NCBI RefSeq assembly: GCF_003334785.1
Contig: NZ_QOWV01000003.1
Strand: one strand, 5' to 3'
Origin: Escherichia coli
Lineage (GTDB): Bacteria; Pseudomonadota; Gammaproteobacteria; Enterobacterales; Enterobacteriaceae
Length of the DNA stretch: 64,000 bases
In this document: one piece after another, positions 1-64,000 of the stretch
How the letters are laid out: the number at the start of each line of letters is the position of its first letter
Position numbering within the stretch: the stretch's first letter is position 1
The notes under the pieces: model-generated
The model's database searches: none
Seen by the model: only the letters and a program-made list of their open reading frames with translations
Told to the model about the DNA's origin: nothing
Program-made: the position numbers and the translations under genes

Positions 1-461
1 CGACCGAACTGTTTGATGAAACTGGCGAGTTCCTCTGCAAGCAGGGTAACGAATTCGGCGCAACTACGGGGCGTCGTCGTCGTACCGGCTGGCTGGACAC
101 CGTTGCCGTTCGTCGTGCGGTACAGCTGAACTCCCTGTCTGGCTTCTGCCTGACTAAACTGGACGTTCTGGATGGCCTGAAAGAGGTTAAACTCTGCGTG
201 GCTTACCGTATGCCGGATGGTCGCGAAGTGACTACCACTCCGCTGGCAGCTGACGACTGGAAAGGTGTAGAGCCGATTTACGAAACCATGCCGGGCTGGT
301 CTGAATCCACCTTCGGCGTGAAAGATCGTAGCGGCCTGCCGCAGGCGGCGCTGAACTATATCAAGCGTATTGAAGAGCTGACTGGTGTGCCGATCGATAT
401 CATCTCTACCGGTCCGGATCGTACTGAAACCATGATTCTGCGCGACCCGTTCGACGCGTAA
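1..461 (+). CDS. purA: adenylosuccinate synthetase, C-terminal part (gene begins upstream of window)
   Basis: Frame open from window edge to TAA at 459-461; translated tail (...[32 protein letters not shown]) recognised as PurA C-terminus; followed by nsrR-rnr as in E. coli. Confidence 0.9.
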
Positions 462-515
462 TTCTGGTACGCCTGGCAGATATTTTGCCTGCCGGGCGAA
501 CAGTGTGATACATTG

Positions 516-550
516 CTGTGTCGGGTAAGCCATTACGCTATCCGACACAG
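516..550 (+). other. 9-bp inverted repeat (CTGTGTCGG ... CCGACACAG, 17-nt loop) in purA-nsrR intergenic region; possible purA terminator or nsrR promoter element
   Basis: Read directly from sequence; T-run lies ~15 nt downstream so not a canonical intrinsic terminator. Confidence 0.3.
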
Positions 551-665
551 TGTTAAATCCTCGCTTTTTTCCTTCCCCGAACTGAAATAAATTAGCGACA
601 CAGCTTGTGGCTGGTTTATCATCAATATAAATGTATTTTTTCCCGATTTCCCTTTTGAGGTTGAT

Positions 666-1091
666 GTGCAGTTAACGAGTTTCACTGATTACGGATTACG
701 TGCGCTGATCTACATGGCGTCATTGCCAGAAGGGCGGATGACCAGTATTTCTGAAGTGACTGACGTCTACGGCGTCTCCCGTAATCATATGGTCAAAATA
801 ATCAATCAACTTAGTCGTGCCGGCTACGTGACTGCTGTTCGTGGAAAAAATGGCGGCATTCGCCTGGGTAAACCGGCGAGTGCGATACGTATTGGTGATG
901 TGGTGCGCGAGCTGGAGCCCTTATCGCTGGTGAATTGCAGCAGTGAGTTTTGCCACATTACACCTGCCTGTAGGTTGAAACAGGCACTTTCTAAGGCCGT
1001 GCAAAGTTTTCTTACGGAACTGGATAACTACACGCTTGCCGATTTGGTTGAAGAGAATCAACCGCTTTATAAATTATTGCTGGTGGAGTGA
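666..1091 (+). CDS. nsrR: Rrf2-family nitric-oxide-sensing transcriptional repressor NsrR
   Basis: 141-aa ORF with GTG start; sequence recognised as NsrR (three C-terminal Cys in ...[12 protein letters not shown]...); position immediately upstream of rnr. Confidence 0.9.
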
Positions 1092-1129
1092 CGAAAATCT
1101 TCATCAGAGATGACAACGGAGGAACCGAG

Positions 1130-3571
1130 ATGTCACAAGATCCTTTCCAGGAACGCGAAGCTGAAAAATACGCGAATCCCATCCCTAGTCGGGAATTTAT
1201 CCTCGAACATTTAACCAAACGTGAAAAACCGGCCAGCCGTGATGAGCTGGCGGTAGAACTGCACATTGAAGGCGAAGAGCAGCTTGAAGGCCTGCGTCGC
1301 CGCCTGCGCGCGATGGAGCGCGATGGTCAACTGGTCTTCACTCGTCGTCAGTGCTATGCGCTGCCGGAACGCCTCGACCTGGTGAAAGGTACCGTTATTG
1401 GCCACCGTGATGGCTACGGCTTTCTGCGGGTTGAAGGGCGTAAAGATGATTTGTATCTCTCCAGCGAGCAGATGAAAACCTGCATTCATGGCGATCAGGT
1501 GCTGGCTCAGCCGCTGGGTGCTGACCGTAAAGGTCGTCGTGAAGCGCGTATTGTCCGCGTACTGGTGCCAAAAACCAGCCAGATTGTTGGTCGCTACTTT
1601 ACCGAAGCGGGCGTCGGCTTTGTGGTTCCTGACGACAGCCGTCTGAGCTTCGATATCTTAATCCCGCCCGATCAGATCATGGGCGCGCGGATGGGCTTTG
1701 TGGTCGTAGTCGAACTGACTCAGCGTCCGACTCGCCGCACCAAAGCGGTGGGTAAAATCGTCGAAGTGCTGGGCGACAATATGGGCACCGGCATGGCGGT
1801 TGATATCGCTCTGCGTACCCATGAAATTCCGTACATCTGGCCGCAGGCTGTTGAGCAACAGGTTGCCGGGCTGAAAGAAGAAGTGCCGGAAGAAGCAAAA
1901 GCGGGCCGTGTTGATCTGCGCGATTTACCGCTGGTCACCATTGATGGCGAAGACGCCCGTGACTTTGACGATGCAGTTTACTGCGAGAAAAAACGCGGCG
2001 GCGGCTGGCGTTTATGGGTCGCGATTGCCGACGTCAGCTACTATGTGCGTCCGTCAACGCCGCTGGACAGAGAAGCGCGTAACCGTGGCACGTCGGTGTA
2101 CTTCCCTTCGCAGGTTATCCCGATGCTGCCGGAAGTGCTCTCTAACGGCCTGTGTTCGCTCAACCCGCAGGTAGACCGCCTGTGTATGGTGTGCGAGATG
2201 ACGGTTTCGTCGAAAGGCCGCCTGACGGGCTACAAATTCTACGAAGCGGTGATGAGCTCTCACGCGCGTCTGACCTACACCAAAGTCTGGCATATTCTGC
2301 AGGGCGATCAGGATCTGCGCGAGCAGTACGCCCCGCTGGTTAAGCATCTCGAAGAGTTGCATAACCTCTATAAAGTGCTGGATAAAGCCCGTGAAGAACG
2401 CGGTGGGATCTCATTTGAGAGCGAAGAAGCGAAGTTCATTTTCAACGCTGAACGCCGTATTGAACGTATCGAACAGACCCAGCGTAACGACGCGCACAAA
2501 TTAATTGAAGAGTGCATGATTCTGGCGAATATCTCGGCGGCGCGTTTCGTTGAGAAAGCGAAAGAACCGGCACTGTTCCGTATTCACGACAAGCCGAGCA
2601 CCGAAGCGATTACCTCTTTCCGTTCAGTGCTGGCGGAGCTGGGGCTGGAACTGCCGGGCGGTAACAAGCCGGAACCGCGTGACTACGCGGAGCTGCTGGA
2701 GTCGGTTGCCGATCGTCCTGATGCAGAAATGCTGCAAACCATGCTGCTGCGCTCGATGAAACAGGCGATTTACGATCCAGAAAACCGTGGTCACTTTGGC
2801 CTGGCATTGCAGTCCTATGCGCACTTTACTTCGCCGATTCGTCGTTATCCAGACCTGACGCTGCACCGCGCCATTAAATATCTGCTGGCGAAAGAGCAGG
2901 GGCATCAGGGCAACACCACTGAAACCGGCGGCTACCATTATTCGATGGAAGAGATGCTGCAACTGGGTCAGCACTGTTCGATGGCGGAACGTCGTGCCGA
3001 CGAAGCAACGCGCGATGTGGCTGACTGGCTGAAGTGTGACTTCATGCTCGACCAGGTAGGTAACGTCTTTAAAGGCGTAATTTCCAGCGTCACTGGCTTT
3101 GGCTTCTTCGTCCGTTTGGACGACTTGTTCATTGATGGTCTGGTCCATGTCTCTTCGCTGGACAATGACTACTATCGCTTTGACCAGGTAGGGCAACGCC
3201 TGATGGGGGAATCCAGCGGCCAGACTTATCGCCTGGGCGATCGCGTGGAAGTTCGCGTCGAAGCGGTTAATATGGACGAGCGCAAAATCGACTTTAGCCT
3301 GATCTCCAGCGAACGCGCACCGCGCAACGTCGGTAAAACGGCGCGCGAGAAAGCGAAAAAAGGCGATGCAGGTAAAAAAGGCGGCAAGCGTCGTCAGGTC
3401 GGTAAAAAGGTAAACTTTGAGCCAGACAGCGCCTTCCGCGGTGAGAAAAAAACGAAGCCGAAAGCGGCGAAGAAAGACGCGAGAAAAGCGAAAAAGCCAT
3501 CGGCGAAAACGCAGAAAATAGCTGCAGCGACCAAAGCGAAGCGTGCGGCGAAGAAAAAAGTGGCAGAGTGA
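1130..3571 (+). CDS. rnr: ribonuclease R (3'-5' exoribonuclease) with lysine-rich C-terminal tail
   Basis: 813-aa product from ATG at 1130 preceded by GGAGG; ORF-track start at 1088 is an upstream in-frame extension; RNB-family sequence recognised. Confidence 0.93.
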
Positions 3572-3628
3572 TCAATACCCTCTTTAAAAGAAGAGGGTTA
3601 GATTGCTGACAAAATGCGCTTTGTTCAT

Positions 3629-3726
3629 GCCGGATGCGGCGTGAACGCCTTATCCGGCCTACATAATCACGCAAATTCAATATATTGCAGAGATCATGTA
3701 GGCCGGATAAACGTAGTGCATCAGGC
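3629..3726. repeat. REP/BIME-type palindromic repeats (GCCGGATGCGGCG...CTTATCCGGCCTAC and inverted copy)
   Basis: Characteristic REP consensus strings seen in rnr-rlmB intergenic region. Confidence 0.75.
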
Positions 3727-3750
3727 AAAACGTAAACAACGAGTACATTA

Positions 3751-4482
3751 ATGAGCGAAATGATTTACGGCATCCACGCAGTGCAGGCCCTGCTGGAGCG
3801 CGCCCCTGAACGTTTTCAGGAAGTCTTTATTTTAAAAGGCCGTGAAGATAAACGTCTGTTACCGCTGATTCACGCCCTTGAGTCTCAGGGCGTGGTTATC
3901 CAGTTGGCAAACCGCCAATATCTCGACGAGAAAAGCGACGGTGCCGTGCATCAGGGCATTATCGCCCGCGTGAAGCCAGGACGTCAGTATCAGGAAAACG
4001 ATCTGCCGGATCTGATCGCTTCGCTCGATCAACCGTTCCTGCTGATCCTCGACGGCGTAACCGATCCGCACAACCTCGGCGCGTGCCTGCGTAGTGCGGA
4101 CGCCGCAGGCGTTCATGCGGTGATTGTGCCGAAAGATCGCTCCGCACAGCTCAACGCTACGGCGAAAAAAGTAGCCTGCGGCGCGGCAGAAAGCGTTCCG
4201 CTGATTCGGGTGACTAACCTTGCGCGCACCATGCGTATGTTGCAGGAAGAGAATATCTGGATCGTCGGTACGGCAGGCGAGGCGGATCATACACTCTATC
4301 AGAGCAAAATGACCGGACGCCTGGCGCTGGTGATGGGTGCGGAAGGTGAAGGTATGCGTCGCCTGACTCGTGAACATTGCGATGAGTTGATCAGCATCCC
4401 GATGGCTGGAAGCGTTTCTTCCCTGAACGTTTCGGTTGCGACCGGAATTTGCTTATTTGAAGCGGTGCGCCAGCGCAGCTAA
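3751..4482 (+). CDS. rlmB: 23S rRNA (guanosine2251-2'-O)-methyltransferase
   Basis: 243-aa ORF recognised as RlmB (SpoU family); gene order after rnr. Confidence 0.92.
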
Positions 4483-4502
4483 TTTCTCAGAATTATGAAA
4501 AG

Positions 4503-4529
4503 CCATCCAGATTTGGATGGTTTTTTTTT
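4503..4529 (+). terminator. rho-independent terminator after rlmB
   Basis: Stem CCATCCA/TGGATGG followed by T9 run. Confidence 0.75.
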
Positions 4530-4608
4530 GTCTATAGCTGGTAAGATAATTACGTATTGCAAATATTCATTTTATTAATATTTAAACTTAATCTATATGG
4601 AATAATAT

Positions 4609-5010
4609 ATGACATGGAATCCGTTGGCGCTAGCGACGGCGCTGCAAACTGTACCTGAACAAAATATTGATGTAACAAATAGCGAGAACGCATTAATTAT
4701 TAAAATGAATGATTATGGCGATTTGCAAATCAATATTCTTTTTACTTCCCGCCAAATGATTATCGAAACCTTTATTTGTCCGGTGAGTAGTATCAGCAAT
4801 CCAGATGAATTTAATACCTTCTTATTAAGAAATCAGAAGATGATGCCGTTGTCATCGGTAGGGATCTCCAGCGTACAACAGGAAGAGTATTACATTGTTT
4901 TCGGGGCGTTATCGCTTAAATCTTCTCTTGAAGATATCCTGCTTGAGATAACCTCGCTGGTAGATAACGCATTGGATCTGGCTGAAATTACAGAAGAATA
5001 TTCACACTAA
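4609..5010 (+). CDS. yjfI: DUF2170-family protein YjfI
   Basis: 133-aa ORF recognised as YjfI; first gene of yjfIJKLMC cluster. Confidence 0.85.
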   Translation: MTWNPLALATALQTVPEQNIDVTNSENALIIKMNDYGDLQINILFTSRQMIIETFICPVSSISNPDEFNTFLLRNQKMMPLSSVGISSVQQEEYYIVFGALSLKSSLEDILLEITSLVDNALDLAEITEEYSH

Positions 5011-5028
5011 TTACAAGGACGGGTATTT

Positions 5029-5727
5029 ATGGGAATTTTAAAAAGTTTATTTACGCTGGGGAAATCGTTTATCTCCCAGGCGGAAGAATCCATTGAAGAA
5101 ACCCAGGGCGTGCGCATGCTGGAACAGCATATTCGTGACGCTAAAGCTGAACTCGATAAAGCCGGAAAATCTCGCGTTGATCTGCTGGCGCGGGTGAAAT
5201 TAAGTCACGATAAGCTGAAAGATTTACGTGAGCGCAAAGCCAGTCTGGAAGCCCGTGCGCTGGAAGCGTTAAGCAAGAACGTTAATCCGTCGTTGATTAA
5301 CGAAGTTGCTGAAGAAATCGCGCGCCTTGAGAATCTCATTACCGCTGAAGAGCAAGTGTTGTCGAATCTGGAAGTCTCCCGTGATGGCGTGGAAAAAGCA
5401 GTTACAGCGACAGCGCAGCGTATCGCTCAGTTTGAGCAGCAAATGGAAGTCGTTAAAGCCACTGAAGCCATGCAGCGTGCACAACAGGCTGTAACAACCT
5501 CTACCGTTGGCGCATCTTCCAGCGTTTCGACAGCGGCAGAATCCTTAAAACGCCTGCAAACGCGTCAGGCCGAACGTCAGGCTCGCCTGGATGCTGCCGC
5601 ACAGTTGGAGAAAGTCGCAGACGGTCGCGACCTTGACGAAAAGCTGGCGGAAGCCGGAATTGGCGGTAGCAATAAAAGTAGCGCCCAGGATGTATTAGCA
5701 AGACTGCAACGCCAACAGGGCGAGTAA
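5029..5727 (+). CDS. yjfJ: PspA/IM30-family protein YjfJ
   Basis: 232-aa coiled-coil-rich ORF recognised as YjfJ (PspA paralog). Confidence 0.88.
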   Translation: MGILKSLFTLGKSFISQAEESIEETQGVRMLEQHIRDAKAELDKAGKSRVDLLARVKLSHDKLKDLRERKASLEARALEALSKNVNPSLINEVAEEIARLENLITAEEQVLSNLEVSRDGVEKAVTATAQRIAQFEQQMEVVKATEAMQRAQQAVTTSTVGASSSVSTAAESLKRLQTRQAERQARLDAAAQLEKVADGRDLDEKLAEAGIGGSNKSSAQDVLARLQRQQGE

Positions 5728-5777
5728 TTTTTTTGCCAGCCTCGCTAAAAGGCTGGCAACTATTTTAAGGATAAAAT

Positions 5778-6437
5778 ATGTCTGGTTTTTTCCAGCGTCT
5801 GTTTGGCAAGGATAATAAGCCAGCTATCGCTCGTGGTCCGCTGGGACTTCATCTCAATAGTGGCTTTACGCTCGACACGTTAGCGTTTCGTTTGCTGGAA
5901 GATGAATTGCTGATTGCGCTGCCGGGTGAGGAATTTACGGTAGCCGCCGTCAGCCACATCGATCTGGGCGGCGGTAGTCAGATTTTCCGCTACTACACTT
6001 CAGGCGATGAGTTTCTGCAAATCAATACCACCGGCGGCGAAGATATTGATGACATTGATGATATCAAGCTCTTTGTCTATGAAGAGAGCTACGGTATCAG
6101 TAAAGAGAGTCACTGGCGCGAGGCGATCAACGCCAAAGCGATGGGAGCAATGACCTTAAACTGGCAGGAAAAACGCTGGCAGCGATTTTTTAACAGCGAA
6201 GAACCGGGAAATATCGAACCCGTCTACATGCTGGAAAAAGTAGAAAATCAAAACCATGCCAAATGGGAGGTCCATAATTTTACCATGGGCTACCAACGGC
6301 AAGTAACCGAAGATACTTACGAATATTTGCTGCTAAATGGTGAGGAATCTTTTAACGATCTCGGCGAGCCAGAGTGGTTATTTTCGCGCGCGTTGGGTGT
6401 CGATATCCCGCTGACATCACTTCATATTATTGGTTAA
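5778..6437 (+). CDS. yjfK: DUF2491-family protein YjfK
   Basis: 219-aa ORF recognised as YjfK. Confidence 0.85.
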   Translation: MSGFFQRLFGKDNKPAIARGPLGLHLNSGFTLDTLAFRLLEDELLIALPGEEFTVAAVSHIDLGGGSQIFRYYTSGDEFLQINTTGGEDIDDIDDIKLFVYEESYGISKESHWREAINAKAMGAMTLNWQEKRWQRFFNSEEPGNIEPVYMLEKVENQNHAKWEVHNFTMGYQRQVTEDTYEYLLLNGEESFNDLGEPEWLFSRALGVDIPLTSLHIIG

Positions 6438-6454
6438 TTACAAGGACGTTTACA

Positions 6455-6853
6455 ATGCATATACTGGATTCACTTCTTGCCTTTAGCGCCTATTTTTTTA
6501 TTGGCGTGGCTATGGTGATTATTTTTCTGTTTATCTATTCTAAAATTACACCGCACAACGAATGGCAGTTAATCAAAAACAATAATACCGCGGCGTCACT
6601 GGCGTTCAGCGGTACATTGTTGGGTTACGTTATCCCCTTATCCAGTGCGGCAATCAATGCGGTGAGTATTCCAGACTATTTCGCCTGGGGCGGGATTGCA
6701 CTGGTGATTCAGTTACTCGTTTTTGCTGGTGTCAGACTTTATATGCCCGCATTAAGCGAAAAAATTATTAATCACAATACCGCAGCAGGAATGTTTATGG
6801 GAACCGCCGCGCTGGCTGGCGGTATTTTTAACGCAGCTTGTATGACATGGTAA
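6455..6853 (+). CDS. yjfL: DUF350-family inner membrane protein YjfL
   Basis: Hydrophobic ~132-aa product from ATG at 6455 with AGGA RBS; ORF-track start at 6374 is an upstream extension. Confidence 0.82.
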   Translation: MHILDSLLAFSAYFFIGVAMVIIFLFIYSKITPHNEWQLIKNNNTAASLAFSGTLLGYVIPLSSAAINAVSIPDYFAWGGIALVIQLLVFAGVRLYMPALSEKIINHNTAAGMFMGTAALAGGIFNAACMTW

Positions 6854-6862
6854 TGGACGATC

Positions 6863-7501
6863 ATGGCCAGAAAACGCAAATCAAGAAATAACAGTAAAAT
6901 TGGTCACGGAGCGATTAGTCGCATTGGTAGACCGAATAATCCTTTTGAACCGCGTCGCAATCGCTACGCACAAAAATACTTAACGTTGGCGCTAATGGGC
7001 GGTGCCGCTTTTTTCGTATTGAAAGGTTGTAGCGATAGTAGCGATGTCGATAACGACGGCGACGGAACGTTTTACGCGACAGTGCAGGATTGTATTGATG
7101 ACGGTAATAATGCCGACATTTGCGCGCGTGGCTGGAACAACGCCAAAACGGCATTTTATGCCGATGTTCCGAAGAATATGACTCAGCAGAACTGTCAGTC
7201 TAAGTACGAAAATTGCTACTACGACAATGTTGAACAGAGTTGGATCCCGGTCGTTTCTGGATTTTTGTTAAGCCGGGTTATTCGTAAAGATCGCGATGAG
7301 CCGTTTGTTTATAACAGCGGCGGTTCCTCTTTTGCTTCGCGCCCAGTCTGGCGCAGCACTTCTGGTGATTACTCTTGGCGCTCCGGTTCTGGCAAAAAAG
7401 AGTCTTACTCTTCGGGCGGCTTTACCACCAAAAAAGCGTCTACCGTTTCTCGCGGCGGCTATGGTCGTTCTTCCAGCGCCCGTGGGCATTGGGGAGGCTA
7501 A
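6863..7501 (+). CDS. yjfM: DUF1190-family protein YjfM
   Basis: 212-aa ORF recognised as YjfM; Ser/Gly-rich C-terminus. Confidence 0.82.
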   Translation: MARKRKSRNNSKIGHGAISRIGRPNNPFEPRRNRYAQKYLTLALMGGAAFFVLKGCSDSSDVDNDGDGTFYATVQDCIDDGNNADICARGWNNAKTAFYADVPKNMTQQNCQSKYENCYYDNVEQSWIPVVSGFLLSRVIRKDRDEPFVYNSGGSSFASRPVWRSTSGDYSWRSGSGKKESYSSGGFTTKKASTVSRGGYGRSSSARGHWGG

Positions 7502-7503
7502 TC

Positions 7504-8667
7504 ATGCTGAGACACAACGTTCCTGTGCGACGGGATCTGGACCAGATCGCCGCTGACAACGGTTTCGACTTTCATATCATCGACAATGAAATCTATTGGG
7601 ATGAGAGTCGGGCTTACCGTTTTACTCTGCGCCAGATTGAAGAGCAGATCGAAAAACCGACTGCGGAACTGCATCAGATGTGCCTTGAGGTGGTGGATCG
7701 CGCGGTAAAAGATGAAGAGATCCTGACGCAACTGGCGATCCCGCCGTTGTACTGGGATGTGATCGCTGAAAGCTGGCGCGCCCGCGATCCTTCGCTGTAT
7801 GGACGGATGGATTTTGCCTGGTGTGGCAATGCGCCGGTGAAGCTGCTGGAGTACAACGCCGATACGCCAACTTCATTGTACGAGTCGGCTTATTTCCAGT
7901 GGCTGTGGCTGGAGGATGCCCGGCGCAGCGGCATTATTCCGCGTGATGCCGATCAGTACAATGCTATTCAGGAACGCCTGATTTCACGCTTTAGCGAGCT
8001 TTACAGTCGGGAACCGTTTTATTTTTGCTGCTGTCAGGACACCGATGAAGACAGGAGTACCGTGCTGTACTTGCAGGACTGCGCCCAGCAGGCAGGGCAG
8101 GAGTCGCGGTTTATCTACATTGAAGATCTCGGTTTGGGCGTCGGCGGCGTACTGACCGATCTTGATGATAATGTCATCCAGCGTGCATTTAAGCTGTATC
8201 CGCTGGAGTGGATGATGCGTGACGATAACGGTCCGCTGCTGCGCAAGCGTCGCGAGCAATGGGTGGAGCCGTTATGGAAAAGTATCTTGAGTAATAAAGG
8301 GCTAATGCCGCTGCTTTGGCGCTTCTTCCCTGGTCATCCTAACCTTCTTGCATCCTGGTTTGAGGGTGAAAAATCGCAGATTGCCGCTGGCGAAAGCTAT
8401 GTGCGTAAACCGCTCTACTCGCGCGAAGGCGGAAATGTCACCATTTTCGACGGCCAGAATAACGTCGTTGACCACGCTGATGGTGATTACGCCGATGAAC
8501 CGATGATCTACCAGGCGTTTCAACCTCTGCCGCGGTTTGGCGATAGCTACACACTCATCGGTAGCTGGATTGTCGATGATGAAGCGTGCGGAATGGGGAT
8601 CCGTGAAGATAACACACTGATCACCAAAGACACCTCACGTTTCGTTCCGCATTACATTGCTGGATAA
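7504..8667 (+). CDS. yjfC: glutathionylspermidine-synthase-like ATP-grasp protein YjfC
   Basis: 387-aa product from ATG at 7504 (GGAGG RBS, 2 nt after yjfM stop); ORF-track start at 7375 is an extension overlapping yjfM. Confidence 0.85.
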   Translation: MLRHNVPVRRDLDQIAADNGFDFHIIDNEIYWDESRAYRFTLRQIEEQIEKPTAELHQMCLEVVDRAVKDEEILTQLAIPPLYWDVIAESWRARDPSLYGRMDFAWCGNAPVKLLEYNADTPTSLYESAYFQWLWLEDARRSGIIPRDADQYNAIQERLISRFSELYSREPFYFCCCQDTDEDRSTVLYLQDCAQQAGQESRFIYIEDLGLGVGGVLTDLDDNVIQRAFKLYPLEWMMRDDNGPLLRKRREQWVEPLWKSILSNKGLMPLLWRFFPGHPNLLASWFEGEKSQIAAGESYVRKPLYSREGGNVTIFDGQNNVVDHADGDYADEPMIYQAFQPLPRFGDSYTLIGSWIVDDEACGMGIREDNTLITKDTSRFVPHYIAG

Positions 8668-8750
8668 GAATGTTTTAGCAATCTCTTTCTGTCATGAATC
8701 CATGGCAGTGACCATACTAATGGTGACTGCCATTGATGGAGGGAGACACA

Positions 8751-10376
8751 GTGCACTGGCAAACTCACACCGTTTTTAATCAACCTATACCATTAAATAA
8801 CAGCAACTTATACCTGTCTGATGGCGCGCTCTGCGAAGCGGTAACGCGTGAAGGTGCTGGCTGGGATAGCGATTTTCTAGCCAGTATTGGTCAGCAGTTA
8901 GGAACGGCTGAATCCCTTGAACTGGGGCGGCTGGCGAATGTGAATCCGCCTGAATTATTGCGCTACGATGCGCAAGGACGCCGTCTGGACGATGTGCGTT
9001 TTCACCCCGCCTGGCACCTGCTGATGCAGGCGCTATGTACCAATCGGGTGCACAATCTTGCCTGGGAAGAAGACGCTCGCTCCGGCGCATTTGTGGCGCG
9101 CGCGGCGCGTTTTATGTTACATGCGCAGGTTGAGGCAGGGTCGTTATGTCCGATAACCATGACCTTTGCCGCCACGCCATTGTTGTTACAGATGTTACCC
9201 GCGCCGTTTCAGGACTGGACCACGCCGCTATTGAGCGATCGCTACGATTCTCACTTATTGCCAGGTGGGCAAAAACGCGGTTTGTTGATTGGCATGGGAA
9301 TGACGGAAAAGCAGGGCGGTTCCGATGTTATGAGCAACACCACCCGTGCAGAGCGTCTGGAAGATGGCTCTTATCGGCTGGTGGGGCATAAATGGTTTTT
9401 CTCGGTTCCGCAAAGCGATGCGCATCTGGTGCTGGCGCAGACCGCGGGTGGTCTGTCCTGCTTTTTTGTGCCGCGCTTTTTGCCTGACGGGCAACGCAAC
9501 GCGATTCGCCTCGAGCGGCTGAAAGATAAGCTGGGTAATCGCTCTAACGCCAGTTGCGAAGTGGAGTTTCAGGATGCCATTGGTTGGTTGTTGGGGCAGG
9601 AAGGGGAAGGAATTCGTCTGATCCTGAAAATGGGTGGGATGACGCGTTTTGATTGCGCCCTGGGTAGCCATGCCATGATGCGCCGTGCATTTTCGCTGGC
9701 GATTTATCATGCACATCAACGCCATGTTTTTGGTAATCCATTGATCCAACAGCCCCTTATGCGTCATGTCTTAAGTCGCATGGCACTTCAGCTTGAAGGG
9801 CAAACGGCGTTGCTGTTTCGTCTTGCGCGAGCGTGGGACCGGCGTGCCGATGCCAAAGAAGCCCTGTGGGCGCGTTTATTTACGCCTGCGGCAAAATTTG
9901 TGATCTGCAAAAGAGGTATGCCGTTTGTGGCCGAAGCGATGGAGGTGCTGGGCGGCATTGGTTATTGCGAGGAGAGCGAGCTGCCGCGGCTTTACCGGGA
10001 GATGCCGGTAAACAGTATTTGGGAAGGTTCCGGCAATATTATGTGCCTGGATGTGTTGCGCGTTCTCAATAAGCAAGCGGGCGTATACGACTTATTGTCG
10101 GAAGCATTTGTGGAAGTGAAAGGGCAGGATCGCTATTTTGATCGCGCGGTTCGTCGTTTACAGCAGCAGCTGCGTAAGCCAGCTGAAGAACTGGGGCGAG
10201 AGATTACTCATCAGCTATTCCTGCTGGGCTGCGGTGCGCAAATGTTGAAATATGCTTCTCCGCCAATGGCGCAGGCGTGGTGTCAGGTGATGTTAGATAC
10301 GCGCGGCGGCGTACGGTTGTCAGAGCAGATCCAGAATGATTTATTGCTGCGGGCGACGGGGGGAGTGTGTGTGTAA
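8751..10376 (+). CDS. aidB: adaptive-response protein AidB (acyl-CoA dehydrogenase family)
   Basis: 541-aa product from GTG at 8751 preceded by GGAGGG; sequence recognised as AidB. Confidence 0.9.
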   Translation: MHWQTHTVFNQPIPLNNSNLYLSDGALCEAVTREGAGWDSDFLASIGQQLGTAESLELGRLANVNPPELLRYDAQGRRLDDVRFHPAWHLLMQALCTNRVHNLAWEEDARSGAFVARAARFMLHAQVEAGSLCPITMTFAATPLLLQMLPAPFQDWTTPLLSDRYDSHLLPGGQKRGLLIGMGMTEKQGGSDVMSNTTRAERLEDGSYRLVGHKWFFSVPQSDAHLVLAQTAGGLSCFFVPRFLPDGQRNAIRLERLKDKLGNRSNASCEVEFQDAIGWLLGQEGEGIRLILKMGGMTRFDCALGSHAMMRRAFSLAIYHAHQRHVFGNPLIQQPLMRHVLSRMALQLEGQTALLFRLARAWDRRADAKEALWARLFTPAAKFVICKRGMPFVAEAMEVLGGIGYCEESELPRLYREMPVNSIWEGSGNIMCLDVLRVLNKQAGVYDLLSEAFVEVKGQDRYFDRAVRRLQQQLRKPAEELGREITHQLFLLGCGAQMLKYASPPMAQAWCQVMLDTRGGVRLSEQIQNDLLLRATGGVCV

Positions 10377-10433
10377 GCGTATACGACTGATGCGACGCTG
10401 GTTTCGATTAACTAAATGAAATATGTGAAAATT

Positions 10434-10471
10434 GTAGGCCGGACAAGGCGCTCGCGCCGCATCCGGCATTG
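10434..10471. repeat. REP element downstream of aidB
   Basis: GTAGGCCGGACAAGGCGCTCGCGCCGCATCCGGCA matches REP consensus. Confidence 0.7.
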
Positions 10472-10492
10472 TTCATTTGCTGTAGATGACAC

Positions 10493-10768
10493 TCATGCAT
10501 ACAGTATCGCCTGTACGCGCCAGTTATCAGGCTGCTGGTCTTCGTACATGGTAATAATGCGGTACCATGACGCACCTTGTTCATCGGCCTTTAACGCCAC
10601 GATACGTTCCACGTCCTGCGGATCCCCTGAAATATTGCTAACTGAGATCTGACCTATTTCATTCAGGCCCGTCACGCAGTCAGCACTGGCGAATTCTGCA
10701 GACTGTGCCGTGGCGCTCGCAGGATAAGTCACTAATTGCAGCGAGGGTGAGGCAAGTAATTGTTTCAT
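10493..10768 (-). CDS. yjfN: DUF1471-family periplasmic protein YjfN
   Basis: 91-aa product from internal ATG (10768) with signal peptide; recognised as YjfN. Confidence 0.82.
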   Translation of the reverse strand: MKQLLASPSLQLVTYPASATAQSAEFASADCVTGLNEIGQISVSNISGDPQDVERIVALKADEQGASWYRIITMYEDQQPDNWRVQAILYA

Positions 10769-10916
10769 CGTCAGCTCCATTTTTCGTTTCCCCACATGTT
10801 GCAGGGCATTCCATCGCGGTAATAAACGCCCAGGCTTCCAGCCGGTAATTTATTGTGCACAGGTAAACGCATAGGGACGCAAAGCAATGTAAAGCTGACT
10901 ATGTAAGTTGTCTGAT

Positions 10917-32697: not shown

Positions 32698-34110
32698 ATG
32701 GTAGATCAGGTAAAAGTCGTTGCCGATGATCAGGCTCCGGCTGAACAGTCGCTACGGCGCAATCTCACAAACCGACATATTCAGCTTATTGCCATTGGCG
32801 GTGCCATTGGTACGGGGTTGTTTATGGGGTCTGGCAAAACGATTAGCCTTGCCGGGCCGTCGATCATTTTCGTTTATATGATCATCGGTTTTATGCTCTT
32901 TTTCGTGATGCGGGCAATGGGGGAATTGCTGCTTTCGAATCTGGAATACAAATCTTTTAGTGACTTCGCTTCCGATTTACTCGGGCCGTGGGCAGGATAT
33001 TTCACCGGCTGGACTTACTGGTTCTGCTGGGTTGTAACCGGTATGGCAGACGTGGTGGCGATCACTGCTTATGCTCAGTTCTGGTTCCCCGATCTCTCCG
33101 ACTGGGTCGCCTCGCTGGCGGTGATAGTGCTGCTGTTGACGCTCAACCTTGCCACCGTGAAAATGTTCGGTGAGATGGAGTTCTGGTTTGCGATGATCAA
33201 AATCGTCGCCATCGTGTCGCTGATTGTCGTCGGCCTGGTCATGGTGGCGATGCACTTTCAGTCACCGACCGGTGTGGAAGCGTCATTCGCGCATTTGTGG
33301 AATGACGGCGGCTGGTTCCCGAAAGGTTTAAGTGGCTTCTTTGCCGGATTCCAGATAGCGGTTTTCGCTTTCGTGGGGATTGAGCTGGTAGGTACAACAG
33401 CTGCGGAAACCAAAGATCCGGAGAAATCACTGCCACGCGCGATTAACTCCATTCCGATCCGTATCATTATGTTCTACGTCTTCGCGCTGATTGTGATTAT
33501 GTCCGTGACGCCGTGGAGTTCGGTAGTCCCGGAGAAAAGCCCGTTTGTTGAACTGTTCGTGTTGGTAGGGCTGCCTGCTGCCGCAAGCGTGATCAACTTT
33601 GTGGTGCTGACCTCTGCGGCGTCTTCCGCTAACAGCGGCGTCTTCTCTACCAGCCGTATGCTGTTTGGTCTGGCGCAGGAAGGTGTGGCACCGAAAGCGT
33701 TCGCTAAACTTTCTAAGCGCGCAGTACCAGCGAAAGGGCTGACCTTCTCCTGCATCTGCCTGCTCGGTGGCGTGGTGATGCTGTATGTGAATCCTAGCGT
33801 GATTGGCGCGTTCACGATGATTACAACCGTTTCCGCGATTCTGTTTATGTTCGTCTGGACGATTATCCTTTGCTCGTACCTGGTTTACCGCAAACAGCGT
33901 CCTCATCTGCATGAGAAGTCGATCTACAAGATGCCGCTCGGCAAGCTGATGTGCTGGGTATGTATGGCGTTCTTTGTGTTCGTGGTCGTGTTGCTGACAC
34001 TGGAAGATGACACTCGCCAGGCGCTGTTGGTCACCCCGCTGTGGTTTATCGCACTGGGGCTGGGCTGGTTGTTTATTGGTAAGAAGCGGGCTGCTGAACT
34101 GCGGAAATAA
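32698..34110 (+). CDS. cycA: D-serine/D-alanine/glycine:H+ symporter (APC family)
   Basis: 470-aa polytopic ORF recognised as CycA. Confidence 0.93.
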   Translation: MVDQVKVVADDQAPAEQSLRRNLTNRHIQLIAIGGAIGTGLFMGSGKTISLAGPSIIFVYMIIGFMLFFVMRAMGELLLSNLEYKSFSDFASDLLGPWAGYFTGWTYWFCWVVTGMADVVAITAYAQFWFPDLSDWVASLAVIVLLLTLNLATVKMFGEMEFWFAMIKIVAIVSLIVVGLVMVAMHFQSPTGVEASFAHLWNDGGWFPKGLSGFFAGFQIAVFAFVGIELVGTTAAETKDPEKSLPRAINSIPIRIIMFYVFALIVIMSVTPWSSVVPEKSPFVELFVLVGLPAAASVINFVVLTSAASSANSGVFSTSRMLFGLAQEGVAPKAFAKLSKRAVPAKGLTFSCICLLGGVVMLYVNPSVIGAFTMITTVSAILFMFVWTIILCSYLVYRKQRPHLHEKSIYKMPLGKLMCWVCMAFFVFVVVLLTLEDDTRQALLVTPLWFIALGLGWLFIGKKRAAELRK

Positions 34111-34122
34111 CCGCATTATCAT

Positions 34123-34152
34123 GCTGGATGGCGCAATGCCATCCAGCTTTTA
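34123..34152 (+). terminator. rho-independent terminator after cycA
   Basis: 10-bp stem GCTGGATGGC/GCCATCCAGC with 5-nt loop followed by TTTT. Confidence 0.75.
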
Positions 34153-34154
34153 GA

Positions 34155-34817
34155 TTACTCACCCGCCAGCGCGCGTGGGAACAGTACATTGTTTTCCAGA
34201 CTGATGTGATCCATCAGGTCATCAATCAGTTCATTAATGCCGTTATACATCGCTTTCCAGGTGGTGCAGGCTTCTGGCGGCGGTGTGACGTTATTGGTAG
34301 TGTGTTTGATCACTTCCAGCAGTTCGCCCGCTTCATCGTGCTCGCTTTCCATTACGCTGATTGGCCCCATTGCCTGGCTGCCCATGCCTTGTTTGATCAT
34401 CGGGAAGAGGATCTGCTCTTCTTTCATCATGTGGCTGGAAAGCTCTTCATGCAGCATGGTCAGGTATTTTGTCAGCCCTTTTGGCACGCTCGGTTTGTCG
34501 GCGTGAACGCGCTCGACTTTAGTCGCTTGCAGGATCAGCTCCGGCAGTTGCTCGCGGTGACGATCGTGGTAGCGCACGATGATATGGTCGATGATTTCTG
34601 CCAGCGGGGCGCTACGCCAGTCTTTCTCAATCGGTTGTTCAGCAAGCTTTGCCAGCTCAGCTTCAATGACCTCAACATCCAGTTCTTTACGTGCCGCCGC
34701 ACGCGCCAGCGTTTGCTTACCGCCGCAGCAGTAATCCATATCATATTTACGAAACAGAGCCGAAGCGCGAGGGATAGAGAGCGCCAGTTCACCTAAAGGT
34801 TGGTCGCGATAAGCCAT
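34155..34817 (-). CDS. ytfE: iron-sulfur cluster repair di-iron protein (RIC)
   Basis: 220-aa ORF recognised as YtfE. Confidence 0.92.
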
Positions 34818-34838
34818 AGCTGATACCTCATTCTTAAT

Positions 34839-34866
34839 AAGATAAGGTGTATTTTAAATGCATCTT
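34839..34866. promoter_or_regulatory. NsrR operator-like inverted repeat in ytfE promoter (AAGATAAGGTGTATTTTAAATGCATCTT)
   Basis: AT-rich imperfect palindrome 22-50 bp upstream of ytfE start; ytfE is an established NsrR target. Confidence 0.55.
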
Positions 34867-34924
34867 TAAGGCAAATGCTATAACCCTTACGTAGCAGAGG
34901 CTTATTTAACTCACTGCCAGTATG

Positions 34925-35899
34925 TCAACTTTCTGAGACAGATTCAGTTAAAGGCTTTTCCGGTTTTGCTCTGACTGCAATGACCACGCCAACCACTAAC
35001 AGCGCGATACCGCTCAGCGTCATCAGCGGCGGCATTTGCTGGCGTATCAAAAAGGTGTACAGCAAACCTGCCAGTGTTTCGAAAACGATCAGCGGCCCGA
35101 GAATCACTGTCGGTAATCGCTGGCTGGCGACGTTCCAGCAGAGTGCGCCAACCCATGAGCAAAGCACGGCTATCGCAACCATCAGACTAATAAACACCAG
35201 CGGACGGGGGCCAAAAGGTAAGGAGAAGTCCGGCGTTTGTATATTCAGCCAGTAACAGGCGACGAGATAGCCGATGAGAGAAACCGGCAGCGTGACCAGC
35301 GCCTGCGCCGTCGCCCACATCATCGGATGTTTGTCGGGATTTTCCCGCAGCCAGCGGGCGTTGCGCAGGGCATACCATGCCCAGCAGACCACGGAAACTA
35401 ACGCTAGCACGATGCCAGAGGTATAACGTGCCCAGTCAAAATCGGGGAGTCCGTGGTTTAACTCAGCAATATTCACACACGCCAGGCCGATGCCAATACA
35501 AATCAGTGCCGGGGCGAGTTTTCCCCACGCGAGTTTGCCGTCGCGCTGGCTATAAAGCAGATTGGCAAAGACAGGAATGACCACCGGCAGGGTGCCAATA
35601 ATCATCGTAGAAACAGGCGCGCCAGTACGTTGAATGGCACTGGCAAGGCAGAAGTAATAGATGAGGTTGCCCATCATAGTGAGCATCAAGGCGGTAAGCC
35701 AGTCGCGACGCGCCAACTGACGCAGACGCACGCGTCCCAGCCAGGCAATGGGTAGCGCAATTAACCCTAACGCCAGATAACGCCCCATCGACTGCAACAT
35801 CGCCGGGTATTCCGGCACGATCAACGGCCCGACAAAAATAAGCCCCCACATCAACCCTGCTAACAGGGCGTACAGCACGCCGCTAATCATTACTGGCAT
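34925..35899 (-). CDS. ytfF: DMT/EamA-family inner membrane transporter
   Basis: 324-aa hydrophobic ORF recognised as YtfF. Confidence 0.85.
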   Translation of the reverse strand: MPVMISGVLYALLAGLMWGLIFVGPLIVPEYPAMLQSMGRYLALGLIALPIAWLGRVRLRQLARRDWLTALMLTMMGNLIYYFCLASAIQRTGAPVSTMIIGTLPVVIPVFANLLYSQRDGKLAWGKLAPALICIGIGLACVNIAELNHGLPDFDWARYTSGIVLALVSVVCWAWYALRNARWLRENPDKHPMMWATAQALVTLPVSLIGYLVACYWLNIQTPDFSLPFGPRPLVFISLMVAIAVLCSWVGALCWNVASQRLPTVILGPLIVFETLAGLLYTFLIRQQMPPLMTLSGIALLVVGVVIAVRAKPEKPLTESVSES

Positions 35900-35998
35900 C
35901 CATTGGTCTGTCAGAAGAAACGTTCAGGAAGCAGACATGATTGCTCCCGGCATCCCGTCATTATCAGAGAGGATGCGGGAGGATGCCACTTTAATTAA

Positions 35999-36859
35999 CT
36001 ATTTATTAACATTAAAAAGATGGCTTACGCTTTCGGCTAACGTTGTCGTTGGGCGGCCAATCAATTTGCTCAGCGTTTTGCTGTCATCAAACAGACCGCC
36101 TTTCGATGCGCCAACGTCAGAATCCGCCAGCATATCCGCCAGTCCGTCAGGCAGGCCAACGCTTTTCAGCGCCGCAGCGAAATCGGTTTCGCTCAGATTT
36201 TGATAGGTAACCTGTTTGCCGCTCTGTTTGGTCAGCTCTGCCGCTAACTGTGTCAACGTCCAGGCACTATCGCCCGCCAGCTCGTAAACCTTGCCTTCGT
36301 GACCGGCTTCGCTAATCACGCGTGCCGCAGCTGCCGCATAATCTGCCCGCGTTGCCGAGGCAATTTTGCCATCGCCCGCGGCACCGATAAATACGCCGTG
36401 CTCCAGTGCTGCCGGGGCGCTGGCGAGATAGTTTTCGGTGTACCAGCCGTTGCGCAGCAGGGTGTAAACGATGCCAGAATCAGCCAACATTTTCTCCGTC
36501 TCGATGTGCTCATCGGCGAGGCCGAGCGGAGATTTATCCGCGTGAAGCAGACTGGTATAAGCGATAAATTTCACGCCAGCCGTCTTTGCGGCATTAATAA
36601 CATTACGATGCTGCGGGGCACGTTGACCCACTTCGCTGGAAGAGATCAGCAGTAGTTTTTCCACTCCCTGAAGTGCAGATGTCAGTGCGGCTTCATCGCC
36701 GTAGTCAGCCTGACGCACGGTAATGCCTTGTGCTGTCAGTGCCTGGGCTTTTGCCGGATTACGAACGATAGCCACTATTTGGCTGGCAGGAACCGTTTTC
36801 ATCAAGGATTTAATAACATAGTGACCAAGTTGGCCAGTGGCACCAGTAATAGCGATCAT
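35999..36859 (-). CDS. ytfG: NAD(P)H:quinone oxidoreductase (NmrA-like)
   Basis: 286-aa ORF with N-terminal Rossmann motif (ITGATGQLG); recognised as YtfG/QorB. Confidence 0.9.
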   Translation of the reverse strand: MIAITGATGQLGHYVIKSLMKTVPASQIVAIVRNPAKAQALTAQGITVRQADYGDEAALTSALQGVEKLLLISSSEVGQRAPQHRNVINAAKTAGVKFIAYTSLLHADKSPLGLADEHIETEKMLADSGIVYTLLRNGWYTENYLASAPAALEHGVFIGAAGDGKIASATRADYAAAAARVISEAGHEGKVYELAGDSAWTLTQLAAELTKQSGKQVTYQNLSETDFAAALKSVGLPDGLADMLADSDVGASKGGLFDDSKTLSKLIGRPTTTLAESVSHLFNVNK

Positions 36860-36907
36860 GGGAAGTCTCCATCGTTTTGTCTTGTGTTTAAATACGCTAA
36901 CACCTAA

Positions 36908-36943
36908 ACTTACTTTTAGTAAGTACGTACAAAAAGGTAAGTA
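36908..36943. promoter_or_regulatory. candidate HxlR-type operator repeats in ytfG-ytfH divergent region (ACTTAC-N5-GTAAGT, GTACGTAC, second GTAAGTA)
   Basis: Inverted/direct repeats of TACTTAC/GTAAGTA read from sequence just upstream of ytfH start. Confidence 0.3.
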
Positions 36944-36947
36944 TGAA

Positions 36948-37328
36948 ATGAGTCAGGTTAGCCTGTCACAACAACTGAAAGAGGGTAATCTCTTTGCGGA
37001 ACAGTGCCCGTCGCGCGAGGTGTTGAAACACGTCACCAGCCGTTGGGGGGTGTTGATTCTGGTGGCGCTACGCGAAGGTACTCATCGCTTTAGCGACCTG
37101 CGGCGCAAAATCGGTGGGGTGAGTGAAAAGATGCTTGCGCAGTCGTTACAGGCGTTAGAACAGGATGGTTTTCTTAACCGTATCGCGTATCCGGTGGTGC
37201 CGCCGCATGTGGAATATAGCCTCACGCCGCTGGGCGAGCAGGTGAGCGAAAAGGTTGCTGCACTGGCGGACTGGATTGAGTTGAATTTGCCCGAGGTGTT
37301 GGCGGTGCGGGATGAACGTGCGGCATAA
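36948..37328 (+). CDS. ytfH: HxlR-family transcriptional regulator
   Basis: 126-aa product from ATG 36948; ORF-track start at 36837 is an extension; recognised as YtfH. Confidence 0.88.
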   Translation: MSQVSLSQQLKEGNLFAEQCPSREVLKHVTSRWGVLILVALREGTHRFSDLRRKIGGVSEKMLAQSLQALEQDGFLNRIAYPVVPPHVEYSLTPLGEQVSEKVAALADWIELNLPEVLAVRDERAA

Positions 37329-37330
37329 CT

Positions 37331-37440
37331 GCCGGCTGCGCTTATCCGGCCTACGGTTCATGACTTGTAGGGCGGATAAGATGCGCCAGCATCGCATCCG
37401 ACAAAAGTGCCGGATGCGGTTGATGATTTATAGGCCGAAA
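37331..37440. repeat. REP/BIME cluster between ytfH and cpdB
   Basis: Multiple REP-like units (GCCGGCTGCGCTTATCCGGCCTAC ... GCCGGATGCGG). Confidence 0.7.
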
Positions 37441-37450
37441 AAGAAGTGTA

Positions 37451-39394
37451 TTACTTACTCAAATCCACCTGATAAATCGCAAACCCGATATCATCGGTCG
37501 CGACTTTATTCATCGGATATTGCCCTTTCTCTTTAATAAACGCCGCGGCTTTATCTGATGGAGAGGTTTCGAAACGGATATCCAGTTTCTTATCGCCAGC
37601 TATCGGTGCTAAACGCCAGTTGTTATCTGCCGCCGGGTGAATTTCCCCCGCACGTTTCGACTCATCAGCAATCCACGCTGCCAGCACCGAGCGGTTCTCA
37701 TCCGGTGAAGCAAAAGCGATATGGCTGTCGCCCGTACCGGCAAATTTGCCGCCGTAAGCGCGATAGTTATTGGTGGCAACCAGGAACATGGCGTTCGGAT
37801 CAATCGGCTTGCCATTAAAGGTCAGGTTCTTAATCCTTTCCGCATTGGCATTAACCATCTGGCACTCGCCGTCATAACGGGCAGGCTGGGTAACATCAAT
37901 CTGATAATTCACACCATCAATCACATCAAAGTTATAGGTGCGGAAACCATCCCAGTTGATGAGTGACTGTGGTTTCGTGTTGTCAGGATCAATCTGGTTA
38001 AACTGTCCGGCGGAGCACTCCAGCCACTCTTTCACCTCTTTACCGCTGGCTTTCACCACAATCAGCGTATTGGGGTAGAGATAAAGATCGGCGGCATTAC
38101 GGAAGGTCAACTGGCCTTTTTCCACCTCCACATAGCTTGCCGGATCATTTTTGCGACCACCAACTTTAAACGGTGCAGCAGCTGAAAGCACCGGCAGTTT
38201 TGCCAGATCCGGATCGCCCTGAATGTAATGCTCGACATACGCTTTTTGCGCGTTGTTCACCACCTGCACGGTCGGATCGTCCTGCACCAGCGCCAGATAG
38301 CTATACATATTGTCGGCGGATTTACCGATTGGCTTGCTGACGAACTGGCGTGTGGCATCGTGATCGGCTTTGAGTGTTTCTACCAGCTTGCTGTCTTCCG
38401 CCGCGAGGGATTTTTTATTGGCGATGTCGTAAATCGGCCGTGCTTCCGCTTTCGCCTGCGTCACCTGCCATTTACCGCTGTTATTACTGAGTTGTAAGTC
38501 GACCACCCCAAGATGATCGCCCCACATGCCCGGCATTACCGCCGGAACACCATTCAGCGTGCCTTTCGCGATATCAGCCCCTTCGATATCAGCAAAATCT
38601 TTACCTGGGAAAACGGCGTGAGCATGGCCAAACATAATGGCGTTAACGCCAGGAATTTCACTGAGGTAATAAACTGAGTTTTCCGCCATCACTTTATACG
38701 GATCGGCAGATAGCCCGGAATGCGCCAGAACGACAACGACATCGGCACCTTTCTCGCGCATTTCAGGCACGTATTTGCGCACGGTTTCGGTAATATCATT
38801 CACCGTCACTTTTCCGGATAAATTAGCTTTATCCCAGCCCATGATTTGCGGCGGCACGACGCCAATATAGCCAATCTTCAGCGTCTGTTTTTTTCCGTCT
38901 TTATCGACCACTTCGGTATCTTTAATTAAATACGGTGTAAACATTGGCTGTTTGGTTCTGGCGTCAATGACGTTGGCATTTACATAAGGGAATTTCGCTC
39001 CCGCCAACGCATTTTTCAGGTAATCCAGACCGTAGTTAAATTCATGATTGCCGAGTGTACCGACCGTATAATCCAGCGTATTCAGCGCCTTATAAACCGG
39101 ATGAACATCACCTGCTTTTAATCCTTTCGCCGATATGTAATCGGCCAGCGGACTCCCCTGAATCAAATCGCCGTTATCGACCAGTACGCTGTTTTTCACT
39201 TCATTGCGGGCATCGTTAATCAGGCTTGCCGTACGTACCAGTCCGAATTTTTCCGTGGCGGTGTCTTTGTAATAATCGAAATCCATCATGTTGCTATGCA
39301 GATCAGTGGTTTCCATGATACGTAGATCGACCGTCGCTGCATTCACACTGGCGGCAATCAGCGTGGCCAGGAGCGTTGCGCTAAACTTAATCAT
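37451..39394 (-). CDS. cpdB: 2',3'-cyclic-nucleotide 2'-phosphodiesterase / 3'-nucleotidase (periplasmic)
   Basis: 647-aa product with signal peptide; recognised as CpdB. Confidence 0.92.
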
Positions 39395-39583
39395 CAGGGA
39401 CATCCTTTTATCATCGGGAATACGAAAGAAAAGGGAGAATAAACGCCTTACTTATAGAACAGTGAAGAATGCCACAATTTTACGCTTTGAAAATGATGAC
39501 ACTATCACAGTTGGCGCATTCATTAACGATAGGGTATAAGTAAAACAATAAGTTAACACCGCTCACAGAGACGAGGTGGAGAA

Positions 39584-40324
39584 ATGTTAGATCAAGTATG
39601 CCAGCTTGCACGGAATGCAGGCGATGCCATTATGCAGGTCTACGACGGGACGAAACCGATGGACGTCGTCAGCAAAGCGGACAATTCTCCGGTAACGGCA
39701 GCGGATATTGCCGCTCACACCGTTATCATGGACGGTTTACGTACGCTGACACCGGATATTCCGGTCCTTTCTGAAGAAGATCCTCCCGGTTGGGAAGTCC
39801 GTCAGCACTGGCAGCGTTACTGGCTGGTAGACCCGCTGGATGGTACTAAAGAGTTTATTAAACGTAATGGCGAATTCACCGTTAACATTGCGCTCATTGA
39901 CCATGGCAAACCGATTTTAGGTGTGGTGTATGCGCCGGTAATGAACATAATGTACAGCGCGGCAGAAGGCAAGGCCTGGAAAGAAGAGTGCGGTGTGCGC
40001 AAGCAGATTCAGGTCCGCGATGCGCGCCCGCCGCTGGTGGTTATCAGCCGTTCCCATGCAGATGCGGAGCTGAAAGAGTATCTGCAACAGCTTGGCGAAC
40101 ATCAGACCACGTCCATCGGCTCTTCGCTGAAATTCTGCCTGGTGGCGGAAGGGCAGGCGCAGCTGTACCCGCGCTTCGGACCAACGAATATTTGGGATAC
40201 CGCCGCTGGTCATGCTGTGGCTGCAGCTGCCGGAGCGCACGTTCATGACTGGCAGGGTAAACCGCTGGATTACACTCCGCGCGAGTCGTTCCTGAATCCG
40301 GGATTCAGAGTGTCTATTTATTAA
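39584..40324 (+). CDS. cysQ: 3'(2'),5'-bisphosphate nucleotidase
   Basis: 246-aa ORF recognised as CysQ (WLVDPLDGT motif). Confidence 0.92.
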
Positions 40325-40871
40325 TTAATTTATGCAGCAGGTCCATCACTTGCTGCACCTCTTCCTGTGTGAGCGCCCCGTCTTTGGCCCATTGCACGCG
40401 ACCATCCTTATCCAGCACCACTACAGCGGAACTTTCTTCATCCAGCTGCCAGGCACCGCGCGCGACGCCATTGCTATCGACAATAAACTGCGACCAGGGA
40501 TAAAGCTTTTTATTACTCTCCAGACTGCTGCGCACAAACATCCCTGAACCCGGAATCGCGTCGTCGGTGTTAACAATGGTGGTGGTCTGGTAGCGATCGT
40601 GCGGTAACTTCGCTGATTTAATCGCTTCAATCAGCGTCGCGTTTTTCTCTTTTGCAGAGGTGCGACCAGCAATATGTTGCAGTACTCGCACTTTTCCCAC
40701 TAACTGTGCGCTGTTCCAGGTTTTGTAGCTAAACTGATCTTTATCAAGCACCAACTCGCCTCGATCGGTAATGCCAATCGGCGGCACTCGCTGACCGGTT
40801 TCGAACTGATGTGCGGAAGCCATCATCGGCAACAGCAGGCAGGTGAGTGCCAGAATCTTGCGTAGGGTCAT
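40314..40871 (-). CDS. ytfJ: periplasmic protein YtfJ
   Basis: 184/185-aa ORF with signal peptide recognised as YtfJ; 3' end overlaps cysQ 3' end by 11 bp. Confidence 0.88.
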
Positions 40872-41195
40872 GGTGTTTCCTTCTTATGATATGCAGGTGA
40901 TCCGACCACTTGGGTCTGAGTTTTAATCATATGTGCTATTTATCGAATTTCCCGCAAGTGTGATGCCAGTTTGCGGTCAAGCGCACAAATCATATGAAAA
41001 ATGAATGCTTATACTGAAGACCGCGCTTCGGTAAAAAGATAATTCTGAATAATTGTAACCTTTAGGTAAAAAAAGTTATACGCGGTGGAAACATTGCCCG
41101 GATAGTCTATAGTCACTAAGCATTAAAATTTGCGCCTCATAATAGTTGGGCCGATTGTGGCACCGCACAGGCGTAATACTCAGCAGGAGATAACA

Positions 41196-41402
41196 ATGAA
41201 AATTTTCCAACGGTACAACCCACTTCAGGTGGCGAAGTACGTAAAGATCCTGTTCCGTGGACGGTTATACATCAAGGACGTTGGCGCTTTTGAATTTGAT
41301 AAGGGTAAGATTCTTATCCCAAAAGTGAAGGATAAGCTGCATTTGTCAGTGATGTCCGAAGTTAACCGTCAGGTTATGCGTCTGCAAACAGAGATGGCTT
41401 AA
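41196..41402 (+). CDS. ytfK: DUF1107-family small protein YtfK
   Basis: 68-aa product from ATG 41196 (AGGAGA RBS); ORF-track start at 41130 is an extension. Confidence 0.88.
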
Positions 41403-41427
41403 CCAAAGTGCTATGCAGTAATAAGAC

Positions 41428-41455
41428 GGCTCCTGATTCAGGAGCCGTTGATGTT
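41428..41455. terminator. hairpin GGCTCCTGA-T-TCAGGAGCC between convergent ytfK and ytfL (bidirectional terminator candidate)
   Basis: 9-bp perfect stem read from sequence, moderately T-rich flank. Confidence 0.65.
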
Positions 41456-41463
41456 TCTGGGGG

Positions 41464-42807
41464 TTACGCGACGCTTTCTTCTTTATCTTTAGCGTCAGGC
41501 AGTTTTGGCGAAAGGGCGGTGGCCTTGCTGTCGATCCGGGTCACCAGCAGCTGGTCGATGCGGTAGTTATCGATATCCACCACTTCAAATTTGTAGCCGG
41601 CGAATTTCACCGAATCGGTGCGTTTCGGGATCTTACGCAGCATAAACATCATAAAGCCGCCGATGGTTTCGTAGTTGCCCGACTGCGGGAACTCGTCAAT
41701 ATCCAGCACGCGCATGACGTCGTCAATTGGGGTGCCGCCGTCAATCAGCCATGAGTTCTCATCACGGGCGACAATCTGCTCTTCCAGCCCCTGACCGACT
41801 AGATCGCCCATCAGCGTGGTCATCACGTCATTGAGGGTGATGATCCCCACCACCAGCGCGTACTCGTTCATGATCACCGCGAAGTCTTCACCTGCGGTTT
41901 TAAAACTTTCCAACGCCTCTGAAAGGGTTAACGTATCCGGCACAATCAGCGTGTTGCGAATTTGTACGCCGCTGTTCAGTGCCAGGCTTTGGTTAGCCAG
42001 CACGCGGTTCAGCAGGTCTTTAGAATCGACATAGCCGATGATGTGGTCAATATCTTCATTACAGACGAGGAACTTAGAGTGCGGATGTTCCGCCACCTTA
42101 TTCTTCAGGCTTTGCTCATCTTCGTGGAGATCAAACCAAATCACGTTTTCACGCGGTGTCATTGACGACGGAACGGTACGGGATTCCAGCTCAAAGACGT
42201 TTTCAATCAGCTCGTGTTCCTGTTTACGTAACACGCCCGCCAGCGCACCGGCTTCCACTACCGCGTAGATGTCATCAGAAGTGATGTCATCTTTACGTAC
42301 CATTGGCAGTTTGAAAATACGGAAGATTATGTTCGCCAGTCCGTTGAAGAACCACACCAGCGGGGTGCAAACGTACAGGCAGAAGCGCATCGGGTTGATG
42401 ATACGCAAAGCGACAGCTTCTGGCGCAATCATACCGATGCGTTTCGGGGTTAAATCCGCAAACAGGATAAACATGCCAGTCACTAACGAGAAAGAGAGAA
42501 TAAAGCTCAGTTGCTCAGAGAGCTCTGCCGACATATAGCGGGAGAACAGGCTGTGAAAAGCTGGAGAAAATGCCGCATCACCGACGATACCGCCGAGAAT
42601 CGCCACTGCGTTCAGACCGATTTGGACCACGGTAAAGAACATGCCGGGATTTTCCTGCATATTCAGAACGCGTTGGGCATTTATATTGCCTTCATCAGCC
42701 AGCAGTTTAAGTTTGATTTTGCGTGAGGCGGCAAGTGAGATCTCGGACATCGAGAAGAACGCACTTACAGCGATCAAGCAGAGTATGACTAAAATACTGT
42801 TTAACAT
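41464..42807 (-). CDS. ytfL: CNNM/CorC-HlyC family inner membrane protein with CBS domains (YtfL; reported polyamine exporter PaeA)
   Basis: 447-aa ORF recognised as YtfL. Confidence 0.9.
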   Translation of the reverse strand: MLNSILVILCLIAVSAFFSMSEISLAASRKIKLKLLADEGNINAQRVLNMQENPGMFFTVVQIGLNAVAILGGIVGDAAFSPAFHSLFSRYMSAELSEQLSFILSFSLVTGMFILFADLTPKRIGMIAPEAVALRIINPMRFCLYVCTPLVWFFNGLANIIFRIFKLPMVRKDDITSDDIYAVVEAGALAGVLRKQEHELIENVFELESRTVPSSMTPRENVIWFDLHEDEQSLKNKVAEHPHSKFLVCNEDIDHIIGYVDSKDLLNRVLANQSLALNSGVQIRNTLIVPDTLTLSEALESFKTAGEDFAVIMNEYALVVGIITLNDVMTTLMGDLVGQGLEEQIVARDENSWLIDGGTPIDDVMRVLDIDEFPQSGNYETIGGFMMFMLRKIPKRTDSVKFAGYKFEVVDIDNYRIDQLLVTRIDSKATALSPKLPDAKDKEESVA

Positions 42808-42983
42808 ATCTTATCCGACCTTTCAGGCCAGATCCTCGGAAGGGGAAGTTGATTAATTTGTGTGAAATACAAATTGAAAGCCGATTCGAAGAAAGTGAAC
42901 CGGCATTTTCAGTGGCTAGTATAGCGTAAGGTACTGTAAAGTCGCCAGAGGGTTAAAATTCAGACTGCTGATAAATGCAATAC

Positions 42984-43084
42984 TGCCTGATGCGCTATGC
43001 CAATCAGGCCTACGCAGTCCTTGCAATATATTGAATTTGGACGATTTTGTAGGCCTGGTAAGGCGTTTACGCCGCATCTGGCAT
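42984..43084. repeat. REP-like elements between ytfL and msrA
   Basis: REP-like strings (CTGCCTGATGCGCTATGCCAATCAGGCCTAC; GTAGGCCTGGTAAGGCGTTTACGCCGCATCTGGCA). Confidence 0.65.
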
Positions 43085-43129
43085 AAATAAAGCGCACTTT
43101 ATCAACAATCTACATTTGTACCCGTAACG

Positions 43130-43768
43130 CTATGCTTCCGGTGGCAGACAGACGCCAATTCCGCCAATTCCACAGTAACCATACGGGTTTTTATGCAGAT
43201 ATTGCTGGTGGTCATCTTCGGCATAATAAAACGGTGTGGCGTTAGCGATTTCCGTGGTGATGTGACGATCATCATCGGCGGCAAGCATCGCCGCCTGAAA
43301 ACGTTCCAGACTGGCGCGAGCTGCGGCATCCTGTTCTGGGGTCAGCGGATAAATCGCTGAACGATACTGCGTGCCGTGGTCATTGCCCTGACGCATTCCC
43401 TGGGCGGGATCGTGATTCTCCCAAAATACCTGTAGCAACTGCTCATAGCTGATGACGGAAGGATCGTAAACAATGCGTACCGCTTCGGCATGACCCGTAT
43501 CACCGGAGCACACTTCCCGATAAGTCGGATTTGGCGTATAGCCTCCGGTATAGCCTGCGGCGGTGCTGTAAACGCCGGGTAACTGCCAGAACAGACGCTC
43601 CACACCCCAGAAACAACCCATCGCAAAAATGGCAATCTCCATTCCGTCAGGTACATTGGTCATTGAGTGACCGTTGACCGCATGCAGCGTGGCTACGGGC
43701 ATCGGGGTGTTACGTCCAGGCAGGGCATCGGCGGGGGAAACCAGATGCTTTTTATCAAATAAACTCAT
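43130..43768 (-). CDS. msrA: peptide methionine sulfoxide reductase A
   Basis: 212-aa product (GCFWG active-site motif); ORF-track start at 43834 is an extension. Confidence 0.92.
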
Positions 43769-43931
43769 GGTGTCGCTCTCCCGAAAATCGGTCATTGGGG
43801 TTAAGGTTGTAACAAGAGGCGTATTTGCACACAATAACCACCGTGAATAGGTCTAAAGTAAAACATAAGAAATATTTGGGGTTTAGTCTGCTTTTTAATC
43901 CATATTACTGGATTTTTGTTAAGCCGTTTAA

Positions 43932-49483
<5,552 letters not shown>

Positions 49484-49485
49484 CA

Positions 49486-49827
49486 ATGCGAATATTTGTC
49501 TACGGCAGTTTACGCCACAAACAAGGCAACAGTCACTGGATGACCAATGCCCAGTTACTGGGCGATTTCAGTATCGATAACTACCAGTTGTATAGCCTGG
49601 GCCACTATCCAGGCGCAGTTCCGGGGAACGGAACAGTACACGGTGAAGTTTATCGTATTGACAACGCCACGCTGGCCGAACTTGATGCCTTGCGCACCAG
49701 GGGCGGTGAATACGCGCGCCAGTTGATTCAGACGCCGTACGGGAGTGCATGGATGTACGTTTATCAACGACCCGTCGATGGATTAAAGCTAATTGAAAGC
49801 GGCGACTGGTTAGACAGGGATAAGTAA
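49486..49827 (+). CDS. ytfP: gamma-glutamylcyclotransferase-family protein YtfP
   Basis: 113-aa ORF 2 nt after tamB stop; recognised as YtfP. Confidence 0.88.
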   Translation: MRIFVYGSLRHKQGNSHWMTNAQLLGDFSIDNYQLYSLGHYPGAVPGNGTVHGEVYRIDNATLAELDALRTRGGEYARQLIQTPYGSAWMYVYQRPVDGLKLIESGDWLDRDK

Positions 49828-49838
49828 TAATAAAAGCA

Positions 49839-49864
49839 CGCCACCTTCGGGTGGCGTTGTTTTA
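49839..49864 (+). terminator. rho-independent terminator of tamAB-ytfP
   Basis: Stem CGCCACC-TTCG-GGTGGCG followed by TTGTTTTAT. Confidence 0.8.
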
Positions 49865-50206
49865 TGCGATGTATCTCGCGATTTTTTTTTGTAACTTTTC
49901 CATCTTTTGCTTTTCTCTCCGAGCCGCTTTCCATATCTGCAATCGCATAAAAAACTCTGCTGGCGTTCACAAATGTGCAGGGGTAAAACGGGGGCACGCT
50001 TTGAACGGTGAGTATGAGTGAGGTCGGCTAACTTCCAGCAAGTGGCTATGAACAGCAAAATGGTGGTCGGGTTTGCTTGTTCTTACCGTTCAAGCCTTGC
50101 AACCGCTGAGAATAATGATGGTGGAATAGAGAGTTTATTTATCGCGGGCATAAAAAAACCCTTACTAACCGAAGCCCGGCGTTCAGGGTTATTGCGCTAG
50201 AAGAAC

Positions 50207-50737
50207 TTATTTATTCTTTGCGCGCTCGAAGGAAGCAACGATTTCAGCTTTAGCGGCTTCTGCGTTTTCCCAACCTTCAACTTTCACCCACTTGCCTTTT
50301 TCGAGGTCTTTGTAGTGCTCGAAGAAGTGAGCGATCTGCGCTTTCAGCAGCTCTGGCAGATCGTTAACGTCTTTAATGTGATCGTATTCTTTGCTCAGCT
50401 TTGTGTGCGGAACAGCAATCAGTTTCGCATCTTCACCGGCTTCGTCGGTCATTTTCAGAACGCCAACCGGACGGCAACGGATCACAGAACCCGGCTGCAG
50501 CGGGTACGGAGTCGGGACCAGTACGTCAACCGGGTCACCGTCCAGAGACAGGGTGTGGTTGATGTAACCGTAGTTGCACGGATAGAACATCGCGGTGGAC
50601 ATGAAGCGGTCAACGAACAGTGCGCCGCTCTCTTTGTCGATTTCGTATTTGATCGGATCTGCGTTAGCCGGGATCTCAATAACAACGTAGATGTCTTCCG
50701 GCAGATCTTTACCCGCAGGGACGTTGAGTAAGCTCAT
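50207..50737 (-). CDS. ppa: inorganic pyrophosphatase
   Basis: 176-aa ORF recognised as Ppa. Confidence 0.95.
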
Positions 50738-51046
50738 GTCTGTTTCCTTTAAAAATATGTGGCAAACAAGTGCCGAGTATTATAGCCAACTCGCGCCGAA
50801 TGTCTTCGCTTGTTTTCGTCTTCATTTTCCTTTTTCGCCAATTTTAAGACGGTATACAGAGCAGGAAAATCCATAACCGTAGCCGCATTTTTCATAGTGA
50901 GATGAAAGCGATTACAAACTTGTGATTAACGTTTTATTTACTTCTTTGAAGTGTGATGTAACGCAATCCGTTACATAACGAATTGTCTATAGTTTTTTCG
51001 CGAACATCTTTTCACCAATAATAATTACCCCGACGAGGACAACCCT

Positions 51047-52003
51047 ATGTGGAAACGCTTACTTGTAGTCTCTGCAGTCTCGGCAGCCATGTCGTCTATG
51101 GCGTTGGCCGCTCCATTAACCGTAGGATTTTCGCAGGTCGGATCGGAATCTGGCTGGCGCGCCGCAGAAACCAATGTGGCGAAAAGTGAGGCCGAAAAAC
51201 GCGGAATTACGCTGAAAATTGCCGATGGTCAGCAAAAGCAGGAAAACCAGATTAAAGCGGTACGTTCCTTCGTCGCGCAAGGGGTGGATGCGATCTTTAT
51301 CGCTCCGGTGGTTGCGACTGGTTGGGAACCGGTATTAAAAGAGGCGAAAGATGCCGAAATCCCGGTCTTCTTGCTCGATCGTTCTATTGATGTGAAAGAC
51401 AAATCTCTCTATATGACCACCGTCACTGCCGACAACATTCTCGAAGGCAAGTTGATTGGTGACTGGCTGGTAAAAGAAGTGAATGGCAAACCATGCAACG
51501 TGGTGGAGCTGCAGGGCACTGTTGGGGCCAGCGTCGCCATTGACCGTAAGAAAGGCTTTGCCGAAGCCATTAAGAATGCGCCAAATATCAAAATTATCCG
51601 CTCGCAGTCAGGTGACTTCACCCGCAGTAAAGGCAAAGAAGTCATGGAGAGCTTTATCAAAGCGGAAAACAACGGCAAAAACATCTGCATGGTTTACGCC
51701 CATAACGACGACATGGTGATTGGTGCAATTCAGGCAATTAAAGAAGCGGGCCTGAAACCAGGCAAAGATATTCTGACAGGTTCTATCGACGGCGTACCGG
51801 ATATCTACAAAGCGATGATTGATGGCGAAGCGAACGCCAGTGTTGAACTGACGCCGAATATGGCAGGTCCCGCCTTCGACGCGCTGGAGAAATACAAAAA
51901 AGACGGCACCATGCCTGAAAAGCTGACGCTGACCAAATCCACCCTTTATCTGCCTGATACCGCAAAAGAAGAGTTAGAGAAGAAGAAAAATATGGGGTAT
52001 TGA
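51047..52003 (+). CDS. ytfQ: ABC transporter periplasmic sugar-binding protein (galactofuranose system)
   Basis: 318-aa ORF with signal peptide recognised as YtfQ. Confidence 0.92.
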   Translation: MWKRLLVVSAVSAAMSSMALAAPLTVGFSQVGSESGWRAAETNVAKSEAEKRGITLKIADGQQKQENQIKAVRSFVAQGVDAIFIAPVVATGWEPVLKEAKDAEIPVFLLDRSIDVKDKSLYMTTVTADNILEGKLIGDWLVKEVNGKPCNVVELQGTVGASVAIDRKKGFAEAIKNAPNIKIIRSQSGDFTRSKGKEVMESFIKAENNGKNICMVYAHNDDMVIGAIQAIKEAGLKPGKDILTGSIDGVPDIYKAMIDGEANASVELTPNMAGPAFDALEKYKKDGTMPEKLTLTKSTLYLPDTAKEELEKKKNMGY

Positions 52004-52009
52004 GGGTTG

Positions 52010-52115
52010 CTATGCCTGATGCCGATTCGTAGGCCGGATAAGGCGCTCGCGCCGCATCCGGCGGTGGTGCGCTGAAGCCTGATGCGACGCTTACCGCGTC
52101 TTATCATGCCTACTG
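52010..52115. repeat. REP/BIME cluster between ytfQ and ytfR
   Basis: REP consensus strings (GTAGGCCGGATAAGGCGCTCGCGCCGCATCCGGCG; GCCTGATGCGACGCTTACCGCGTCTTATCATGCCTAC). Confidence 0.7.
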
Positions 52116-52142
52116 GGAGCACGCTTTACACCGGGGGAAACC

Positions 52143-53645
52143 ATGACGACTAACCAACACCAGGAGATCCTCCGCACCGAAGGATTAAGTAAATTTTTCC
52201 CCGGCGTCAAAGCGTTAGACAACGTTGATTTCAGCCTGCGCCGCGGCGAAATCATGGCGCTGCTCGGTGAAAACGGGGCAGGAAAATCAACGCTAATCAA
52301 AGCATTAACTGGTGTATACCACGCCGATCGCGGCACCATCTGGCTGGAAGGCCAGGCTATCTCACCGAAAAATACCGCCCATGCACAACAACTCGGTATC
52401 GGCACCGTCTATCAGGAAGTAAACCTGCTACCCAATATGTCGGTCGCTGATAATCTATTTATAGGCCGCGAACCCAAACGCTTCGGCCTTCTACGCCGCA
52501 AAGAGATGGAAAAGCGCGCCACCGAACTGATGGCATCTTACGGTTTCTCCCTCGACGTGCGCGAACCGCTCAACCGCTTTTCAGTCGCGATGCAGCAAAT
52601 CGTCGCTATTTGCCGGGCTATCGATCTCTCTGCCAAAGTGCTGATCCTCGATGAACCCACCGCCAGTCTCGACACCCAGGAAGTGGAGTTACTGTTTGAC
52701 CTGATGCGTCAGTTGCGCGATCGCGGCGTCAGCCTGATTTTTGTCACTCACTTTCTCGATCAGGTCTATCAGGTCAGCGATCGGATCACCGTCTTACGCA
52801 ACGGCAGTTTCGTAGGCTGTCGGGAAACGTGCGAGCTACCGCAGATCGAACTGGTAAAAATGATGCTGGGGCGCGAGCTGGATACCCACGCGCTACAGCG
52901 TGCCGGGCGAACATTGTTGAGCGACAAACCCGTTGCCGCGTTCAAAAATTACGGCAAAAAAGGAACGATCGCACCGTTTGATCTCGAAGTACGCCCCGGC
53001 GAGATCGTCGGTCTGGCTGGATTGCTGGGATCAGGACGTACCGAAACCGCCGAAGTGATCTTCGGTATCAAACCTGCTGACAGCGGCACGGCGTTGATCA
53101 AAGGCAAACCGCAAAACCTGCGATCGCCACATCAGGCTTCGGTACTGGGCATTGGCTTCTGCCCGGAAGACAGGAAAACCGATGGCATCATCGCTGCCGC
53201 CTCGGTGCGGGAAAATATCATCCTCGCTCTCCAGGCCCAGCGCGGCTGGCTACGTCCCATTTCCCGCAAAGAACAGCAAGAGATTGCCGAACGCTTTATC
53301 CGCCAGCTTGGCATTCGCACACCTTCAACTGAACAACCGATTGAATTTCTCTCTGGCGGCAATCAGCAAAAAGTGTTGCTTTCACGTTGGCTACTGACCC
53401 GACCGCAATTTCTGATCCTTGATGAGCCAACTCGCGGCATTGATGTTGGTGCCCACGCCGAGATCATCCGCCTGATTGAAACGCTATGCGCCGATGGTCT
53501 GGCGCTGCTGGTGATCTCCTCCGAACTGGAAGAACTGGTGGGCTATGCCGACCGGGTGATCATCATGCGCGATCGCAAACAGGTGGCGGAGATCCCGCTG
53601 GCAGAGCTTTCCGTTCCGGCGATCATGAACGCCATTGCGGCGTAA
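52143..53645 (+). CDS. ytfR: ABC transporter ATP-binding protein with two ATPase domains
   Basis: 500-aa ORF with two Walker A motifs (GENGAGKST; GLLGSGRTE) recognised as YtfR. Confidence 0.92.
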   Translation: MTTNQHQEILRTEGLSKFFPGVKALDNVDFSLRRGEIMALLGENGAGKSTLIKALTGVYHADRGTIWLEGQAISPKNTAHAQQLGIGTVYQEVNLLPNMSVADNLFIGREPKRFGLLRRKEMEKRATELMASYGFSLDVREPLNRFSVAMQQIVAICRAIDLSAKVLILDEPTASLDTQEVELLFDLMRQLRDRGVSLIFVTHFLDQVYQVSDRITVLRNGSFVGCRETCELPQIELVKMMLGRELDTHALQRAGRTLLSDKPVAAFKNYGKKGTIAPFDLEVRPGEIVGLAGLLGSGRTETAEVIFGIKPADSGTALIKGKPQNLRSPHQASVLGIGFCPEDRKTDGIIAAASVRENIILALQAQRGWLRPISRKEQQEIAERFIRQLGIRTPSTEQPIEFLSGGNQQKVLLSRWLLTRPQFLILDEPTRGIDVGAHAEIIRLIETLCADGLALLVISSELEELVGYADRVIIMRDRKQVAEIPLAELSVPAIMNAIAA

Positions 53646-53655
53646 GGAGAACAGT

Positions 53656-54681
53656 GTGATGCCTCAATCTCTCCCGGACACTACGCCGCCGAAAAGGCGC
53701 TTTCGCTGGCCAACGGGAATGCCGCAGCTGGCGGCACTGTTGCTGGTGCTGCTGGTCGATAGCCTGGTGGCCCCGCATTTCTGGCAGGTGGTGCTCCAGG
53801 ATGGGCGTTTATTCGGTAGCCCCATAGACATTCTTAACCGTGCGGCCCCCGTTGCGCTGTTGGCTATCGGAATGACGCTGGTGATCGCAACAGGTGGGAT
53901 TGATCTCTCCGTGGGGGCGGTGATGGCTATCGCCGGAGCCACAACGGCTGCGATGACGGTCGCGGGATTCAGCCTGCCGATTGTTTTGTTAAGCGCCCTG
54001 GGCACTGGCATCCTGGCGGGATTGTGGAACGGCATACTGGTAGCGATCCTCAAAATTCAGCCGTTTGTTGCCACCCTGATCCTGATGGTCGCCGGGCGCG
54101 GCGTGGCGCAACTGATCACCTCCGGACAGATCGTCACGTTTAACTCGCCGGATCTCTCATGGTTTGGCAGTGGATCGCTGTTGTTCCTGCCAACGCCGGT
54201 CATTATCGCGGTGCTGACGCTTATCCTGTTCTGGCTGTTGACCCGCAAAACGGCGCTGGGGATGTTTATCGAAGCCGTTGGTATCAACATTCGGGCGGCA
54301 AAAAATGCCGGGGTAAACACGCGGATCATCGTCATGCTTACCTACGTGTTGAGCGGGCTGTGTGCGGCGATTGCGGGCATTATCGTGGCGGCGGATATTC
54401 GCGGTGCCGATGCCAATAACGCCGGGTTATGGCTGGAGCTGGACGCCATTCTCGCGGTGGTTATTGGCGGCGGATCGCTGATGGGCGGACGTTTTAACCT
54501 ACTGCTTTCGGTGGTGGGGGCGCTGATTATTCAGGGGATGAACACCGGAATTTTGCTTTCGGGCTTTCCGCCAGAGATGAACCAGGTTGTAAAAGCGGTG
54601 GTGGTTCTTTGCGTGCTGATTGTCCAGTCGCAACGCTTTATCAGTCTGATTAAAGGAGTACGTAGCCGTGATAAAACGTAA
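53656..54681 (+). CDS. ytfT: ABC transporter permease
   Basis: About 341-aa hydrophobic product; start GTG 53656 or ATG 53659 after AAGGAGA RBS; ORF-track start at 53635 is a TTG extension. Confidence 0.88.
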   Translation: MMPQSLPDTTPPKRRFRWPTGMPQLAALLLVLLVDSLVAPHFWQVVLQDGRLFGSPIDILNRAAPVALLAIGMTLVIATGGIDLSVGAVMAIAGATTAAMTVAGFSLPIVLLSALGTGILAGLWNGILVAILKIQPFVATLILMVAGRGVAQLITSGQIVTFNSPDLSWFGSGSLLFLPTPVIIAVLTLILFWLLTRKTALGMFIEAVGINIRAAKNAGVNTRIIVMLTYVLSGLCAAIAGIIVAADIRGADANNAGLWLELDAILAVVIGGGSLMGGRFNLLLSVVGALIIQGMNTGILLSGFPPEMNQVVKAVVVLCVLIVQSQRFISLIKGVRSRDKT

Positions 54682-55663
54682 TTTGCCACTGATGATCACC
54701 ATCGGCGTCTTTGTGTTGGGTTATCTTTACTGCCTGACCCAGTTTCCCGGTTTTGCTTCCACAAGAGTGATCTGCAATATCCTGACCGATAACGCCTTTC
54801 TTGGGATCATTGCCGTTGGCATGACCTTTGTGATCCTCTCCGGTGGGATCGATCTCTCCGTCGGTTCGGTGATCGCCTTTACTGGCGTGTTTCTGGCAAA
54901 AGTGATTGGCGATTTCGGCCTCTCGCCGCTACTGGCGTTTCCGCTAGTGCTGGTGATGGGCTGTGCCTTCGGCGCATTTATGGGGCTTTTGATCGACGCC
55001 CTGAAGATCCCGGCATTTATCATTACCCTGGCGGGGATGTTCTTTTTGCGCGGTGTCAGCTATCTCGTTTCGGAAGAGTCGATTCCGATAAACCATCCCA
55101 TTTATGACACGCTCTCAAGCCTTGCGTGGAAAATCCCTGGCGGCGGTCGCTTAAGTGCGATGGGACTGCTGATGTTGGCGGTGGTGGTTATCGGTATTTT
55201 CCTCGCGCATCGTACCCGTTTTGGTAATCAGGTATACGCCATTGGCGGCAACGCAACGTCGGCGAACCTGATGGGGATTTCCACTCGCAGCACCACTATT
55301 CGCATTTATATGCTCTCCACCGGACTGGCAACGCTGGCGGGGATTGTCTTCTCGATTTATACCCAGGCCGGATATGCGCTGGCGGGCGTAGGTGTGGAAC
55401 TGGATGCTATCGCCTCAGTGGTAATTGGCGGTACGCTTCTGAGCGGTGGCGTTGGAACGGTATTAGGGACGCTTTTTGGCGTGGCGATTCAGGGGCTAAT
55501 ACAGACTTATATCAACTTTGATGGCACGCTGAGCTCATGGTGGACGAAAATCGCCATCGGTATTTTGTTATTTATTTTTATAGCATTACAGCGTGGATTA
55601 ACGGTGCTGTGGGAGAATCGTCAGAGTTCGCCTGTGACAAGAGTCAACATTGCGCAGCGATAA
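54668..55663 (+). CDS. yjfF: ABC transporter permease
   Basis: 331-aa hydrophobic ORF overlapping ytfT 3' end; recognised as YjfF. Confidence 0.9.
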   Translation: MIKRNLPLMITIGVFVLGYLYCLTQFPGFASTRVICNILTDNAFLGIIAVGMTFVILSGGIDLSVGSVIAFTGVFLAKVIGDFGLSPLLAFPLVLVMGCAFGAFMGLLIDALKIPAFIITLAGMFFLRGVSYLVSEESIPINHPIYDTLSSLAWKIPGGGRLSAMGLLMLAVVVIGIFLAHRTRFGNQVYAIGGNATSANLMGISTRSTTIRIYMLSTGLATLAGIVFSIYTQAGYALAGVGVELDAIASVVIGGTLLSGGVGTVLGTLFGVAIQGLIQTYINFDGTLSSWWTKIAIGILLFIFIALQRGLTVLWENRQSSPVTRVNIAQR

Positions 55664-55666
55664 AAA

Positions 55667-55688
55667 CGCCTCTCCGTGTGGAGAGGCG
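55667..55688 (-). terminator. hairpin CGCCTCTCC-GTGTG-GAGAGGCG, likely fbp terminator (T-run on minus strand)
   Basis: Perfect 8-9 bp stem between convergent yjfF and fbp. Confidence 0.65.
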
Positions 55689-55695
55689 CAGGAGA

Positions 55696-56694
55696 TTACG
55701 CGTCCGGGAACTCACGGATAAAGCGTTCGACATCTTCAACCATATGGTCGTTGCCGACAAAGAACGAACGGCGCTGGTGCAGAGTTTCCGGGATGATATC
55801 CAGAATACGCTCTTTGCCATCGCTCGCTTTACCGCCCGCTTGTTCCGCCAGGAATGCCATCGGGTTGCACTCATACAGCAAACGCAGTTTGCCGTCCGGG
55901 TGGCTGGCGGTGCTTGGGTAGAGATAAATACCGCCTTTCAGCAGGTTACGGTGGAAATCCGCGACCAGTGAACCGATATAACGTGAGGTATAAGGGCGGT
56001 TGGTGGACTTATCTTCTTCCTGGCAGAATTTAATGTACTTCTTCACCCCGTTCGGAAACTTAATGTAGTTTCCTTCGTTGATGGAGTAGGTTTTGCCTTT
56101 CTCCGGGAAGCGCATCCGTTCCTGGCACAGACAGAAAACGCCCAGCGAAGGATCGTAAGTAAAGGCGTGAACACCGCATCCGGTGGTGTAAACCAGCATG
56201 GTAGAGGAGCCGTATACCACGTAACCTGCCGCAACCTGTTTGTTACCAGGCTGGAGGAAATCTTCTTCCGTTACCGGCGTGCCAACAGGCGTAACGCGGC
56301 GGTAGATGGAGAAAATGGTACCGACAGAGACGTTAACATCGATGTTGGACGAGCCATCCAGTGGGTCCATCAGCACCACGTATTTTGCGTGTTCACAGCC
56401 TTCAAAGACGACAATCTCATCTTCTTCTTCAGAGGCAATGCCCGCAACGATATCGCGTGCTTTCAGTGCGGCTTTCAGTTTTTCATTAGCGAACAAGTCG
56501 AGTTTCTGCTGAACCTCGCCCTGCACGTTCTCAGCACCGCTGGCACCCAGGATATCAACCAGTCCTGCTTTGTTGATATCGCGATGGATAATCTTGGCGC
56601 CCAGTTTTATTGCCGACAGCAAAGCAGTGAGCTCACCGGTAGCATGAGAAAACTCGTGCTGCTTTTCGACAATAAATTCACCTAACGTTTTCAT
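55696..56694 (-). CDS. fbp: fructose-1,6-bisphosphatase class 1
   Basis: 332-aa product from ATG 56694; the 393-aa ORF-track call is an upstream extension. Confidence 0.93.
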
Positions 56695-56869
56695 AAAACT
56701 TTCCCTGCAATGTTTATGGAGTAAAGCGACCGCAACAATCTTAACAAATAATCTCAATGTTGCGCTCAGGTGAATCGCGCCAGCAAATTGCGGATTATCC
56801 TGAAATGCGTTTCTCACTTGCCCGACATATGCGTAAAATGAGCGGCAGATTAAAAAAGGATAGTGACGT

Positions 56870-58243
56870 ATGCGCATTCATATTTTAGGAATTTGTGGCA
56901 CGTTTATGGGCGGTCTGGCGATGCTGGCGCGCCAGTTAGGCCATGAAGTAACGGGTTCGGACGCCAATGTGTATCCGCCGATGAGCACCTTACTTGAGAA
57001 GCAAGGCATTGAACTGATTCAGGGTTACGATGCCAGCCAGCTCGATCCGCAGCCGGATCTGGTGATTATTGGCAACGCCATGACCCGTGGAAATCCGTGT
57101 GTGGAAGCGGTACTGGAAAAAAACATCCCTTATATGTCAGGTCCACAGTGGCTGCACGATTTTGTGCTGCGCGACCGCTGGGTGCTGGCCGTTGCCGGTA
57201 CACATGGCAAAACCACCACCGCGGGAATGGCAACCTGGATTCTGGAACAGTGCGGTTACAAACCGGGATTTGTGATCGGCGGTGTGCCGGGGAACTTTGA
57301 GGTTTCGGCGCGTCTGGGCGAAAGCGACTTCTTTGTTATCGAAGCGGATGAGTATGACTGCGCCTTCTTCGACAAACGCTCTAAATTTGTCCATTACTGC
57401 CCACGTACGCTGATCCTCAACAACCTTGAGTTCGATCACGCCGATATCTTTGACGACCTGAAAGCGATCCAGAAACAGTTCCACCATCTGGTGCGTATCG
57501 TTCCGGGGCAGGGCCGTATTATCTGGCCAGAAAACGACATCAACCTGAAACAGACCATGGCGATGGGCTGCTGGAGCGAGCAGGAGCTGGTGGGTGAGCA
57601 GGGGCACTGGCAGGCGAAAAAGCTGACCACCGATGCTTCCGAATGGGAAGTTTTGCTGGATGGCGAAAAAGTGGGCGAAGTGAAATGGTCGCTGGTAGGC
57701 GAACATAATATGCACAATGGCCTGATGGCGATTGCGGCGGCTCGCCATGTTGGTGTAGCGCCGGCAGATGCCGCTAACGCGCTGGGTTCGTTTATTAACG
57801 CTCGTCGCCGTCTGGAGTTGCGTGGTGAAGCGAATGGCGTCACGGTATATGACGATTTTGCCCATCACCCAACGGCGATTCTGGCAACGCTTGCGGCGCT
57901 GCGTGGCAAAGTTGGCGGTACGGCGCGCATTATTGCCGTGCTGGAACCGCGCTCGAATACCATGAAAATGGGGATCTGCAAAGACGATCTGGCACCTTCA
58001 TTAGGTCGTGCCGATGAAGTCTTCCTGCTGCAACCGGCGCATATTCCGTGGCAGGTGGCAGAAGTGGCAGAAGCCTGCGTTCAGCCTGCACACTGGAGTG
58101 GCGATGTGGATACGCTGGCAGATATGGTGGTGAAAACCGCTCAGCCTGGCGACCATATTCTGGTGATGAGCAACGGCGGTTTTGGTGGGATCCATCAGAA
58201 ACTGCTGGATGGTCTGGCGAAGAAGGCGGAAGCCGCGCAGTAA
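56870..58243 (+). CDS. mpl: UDP-N-acetylmuramate:L-alanyl-gamma-D-glutamyl-meso-diaminopimelate ligase
   Basis: 457-aa ORF with Mur-ligase P-loop (GTHGKTTT) recognised as Mpl. Confidence 0.93.
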
Positions 58244-58249
58244 TTCGGC

Positions 58250-58385
58250 CTTAGCCTGATATAGTGTGCGTAGGCCGGATAAGGCGTTCACGCCGCATCC
58301 GGCATTTGAGCATAGTGCCTGATGCGACGCTTGATGCGTCTTATCAGGCCTACAGGTGCACCGCATCCGGCAAACCATACTCACA
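58250..58385. repeat. REP/BIME cluster between mpl and yjgA
   Basis: Several REP units (GTAGGCCGGATAAGGCGTTCACGCCGCATCCGGCA etc.). Confidence 0.75.
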
Positions 58386-58398
58386 TCAACAACGAAAA

Positions 58399-58950
58399 TT
58401 ACCCTTCATTCTCCGCCAGTTCGCGCAGATACTGGAAAATCTGGCGTGCGGATTTCGGCGGCTTATTCCCTTCTTTCTCTTTCTTCGCGTTGCGGATCAG
58501 AGTACGCAGTTGCTGACGATCGGCATCGGGCCACAGATTTAATACCTCAGCGATGGCGTCATCACCTTGATCGATCAGACGATCGCGCAGGTTTTCCAGT
58601 TTATGGAACAGCACCACCTGCTGGTTGTGACGGTTTTTCAGCTTATCCAGCGCCTGACGAATAGGCTCTACGTCGCGCTGGCGCAGCATCTTACCGATGA
58701 GCTGCAACTGGCGGCGGCGACCTTCCATCTTAATACGCTGGGCGAGCTCAATAGCCGCGCGCAGATCCGCATCTAACGGGATCTTATCCAGCGCGTTTTT
58801 CCCCAGATCAACAATTTCCGCGCCAAGGCGTTTTAGCTCCTCGGCATCACGTTTAATTTCACTTTTACTGACCCAGATAATTTCATCGTCTTCGTCTTCG
58901 ATGTCATCACCGGGAACGTCGTCGAGCCAGTCTTCGGGCTGCTTAGTCAT
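58399..58950 (-). CDS. yjgA: DUF615-family ribosome-associated protein YjgA
   Basis: 183-aa ORF recognised as YjgA. Confidence 0.88.
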
Positions 58951-59044
58951 CTCAGGCTCCTTAAAAAAAAGAGGCTAATGTTACCAGTTAAGATGCGCAC
59001 TGAAAAACGGTTCTCTGTTAGACTTCAGAGAAACTCTCTACATT

Positions 59045-60397
59045 ATGGCACTTGCAATGAAAGTAATCTCTCAAGTTGAAGCGCAGCGCAAGATTCTGGA
59101 AGAAGCAGTTTCCACTGCGCTGGAGTTGGCCTCAGGCAAATCGGACGGTGCGGAAGTTGCCGTCAGCAAGACCACCGGCATTAGCGTAAGCACGCGTTAT
59201 GGTGAAGTGGAGAATGTTGAATTCAATAGCGATGGCGCGCTGGGGATCACTGTTTATCACCAGAACCGCAAAGGTAGCGCATCATCCACCGATTTAAGCC
59301 CGCAGGCCATTGCCCGTACTGTACAGGCGGCGCTGGATATTGCCCGTTATACCTCGCCAGATCCCTGTGCCGGCGTGGCAGACAAAGAGCTGCTGGCCTT
59401 TGACGCACCAGATCTCGACTTGTTCCACCCTGCGGAAGTTTCCCCGGATGAAGCCATTGAACTGGCGGCCCGCGCAGAACAGGCGGCATTGCAGGCGGAC
59501 AAACGCATCACCAATACCGAAGGTGGCAGCTTTAACAGCCACTACGGTGTCAAAGTTTTTGGCAACAGCCACGGCATGTTGCAGGGTTACTGCTCAACGC
59601 GTCATTCGCTCTCCAGCTGTGTAATTGCCGAAGAAAATGGCGATATGGAGCGTGATTACGCCTACACCATTGGTCGTGCGATGAGCGATCTGCAAACGCC
59701 AGAGTGGGTTGGGGCCGACTGTGCTCGCCGTACTTTATCGCGCCTGTCACCGCGTAAACTCTCCACCATGAAAGCGCCGGTCATTTTTGCCAATGAAGTG
59801 GCAACCGGGCTTTTTGGCCATCTGGTGGGGGCGATAGCGGGTGGATCGGTTTACCGTAAATCCACCTTCCTGCTGGATTCGCTGGGTAAACAAATTCTGC
59901 CGGACTGGCTGACCATTGAAGAGCATCCGCATCTGCTGAAAGGGCTGGCATCGACGCCATTTGACAGCGAAGGTGTGCGCACCGAGCGTCGCGATATTAT
60001 TAAAGATGGCATCCTGACTCAGTGGCTGCTGACCAGCTACTCGGCGCGGAAACTGGGGCTGAAAAGCACCGGACATGCGGGCGGTATTCACAACTGGCGG
60101 ATTGCCGGACAAGGGCTAAGCTTCGAACAAATGCTCAAAGAGATGGGTACCGGGCTGGTGGTGACGGAGCTGATGGGCCAGGGCGTGAGTGCCATTACCG
60201 GTGATTATTCCCGTGGTGCAGCGGGCTTCTGGGTAGAGAATGGCGAAATTCAGTATCCGGTTAGCGAAATCACCATCGCAGGTAATTTAAAAGATATGTG
60301 GCGCAATATTGTCACCGTCGGTAACGATATTGAAACACGCAGTAATATACAGTGTGGTTCTGTGCTGTTGCCGGAGATGAAAATCGCCGGGCAGTAA
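59045..60397 (+). CDS. pmbA: metalloprotease PmbA (TldE)
   Basis: 450-aa ORF recognised as PmbA. Confidence 0.92.
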
Positions 60398-60473
60398 AAA
60401 ACTGGCGCGACCTGCCGCGCTATAAACTAAAAAATTACACAAAATCATTCGCACTGCATCGAGACGGAAAGTG

Positions 60474-60521
60474 AATGAGGGCCGGGGAGCGTACTCGCAG
60501 TACGTGACCCGGGCGAATGAG
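60474..60521. repeat. small palindromic element (CCGGG...CGTACT-CGC-AGTACG...CCCGG) flanked by direct repeats GAATGAG, upstream of cybC
   Basis: Nested inverted repeat and 7-bp flanking direct repeats read directly from sequence. Confidence 0.4.
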
Positions 60522-60576
60522 CGTAGCCGTCGATGAGGCAGTGTGAAGGATGAAGTGTAAATAAAAAAGGAAGTGA

Positions 60577-60966
<390 letters not shown>

Positions 60967-60974
60967 TTCCTCAT

Positions 60975-61005
60975 TTCCCTGTTGCCTGCACTCAGGTAAC
61001 AGGGA
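60975..61005. terminator. hairpin CCCTGTT...AACAGGG between convergent cybC and nrdG
   Basis: 7-bp stem read from sequence; flanks not strongly T-rich. Confidence 0.4.
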
Positions 61006-61010
61006 ACTTA

Positions 61011-64000: not shown

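Follow-up and report, generated by a model that had tools for sequence, protein, structure and literature searches.

The locus downstream of rlmB raises the question of what its six closely spaced genes do, and whether they belong together. We analyzed it within a window of 64,000 nucleotides of Escherichia coli DNA. The region at positions 4609-8667 is the known, already annotated E. coli yjfIJKLMC cluster, and is real but ordinary. The gene identities given in a preliminary description were correct and agree with the RefSeq names (yjfI to yjfC), and the six ORFs are exactly as long as the corresponding genes in public E. coli records. A match to the region was present in every one of the 5426 complete E. 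coli genomes. IS insertions or frameshifts interrupt the cluster in some strains, indicating that it is dispensable in the laboratory. As a whole, the earlier reading was partly supported. The cluster is indeed conserved, but it is less obscure than had been stated: the label "functionally poorly defined" holds only in part in view of data on heat tolerance, a tolC phenotype, crystal structures (7UK6/7UK7) and an operon class. The features of the region are as follows.

4497-4529, plus strand: rlmB intrinsic terminator (hairpin 4497-4526 and T9 tract 4521-4529), from folding energy.
4539-4547, plus strand: candidate extended -10 element TGGTAAGAT (consensus TGnTAAnAT), inferred from conservation.
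4609-5010, plus strand: yjfI, DUF2170, 133 aa (Pfam PF09938).
5029-5727, plus strand: yjfJ, PspA/IM30 (bacterial ESCRT-III) family, 232 aa (PF04012).
5733-5759, plus strand: terminator-like hairpin with a 10-bp stem and the tail CTATTTTAAG, from folding energy.
5778-6437, plus strand: yjfK, DUF2491, 219 aa, all-beta.
6455-6853, plus strand: yjfL, DUF350 inner-membrane protein, 132 aa (PF03994).
6863-7501, plus strand: yjfM, DUF1190 predicted lipoprotein, 212 aa (PF06693, E 4.2e-17).
7019-7030, plus strand: yjfM lipobox LKGC.
7451-7465, plus strand: yjfM RGGYG motif.
7487-7498, plus strand: yjfM C-terminal HWGG.
7504-8667, plus strand: yjfC, ATP-grasp acid-amine ligase (glutathionylspermidine-synthetase family), 387 aa (PF03738).

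ORF analysis showed six intact, co-oriented ORFs with the short gaps described before; from yjfI to yjfC, the intergenic distances are 18, 50, 17, 9, and 2 nt. The 2-nt spacing between yjfM and yjfC is exact (yjfM TAA at 7499-7501, yjfC ATG at 7504), and the yjfC Shine-Dalgarno sequence GGGGAGG sits within the end of yjfM, so that the two genes are tightly coupled. For yjfL and yjfC, the longest ORFs start earlier, at GTG 6374 and TTG 7375, respectively. Instead of three DUF proteins, as counted previously, four such families are present (DUF2170, DUF2491, DUF350, and DUF1190).

The strong terminator said to follow rlmB is real: its hairpin has a folding energy of -18.1 kcal/mol (z = -4.3), none of 200 shuffled sequences folded as well, and hairpin and T-run are kept in five genera. 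A published (T)9->8 mutation in the rlmB/yjfI intergenic region (+47/-80), which turns on yjfIJKL (PMC12492005), falls at position 4529 of the window, within the T9 tract. None of the other samples in a large expression compendium showed expression of the cluster (PMC12492005). An own promoter for the cluster, as previously proposed, is plausible; the candidate is the extended -10-like TGnTAAnAT motif at 4539-4547, which lies 62 nt before the yjfI ATG. The motif is largely conserved in Escherichia, Salmonella (TGGTAATAT), and Klebsiella (TGCTAAAAT), while its counterpart in Citrobacter (GGTATTAT) is without the TG. A promoter scan reported no promoter at 4539-4547, because a -35 element is absent, and a search for a sigma-54 site upstream of yjfI found none.

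YjfJ proved to be a PspA/IM30 homolog, as claimed: it matched PF04012 over residues 2-232 (model positions 1-220) with an E value of 5.9e-58, and its family profile aligned over the full length with solved Vipp1/PspA chains (E 3.6e-11 to 6.5e-11). The large oligomers typical of PspA are reportedly not formed by YjfJ (PMC5333519). YjfI matched the solved structure of BacA (8Q8O, E 1.1e-16) and, under the model cutoff, the NCBIfam BacA model (E 1e-26). Through this homology, its fold is T3SS-chaperone-like (CesT-like) (PMC10948618), and YjfI is likely a partner or regulator of YjfJ. In a bacA mutant of Pseudomonas, the other Bac proteins were up 7- to 13-fold (PMC10948618); by analogy, YjfI may be a chaperone or negative regulator of YjfJ.

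As for the remaining proteins, YjfK is presumably cytoplasmic because it has no signal peptide. The small membrane protein mentioned earlier is YjfL, in which four hydrophobic segments can be read. Conservation analysis of YjfM revealed four invariant Cys and a Met/Gly-rich hydrophobic segment; the lipoprotein signal Cys of DUF1190 is conserved in 97%. YjfC had been called a GspS-like amidase/ligase. The ligase part stands, since GSP_synth (PF03738) covers residues 14-385 (E 3.8e-149), but the amidase part does not, as no second domain was found. YjfC aligned just to residues 253-619 of the bifunctional enzyme, and reached 162 bits with the NCBIfam glutathionylspermidine synthetase/amidase model, whose cutoff is 882. 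PDB entries 7UK6 and 7UK7 are titled "Putative acid--amine ligase YjfC". According to Sui 2012, a study that also covers YjfC, YgiC lacks glutathionylspermidine synthetase activity, and the title of Pederick 2023 assigns peptide-spermidine ligase activity to YgiC and YjfC.

The architecture was compared across 83 loci holding the ligase gene. The arrangements are nested (MC in 34 loci, LMC in 16, and IJKLMC in about 27): the DUF1190 and ATP-grasp pair is nearly universal, DUF350 forms the next layer, and about 27 loci, from other genera, also have DUF2170-PspA-DUF2491. In 44 of 80 loci, this pair is immediately preceded by a DUF350 gene, and when sampling was reversed to start from DUF1190 genes, GSP_synth was still adjacent. 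The link to PspA is facultative, because MC and LMC are widespread without I-J. The gene arrangement is far beyond chance.

The 50-nt gap between yjfJ and yjfK, which contains the hairpin at 5733-5759 (-17.1 kcal/mol, z = -3.3; unique in the window), occupies the place of a K+ channel gene in other genomes. Such a gene was seen at this position in loci L004, L005, and L084; 10 loci have it between J and K, and 6 loci without I-J have it upstream of L or K. It is kept in Salmonella and in 19 of the 5426 E. coli genomes. The ancestral array carried this K+ channel gene after yjfJ and before yjfK; it has been lost from typical E. coli, including the window.

Taken together, yjfIJKLMC is probably made up of two evolutionary modules in one co-oriented array, which would serve an envelope response with polyamine conjugation. 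The first module (yjfI-yjfJ) would bind the inner membrane at its cytoplasmic face and stabilize it under stress. The second (yjfL-yjfM-yjfC) combines a 4-TM DUF350 protein, a predicted DUF1190 lipoprotein, and a cytoplasmic ATP-grasp enzyme; going by the published biochemistry, YjfC transfers spermidine onto peptide carboxylates without making glutathionylspermidine. YjfK, a predicted cytoplasmic all-beta protein, accompanies either module. Working together, the modules would link membrane protection of the PspA type with the conjugation of polyamines at the membrane or close to it.

What YjfC modifies can be read in more than one way. It is conceivable that the substrate is soluble, either a small peptide or a carboxylate metabolite, and that its conjugation with spermidine by YjfC buffers polyamines or detoxifies a compound normally exported by TolC; YjfL and YjfM would then transport or sense the conjugate, and the YjfM tail would have another role. 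This tentative reading agrees with the reported in vitro activity on peptides, with the tolC growth defect, which is altered on minimal glucose medium in cells without YgiBC and YjfMC, and with the recurrence of DUF350 beside polyamine enzymes in other operon classes (PMC11237479). However, no candidate metabolite is known, a domain search of YjfL and YjfM found no transporter-type domain, and both the conservation of the extreme DUF1190 C-terminus and its survival where the remaining DUF1190 sequence has disappeared are left unexplained.

This C-terminus provides one new lead: the conserved tail RGGFG...[W/F]GG-COOH of DUF1190 could be the natural substrate of the ligase. In the case of YjfM (RGGYG...HWGG-COOH), YjfC would attach spermidine to the terminal Gly as an amide while the protein is still in the cytoplasm, either ahead of Sec export or in its course, so that the lipoprotein would carry a polycationic tail. 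Parallels are offered by RimK, which acts on ribosomal protein S6, by LysX, which acts on LysW, and by tubulin tyrosine ligase. The DUF1190 gene lies directly 5' of the ligase gene in 79 of the 83 loci, and -1 to +12 nt separate the two genes in 62 of 78. In an alignment of 24 sequences, R197, G198, G199, G201, G211, and G212 of YjfM are invariant, and a GG ending, usually after W, F or M, was found in 73 of 79 locus proteins and in 120 of 150 family representatives. Three "LC" loci (Bradyrhizobium-type) have a short divergent protein in place of DUF1190, which has lost the four-Cys domain and keeps the ...SRGGFG...GG-COOH tail. In addition, the parent enzyme family joins spermidine to a C-terminal Gly carboxylate (glutathione), YjfC reportedly accepts peptides, and a 2025 paper gave the physiological YjfC substrate as still to be found. 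On the other hand, about 20% of the DUF1190 family have GS, SS or AT at the C-terminus although their genes, too, adjoin the ligase gene, and the lipoprotein signal peptide and the four invariant Cys point to a periplasmic location of YjfM, whereas the ligase is cytoplasmic. AlphaFold2 modeling of a fusion in which a linker connects YjfC with the 20 C-terminal residues of YjfM (27-row paired alignment) gave no confident docking, with a pLDDT of about 90 for the enzyme and 27-39 for the tail. This result leans towards a soluble substrate, but is weak negative evidence because the model had no ATP or Mg. On this evidence, we regard modification of the tail as rather unlikely.

It is improbable that the genes are mere neighbors, that is, two or three unrelated operons (yjfIJ; yjfKL; yjfMC) with no common function. 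Such a division is suggested by the internal hairpin at 5733-5759, by the published co-expression module, which ends at yjfL and is without yjfM and yjfC (PMC12492005), by one paper that terms yjfIJ an operon, and by the standalone MC and LMC of many genomes. Yet the order I-J-(channel)-K-L-M-C recurs, within varying chromosomal contexts, across Enterobacteriaceae, Vibrionaceae, Alteromonadales, Oceanospirillales, a Dyella, and a Desulfurivibrionaceae genome; at 2-18 nt, four of the five intergenic gaps are too short to hold promoters; and the upstream mutation raises yjfK and yjfL together with yjfI and yjfJ (PMC12492005).

Overexpression of yjfIJKL is tied to heat tolerance, with a growth benefit at 42-45 °C (PMC12492005, PMC11472167); plasmid induction gave 1.21-fold faster growth at 42 °C (PMC11472167). 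To account for this benefit, Rychel et al. 2025 proposed from structure predictions (PMC12492005) that YjfJ, YjfK, and YjfL form envelope pore-like structures, with YjfK as a primitive outer-membrane beta-barrel porin, YjfI as a periplasmic lipoprotein-like sheet, and membrane crowding or misfolded-protein efflux as the cause of tolerance, which is very hard to reconcile with the missing signal peptides of YjfK and YjfI (read from their sequences) and with the homology of YjfI to the solved cytoplasmic chaperone-fold protein BacA.

The reading as two modules can be set against known systems. YjfC shares the ATP-grasp ligase fold family (PF03738) with GspSA and trypanothione synthetase, but has no N-terminal amidase domain, and in Sui 2012, where both homologs were studied, glutathionylspermidine synthesis is reported absent for YgiC. 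With E. coli pspABCDE/PspF, the cluster shares the PspA/IM30 family (YjfJ and PspA) and a reported heat-stress link. It differs in having no PspB, PspC or PspF homologs and no upstream sigma-54 promoter, in the CesT-like partner of YjfJ in place of PspBC, and in that YjfJ reportedly does not form large rings (PMC5333519). In Pseudomonas aeruginosa bacABCDEF ("biofilm-associated cluster"), whose six genes are co-transcribed (PMC10948618), the DUF2170 protein BacA (8Q8O) is likewise followed by the PspA-family protein BacB. The comparison covers bacA-bacB; a sigma-54 promoter is proposed there and absent upstream of yjfI, and the phenotypes concern biofilm and rhamnolipid (PMC10948618). In the tolC-ygiB-ygiC locus (L070), a DUF1190 gene is likewise followed by an ATP-grasp gene, as closely as yjfM is by yjfC; YgiC structures (7UK8/7UKA) are solved, the Pederick 2023 title names both enzymes as peptide-spermidine ligases, and the tolC-related phenotype was reported for loss of YgiBC and YjfMC. 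However, ygiBC follows tolC and is without DUF350, DUF2491, PspA, and DUF2170 genes, the YgiB tail is RSMGG versus HWGG in YjfM, and ygiB is under Cpx regulation in Citrobacter rodentium. PSP operon class 3 of Ravi et al. 2024 mSystems (PMC11237479) comprises a CesT/Tir-PspA dyad, a glutathionylspermidine-synthetase-like ATP-grasp protein, DUF350, DUF1190, DUF2491, and a K+ channel. The window has the 50-nt gap and hairpin in place of the channel gene; all families and the gene order match, and the window is a member of this class.

The window is chromosomal E. coli DNA. The six genes belong to a cluster that is already known and annotated in E. coli, and whose operon class has been published. 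Positions 4400-8800 of the window were matched in 5426 of 5426 complete E. coli genomes under the RefSeq names yjfI, yjfJ, yjfK, yjfL, yjfM and yjfC. All six ORFs are intact, co-oriented and of the lengths called in public records. Domains were assigned from precomputed and fresh Pfam scans of the six proteins.

Genes of the cluster, all co-oriented, with their Pfam domains
4609-5010, yjfI, DUF2170
5029-5727, yjfJ, PspA_IM30 (E 5.9e-58)
5778-6437, yjfK, DUF2491 (E 3.6e-71)
6455-6853, yjfL, DUF350
6863-7501, yjfM, DUF1190 (E 4.2e-17)
7504-8667, yjfC, GSP_synth (E 3.8e-149)

From yjfI to yjfC, the intergenic gaps are, in order, 18, 50, 17, 9 and 2 nt. The array of six co-oriented genes with short gaps after a strong rlmB terminator, as claimed in the preliminary description, was borne out by ORF and hairpin analysis, and its statement that yjfM stops 2 nt before yjfC begins is exact. 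The PspA/IM30 homologue that it placed in the cluster is YjfJ. Its interpretation was broadly right except for three details. It counted three DUF proteins, whereas Pfam gives four (DUF2170, DUF2491, DUF350 and DUF1190); its "GspS-like amidase/ligase" has the ligase domain but not the amidase; and the cluster, conserved as stated, is partly characterised in the literature rather than functionally poorly defined.

Ravi et al. 2024 (PMC11237479) described this very operon class, in which a CesT/Tir-PspA dyad is accompanied by an ATP-grasp ligase resembling glutathionylspermidine synthetase, DUF350, a DUF1190 lipoprotein, DUF2491 and a K+ channel. In E. coli, yjfIJKL was reported as a co-expression module (the "YjfJ iModulon") that is strongly induced in heat-evolved strains and silent in every other sample of a large compendium of expression data (Rychel et al. 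2025, PMC12492005). Induction of this module from a plasmid increased the growth rate 1.21-fold at 42 °C (PMC11472167). The growth defect of tolC mutants is reported to be altered in cells lacking YjfMC and YgiBC, the latter being the E. coli paralogues of YjfM and YjfC. Restating a known cluster matters little; the remaining value lies in a pointer to the physiological substrate of the YjfC and YgiC ligases and to the role of enterobacterial YjfJ. Concrete and cheap leads are the invariant DUF1190 tail beside the ligase, the loss of the K+ channel gene, and the activating mutation in the T-tract of the rlmB terminator.

For comparison, a YjfC profile scan over one genome per species yielded 80 loci, to which three E. 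coli loci were added; ORFs were called in all of them and searched with an iterated profile for each of the six proteins. The architecture of the cluster is nested across these loci (designated by L numbers). DUF1190 and the ligase occur alone in 34 loci, including E. coli tolC-ygiB-ygiC (L070), and together with DUF350 in 16. The full order from yjfI to yjfC was found in about 27 loci, from Enterobacteriaceae, Vibrionaceae, Alteromonadales, Oceanospirillales, one Dyella and one Desulfurivibrionaceae genome. Since the genes flanking the cluster vary by lineage, the gene order is kept by selection and not by shared synteny. For 62 of 78 loci, the spacing between DUF1190 and the ligase falls between -1 and +12 nt, and DUF1190 genes sampled independently, from a profile search over 1.84 billion representatives, likewise adjoin GSP_synth. 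In our reading, a polyamine-ligase core (yjfLMC) has been extended by the PspA dyad (yjfIJ) and the DUF2491 gene (yjfK). Most likely, the cluster as a whole couples, facultatively, a PspA-type pair for membrane protection to a polyamine-conjugation core associated with the membrane, a link between the two halves that we infer.

Some loci carry further features. In ~10 marine gammaproteobacterial loci, the cluster is flanked by the gene of a ~186-aa rhomboid-like membrane protein (with GASG...H motifs), often together with that of a 92-aa HTH-like protein; it either lies ahead of yjfI in divergent orientation or follows yjfC (L012, L013, L023, L028, L038, L050, L052, L057, L063; for example, L050 5977-6883). 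One metagenomic locus has DUF1190 between two GSP_synth genes, and another locus has the order DUF1190-GSP_synth-DUF350 (L087, 991-4251; L088, 705-2922); in both, the C-terminus of the DUF1190 protein is -SS or -AT instead of -GG. IS1 or IS5 insertions were observed in the cluster region of several E. coli genomes (hits H1-H8 of the E. coli genome match; L003, 3499-4934), with yjfK split by IS1 in L003. These insertions suggest that some lineages can do without the cluster.

The noncoding surroundings were also inspected. Between yjfC and aidB (8698-8737), there is an 18-nt inverted repeat, 89% complementary, with a 4-nt spacer; no terminator-like site was found downstream of yjfC. The Rfam scan detected no RNA family within the cluster, and sub-threshold matches to REP-derived families lie between rnr and rlmB at 3623-3705 (naRNA4, 38 bits against a threshold of 59.5; ES036, 31 against 37.6). 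PADLOC returned only weak coiled-coil matches to YjfJ for the cluster and thus gave no sign of a defence system.

YjfJ matches PF04012 over its full length (residues 2-232 against model positions 1-220 of 220). As a single sequence it gave no match to solved structures, but a profile of 21 YjfJ homologues matched the Vipp1/PspA chains 8QBR, 8QBW and 6ZVR (E 3.6e-11 to 6.5e-11, residues 1-227). According to a review (PMC5333519), YjfJ was reported not to form ring- or rod-type complexes. Its neighbour YjfI matches 8Q8O, the structure of BacA, the DUF2170 protein of the Pseudomonas bac operon (phmmer E 1.1e-16, residues 3-128), which has a T3SS-chaperone (CesT-like) fold (PMC10948618). No T3SS genes were found among the cluster neighbours, and the conserved partner of YjfI in the compared loci is the PspA homologue. 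YjfI is related to T3SS chaperones by fold and is not itself a T3SS chaperone. A YjfK profile search aimed at the bac operon returned marine homologues only.

In YjfC, the C-terminal-type ATP-grasp synthetase domain (PF03738) spans residues 14-385 of 387, and neither a second Pfam domain nor an N-terminal amidase was detected. YjfC aligns to GspSA residues 253-619 only and scores 162.5 bits against the NCBIfam GspSA equivalog, the cutoff of which is 882. Crystal structures are available for YjfC (7UK6/7UK7) and for YgiC (7UK8/7UKA). Papers citing Sui 2012, a study of both proteins, state that YgiC does not synthesise glutathionylspermidine, and Pederick 2023 reports, by its title, peptide-spermidine ligase activity for both YgiC and YjfC. 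The citing literature describes the physiological substrate of YjfC/YgiC as unknown. Ahead of its ATG, the yjfC frame stays open for another 129 nt, over the end of yjfM (7375-7503). Apparent fusions of DUF1190 to GSP_synth in some E. coli strains (P0001-P0006) were rejected as Rosetta-stone evidence, as they arise from frameshifted yjfM running into this open frame; P0006 has 601 aa and 130 member sequences, and P0001-P0004 likewise derive from a yjfM frameshift.

The DUF1190 proteins are predicted to be lipoproteins, judging from a lipoprotein-type signal. In YjfM, L53-K54-G55-C56 follows a hydrophobic stretch, and the Cys of this column is found in 97% of 74 homologues; the N-terminal region of E. 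coli YjfM is unusually long, with 38 residues, and basic. In one Escherichia locus (L004, 5222-5860), the lipobox Cys is replaced by Trp (VVKGW vs VLKGC), so that YjfM could not be lipidated there. DUF1190 proteins share four invariant cysteines and a Met/Gly-rich hydrophobic segment. Their tail consists of an invariant R-G-G-(F/Y)-G, a median of 16 Ser/Ala/Arg/Lys-rich residues, an aromatic residue or Met, and a terminal Gly-Gly. The GG C-terminus is present in 73 of 79 proteins from the loci and in 120 of 150 family representatives, the remainder ending mostly in GS or SS. Bradyrhizobium-type loci encode, between DUF350 and the ligase, a short membrane-anchored protein that has lost the four-Cys domain and kept ...SRGGFG...GG-COOH, which makes the tail the most conserved part.

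It is conceivable, if rather unlikely, that the DUF1190 lipoproteins YjfM and YgiB are the natural substrates of the adjacent ATP-grasp ligases, which would attach spermidine to the terminal Gly of RGGFG...[W/F/M]GG-COOH. In the parent enzyme family, the glycine carboxylate of glutathione is the attachment point for spermidine, and modification of the tail would have parallels in RimK acting on S6, LysX on LysW, and tubulin tyrosine ligase. Because the parent family uses a glycine carboxylate and YjfC is reported to accept peptides, the DUF1190 tail is an obvious candidate substrate. Topology counts against it, as the tail is expected to be periplasmic and the ligase cytoplasmic; the modification would have to come before export. 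A second TM helix in YjfM, which would place the tail in the cytoplasm, was rejected: the conserved hydrophobic segment has only ~12-15 residues, with invariant Pro and Gly and often Arg. AlphaFold2, run with a 27-row paired alignment on a construct in which a 25-residue linker connects YjfC to the C-terminal 20 residues of YjfM, gave no confident docking (pLDDT about 90 for the enzyme and 27-39 for the tail). DUF1190 proteins without GG were checked for a missing ligase neighbour; the ligase is still adjacent, so this comparison does not discriminate. If the tail were modified, C-terminal polyamination of proteins would be a bacterial post-translational modification not described before, coupled in its yjf version to a PspA-type membrane-repair pair, and it is the only part of the cluster that could become interesting.

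A K+ channel gene of 340-356 aa (TVGYGD- or GFGD-type filter, Pfam Ion_trans_2) lies between yjfJ and yjfK in 10 of the full-length loci and precedes yjfL or yjfK in six loci without the dyad. It is present in L004 (3070-4140, 356 aa), L084 (3238-4308) and L005. Salmonella enterica keeps it in the same rnr-rlmB...aidB context, and it also occurs in Citrobacter youngae and in 19 of 5426 complete "E. coli" genomes; these are probably the 19 genomes whose match to the cluster region falls into the 90-95% identity class. The window, like typical E. coli, has the 50-nt yjfJ-yjfK gap (5728-5777) in its place. Klebsiella also lacks the channel gene, and its yjfJ-yjfK gap is not homologous to that of E. 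coli, which suggests that the gene was lost independently in the two. The gap in the window contains a unique hairpin (5733-5759, dG -17.1 kcal/mol, z = -3.3) with a weak U-tail (CTATTTTAAG), which could attenuate transcription. Attenuation at this site would fit the paper that calls yjfIJ an operon; termination, if any, would be partial, since the expression of yjfK and yjfL increases along with that of yjfI and yjfJ in the heat-evolved strains. A hairpin at the 3' end of yjfL (6803-6823) was rejected as the reason why the module stops at yjfL, because it is no better than shuffled sequence (z = -0.66).

Upstream of the cluster, rlmB ends at 4482 and is followed by a hairpin and T9 tract (4497-4529, dG -18.1 kcal/mol, z = -4.3). 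The supplement of Rychel et al. 2025 (PMC12492005) gives the causal change in the heat-evolved strains as (T)9→8, intergenic +47/-80, rlmB/yjfI. In the window, this places it in the T9 tract (4521-4529), where the intrinsic terminator of rlmB has its U-tract. Instead of activating a promoter, this "promoter" mutation might therefore let transcription from rnr-rlmB read through. A TGnTAAnAT motif at 4539-4547, 10 nt downstream of the T9 tract, is shared by Escherichia, Salmonella and Klebsiella, with a partial version in Citrobacter, and looks like a candidate extended -10 element. The mutation may act either by terminator read-through or by an altered promoter context.

The cluster was also compared with several known systems. 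Whereas the classical psp operon has a sigma-54 promoter and the Pseudomonas bac operon a proposed one, no match to such a site (TGGCAC-N5-TTGCW, up to 2 mismatches, + strand) was found upstream of yjfI at 4483-4608, and none of the Psp partner domains PspB, PspC and PspF was detected among the neighbouring genes. In contrast to bifunctional GspSA, YjfC lacks the N-terminal amidase, although it shares the synthetase domain. The class-3 PspA operon of Ravi et al., to which the cluster belongs, includes a gene for a K+ channel that has an intracellular ligand-sensing domain. This gene is absent from the window, but the two have in common DUF2170, PspA, DUF2491, DUF350, DUF1190 and the ATP-grasp ligase, encoded in one co-oriented array.

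Follow-up and report, generated by a model that had tools for sequence, protein, structure and literature searches.

How is ytfE controlled in this stretch of Escherichia coli DNA, and which bases upstream of the gene carry the control? Against nitric oxide from the host, enterobacteria mount a nitrosative-stress response with YtfE, Hmp and Hcp at its core. In the 64,000-nt stretch analysed here (the window), the initial annotation had placed an NsrR operator immediately upstream of ytfE, at an AT-rich imperfect palindrome spanning 34839–34866, and had recorded that the repressor gene nsrR lies in the same window about 34 kb away. Our analysis makes it very probable that the ytfE promoter has its NsrR operator at 34844–34866 and that NsrR encoded at 666–1091 acts on it in trans. 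The genes and the translation signal concerned are as follows.

34155–34817, minus strand: ytfE, the regulated gene, encoding the RIC/YtfE di-iron protein of 220 aa (open reading frame, RefSeq annotation)
666–1091, plus strand: nsrR, the regulator gene, encoding an Rrf2-family NO-sensing repressor of 141 aa from a GTG start (open reading frame)
34826–34829, minus strand: GAGG, the Shine–Dalgarno sequence of ytfE (read from the sequence; invariant in 81 loci)
34925–35899, minus strand: ytfF, upstream of ytfE on the same strand

Both genes proved to be what they had been taken for. The ytfE product is 100% identical to K-12 YtfE and scored 416.7 bits against the NCBIfam equivalog model NF008221 (cutoff 254). 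The GTG-started reading frame at 666–1091 encodes a protein that is 100% identical to K-12 NsrR and scored 292.8 bits against NF008240 (equivalog, cutoff 182); it fell under the cutoffs of both the IscR and the RirA equivalog models. Its only cysteines, at 91, 96 and 102, are the three conserved cluster ligands of E. coli NsrR. Regulator and target are separated by ~34.1 kb, as annotated, against ~25.8 kb in K-12, because the window carries a 9.4-kb island. A 1.85-kb query around the operator matched 5,417 of 5,426 complete E. coli genomes, with annotated cycA-ytfE-ytfF gene order, and was 100% identical to strain JKHS016.

The island itself (21087–30525) is absent from K-12, which has yjfZ and a ytfA pseudogene at this place. 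It encodes an intact TetR/AcrR regulator, an SDR reductase, a sugar-phosphate isomerase/epimerase, an enoyl-CoA hydratase, a CoA-transferase, an FAD-dependent oxidoreductase and a three-part TRAP transporter. Elsewhere in the window, ~1.2 kb of K-12 sequence with ytfI is missing at about 40325–40328, and the matching RefSeq genome has cysQ directly against ytfJ, with a slight overlap. Six Rfam matches exceeded the gathering score: an RpsF leader (19512–19596), the ES239 sRNA (39395–39517), STnc450 (42869–42926), ES036 (43006–43048) and two copies of naRNA4 (52032–52110 and 58273–58350).

The frame of the annotated element needed correction. The 28-mer AAGATAAGGTGTATTTTAAATGCATCTT is indeed located at 34839–34866, 22–49 bp 5′ of the ytfE ATG, and is self-complementary at 7 of 14 positions about its own centre. 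The best dyad of the region lies at 34855 instead, and about it the 23-mer 34844–34866 is complementary at 9 of 11 arm positions. Because the longer frame pairs at only 7/14 and the shorter one at 9/11, 34839–34843 falls outside the palindrome; the element that had been annotated upstream of ytfE is real, and its 28-bp frame is 5 bp too long. In the sense of ytfE the operator reads AAGATGCATTT-A-AAATACACCTT, and on the plus strand AAGGTGTATTT-T-AAATGCATCTT. An inverted-repeat search with a 6-base seed returned no match at the operator; as no exact 6-mer is common to its two arms, this result does not mean that the repeat is absent. The parts of the element are:

34844–34866, dyad at 34855: NsrR operator, an 11-1-11 inverted repeat of 23 bp, 27–49 bp 5′ of the ytfE ATG
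34856–34866, minus strand: promoter-distal half-site AAGATGCATTT, with 0 mismatches to the consensus AANATGCATTT
34844–34854, plus strand: promoter-proximal half-site AAGGTGTATTT, with 2 mismatches, carrying G at 34847 and T at the T/C polymorphic position 34850
34839–34843: AAGAT, directly repeating in tandem the outer 5 bp of the operator, outside the palindrome

The tandem reads AAGAT-AAGAT in K-12; one copy is missing in strain 774, and other genera have ATCTTATATTATT at the position of 34839–34843.

Two motif searches singled out this site. The segment 34844–34866 has the architecture of an E. coli-type NsrR operator, two AANATGCATTT motifs inverted about a 1-bp spacer, and lies in the promoter region of an NsrR-regulon gene, 27–49 bp before the start codon. 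When as many as 3 mismatches were allowed, the full consensus AAGATGCATTTNAAATGCATCTT matched once in 64 kb, at the operator, with 2 mismatches in 22 specified positions, and matched nowhere in 100 dinucleotide-preserving shuffles. We also built a palindromic position weight matrix (PWM) from published CFT073 sites of NsrR (PMC5320621, Table 4), 25 in number once the ytfE site had been excluded. On this matrix the operator scored 29.0 bits; the second-best match in the window reached 12.4 bits, and 200 shuffled 64-kb sequences gave a maximum of 13.5 ± 2.2 bits per sequence (highest, 19.6). All 25 training sites scored below the operator, their maximum being 26.3 bits. The sole significant site of the window thus falls inside the interval first annotated, and the scan placed no NsrR site elsewhere upstream of ytfE.

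Scored as 11-bp half-sites, the distal arm ranked first among 127,980 window positions (15.2 bits) and the proximal arm second (13.3 bits). The half-site consensus AANATGCATTT alone is uninformative in the window, with 6 matches against 7.4 expected. The third-ranking half-site, AAAATACATTT at 629–639 on the minus strand, lies 27 bp 5′ of the nsrR GTG. The nsrR upstream regions of nine other genera do not conserve it, and a NsrR ChIP peak has not been reported at it; NsrR autoregulation through 629–639, neither conserved outside E. coli nor ChIP-supported, was rejected, and the half-site is probably a chance occurrence.

The primary mutagenesis and titration work on E. coli NsrR and ytfE is reportedly that of Bodenmiller and Spiro in 2006. 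That ytfE is an established NsrR-repressed gene, as had been annotated, agrees with the literature (PMC5320621, PMC1274295, PMC2884951). For the K-12 operator of ytfE, PMC5320621 cites Bodenmiller & Spiro 2006 and Partridge et al. 2009. The site was predicted by Rodionov et al., who relayed from Spiro that the inverted repeat takes part in NsrR repression of ytfE (PMC1274295), and ytfE mRNA rose 544-fold in a Salmonella nsrR mutant (PMC2884951). The orthologous site has been detected in vivo by ChIP-seq in CFT073 and by ChIP-chip in K-12 (PMC5320621). In CFT073 it is AAGATGCATTTAAAATGCATCTT at coordinate 5049128, ChIP-seq positive and the top-scoring predicted site of the genome (PMC5320621, Table 4); the peak showed 9.65-fold enrichment with its summit 50 bp 5′ of the start codon, half-site motifs were placed 33 and 45 bp from that codon, and ytfE was up 69.6-fold with a nitrate-derived NO source (PMC5320621).

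We compared the window with these published sites. In the CFT073 record AAGATGCATTTAAAATGCATCTT spans 5049128–5049150, 27–49 bp from the ytfE ATG, which are the offsets of 34844–34866. Locus and offsets are thus shared; the CFT073 site is a perfect palindrome, and the two bases in which the window departs from it, 34847 and 34850, belong to the proximal half-site. The K-12 operator has the same 23-bp frame, the same 27–49 bp to the ATG, the same cycA-ytfE-ytfF flanks and 22 of 23 bases, but has A at 34847 (sense ...ACATCTT) where the window has G (...ACACCTT). The operators of hmp, hcp, ygbA and yeaR, all NO-stress genes, share the 11-1-11 architecture and the consensus but are more degenerate, scoring 20.4–26.3 bits against 29.0 here on the same matrix.

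Other regulators could in principle own such an element. Dimeric winged-helix Fe–S regulators acting at promoter-overlapping inverted repeats are also found at the IscR type 1 and type 2, RirA and S. coelicolor NsrR operators, although these Rrf2-family operators differ in sequence specificity, and a review describes derepression of ytfE in fnr and fur mutants (PMC9268430). A site for FNR, Fur, NarL/P or IscR nevertheless seems extremely improbable to us: the best local matches had 3 of 10 (FNR), 8 of 19 (Fur), 4 of 14 (NarL/P) and 7 of 24 (IscR type 2) specified positions wrong, against 2 of 22 for NsrR, and the best FNR match falls inside the coding region. The same review finds no recognisable Fur or FNR sites at ytfE and regards the effect as probably indirect (PMC9268430). 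Sites of all four regulators 5′ of ytfE were rejected on motif fit.

Assignment to NsrR also agrees with the conservation of the element. Our comparative set, obtained from a scan of species-representative genomes, comprised 80 ytfE loci and covered more than 20 genera of enterobacteria. All 80 have a site of 24.4–30.6 bits whose proximal end lies 25–28 bp from the ATG. Mean identity was 94.5% in the operator columns against 55–77% further upstream; 18 of the 23 operator positions were at least 97% conserved, 15 of these being invariant, and appreciable variation was limited to positions 4, 7, 14, 17, 20 and 21. The operator is thus retained at the orthologous position throughout the set. A second conserved block lies 11–24 bp upstream of the operator, at 34877–34890 (GTAAGGGTTATAGC in the window, consensus AAAGGGGTATAGC in other genera); its distance to either of the −10 candidates listed below does not suit a −35 hexamer.

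Where the promoter itself lies was approached by comparison. A sigma-70 and terminator consensus scan of 34700–35050 found neither, and a relaxed comparative promoter scan found two conserved −10 candidates and no convincing −35. Literature searches for a ytfE transcription start or for EMSA data gave nothing usable. Across 81 orthologous upstream regions, TAAAAT/TAATAT was the best conserved −10 candidate and TATCTT/TATATT the second.

34851–34856, minus strand: candidate −10 TAAAAT, at the operator centre (TAATAT in 24 other loci)
34839–34844, minus strand: candidate −10 TATCTT, overlapping the last base of the operator (TATATT in 67 of 81 loci)

A perfect TTGACA at 34923–34928 (minus strand) overlaps the ytfF stop codon and has no acceptable −10 at 15–19 bp spacing. 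The stretch between operator and Shine–Dalgarno sequence (34833–34843) holds several population variants, among them C>T at 34833, T>A at 34838 and, in some E. coli, G>T at 34841; the last of these changes TATCTT to the TATATT that is typical of other genera.

The position of these hexamers, one at the operator centre and one at its proximal edge, raises the alternative that what is conserved in this AT-rich sequence is no more than the core promoter of ytfE, −10 and spacer, with incidental dyad symmetry; AT-rich −10-like sequences do look like NsrR half-sites. We consider this very unlikely. Conservation is symmetric over all 23 bp, including the GATGCA/TGCATC cores outside both hexamers, the site reaches its 29 bits on a matrix made from other NsrR targets, and a published ChIP-seq peak covers the orthologous site. 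The two roles are moreover compatible, a promoter-overlapping operator being the expected design.

An operator so placed probably represses by promoter occlusion: because it covers both conserved −10 candidates, NsrR should keep RNA polymerase away from them. In the mechanism that we propose, dimeric [4Fe-4S] NsrR would bind both 11-bp half-sites and, once bound, would block RNA polymerase at the core promoter and keep ytfE off; NO would nitrosylate the NsrR cluster, NsrR would leave the DNA and ytfE would be transcribed. Reportedly, YtfE itself produces NO from nitrite, and a YtfE–NsrR feedback model has been put forward (PMC9052748). If YtfE does make NO from nitrite, the operator would close a positive feedback loop, that is, a nitrite/NO sensor. 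The assignment of the operator is based here on a sequence match that is unique in the window, on where this match lies and how well it is conserved, and on the intact regulator and target; in vivo occupancy (at the orthologous site), NsrR- and NO-dependent expression and the cluster chemistry are taken from the literature. We met no evidence that contradicts the assignment.

The only detail of this operator that is not textbook is its allele, with G at 34847. At this position the window has G (C in the sense of ytfE), and K-12 and CFT073 have A; at 34850, K-12 and the window have T and CFT073 has C. The three E. coli operator alleles end in ...TGCATCTT, ...TACATCTT and ...TACACCTT. We counted alleles by searching for exact 43-mers, a length at which a single central SNP leaves no 28-base seed word intact. 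Among the 5,426 complete genomes, the K-12 allele occurred in 4,240, the CFT073 allele in 1,037 and the window allele in 19; about 120 of 5,416 genomes matched none of the three counted alleles, and the outer parts of the 43-mer have a one-base variant in 805 genomes. A literature search for reports of ytfE operator polymorphism found none.

The alleles are scattered over the population. Although rare, G-34847 is carried by its 19 genomes on at least 6 distinct 3-kb haplotypes. The position is the sole difference in 3 kb between O157:H7 strains FRIK2455 and PV15-279, and the sole difference in 3,023 bp between the window and BL21; the window and strain 300709 differ at 34847 and 34850 only. 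T and C at 34850 are likewise both found on one 3-kb haplotype (BL21 and strain 300709). An otherwise identical 3-kb haplotype carries three operator alleles, with no mismatch (the perfect palindrome), one mismatch and two mismatches. Ten haplotypes compared over 34774–34875 differ at 34847 and 34850 only. The pattern suggests either recurrent mutation or recombination in very short patches.

Such recurrence invites the reading that G-34847 weakens NsrR binding, raises basal ytfE expression and recurs under selection that retunes the nitrite/NO loop. Besides the scatter described above, the base moves the half-site away from consensus, at a cost of 1.25 bits relative to the K-12 allele and of 2.06 bits relative to the CFT073 allele on the PWM. 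We regard this reading as unlikely. The cost relative to K-12 is small and the site still outscores all other published NsrR sites; the same base (C in the sense of ytfE) stands at the equivalent position in 8 of 80 other species; operator position 20 and its symmetric partner, position 4, are among the few variable ones; and spread by recombination patches of ~100–200 bp offers an alternative. The position equivalent to 34850 is likewise split among loci of other genera, 37 with A and 43 with G. Because 34847 also varies between genera, G is probably tolerated there, and at a tolerated position inside a constrained element recurrence is expected. On these comparisons the element is under strong constraint but probably tolerates change at 34847 and 34850, and the variant half-site of the window may well function near-normally. 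Selection for a retuned operator is possible but unsupported, and we think it rather improbable that the proximal half-site is a hotspot of regulatory micro-evolution at which G-34847 arose independently on at least 6 backgrounds.

The same SNP could instead act in the transcript, if the proximal arm formed the 5′ side of a hairpin in which the ytfE Shine–Dalgarno sequence is sequestered and the rare base strengthened this hairpin by turning a U–G into a C–G pair. The minimum-energy fold does pair 34848–34839 with 34835–34825, including GAGG (z-score −2.07), at −7.0 kcal/mol for the window allele against −5.0 kcal/mol for the K-12 allele. A consensus fold of 65 unique orthologous leaders, however, gave a 5-bp helix of −0.04 kcal/mol with no compensatory changes, and with TAAAAT as the −10, transcription would start downstream of the SNP, leaving it out of the transcript. 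An Rfam search returned no family at the operator/leader locus. The chance that such a hairpin operates appears slight, and the structure, neither conserved nor backed by covariation, was set aside.

Together, these results place NsrR at 34844–34866, and NsrR control of ytfE through this operator is already-known biology, as the initial annotation had itself said in calling it expected; the annotation is correct once trimmed to these coordinates. It is useful and unsurprising, joining in one window the regulator and its site, the strongest known for NsrR in E. coli genomes, and recent work treats YtfE–NsrR as a nitrite-sensing feedback pair (PMC9052748). At least three natural operator alleles, differing only at two soft positions (34847 and 34850), form a ready-made allelic series for relating operator strength to the induction threshold of the loop. 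If selection drives this allele diversity, strains would be tuning the set-point of the NsrR–YtfE nitrite/NO loop by single operator bases.

Follow-up and report, generated by a model that had tools for sequence, protein, structure and literature searches.

The qorB–ytfH locus

The window, i.e., the whole stretch of 64,000 nucleotides (64 kb) that was analyzed, belongs to the Escherichia coli chromosome. A query of 751 bp around the region described here had a match in 5414 of 5426 complete E. coli genomes, and the genes at this site are annotated as qorB and ytfH. The qorB gene (formerly ytfG) lies on the minus strand (35999–36859, start codon ATG at 36857–36859) and is annotated by RefSeq on identical DNA as an NAD(P)H:quinone oxidoreductase of the NmrA family; the Pfam domain NmrA was also present in the divergent qorB homologs of other genomes. 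The ytfH gene lies on the plus strand (36948–37328) and encodes an HxlR/DUF24-family winged-helix regulator of 126 aa that contains the domain PF01638. An earlier note on this DNA had named an HxlR-family regulator gene and a divergent quinone oxidoreductase gene, and the RefSeq annotation together with the presence of PF01638 in YtfH bears out both assignments. The two genes are separated by a spacer of 88 bp (36860–36947), which is identical in K-12 MG1655 (4,434,025–4,434,112) and in which RefSeq annotates no features.

The translation signals of both genes are located in this region. The Shine-Dalgarno (SD) motif of qorB is GGAGA on the minus strand (36866–36870), and the columns 36867–36870 are kept in 68 to 77 of 79 species. 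For ytfH, an AAAGG SD motif and an ancestral ATG (36943–36945) span positions 36933–36945 on the plus strand, and they are embedded in the spacer and the right half-site of the predicted operator O2 described below. In Enterobacter, Klebsiella, Kluyvera, and others, the ytfH reading frame begins at the equivalent of this ATG, and in Citrobacter, both ATGs are in frame. In E. coli, the ancestral ATG opens a mini-ORF of two codons (ATG AAA TGA, 36943–36951, plus strand), the stop codon of which overlaps the annotated ytfH ATG at 36948. Comparison of the Citrobacter sequence GTATGAAAATGAC with the Escherichia sequence GTATGAAATGAGT indicates that the mini-ORF originated from the loss of a single nucleotide in the Escherichia lineage, which put the ancestral ytfH ATG out of frame.

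Architecture and conservation of the repeat element

All the motifs that the earlier note had listed for the spacer were found again at their positions. The inverted repeat ACTTAC-N5-GTAAGT is present at 36908–36924; the more apt description is that of a 7-3-7 inverted repeat without mismatches (ACTTACT/AGTAAGT). A second GTAAGTA is present at 36937–36943, 18 bp after the first copy at 36919–36925. Two of the descriptions had to be modified. The repeated motifs had been given as TACTTAC/GTAAGTA; GTAAGTA is correct, but the left copy reads AACTTAC, and exact inversion holds for the 6-mer or for the shifted 7-mer ACTTACT. The adjacent palindrome GTACGTAC is indeed found at 36923–36930, but it is not an independent element, because it represents the junction of the right half-site of O1 and the left half-site of O2.

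As judged from the sequence comparisons, the element is larger than had been described. It can be read as a 35-bp element (36908–36942; K-12 positions 4,434,073–4,434,107) that consists of two abutting pseudo-palindromic operators with four hexamer half-sites. The predicted operator O1 (36908–36924) reads ACTTAC-TTTTA-GTAAGT, with half-sites at 36908–36913 and 36919–36924 and the consensus RCTWAC-N5-GTAAGT. The predicted operator O2 (36925–36942), which directly abuts O1, reads ACGTAC-AAAAAG-GTAAGT and has the consensus ACnYAC-N6-GTWAGT. The extended consensus of the whole element is RCTWAC-N5-GTAAGTAY followed by ACnYAC-N6-GTWAGTRT. The centers of the half-sites are 11 bp apart in O1 and 12 bp apart in O2. 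The right half-site of O2 (36937–36942), which continues up to 36944 as GTAAGTAT, repeats the right half-site of O1 in direct orientation, and the 18-bp spacing between these two strong half-sites, GTAAGTAC and GTAAGTAT, was constant in every ortholog examined. An additional inverted pair, ACTTACTTTT/AAAGGTAAGT, is present at 36908–36917 and 36933–36942, with 9 of 10 positions matching.

Within the E. coli sequence alone, the repeats turned out to be marginally non-random. When the 88-bp spacer was shuffled 5000 times with preservation of the dinucleotide composition, an inverted repeat of 7 bp or more without mismatches was present in 13% of the shuffles, three copies of a 6-mer were present in 19%, and both features occurred jointly in 4.5% (p about 0.05). 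The GTAAGTA motif is found 6 times in the 64-kb window versus 3.0 expected occurrences, and the 17-bp palindrome pattern is expected 0.07 times per window when up to 2 mismatches are allowed. No second good site was found in the window or within ±2 kb of the orthologous loci; the best additional match, at 34909–34925, contains 2 mismatches. As one sequence yields a weak signal, the case was not rested on single-sequence statistics. Instead, the non-randomness of the repeats rests on their conservation across species, which makes for a very strong case.

The Enterobacterales set came from a protein-guided scan with one genome per species, which gave 80 loci (Escherichia through Proteus and Morganella); the E. 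coli reference locus brings the total to 81. In 79 of the 81 species loci, the two genes are arranged divergently and lie about 90 bp apart. Positions 36909–36944 are almost invariant in 79 Enterobacterales species, whereas the left half of the spacer varies strongly. Noticeable variation within this block is confined to 36911 (T/A), 36927/28 (G/A and T/C), 36939 (A/T), and 36943 (A/G), and most of these substitutions stay within W, R, or Y; the half-sites of O1 are invariant or W-variable. The constraint on the block is at the level of second-codon positions, while the third-codon positions of ytfH in the same genomes have an average of 0.91 bits and are invariant in 3% of the cases.

The distant set consisted of representatives that are 54–69% identical to YtfH and were taken from a library clustered at 50% and located on their contigs. 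In the distant loci with a divergent NmrA-family (qorB-like) gene, the element was again present in the spacer. The O1 spacers of distant orthologs vary (TTTTA, TTTTG, CTTTC, TTAAA, AAAAG), and the same is true for the O2 spacers (AAAAAG, TTTTTG, ATAAAG, CTGAAG, ATTCTT), while the hexamers are kept. Examples are GCTTAC-TTTTG-GTAAGT ACGCAC-TTTTTG-GTAAGT (locus L082), GCTAAC-CTTTC-GTAAGT ACGTAC-AAAAAG-GTAAGT (L084), and GCTATC-AAAAC-GTAAGT ACCCAC-ATTCTT-GTAAGT (L091). The hexamers and their spacing thus persist while the intervening sequences change, and therefore, the element is best described by its four hexamer half-sites. In the remotest loci, the left half-sites are degenerate (GCTGAC and GCTATC), which renders a model with two symmetric dimers uncertain. 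Two further homologs with about 50% identity (P0148 and P0159) have a different gene context and no such motif upstream, and they were not counted as orthologs.

A part of the invariance in Enterobacterales must stem from overlapping promoter, SD, and start codon functions. In this group, the same 35 bp would also carry a −35-like hexamer of qorB, a probable −10 element of ytfH, the AAAGG motif, and the ancestral ATG (36943). Together with the report that the RpoD holoenzyme alone selects the qorB–ytfH spacer in genomic SELEX (PMC3946193), this could be taken to mean that the block is composed of core-promoter, SD, and start codon signals only and contains no dedicated transcription factor site. 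However, promoter or ribosome-binding signals do not call for a hexamer that occurs four times with fixed spacing, and the best-conserved motif, GTAAGT, matches the −10 and −35 consensus sequences poorly. The hexamers are also kept where the spacers, including the AAAGG stretch, have been replaced (TTTTTG, ATTCTT), and where the ytfH ATG is found well downstream of the last GTAAGT, with a shift of 10–25 nt (L082 and L091). The conservation of the last GTAAGT is therefore not explained by the SD motif and the ATG alone, and a block without any regulator site is very unlikely.

The metagenome scan was performed with a pattern that comprised the right three half-sites only (GTAAGTACNNACNNNNNNGTWAGT), and it yielded at least 120 matches. 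Among the 120 listed matches, 94 adjoin a ytfH-like gene in the same orientation, a divergently oriented qorB-like gene, or both (80 matches), and 26 adjoin neither. The left hexamer of O1 was not part of the search pattern, and the context-negative matches served as an internal control. Among the listed matches, this hexamer (RCTWAC, at least 5 of 6 positions) was present in 82 of 89 unique context-positive sequences versus 1 of 25 context-negative sequences. In 72 unique distant sequences, the columns of the left hexamer are A47/G23, C63, T58, A33/T36, A63, and C63. In these sequences, the 5-bp spacer of O1 is T-rich and the spacer of O2 is A-rich, and both are weakly conserved.

The element recurs in dozens of distant lineages and is tightly coupled to the ytfH/qorB pair. 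A ytfH-like gene accompanies it in 89 of the 120 listed metagenome matches and in 81 of 81 species loci, and in two species without qorB (L043 and L054), O1 is retained beside ytfH. The shape of the predicted operators fits HxlR-family sites, i.e., they are short inverted repeats with half-sites about one helical turn apart, and O1 would overlap a promoter. By eye, no likeness was seen to the consensus sequences of NsrR, FNR, Fur, LexA, or the marbox. All this speaks against a genuine operator for a protein other than YtfH, although ytfH is listed without previous binding data in a recent preprint (bioRxiv 10.64898/2025.12.20.695731), and we regard this explanation as highly improbable.

The predicted divergent promoters and the ytfH leader

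In the left half of the spacer, the bases conserved in 79 species are 36894 (A), 36897–36899 (CTA), and 36901–36902 (CA), which read TG-n-TAG-nn-T on the qorB strand. They point to an extended −10 element of qorB, TGtTAGCGT (36894–36902, minus strand), the TG, TA, and final T of which do not vary in any of the 79 species, in contrast to the neighboring bases. Among the listed metagenome matches, TAnnnT was found at a fixed distance of 8 bp to the left of O1 in 74 of 89 distant loci versus 3 of 25 controls. In the 72 unique distant sequences, a T at −21 (69/72), an A at −20 (65/72), and an A at −25 (59/72) represent the TAnnnT on the qorB strand; the TG extension occurs in Enterobacterales only. 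The transcription start site (TSS) of qorB would lie near 36887 (K-12 about 4,434,052). The geometry of the conserved −10 element predicts a −35-like hexamer, TTACTA (36917–36922, minus strand), at a spacing of 17 bp, which would be situated inside the right half of O1. Relative to the predicted TSS, O1 would occupy about −21 to −37 of qorB and thus cover the −35 and spacer region, and O2 would occupy about −38 to −55, within the leader of ytfH. Neither ytfH nor qorB nor these coordinates are listed in the TSS supplements of Kim 2012 and the Cappable-seq paper.

Two other promoter candidates were rejected. A minus-strand match of the promoter scan (GTGACA-18-CATACT, 36969–36940) lacks conservation, and its −35 falls within the ytfH coding sequence, in the variable stretch for the N-terminus. 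The qorB promoter TCGACA-15-TACATT that is printed in PMC3946193 is absent in and near the spacer, and the window has a single near match to it, at 57369.

In many species, the ytfH start codon directly follows O2, and therefore, the core promoter of ytfH must overlap or precede O1. A tentative ytfH promoter (36887–36916, plus strand) comprises a −35 hexamer TTTAAA (36887–36892), a spacer of 18 bp, and a −10 hexamer TACTTT (36911–36916) in the left half of O1. The candidate −35 is TTGTGG in most species, and the TT at 36887–36888 is invariant; at this candidate promoter, the distant loci show a WACTTT element and, weakly, a TGA. This assignment is made with low confidence.

The inverted repeats might also act at the level of the RNA. 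In the ytfH leader, ACUUACUUUU can pair with AAAGGUAAGU, which would sequester the SD motif of ytfH, and a 7-bp hairpin of ACUUACU and AGUAAGU would be the alternative structure. These two pairings are mutually exclusive, and the minimum-free-energy fold of 36900–36965 yields exactly the SD-sequestering helix. However, the folding energies were no better than those of shuffled sequences (z = −0.88 and +0.47, both strands folded), and a scan against Rfam did not give a match, the sole hit being a sub-threshold Trp_leader with E = 0.6. No covariation was detected, as W changes in one arm occur independently of those in the other, and an A-A mismatch is the commonest state in both hairpins (among 29 protein-ascertained blocks, it was seen in 17 for hairpin 1 and in 16 for hairpin 2). 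Furthermore, the left arm is probably located at or upstream of the ytfH TSS, and the left arms degrade in distant loci, where GTAAGT is kept. A regulatory RNA hairpin is thus extremely improbable as the reason for the conservation of the block.

YtfH as the proposed repressor of qorB and its relation to known regulators

PF01638 (HxlR) was found in the YtfH clusters and in all distant homologs. A phmmer search with YtfH matched the solved structures of HxlR, HypR (YybR), YodB, YtcD, and YdzF, and PDB entry 1yyv is the Salmonella ortholog of YtfH. Cys20 of YtfH aligns with the sensor cysteine of HxlR (chain residue 14). In 10 homologs, with identities down to 48%, C20-P21-S22 does not vary, and 81 of 81 YtfH orthologs contain exactly one cysteine, at position 20. 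YtfH thus has the conserved cysteine at the N-terminus of the first helix that is typical for the HxlR family, and this cysteine is predicted to be reactive. Some orthologs from Citrobacter have been named "Redox-sensing transcriptional regulator QorR" by NCBI.

In a full-text literature search, YtfH was encountered only as an uncharacterized factor, with the exception of one preprint from December 2025. Its supplementary note reports that upon CRISPRi of ytfH, qorB was upregulated with a log2FC of 4.6 (~24-fold) and was the sole differentially expressed gene (bioRxiv 10.64898/2025.12.20.695731). The increase was seen in about 4% of the cells, and divergent regulation was proposed (same preprint). 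It should be noted that a dCas9 roadblock this close to divergent promoters that overlap might affect qorB expression on its own. An operator sequence was not found in print in the literature search, and a search for other reports on HxlR-family operators in Proteobacteria yielded nothing useful.

Taking the evidence as a whole, we are fairly confident that the best explanation for the 35-bp dual operator (36908–36942) is that it is the YtfH binding site through which qorB, the presumed regulated target, is repressed. The earlier note had recognized a layout typical of a regulator that controls its neighbor, and this reading gains support from the conservation, the overlap with the predicted qorB promoter, the HxlR domain and invariant cysteine of YtfH, and the CRISPRi result; it can now be sharpened to a probable YtfH dual operator over the back-to-back promoters of qorB and ytfH. 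We infer direct binding of YtfH, its stoichiometry, autoregulation, and the inducing signal. Probably, two YtfH dimers would be positioned side by side on O1 and O2, and each dimer would contact one strong half-site (GTAAGTAY) and a weaker inverted partner about one helical turn away. Occupancy of O1 would cover the −35 and spacer region of qorB as well as the probable −10 region of the ytfH promoter. With this placement, bound YtfH would block RNA polymerase at both divergent promoters, so that qorB and probably also ytfH would be repressed. Characterized relatives of YtfH respond to quinones, diamide, hypochlorite, or aldehydes via this N-terminal cysteine. If YtfH behaves like YodB, QorR, HypR, and HxlR, repression would be lifted and the quinone reductase induced once the single invariant Cys20, which sits at the start of helix 1, is modified; S-alkylation, caused by quinones or other electrophiles, and oxidation both come into question.

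As HypR and HxlR are activators, the sign of the regulation cannot be deduced from family membership. An alternative is that YtfH has a dual or activating role and acts as a redox-dependent bidirectional switch. Dimers would bind head to tail to the direct repeats with their 18-bp spacing, and occupancy of O1 by unmodified YtfH would repress both promoters; once modified at Cys20, YtfH would remain on O2, the center of which lies near −46 of qorB, activate qorB, and throttle its own synthesis. There is a precedent in HypR: its box upstream of the hypO promoter serves activation, whereas a downstream box mediates autorepression (PMC3351151). By the predicted geometry, O2 would indeed be at the classical distance of an activator site from the qorB promoter, and in the qorB-less L043, O1 is still a perfect palindrome next to a decayed O2 with changes at 7 of 31 positions. 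However, L043 is a single case, because L054, which also lacks qorB, keeps O2 nearly intact. In addition, the changes in L043 also weaken the SD motif of ytfH, so that the gene may simply be decaying, and the strong increase of qorB upon knockdown of ytfH requires nothing but repression. We therefore consider the dual role unlikely. If it were true, 35 bp would unite an operator, two core promoters, an SD motif, and a start codon in Enterobacterales, which would explain their near-total invariance.

Under the preferred reading, i.e., repression of qorB by YtfH bound to the dual operator, the site of a still-uncharacterized E. coli K-12 regulator would now be defined base by base as a predicted operator. 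YtfH is among the remaining K-12 transcription factors without a defined binding site or signal. The analysis turns a hint from single-cell CRISPRi into a mechanistic hypothesis with testable products, namely the operator model, the predicted qorB promoter, and the candidate sensor residue Cys20. Furthermore, the motif can be used for genome scans for further regulon members across many Proteobacteria.

The proposed system can be compared with several characterized members of the family. QorR of Corynebacterium glutamicum is a DUF24/HxlR repressor of the adjacent quinone oxidoreductase gene qor2 (qorA) and senses diamide and H2O2 (summarized in PMC3351151). The YtfH system resembles it in that an HxlR-family gene is adjacent and divergent to an NmrA-type, qorB-like gene, and in that there is evidence for repression, which in the case of YtfH comes from the preprint. 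The two systems differ in that QorR belongs to another phylum, and the architecture of four GTAAGT-type half-sites is defined here for the proteobacterial YtfH group only. QorR reportedly relies on a single cysteine, and YtfH likewise contains exactly one.

YodB from Bacillus subtilis and QsrR from Staphylococcus aureus are dimeric winged helix-turn-helix repressors with a reactive N-terminal cysteine at the start of a helix, and either S-alkylation by quinones or the formation of a disulfide causes their release. YodB binds to the palindrome TACT-N7-AGTA, which is read in consecutive major grooves (PMC8063818). The O1 of E. coli contains TACT-N7-AGTA at 36911–36925, and the half-sites share the ACT/AGT core. 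However, the T at 36911 that completes the TACT is not conserved and is an A in 56 of 79 species, and the symmetry of the YtfH site, RCTWAC-N5-GTAAGT, is in another register. Moreover, YodB has a second cysteine (C101) for disulfide switching, whereas YtfH has one cysteine only, and the YodB targets are not divergently arranged around a dual operator, unlike qorB and ytfH.

The HypR (YybR)–hypO system of B. subtilis is similar in that it has an HxlR/DUF24 regulator, boxes at the target and at the regulator's own gene, and an oxidoreductase as the target. The HypR operator is a 7-2-7 inverted repeat (PMC3351151). Cys20 of YtfH corresponds to the region of Cys14 of HypR, as judged by the residue ranges of the phmmer match only (query 17–115 versus chain 11–109). 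In contrast to the predicted YtfH operator, which overlaps the putative promoter and the regulator of which derepresses the target upon knockdown, HypR activates hypO from an upstream box and forms a Cys14-Cys49' disulfide.

The founding member of the family is HxlR of B. subtilis, which acts on hxlAB and the sensor cysteine of which aligns with Cys20 of YtfH. HxlR is said to use two tandem binding regions of 25 bp, and these would parallel the tandem arrangement of O1 and O2. HxlR is a formaldehyde-activated activator that operates via a Cys-Lys crosslink (PMC7835342), and its target is the operon of the RuMP pathway, versus a quinone reductase gene in the case of YtfH. Taken together, the predicted YtfH operator would make the qorB–ytfH pair a Gram-negative counterpart to the quinone-detoxification switches of QorR and YodB, i.e., a switch of an ordinary type that does not involve a new principle.

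Reading frame and overlap at the ytfH start

The annotated ytfH start codon is overlapped by the stop codon of a mini-ORF of two codons, ATG AAA TGA (window 36943-36951), and the two share the sequence ATGA. The ancestral ytfH start codon, which lies within GTAAGTATG, is out of frame in Escherichia and Pseudocitrobacter, and it opens the mini-ORF in these genera. In Citrobacter both ATGs are in frame with ytfH, and in Enterobacter, Klebsiella and Kluyvera only the first ATG is present. Judged from the sequence, the mini-ORF and its ATGA overlap suggest a possible site of translational coupling or reinitiation.

The ytfH start is also overlapped by a match to the Rfam family Trp_leader on the minus strand (36929-37044; E = 0.6). 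Its score of 17.3 bits is below the gathering score of 41, and the match was taken as a chance hit.

Promoter and operator-like matches in the window

In a genomic SELEX study with RpoD, the qorB/ytfH spacer was entered as a constitutive-promoter site, and the qorB promoter was printed as TCGACA-15-TACATT (PMC3946193). This sequence is absent in and near the spacer (36860-36947), and its sole match with one mismatch in the window is at 57369.

A scan of the 64-kb window for further operator-like sequences yielded a single additional match, ACTCACTGCCAGTATGT (34909-34925), with two mismatches, compared with an expectation of 0.07 matches. It directly follows the ytfF stop codon, precedes the ytfE start by about 95 bp, and is close to an AT-rich inverted repeat, AAGGTGTATTTTAAATGCATCTT (about 34845-34867), which resembles the NsrR box of ytfE. 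The operator-like match itself is probably due to chance.

Loci without qorB and more distant HxlR-family loci

The qorB gene is missing at two of the compared loci, L043 (856-1933) and L054 (790-1867), from Lelliottia nimipressuralis CCUG 25894 and Enterobacteriaceae RIT714. In its place, two ORFs on the same strand precede ytfH, and they contain a CPYC motif (DsbA-like) and a WCGVC motif (thioredoxin-like). The operator O1 is retained at both loci, at L043 as a perfect ACTAACTTTTAGTTAGT palindrome, and O2 has decayed at L043 only.

At L086 (2389-3426, contig CP093323.1), a second HxlR-family gene is found just 1.5 kb from the ytfH-like/NmrA pair, and a short-chain dehydrogenase gene diverges from it, about 200 bp from its start. 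The two seem to form a further regulator-oxidoreductase pair, arranged like the first.

Two metagenome loci, L102 and L115, encode HxlR proteins of just 38% identity, and L115 also has an NmrA-like gene (30% identical). Both keep GTAAGTACGCAC-TTTTTT-GTAAGT and lack the left half-site RCTWAC, which suggests that the strong half-site pair persists longer in evolution than its palindromic partner.

Among the metagenome matches to the pattern without a clear ytfH/qorB context, some (L132, L136 and L183) are clusters of three or four copies of GTAAGT/ACTTAC, e.g., GCGTAAGTAAGTACTTACTCACATGTAAGTGAGTGCTTAC at L183; L136 contains GGTAAGTACTTACC and AAGTAAGTAAG and adjoins an HxlR gene (41% identical). 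Such clusters may act as operators for HxlR paralogues that are more distant and related in specificity.

Follow-up and report, generated by a model that had tools for sequence, protein, structure and literature searches.

The stop-to-stop overlap of cysQ and ytfJ in Escherichia coli: a probably ancestral junction and a candidate 3'-end hairpin inside ytfJ

In the laboratory strain K-12 of Escherichia coli, the convergent genes cysQ and ytfJ are separated by a third gene, ytfI. In the stretch of E. coli DNA analyzed here (64,000 nucleotides of contig NZ_QOWV01000003.1, hereafter the window), the same two genes share their last base pairs and nothing lies between them. This arrangement raises the question of whether ytfI was lost from the window or never arrived there, and that of where the signals ending the two convergent transcripts could be located.

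The cysQ coding sequence (39584-40324, + strand) encodes a 3'(2'),5'-bisphosphate nucleotidase of 246 amino acids and terminates with a TAA codon at 40322-40324. The ytfJ coding sequence (40314-40871, - strand) encodes a protein of 185 amino acids with the C-terminus ...DLLHKLINK, and its TAG stop codon is the reverse complement of 40314-40316. Both open reading frames are true genes. CysQ matched the NCBIfam equivalog NF008182 over its whole length (residues 1-246 of 246; 525.3 bits for a cut-off of 379) as well as TIGR01331 (376.6 bits, cut-off 228.8), and it shares 99.2% amino acid identity with the CysQ of K-12. YtfJ matched TIGR01626 over residues 1-183 (306.8 bits, cut-off 151.1), and PF09695 is found in YtfJ relatives. 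Both reading frames are intact in the ORF listing of the window, and the RefSeq annotation of a genome that is 100% identical across cysQ and ytfJ contains the same two overlapping coding sequences.

An earlier reading of this DNA, made from the letters and general knowledge (the sequence-only reading), had described cysQ and ytfJ as converging with an 11-bp overlap at 40314-40324, a description borne out by both the ORF listing and the sequence. The overlap, CTATTTATTAA, comprises the last codons and the stop codons of the two genes. The ytfJ locus was retrieved from 80 species representatives of the Enterobacteriaceae and both stop codons were located in each genome, revealing that cysQ and ytfJ overlap in 74 of the 80, by 11 bp (n=40), 7 bp (n=28) or 4 bp (n=6). 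The 11-bp class takes in Citrobacter, Salmonella enterica arizonae, Klebsiella, Raoultella and other Escherichia species, the 7-bp class Enterobacter, several Kosakonia, Pluralibacter, Lelliottia and others, and the 4-bp class Kluyvera, two Trabulsiella representatives and Yokenella. At its core, the junction follows the family motif CTATTTAYTRA. Since the same stop-to-stop overlap is present in 74 of the 80 species representatives, it does not result from a chance extension of an open reading frame.

Within E. coli, cysQ and ytfJ are contiguous in 3801 of the 5426 complete genomes. Among the matches listed, at least six complete genomes are 100% identical to the window over 1,288 bp, and the junction itself, which shows no scar, matches those of Escherichia sp. 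MOD1-EC7003 and four further divergent E. coli at every base. Tail-to-tail overlaps are not unusual, two more being found within the window, between yjfP and ulaR (12174-12177; 4 bp, TTAA-type) and between a tetR-like gene and ytfB (30912-30928; 17 bp). Like cysQ and ytfJ, both pairs are convergent, share their stop regions and have no intergenic DNA. A literature search on cysQ and ytfJ returned nothing about the overlap or the transcript ends at this locus.

Its statement that K-12 carries ytfI between cysQ and ytfJ was also correct, as seen in the K-12 strain J53, in which cysQ, ytfI (939 bp, on the cysQ strand) and ytfJ follow one another with a spacer of 1,212 bp between the outer genes. 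The same reading had called ytfI a small gene, which does not hold for a protein of 312 amino acids. It had also proposed a comparison of the cysQ-ytfJ interval with K-12, under which an identical arrangement would have told against it. We compared the window with 49 kb of K-12 by BLAST, and the two arrangements differ. The alignment stops at 40324 and restarts at 40327, leaving 1,222 bp of K-12 opposite only 2 bp of the window (40325-40326). These mark an empty insertion site, whose position can be fixed with a precision of about 11-16 bp. In the window, BLAST against K-12 detected no ytfI-homologous DNA between the two stop codons, and no ORF is possible there. The right breakpoint falls inside the last ytfJ codons, and the YtfJ C-termini therefore differ: the K-12 protein has 184 amino acids and ends in ...DLLQKLLK, compared with 185 amino acids and ...DLLHKLINK in the window. 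The spacer of K-12 has a G+C content of 34.7%, against 49.5% for its flanks. A search for local recombination around the insertion, comparing the window with K-12 in 1-kb bins, gave a divergence of ~1-3% throughout and no local signal.

Other cargo occupies the cysQ/ytfJ junction elsewhere in the family. In E. albertii (positions 4556-6059 of retrieved locus L009), the junction encodes a pentapeptide-repeat protein of 385 aa that weakly resembles T3SS effectors of the PipB2/SopA type. In Citrobacter youngae ATCC 29220 (L045, 4559-6678), it holds a TIGR04222 membrane protein and a radical SAM/SPASM enzyme. About 35 bp from the 3' end of ytfJ, including the hairpin H2 described below, are directly duplicated around this cargo. 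A D-Ala-D-Ala-carboxypeptidase-like gene is present at the junction in Kluyvera (L062 and L063, about 4556-5460), while K. intermedia (L070, 4556-4626) has a spacer of 71 bp consisting essentially of an H2-like hairpin. Two sequences filed as 'E. coli' in RefSeq, NZ_CP144926.1 (L003, 4742-6245) and NZ_CP144930.1, have a cysQ only 87.9% identical to that of the window and a spacer of 1,504 bp, as in E. albertii, encoding a near-identical 385-aa pentapeptide-repeat protein. Despite this label, both probably belong to E. albertii or to one of its close relatives.

Regarding the ends of the two transcripts, the sequence-only reading had concluded that the overlap leaves no room for independent terminators. 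It was right that there is no intergenic DNA, for which reason any 3'-end signal would have to reside inside the partner gene; room nevertheless exists there, as hairpins lie past both stop codons, H2 in ytfJ and H1 in cysQ. H2 (40333-40357) is an inverted repeat with a 9-bp stem, TGCAGCAGG-TCCATCA-CTTGCTGCA, and constitutes a candidate pause/termination or 3'-protective hairpin. It begins 9 nt past the cysQ stop, within ytfJ codons 172-180 (V-Q-Q-V-x-x-L-L-H). Its predicted folding energy is -15.5 kcal/mol (z -2.6) on the + strand, in the cysQ sense, and -14.0 kcal/mol (z -3.5) on the - strand, in the ytfJ sense.

An intrinsic terminator combines a stable G+C-rich stem-loop shortly after the stop with a U run 3' of the stem. 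H2 provides the first feature, 9 nt past the cysQ stop, but not the second, the + strand continuing with CCUCUUCCUG and the - strand with UAAAUUAAUU. Because a U-tract is missing on either strand, H2 is by definition not an intrinsic terminator, and its position on the ytfJ strand, 17 nt before the stop codon is reached, precludes a classical terminator function for ytfJ. A terminator pattern scan of the junction detected no canonical intrinsic terminator; it left H2 uncalled, and its sole hit there was H1, whose T-run is poor. Away from the junction, the closest sites resembling a terminator were one on the + strand beyond the start of ytfJ (40899-40916) and one on the - strand within cysQ (39797-39782). 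No Rfam match was obtained at the junction.

The RNAalifold consensus of the 74 overlapping junctions picked out H2 in the family form TGCAGCAGG-N7-CCTGCTGCA, with 99.5% of cells paired across the 74 species. As six of the nine pairs never vary, only one pair covaries (GC in 68 species, GU in 3 and AU in 3), and this covariation is confined to Escherichia. In the window, pair 8 is a G·U on the cysQ-sense RNA and an A·C on the ytfJ-sense RNA, a small hint in favor of the cysQ strand.

Since H2 is coding sequence, its conservation was tested against the requirement of the protein, by ranking synonymous diversity at every conserved Leu, Gln and Val position in the two genes. Counted from the lowest diversity, Leu179 and Leu178 ranked first and third of 31, Gln173 and Gln174 first and fourth of 14, and Val172 first of 25. 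In addition, every possible stem of at least 7 bp was scanned over both codon alignments (1.3 kb). H2 was the sole hairpin, in either gene, formed in at least 90% of the species (95%), the next best reaching 76%. Four distant YtfJ lineages (41-55% identity), drawn from a search of 50% representatives and in which ytfJ is not beside cysQ, do not display the H2 palindrome; the protein motif differs there too. Lastly, wherever the two genes are separated, a strong hairpin directly follows the cysQ stop, and in C. youngae and Kluyvera intermedia this hairpin is a duplicated copy of H2. These fresh hairpins at occupied loci are consistent with a need of cysQ for a hairpin just past its stop.

On the other strand, H1 (CTGAATCCGGGATTCAG, 40292-40308) follows the ytfJ stop at a distance of 6 nt, within the final codons of cysQ, and is a weak candidate for the 3' end of ytfJ. 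Its z score is -0.8 to -1.1. The family version, CCCGGCTTCCGGG, had 86% of cells paired and showed no covariation in explicit pair counts, and RNAalifold on the 74 junctions gave H1 no support. At position 40303, the window carries an A where other sampled E. coli carry a G (GGGATTCAG vs GGGGTTCAG); this change, synonymous in the Gly codon (GGA vs GGG), replaces a G·U of H1 with a perfect A-U pair.

We propose that H2 would most likely pause or terminate the RNA polymerase transcribing in the cysQ sense, or protect the 3' end of the cysQ mRNA. Acting without a U-tract, it could be aided by head-on polymerase collision and/or by Rho, and the weaker H1 inside cysQ could serve ytfJ likewise. That H2 is a functional 3'-end element placed to serve cysQ is put forward tentatively, from its conservation and from analogy with the hairpins discussed at the end. 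The broader proposition, namely that ytfJ codons carry a pause/termination or 3'-protection element of cysQ and that the stop-to-stop junction is at the same time a recurrent landing site for small single-gene cargo, is a more doubtful one. If it were true, H2 would be a terminator-like signal written into the coding sequence of the partner gene, and the cargo list of the site would comprise ytfI in E. coli, the pentapeptide-repeat gene in E. albertii, the radical-SAM pair in Citrobacter youngae and the peptidase-like gene in Kluyvera.

Alternatively, the two genes could have no dedicated 3'-end signals, each being read through as antisense RNA until Rho or distant terminators intervene, and H2 could owe its conservation to something else, for example to a protein that binds the palindrome in the DNA, to an effect on the stability or translation of the ytfJ mRNA, or to a preference for certain codons. 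The lack of a canonical intrinsic terminator at the junction and of a U-tract after H2 speaks for such read-through. Enteric bacteria favor CTG for Leu and CAG for Gln, which would also fit. On the other side, the neighboring conserved Leu codons 167, 182 and 183 have a codon entropy of 1.8-2.3 bits, against 0.1-0.33 bits for the Leu codons of the stem. Moreover, the five stem codons found at or near the bottom of their class are mutually complementary, no other hairpin is as conserved over the 1.3 kb, the variable pair passes through GC, GU and AU, and each separated locus has its own hairpin behind cysQ. We regard read-through with an unrelated cause for H2 as the main rival, though less likely than not.

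We now turn to the origin of the junction itself. Because the outgroups overlap (74 of the 80 species representatives), the comparison of sequences indicates that the overlap, also the majority state in E. coli, is ancestral in the Enterobacteriaceae, that K-12 is derived and that nothing was lost in the window. The suggestion of the sequence-only reading that ytfI is absent or fused out thus stands as to absence, with 2 bp in the window for 1,222 bp in K-12, and finds no support as to loss or fusion, given the overlapping outgroups and the lack of a scar. In our reading, the junction was inherited from the common ancestor of the Enterobacteriaceae, most E. coli retaining the overlap, and an AT-rich, H-NS-bound segment of 1.2 kb, carrying the orphan ytfI and its own flanking hairpins, was later acquired horizontally, separating cysQ from ytfJ and replacing the last ytfJ codons. 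Taken jointly, an ancestral compact junction, a later insertion of ytfI in K-12 and ~30% of E. coli, and 3'-end signals inside the partner genes very probably provide the best explanation of the locus.

The insertion was described by Higashi et al. (2016, PLoS Genet 12:e1005796; PMC4720273), who report in S10 Fig that ytfI is a K-12-specific H-NS-bound insertion at the cysQ/ytfJ site, with SE11 and SE15 devoid of ytfI, and that the neighboring genes are H-NS-bound only where ytfI is present. In our survey, the K-12-type ytfI segment was present in 1623 of 5,426 complete E. coli genomes (~30%). At least 99% identity to the K-12 copy was observed for 366 of these 1,623 segments; we infer that these are largely K-12 derivatives, which inflate the share of ytfI. 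Between E. coli lineages, the identity of the segment is 98.3% for K-12 versus O157:H7 and ~96.5% versus others. Since this divergence is about that of core genes, the ytfI polymorphism is old within the species.

YtfI itself gave no match in Pfam or NCBIfam. Two sub-threshold matches, to Cas6b in PADLOC (E 8e-4, no significant stretch) and to phrog_3250 in PHROG (E 2e-3), were taken as noise. Two versions of YtfI found at the same site (L001, 3953-4891, and L007, 4661-5575) share only 69% protein identity, although the flanking CysQ and YtfJ are 96-98% identical. YtfI is thus a fast-evolving orphan, which fits the H-NS 'diversification' theme of PMC4720273.

The age of the segment also bears on the reverse scenario, in which the lineage of the window once had ytfI and a precise deletion happened to restore the 11-bp overlap. 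With its wide distribution and a divergence between E. coli lineages similar to that of core genes, the segment is old enough in the species to have been lost again in some of them, and the ends of the K-12 island bear a loose, AT-rich likeness to the overlap (~11/16 positions; left TCTATTTACTAA, right CCATTATTTGAG), which could support recombination. These flanking repeats are, however, too short and imperfect for a clean excision to be expected, and the window contains no remnant of island DNA. Furthermore, the junction is identical in four divergent empty-site E. coli and another Escherichia, and homologous to the empty site of 74 species. The C-terminus of YtfJ points in the same direction, as ...KLINK in the window follows the outgroups (...KLLNK in E. 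marmotae, ...KLLSK in Salmonella and Citrobacter rodentium) and not the ...KLLK of K-12. Precise deletion is therefore quite improbable. As for the island of K-12, its origin could involve either a short target-site duplication or a simple replacement of the last codons. The idea that the missing ytfI is an assembly or sequence artefact deserves practically no credence, since no point in its support was found, 3801 complete genomes share the contiguous arrangement and both frames are intact.

Several other features of the window were observed in passing. A full-length match to Rfam RF02756 (ES239 sRNA; 154.5 bits, gathering score 62) is located at 39395-39517 (+ strand), in the divergent intergenic region between cpdB and cysQ and just upstream of the cysQ start at 39584; it may correspond to a cysQ leader. 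Between rplI and ytfB (~21087-30525), the window contains ~9.4 kb not found in K-12, with three TRAP transporter genes and genes for an FAD-dependent oxidoreductase, a CoA transferase, an enoyl-CoA hydratase, a sugar-phosphate isomerase, a 3-ketoacyl-ACP reductase and an intact TetR regulator, where K-12 has yjfZ and a truncated TetR pseudogene. Conversely, the chpS-chpB toxin-antitoxin pair of K-12 (634 bp, in the ytfP/ppa interval) is missing from the window, which has 128 bp of unrelated sequence instead (49991-50118).

The absence of ytfI matters little in itself: K-12, the habitual reference, is the derived state here and made the norm look odd. The absence, the fact that ytfI is an insertion and the annotation of the two genes as overlapping had all been documented before, the arrangement of the window being present in the literature and in the RefSeq annotation of thousands of genomes. 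Our additions are small and concern how old the overlap is in the family, the constraint on synonymous sites within H2 and the repeated occupation of the junction by different cargo genes. They depict the locus as a clean, compact convergent pair whose cysQ 3'-end hairpin is apparently kept by selection on ytfJ synonymous sites, and whose same few base pairs took different small cargo genes in different genera.

Three known systems can be compared with the junction of the window. First, the cysQ-ytfI-ytfJ locus of K-12 (b4214-b4216) resembles it in its flanking genes (~98% nucleotide identity), in an identical H2 and in a CysQ of the same length and C-terminus, and differs from it by the AT-rich 1,212-bp spacer containing ytfI, with its own hairpins after cysQ and after ytfI. 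Secondly, E. coli SE11 and SE15, as presented in S10 Fig of PMC4720273, have the same cpdB-cysQ-ytfJ-ytfK order without ytfI as the window; the sections of that paper dealing with the locus treat it as an example of H-NS spreading and do not discuss the overlap, its age or the embedded hairpin.

Thirdly, bidirectional terminators are described for convergent gene pairs of E. coli (Ju et al. 2019, cited after 10.1101/2022.10.23.513370). The latter preprint (Wang et al. 2022) reports hairpins between such genes that are unlike intrinsic terminators and Rho-independent, and proposes that they pause converging polymerases, head-on collision then stopping transcription. These elements sit between genes, whereas H2 is embedded in the coding sequence of ytfJ, before its stop codon, a position that would suit cysQ but not ytfJ. 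Even in this coding end, H2 has the traits of the collision-type elements, being a palindrome at a convergent boundary that is predicted to fold in both transcripts and does not resemble an intrinsic terminator.

Follow-up and report, generated by a model that had tools for sequence, protein, structure and literature searches.

The chpSB-less ytfP-ppa interval of an Escherichia coli strain as a probable deletion derivative that retains a chpB remnant

Introduction

The ChpS-ChpB pair (ChpBI/ChpBK) of E. coli K-12 is a type II toxin-antitoxin operon of the MazEF/PemIK family, reportedly described by Masuda et al. in 1993, and another chromosomal toxin-antitoxin locus, ccdO157, is said (Mine et al., in 2009) to have decayed within E. 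coli. In MG1655 (NC_000913.3) the gene order is ytfP, chpS (b4224), chpB (b4225), ppa, and the ytfP-ppa interval measures 886 bp. Pastorello et al. (2013; mBio 4:e00206-13, PMC3735183) surveyed this site in 47 genomes and found chpBS in 53%, esiB in 15% and neither in 32%, with direct repeats around esiB and a single repeat where esiB is absent; a presence/absence polymorphism of chpSB at this locus is thus already known from their work.

Here we consider a 64-kb window (the whole stretch of DNA analysed) for which an earlier note had proposed that the ytfP-ppa gap is only about 380 bp and lacks chpS-chpB, the pair that in K-12 lies between ytfP and ppa. That placement is true of MG1655, and the gap proves to be 379 bp with the gene pair absent by open reading frame (ORF), tblastn and NCBIfam analyses. 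The locus is known to exist in several states, and the interval very probably represents the common one without chpSB, derived by deletion from an ancestor that carried the pair.

Results

Gene content of the ytfP-ppa interval

The window is ordinary E. coli chromosome, in which ytfP and ppa are, respectively, 99.7% and 98.1% identical in nucleotide sequence to their MG1655 counterparts. From the ORF listing and the sequence, the interval between them runs from 49828 to 50206, exactly 379 bp, and is laid out with its surroundings as follows.

45704-49483, + strand: tamB (ORF listing)
49486-49827, + strand: ytfP, encoding a gamma-glutamylcyclotransferase family protein and bordering the interval on the left (113-aa ORF; RefSeq annotation in matching genomes)
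49838-49866, + strand: intrinsic terminator of ytfP, hairpin ACGCCACC-TTCG-GGTGGCGT followed by a T-rich tail (terminator scan)
49867-49990: remainder of the ytfP-chpS spacer, about 124 bp, ending at GGGGTAAAACG (blastn and pairwise alignment; about 1275-1398 of the MG1655 reference locus, L001)
49991-49999: junction filler of 9 bp, GGGGCACGC (alignments and coordinate search)
50000-50124, + strand: chpB relic, equivalent to K-12 chpB codons 7-48 (blastn, tblastn, multiple alignment and codon-by-codon comparison)
50119-50124: TGGTGG at the second deletion junction (coordinate search and alignment)
50124-50129, + strand: what is left of the final chpB codon with its stop, GAA TAG (GAA TAA in K-12; sequence comparison)
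50130-50206, - strand: chpB-ppa spacer, kept from the chpSB-bearing form (97.3% identical to K-12 over 74 nt)
50207-50737, - strand: ppa, encoding inorganic pyrophosphatase and bordering the interval on the right (176-aa ORF)
51047-52003, + strand: ytfQ (ORF listing; ytfR also lies in the window)

An assembly or sequencing artefact, such as a collapsed region, would also produce a short gap, and is vanishingly unlikely here: the 1,252-bp stretch comprising ytfP, the gap and ppa recurs at 100% identity in numerous independent complete genomes, the 24 kb around the gap are 100% identical in ML35, NCTC9100, NCTC9087 and many others, and the census described below, which found the allele in 2,322 complete genomes, refutes it.

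K-12 ChpS, searched by tblastn against the whole window, gave chance-level matches only (best E 0.035, in tamB) and none in the gap; with K-12 ChpB the sole match was to 50023-50106, over 28 residues (ChpB 15-42) at 50% identity (E 0.005), and is interrupted by an in-frame stop, such that no intact gene was found for either protein. The four longest ORFs in the gap (56, 60, 77 and 82 aa) are out of frame with chpB and, as a scan of all four matched no NCBIfam family, were treated as spurious. RefSeq places no annotation under the gap in the 29 genomes listed with the window's allele, and no Rfam family reached its gathering threshold in a scan of 49000-51200 (E of at most 1); the sole hit, an S15-leader match within the 3' end of ppa, was dismissed as chance, at 16.8 bits against a gathering score of 39.5. 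The promoter scan found no sigma-70-like promoter in the gap, a result that says little about survival of the chpS promoter, as the K-12 spacer, put through the same scan, yields none on its forward strand either.

The chpB relic and its deletion junctions

Local alignment resolved the window and the MG1655 reference locus (L001, whose coordinates are used for the junctions) into three colinear blocks.

49728-49990: L001 1137-1398, 89% identity; end of ytfP and most of the ytfP-chpS spacer
50000-50124: L001 1711-1837, 72.4% over 127 nt, E 2.5e-14 (blastn); chpB nt 19-145
50119-50306: L001 2033-2222, 96.3% identity; last codons and stop of chpB, chpB-ppa spacer and 3' end of ppa

A global MAFFT alignment of the gap with K-12 misplaced the relic onto chpS and was discarded in favour of local blastn and gap-tolerant pairwise alignment, by which chpS is gone and chpB is reduced to a relic. 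The earlier note was right that the gap holds no plausible ORF pair, but not that it holds just the ytfP terminator and ppa-proximal sequence, since part of the ytfP-chpS spacer and some 130 bp of chpB remnant (50000-50129) are also kept. The relic lacks a start codon, is interrupted by stops at codons 10 and 17, has lost 1 nt at each of codons 11 and 32, and by our own count still encodes the K-12 residue at 22 of its 42 surviving codons.

At the first junction, K-12 L001 1399-1710 (312 bp) is missing and 9 bp stand in its place. The missing segment comprises a GTTATAC-TTT-GTATAAC palindrome (L001 1417-1433), the chpS ribosome-binding site, the whole of chpS and chpB codons 1-6; such a palindrome is presumed to be an autoregulatory operator, as generally in type II systems. 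At the second, the 201 bp (67 codons) of chpB that in K-12 lie between copies of TGGTGG at nt 140-145 and 341-346 are missing, which suggests, from the repeats themselves, loss by slippage or microhomology. The 9-bp filler may be either diverged spacer or new sequence, and the two deletions may have occurred in either order; a history read from about 130 nt that are 28% diverged depends on few sites.

The ytfP terminator hairpin proper, at 49838-49857, is the same in K-12. On the ppa side, folding gives a minus-strand terminator-like hairpin at about 50150-50190 (AACCCU...AGGGUU, then a U run), whose fold energy is not better than that of shuffled sequences and which, from its position and U tail, may serve as a terminator. 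With the ytfP terminator and the ppa-proximal spacer intact, the neighbouring genes should be unaffected.

Allele distribution in E. coli

Allele-specific probes for the relic (window 49975-50140), K-12 chpS-chpB and esiB were run against 5,426 complete E. coli genomes. The probe for the relic was found in 2,322 of them, at 99% identity or more in 1,528, 95-99% in 120, 90-95% in 673 and 80-90% in one (HH45), K-12 chpS-chpB in 3,100 and esiB in 188, CFT073 included; about 39% of the 5,426 have the relic without esiB. Relic and chpSB counts sum to 5,422 with HH45 counted twice, so a handful of genomes carry neither allele and presumably have other arrangements like that of N50 (see below). The toxin-antitoxin presence/absence polymorphism that the earlier note had put forward is, then, real within the species (chpSB in 3,100 and the window's allele in 2,322 of the 5,426). 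Its description as strain-level stands in that strains do differ, but not if taken to mean a strain-specific or recent event, the same junctions recurring in B2 strains and in E. albertii. Two laboratory lineages that are close relatives carry different alleles, K-12 having chpSB and BL21(DE3) the window's relic at 100% identity.

A B2-type relic is found in 536, Seattle 1946 and CFT073, and B2 relic alleles differ from that of the window by 6-8% plus indels. Both deletion junctions are nevertheless common to all relic alleles examined, namely those of 536, KE26, N96, CFT073 (downstream of esiB), E. albertii and one further lineage (L011).

HH45 (NZ_CP116411.1; L004 2370-2635) has relic-type flanks around three odd pieces, in order a 131-bp insert of 79% G+C resembling a garbled 3' half of chpS, 101 bp that are 100% identical to K-12 chpB nt 19-119, and a relic-type 3' end; PGAP calls the locus a partial PemK/MazF pseudogene. 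We considered this structure as an intact intermediate, or missing link, but the record stands alone and its insert, at 79% G+C, is odd, so the idea was rejected; misassembly, or gene conversion over a short tract, is the probable origin.

Relatives of the locus and direction of change

Outside E. coli, other Escherichia species were taken from a collection with one genome per species. At the ytfP-ppa site, chpSB is intact in E. coli, in E. whittamii and in a further three Escherichia lineages, and the relic is present in E. coli, E. albertii NBRC 107761 (L013; 87.5% identity to the window's) and L011 (95.9%). Identity of the relic is 72-74% with Escherichia chpB and only 48-59% with the same-site chpB of other genera; the relic therefore derives from an Escherichia-type gene. 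Beyond the genus, chpSB occupies the same site in Lelliottia sp., Enterobacter asburiae, Enterobacteriaceae RIT691, Pseudocitrobacter and Kluyvera genomosp. 1, with 63-78% amino-acid identity and chpS starting about 214 nt past the ytfP stop.

L031, L043, L052, L070, L072 and L087, about 4052-4655: non-Escherichia chpSB homologues in the ytfP-ppa position

In many species of Citrobacter, Enterobacter, Klebsiella and Kluyvera, the gap between ytfP and ppa is truly short, at 100-170 bp, and chpSB is missing from it. Such gaps could be taken to mean that the window preserves a never-occupied ancestral site and that chpSB was inserted in the K-12-type lineage by horizontal transfer, toxin-antitoxin modules being often mobile. 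We regard this as very improbable for the window. A virgin site would hold no syntenic chpB fragment between K-12-like spacers, and the gap here is 379 bp, not 100-170 bp; furthermore, the intact chpSB of the other Escherichia lineages is 90.6-94.6% identical in nucleotide sequence to that of K-12, in step with the flanking tamB and ytfQ (89-94%), which points to vertical inheritance at this site. The relic thus argues for loss from an occupied site, and the absence of chpSB in the window is most readily read as a single old loss and not as a failure to acquire, since all relic alleles examined, including that of E. albertii, have the same junctions.

With regard to age, the relic is 12-13% diverged between the window and E. 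albertii and 27-28% diverged from intact chpB, about twice as much, which suggests, as far as these distances can be relied upon, that the loss is older than the split of E. coli and E. albertii. Homologous recombination of the relic allele, and not common descent, could however also have made the junctions common across species: the L011 relic is 96% identical to that of the window, yet 4-fold sites of tamB and ytfQ differ by 28-29%, and sliding identity to L011 and to E. albertii gives a pattern too mosaic to separate introgression from conservation. Between the window and E. albertii or L011, 4-fold sites are 11-13% diverged in ytfP and ppa and 28-41% in the adjacent tamB and ytfQ, so that either strong codon constraint or inter-species exchange of the core segment may account for the low values.

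A remnant that is old yet recognisable, with junctions conserved across species, might be thought to persist in 43% of genomes because it, or the gap, has a function, as a small RNA, a regulatory element of ppa or ytfP, or the 60-aa ORF at 50018-50200. Constraint on the relic seemed at one point to be indicated, as the relic differs from that of E. albertii by 12.8%, against 27% for 4-fold sites pooled over tamB, ytfP, ppa and ytfQ, and was dropped because the per-gene 4-fold divergence is just 13% in each of ytfP and ppa; the relic's divergence equals this local figure, is consistent with neutral change and gives no sign of constraint. The scans reported above for Rfam families, sigma-70-like promoters and NCBIfam matches, together with RefSeq annotation, identified nothing in the gap, its ORFs lie outside the chpB frame, and the B2 alleles vary by both substitutions and indels. 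We therefore hold a functional remnant to be very improbable, and a relic of an old loss that retains no residual function to be the likely reading of these sequences.

The intact genes and the relic might also be alleles whose coexistence dates from before the split of E. coli and E. albertii and is upheld by balancing selection, as both states extend beyond E. coli in the distribution given above. We consider this unlikely; were it true, the approximately 57:43 split in E. coli would reflect long-term balancing selection on the toxin-antitoxin pair, for example a gain in phage defence or under stress offset by some cost, and not neutral drift with recombination.

Other occupants of the ytfP-ppa spacer

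The spacer has received, or lost, other sequences elsewhere. Citrobacter sedlakii and one E. cloacae genome have separate chpB or chpS fragments (L034 3930-4062; L036 5600-5668), which would imply repeated independent decay of chpSB at this site. In E. coli FDAARGOS_1250 (NZ_CP069571.1 477168-479196) an IS1A is inserted in a ytfP-ppa stretch that is otherwise 100% identical to the window's allele. In E. coli N50 (NZ_CM165889.1; L088 1-42629), ytfP and ppa are separated by a P2-like prophage, about 36 kb long, together with a bgl-type operon (beta-glucoside PTS/GH1/licT); there, 64 nt similar to the chpB relic (78%) adjoin the phage integrase (L003 1241-1304), which suggests, on the strength of this adjacency, a phage attachment site in or near the spacer. 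The occurrence of chpSB, esiB, IS1, and a prophage with a bgl-type operon at one spacer confirms that, across Enterobacteriaceae, genes have turned over there repeatedly.

Discussion

Proposed history and significance

The preferred reading of the interval, as a deletion derivative, would begin with a chpSB-bearing ytfP-ppa locus. One deletion would have taken out the operator palindrome, the whole of chpS and the 5' end of chpB up to codon 6 (the 312 bp in K-12 terms), with 9 bp put in, and a second the 201 bp of chpB between the TGGTGG repeats; the leftover chpB would then have diverged, roughly at the pace of synonymous change nearby, until about 72% identity was left, acquiring its two stops and two frameshifts. 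On this account the locus would give the strain neither toxin (the ChpB endoribonuclease) nor antitoxin (ChpS).

The strain is thus without one of K-12's MazF-like endoribonuclease toxin-antitoxin pairs, a point of little import past bookkeeping. It is relevant, nevertheless, to comparisons of toxin-antitoxin repertoires and to the use of K-12 toxin-antitoxin deletion strains as a reference, given that BL21(DE3) also lacks chpSB. A small addition to the existing picture is that the 'empty' and esiB alleles appear to be deletion derivatives still holding a chpB fragment, from which the direction of change would be loss, and that loss old.

Comparison with known systems

Relative to ChpS-ChpB of K-12, the window has the same ytfP-ppa site, both spacers are homologous and 50000-50129 comes from an Escherichia-type chpB. 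It is without chpS, the operator palindrome and the start of chpB, and is not a working toxin-antitoxin system. An intact ORF for a PemK/MazF-fold toxin (ChpB, 116 aa) was not found in the window; the antitoxin gene (ChpS, 83 aa), which would lie directly upstream of and overlap the toxin gene, falls within the 312-bp deletion, as does the upstream palindrome; and the relic is syntenic in its ytfP-ppa location. As a toxin-antitoxin system, therefore, the locus fails three defining features and retains just the positional one.

The window corresponds to the 'neither' state in Fig. 1C of PMC3735183, with ytfM(tamA)-ytfN(tamB)-ytfP beside ppa-ytfQ and one hairpin repeat: the gap contains neither chpBS nor esiB, the window is colinear with CFT073 on both sides of a 1.6-kb esiB insert, and, as expected where esiB is absent, GCCACCTTCGGGTGGCGTT, the short repeat whose symmetry is partly inverted, occurs once (49840-49858), in comparison with two copies flanking esiB in CFT073. 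The accessible part of that paper terms this state 'absent' and mentions no chpB remnant, whereas both the window's state and the esiB allele carry a decayed chpB. Within the literature searched, limited to papers outside subscription journals, we found no description of a chpB remnant in 'absent' or esiB alleles.

In CFT073 and further B2 strains, the allele with esiB (c5321) has the same relic-bearing backbone, spacer and junctions as the window, with the chpB relic downstream of esiB. It differs in having a 1.47-kb SEL1-repeat gene between duplicated ytfP terminator hairpins, where the window has one hairpin and no esiB. The CFT073 hairpins flanking esiB lie at L002 4347-4372 (upstream, window-like) and 6001-6027 (downstream, with a K-12-like tail), so that the flanks appear to be a mosaic of two spacer haplotypes.

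Finally, the locus resembles what is reported for ccdO157 in that a chromosomal type II toxin-antitoxin module, always in one intergenic position, is whole in some strains but decayed or absent in others. It differs in toxin family and location, and in that a single deletion allele, apparently old, is here spread across phylogroups and into E. albertii.

Follow-up and report, generated by a model that had tools for sequence, protein, structure and literature searches.

An ERIC-type palindromic repeat between pmbA and cybC of Escherichia coli and its filled and empty alleles

ERIC elements are imperfectly palindromic repeats of about 127 bp, and they are generally taken as non-autonomous miniature inverted-repeat transposable elements (MITEs). 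The family, which also bears the names IRU and RU-1, was reportedly described by Sharples and Lloyd in 1990, by Hulton et al. in 1991 and by Wilson and Sharp in 2006. It has been known since 1990-91, and the element analysed here is nothing new in kind. Three reviews (PMC2229807, PMC2759123 and PMC3184786) present ERIC as a MITE with terminal inverted repeats, TA termini and TA duplications.

The palindrome studied here lies in the spacer between pmbA and cybC, within a window of 64,000 nt that is the whole stretch of DNA analysed. Like ERIC/IRU/RU-1, it is 127-128 nt long, forms an imperfect palindrome with a conserved central inverted repeat and is colinear with the family throughout; it also has TA-containing termini, sits between co-oriented genes, is present in multiple copies in E. 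coli and shows presence/absence polymorphism between strains. With the REP/BIME sequences it shares an intergenic position, a palindromic structure, a multi-copy state and probable co-transcription; however, REP units are ~35-40 nt long, follow another consensus (GCCGGATGCGGCG-type) and are usually clustered, and the window element holds no such sequence. An initial annotation of this window, which had picked out only the centre of the palindrome, was right to say that it is not a REP sequence: the element consists of one 128-nt unit alignable with ERIC, and REP-type sequence was found only at ~58250-58385. This REP/BIME-like cluster, in the mpl-yjgA spacer (window 58250-58385; GCCGGATAAGGCG..., GCCTGATGCGACGCT..., GCATCCGGCA), accounts for the spurious ORFs of the 'RIRRSRRIRH' type that the ORF list contains.

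Other described repeats are more distant. YPAL, RU-2 and RU-3 (Delihas 2007) are likewise small palindromic intergenic repeats of enterobacteria, but their lengths (168 and 103 bp) and sequences are different, whereas RU-1 can be aligned with the window element over the entire length. The Correia/NEMIS elements of Neisseria and the RUP elements of S. pneumoniae are given in PMC2229807 as ~100-160 bp long, with terminal inverted repeats and TA ends or duplication, co-transcribed and open to RNase processing. The window element resembles these MITEs in its terminal inverted repeats, its TA-containing ends and its long predicted RNA hairpin, but the sequences are unrelated, the hosts are different, and the IHF sites and promoters of Correia elements were not seen in the window element.

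Position and family assignment of the palindrome

The window is E. coli chromosome, and the gene order around the element fits the MG1655 map as well as thousands of E. coli genomes. The neighbouring ORFs are mpl, yjgA, pmbA and cybC, followed by nrdG and nrdD, which are convergent with cybC. The features of the 182-nt pmbA-cybC spacer that houses the element, and of its two flanking genes, are as follows.

59045-60397, + strand: pmbA (tldE), from the ORF list
60403-60422, + strand: GC-rich hairpin, 5 nt past the pmbA stop codon; context, outside the ERIC element
60434-60561, + strand: complete element of 128 nt assigned to ERIC/IRU/RU-1, boundaries +/-2 nt, from consensus alignment, profile search and strain polymorphism
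60435-60460, + strand: outer left arm with the terminal inverted repeat TACACAAAATCATTC; 26-nt arm, 77% complementary to the right arm
60473-60479, + strand: left heptamer GAATGAG, inside the ERIC left arm; exact direct repeat
60482-60512, + strand: ERIC core hairpin CCGGGGAGCGTACT-CGC-AGTACGTGACCCGG; inverted repeat with a perfect stem at 60490-95 / 60499-504
60515-60521, + strand: right heptamer GAATGAG, inside the ERIC right arm; exact direct repeat
60535-60560, + strand: outer right arm, ending in GAAGGATGAAGTGTA (TGAAGGATGAAGTGTATA in other copies); pairs with the left arm
60562-60582, + strand: A-rich tract, Shine-Dalgarno region (AAGGAAGTGAG) and cybC ATG; context, conserved, unpaired with ERIC in the folds
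60580-60966, + strand: cybC, an intact ORF of 128 aa

The element starts 36 nt past the pmbA stop codon and ends 18 nt before the cybC ATG, in an A/T-rich tract between the hairpin near the pmbA stop and the ribosome-binding site of cybC. The sequence AATAAAAAAGGAAGTGAGCAATG is conserved in Escherichia, Citrobacter, Kluyvera, Kosakonia, Lelliottia and Salmonella.

Two hairpins lie outside the element. The one at 60403-60422 has a T-run on the minus strand only, according to the terminator scan, and is terminator-like only on that strand, where no gene would use it; it is also found in the empty-site allele of E. coli and in Citrobacter amalonaticus, which has the identical GGCGCGACCTGCCGCGCC hairpin. 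Because its counterparts next to the pmbA stop in Kluyvera, Pluralibacter and Kosakonia are followed by a T-run on the plus strand, the E. coli hairpin may be a decayed pmbA terminator. The second hairpin (TCCCTGTTGCC...GGTAACAGGGA, at 60971-61009) stands between the convergent cybC and nrdG genes and is probably a terminator common to both; the one Rfam match of the whole scan, mir-51, falls there and is meaningless (16.9 bits versus a gathering score of 70).

The initial annotation had described, at 60474-60521, an inverted repeat enclosed by 7-bp direct repeats ~60 bp upstream of a complete cybC. Such an arrangement is indeed present, as an exact GAATGAG pair around CGTACT-CGC-AGTACG, although its true start is one base earlier, at 60473; its end is 58 nt from the cybC ATG (60580), and the cybC ORF is complete as described. 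The perfect 6-bp inverted repeat CGTACT/AGTACG (60490-95 and 60499-504, with the 3-nt loop CGC) extends to 14-nt arms (60482-95 and 60499-512) that are 79% complementary. The chance of finding so small a pattern was estimated with first-order Markov sequences of 64 kb, in which a hairpin with a perfect 6-bp stem, flanked no more than 25 nt away by an exactly repeated 7-mer in direct orientation, occurred 1.8 times on average; 82% of the random sequences held at least one. The small motif alone is not beyond chance, and what is far beyond chance is the ~128-nt palindrome around it.

The family assignment rests on several comparisons. Table 1a of Delihas 2007 (PMC2759123) supplied the 127-nt consensus published for ERIC (RU-1) of E. 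coli and the SeRU-1 sequence of Salmonella. The window element is identical to the former at 85 of 129 positions (66%) with one gap, and it aligns colinearly over its full length with both; the alignment score of 39 compares with -13.2 +/- 5.3 for shuffled sequences, about 10 sd above. An nhmmer family profile, built on eight sequences that included the window copy and the K-12 copy, gave one match in the 64-kb window, at 60427-60571 (E = 1e-40). Furthermore, a 128-bp presence/absence difference between strains falls at the 60434-60561 borders. The plus strand of the element, which has the orientation of the Wilson & Sharp consensus, is the sense strand of both pmbA and cybC.

Copies related to the element are widespread in the species. 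A 136-nt query over the palindrome matched all 5,426 complete E. coli genomes, with between 1 and 6 matching places in a genome (median 3), and the published consensus used as query matched a median of 13 places per E. coli genome (range 2-22). Similar full-length copies were found in other intergenic regions of E. coli, of which those at queA-acpH, hsdM-hsdR, puuR-puuC and rhlB-gppA are the closest to the window copy within ERIC (69-79% identity over ~125 nt, end to end). Copies at yeiL-psuT and ybhJ-ybhI were inspected as well; four of the five top matches of the consensus were the ybhJ-ybhI copy in different strains, so that these matches gave two new loci in all. The classic ERIC core (CCCCAGGAGCTTACAT / AAGTAAGTGACTGGGGTGAG) is seen in the copy at queA-acpH, and the core hairpin of the window copy at 60482-60512 corresponds to the conserved core CCCCAGGAGCTTACAT / AAGTAAGTGACTGGGG. 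The left terminus is kept in five E. coli copies as TATACACAAAATCATTC, the shared termini being TATACACAAAATCATTC ... TGAAGGATGAAGTGTATA, and in the terminal inverted repeats of the window copy (TACACAAAATCATTC ... GAAGGATGAAGTGTA) TA is found at each end of the paired termini. Unlike the consensus, the window copy has a loop that is one base longer, a degenerate form of the outermost TATA (left end ATTA, right end TAAA) and neither of the ERIC-PCR primer sites: no ERIC1R-complement or ERIC2 site was found in the window with three or fewer mismatches.

Judged by these alignments, the window element is an ERIC/IRU element of a divergent subfamily. The view that a small element of mobile origin is present here holds insofar as the element is structured and repeated, but the unit is a 127/128-bp ERIC and not a 48-bp mini-element. 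K-12 has this copy too, and an earlier cataloguing of it is therefore almost certain; papers retrieved by searching the literature for cybC together with ERIC were irrelevant.

The GAATGAG heptamers and the predicted fold

The two heptamers of the window copy have counterparts in the consensus and in the copies at other loci, where the left and right blocks read as follows.

Consensus: GAGTGAA (left), GAGCGAA (right)
puuR-puuC: GAGCGAA (left), GAGCGAA (right)
hsdM-hsdR: GAGCGAA (left), GAACGAG (right)
queA-acpH: GAATGAG (left), GAGTGAA (right)
Window copy: GAATGAG (left), GAATGAG (right)

In an alignment of eight sequences, positions 1-2 and 5-6 of the heptamer (G-A) are invariant in both blocks, and the four heptamer Gs are at least 90% conserved among 14 sequences; conservation of the heptamers is weaker among degenerate copies from Citrobacter and Salmonella. 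Because they occupy fixed columns ~39 nt inside each end of the element and match the same purine-rich heptamer in other copies and in the consensus, the GAATGAG repeats are an intrinsic feature of the ERIC family and not the 7-bp target-site duplication for which they had been taken. An insertion of a ~48-bp palindromic mini-element that duplicated a 7-bp target GAATGAG would agree with an exact 7-nt direct repeat around a hairpin, in a region that is polymorphic for presence/absence among strains. Nevertheless, the unit that varies between strains measures 128 bp instead of 42-49 bp, with borders ~39 nt beyond the heptamers; independent ERIC copies from other loci, as well as the consensus, have heptamers and core in matching register; and chance alone would give the small pattern ~1.8 times per 64 kb. 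The data from this locus contradict such an insertion, and we consider it extremely improbable.

The whole spacer is predicted to fold as one long hairpin (~60435-60562). For the element alone, the plus strand gave -63.8 kcal/mol against -32.5 +/- 3.4 for shuffled sequences (z = -9.2), which bears out the suggestion of the initial annotation that a stable structure might exist here. The fold of the minus strand reached -44.1 kcal/mol, and the plus strand is 20 kcal/mol better through G-U pairs and purine mismatches. RNAalifold, applied to eight copies, returned 43 consensus pairs, 18 of them with compensatory changes on both sides, including alignment pairs 51-77, 52-76 and 58-70 in the core. 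On this consensus structure, 92.7% of the cells were paired, as compared with 32-44% when the partners were slid by 1-3 columns, and the covariation score of 0.341 was reached by 0 of 500 shuffles (0.160 +/- 0.019). As palindromic DNA repeats can keep their complementarity for DNA-level reasons, these compensatory changes alone are no proof that the RNA is under selection.

In the predicted fold, the central dinucleotides of the two heptamers pair with each other (A-U/U-A in the window copy and G-C/U-G in the consensus). The antiparallel 5'-GA-AU-GA-3' arms would form two Watson-Crick pairs flanked by tandem G.A/A.G mismatches. Tandem mismatches of the 5'-GA-3'/3'-AG-5' type are stable in RNA, and we infer that this stability would account for direct repeats within a stem-loop.

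Filled and empty alleles in E. coli and the spacer in other species

A 701-nt query across the spacer divided the E. coli alleles into a full-length class, a K-12 class and a two-piece class, the last of which spans 573 nt instead of 701. A copy with >80% identity to the 136-nt query was missing from 1,547 of 5,432 records, which corresponds to ~28% empty and ~72% filled alleles. An empty site, as might be looked for by comparing the pmbA-cybC spacer among strains, does exist in other E. coli strains: M505 and MRY15-117 have a 54-nt spacer, 128 bp shorter, in which the pmbA hairpin is followed by CAAATCTTCATAATAAAAAAGGAAGTGAGCAATG. The K-12 class carries a 26-bp deletion (window 60573-60598) that takes the end of the Shine-Dalgarno region and the ATG and first codons of cybC. 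With this deletion, cybC is annotated as a pseudogene in K-12 MG1655 and its derivatives; the gene is intact in the window strain, BL21, CFT073 and O157.

The 128-bp difference between the filled and empty alleles fits 126 + 2, as a TA target-site duplication would give, but 13-15 nt of the left flank differ too (TATAAACTAAAAAAT in the filled allele versus CAAATCTTCATAA in the empty one), and the junction is no clean insertion footprint. TAAAAAA is found on both sides of the ERIC element (60428-60434 and 60562-60568), which may be coincidental in a tract so rich in A or may go back to a longer duplication made at insertion; ERIC is reported to duplicate only TA. The empty junction is identical in M505, the cybC of which is identical to that of the window, and in MRY15-117, the cybC of which has CFT073-type substitutions. 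Because one and the same empty junction is found on two different cybC haplotypes, recombination has moved both spacer states between backgrounds. The empty allele looks like a retained or re-imported ancestral allele, since it resembles the spacers of other genera, namely that of Lelliottia V86_10 (TCTTTCATAATAAAAAAGG, which matches the E. coli empty allele) and that of C. amalonaticus. Excision of ERIC was considered as the origin of the empty allele and rejected, because this allele has flanks of the ancestral type and not of the filled type.

Some strains show further changes next to the spacer. In MRY15-117 (L007), the sequence past window position 60972 is unlike the cybC-nrdG junction and no nrdG is annotated in the stretch examined, which suggests an insertion or rearrangement downstream of cybC. 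In E. coli O26 RM10386 and another strain (H89 and H90), the query match ends at 515, inside cybC, and falls in two places, suggesting that cybC is interrupted there, perhaps by an IS.

To place the insertion in a wider frame, species-representative genomes were scanned with a degenerate cybC pattern, which yielded 38 loci (E. albertii, E. fergusonii and E. marmotae were not retrieved). The pmbA-cybC synteny is kept in Citrobacter, Kluyvera, Kosakonia, Lelliottia, Pluralibacter, Enterobacter and Salmonella; in these genera the two genes are separated by short spacers of 27-100 nt with the conserved AATAATAAAAAAGGAAGTGAGCA at their end, and most other genera have cybC but not the element. The same ERIC as in the window, identically placed and oriented and 95-97% identical, was found in E. 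whittamii, Escherichia sp. E1V33, Escherichia sp. MOD1-EC7003 and E. coli E69. The insertion is old, before the diversification of these Escherichia lineages, because the copy is common to E. whittamii, E1V33, MOD1-EC7003 and E. coli.

A different ERIC occupies the pmbA-cybC spacer of S. enterica subsp. diarizonae (L041), Citrobacter sp. MGH106 and Citrobacter sp. Res13 (L043, L033). It is 80-85% identical to the consensus but only 60% identical to the window copy, points the other way and directly follows the stop codon of pmbA. Since this Salmonella/Citrobacter ERIC differs in both sequence and orientation, the spacer has been colonised by ERIC at least twice. Several Citrobacter species have only an internally deleted remnant of ~43 nt in which the two ERIC ends are joined. 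Other palindromic insertions were seen in the same spacer in Lelliottia nimipressuralis (L024) and C. amalonaticus S646 (L046); one is a ~70-nt element with the ends TACCCGTC...GACAGGTAT, and the other is ~130 nt long and has a second GC-rich palindrome.

Predicted expression and likely effect of the element

Scans of 60200-61100 gave no sigma-70-like promoter and no terminator on the plus strand, the only terminator candidates being on the minus strand. As pmbA and cybC lie on the same strand and neither a promoter nor a plus-strand terminator is predicted, the element most probably forms part of a read-through transcript of pmbA and cybC or of a cybC leader RNA. Within such an RNA it would form a long autonomous hairpin.

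A question raised by this prediction, and by the initial annotation, is whether the hairpin acts as a structured regulatory RNA for cybC. A dedicated cis-regulatory RNA (riboswitch, attenuator or thermosensor), or a transcription terminator of pmbA, would be in keeping with the very stable sense-strand hairpin in the cybC leader and with its covarying base pairs. On the other hand, an Rfam 15 scan of 59800-61200 found nothing that overlaps 60398-60579 even at E <= 10, and no T-run follows the hairpin. It does not pair with the Shine-Dalgarno sequence or the ATG, the same sequence family adjoins unrelated genes, and 28% of E. coli, like most other genera, have cybC but lack the element. A role of this kind is very improbable, and the element is not a dedicated cybC switch. 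Occlusion of the cybC Shine-Dalgarno sequence by the hairpin was rejected as well: this sequence and the ATG are unpaired with ERIC, and the local fold around the Shine-Dalgarno sequence is the same in the filled and empty alleles.

The closest precedent for an effect on mRNA comes from Yersinia, where, according to PMC2229807, PMC2759123 and PMC3184786, a co-transcribed ERIC alters the stability of the flanking mRNA in an orientation-dependent manner via RNase E; orientation-dependent effects of ERIC on the levels of flanking Yersinia mRNA are attributed to De Gregorio et al. 2005 in PMC2229807 and PMC3184786. By analogy, the likeliest effect of the window element would be none, or a modest one on mRNA processing or stability.

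A stronger version of this idea is that the MITE relic has been exapted, so that its hairpin, in the orientation seen in the window, materially changes the fate of the pmbA-cybC mRNA. Processing by RNase E or RNase III at the hairpin could uncouple pmbA from cybC, or the hairpin could protect the cybC segment by serving as its stabilising 5' stem, and selection on such an effect would explain the long-lived filled/empty dimorphism. Besides the Yersinia findings, the coincidence of the more stable RNA strand with the sense strand, the 95-97% conservation of the copy across Escherichia species and the persistence of both alleles on several haplotypes speak for it. Against it, ERIC copies elsewhere are found in either orientation with respect to the adjacent genes, and the opposite-orientation copy of other genera has decayed to ~43-nt remnants, which argues for neutrality. 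We regard exaptation as rather unlikely. Given the decay of the copy in other genera and the lack of the element in 28% of E. coli, the window copy is most likely a near-neutral relic. Overall, it is very probable that the motif is the central stem-loop of an old, dimorphic ERIC copy, with heptamers that are intrinsic to the family, and that this copy is likely transcribed, with no effect or a modest one.

A more far-reaching proposal joins two parts, namely that the GA-NN-GA heptamers are a conserved structural module of ERIC and that the pmbA-cybC spacer is a recurrent landing pad for ERIC; taken jointly, we consider it distinctly unlikely. If true, the module would consist of two tandem sheared G.A/A.G pairs around a 2-bp helix and would point to selection on an RNA or on a protein-recognition site, beyond plain palindromy. 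The landing pad, if real, would mean independent insertions in opposite orientation in Escherichia and in Salmonella/Citrobacter, together with a trans-species filled/empty polymorphism in Escherichia that is kept by recombination and possibly by selection on cybC/pmbA expression.

For the locus itself, the right label is an ERIC/IRU repeat, and not a new mini-transposon or regulatory RNA, which is of little import beyond annotation. The absence of ERIC1R and ERIC2 sites (three or fewer mismatches) from the window copy means that ERIC-PCR does not sample every ERIC locus. The conserved GA-NN-GA heptamers are a possible structural motif that is worth examining, and the natural filled and empty alleles on near-identical backgrounds offer a handy test of whether a co-transcribed ERIC hairpin affects the expression of neighbouring genes in E. 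coli.
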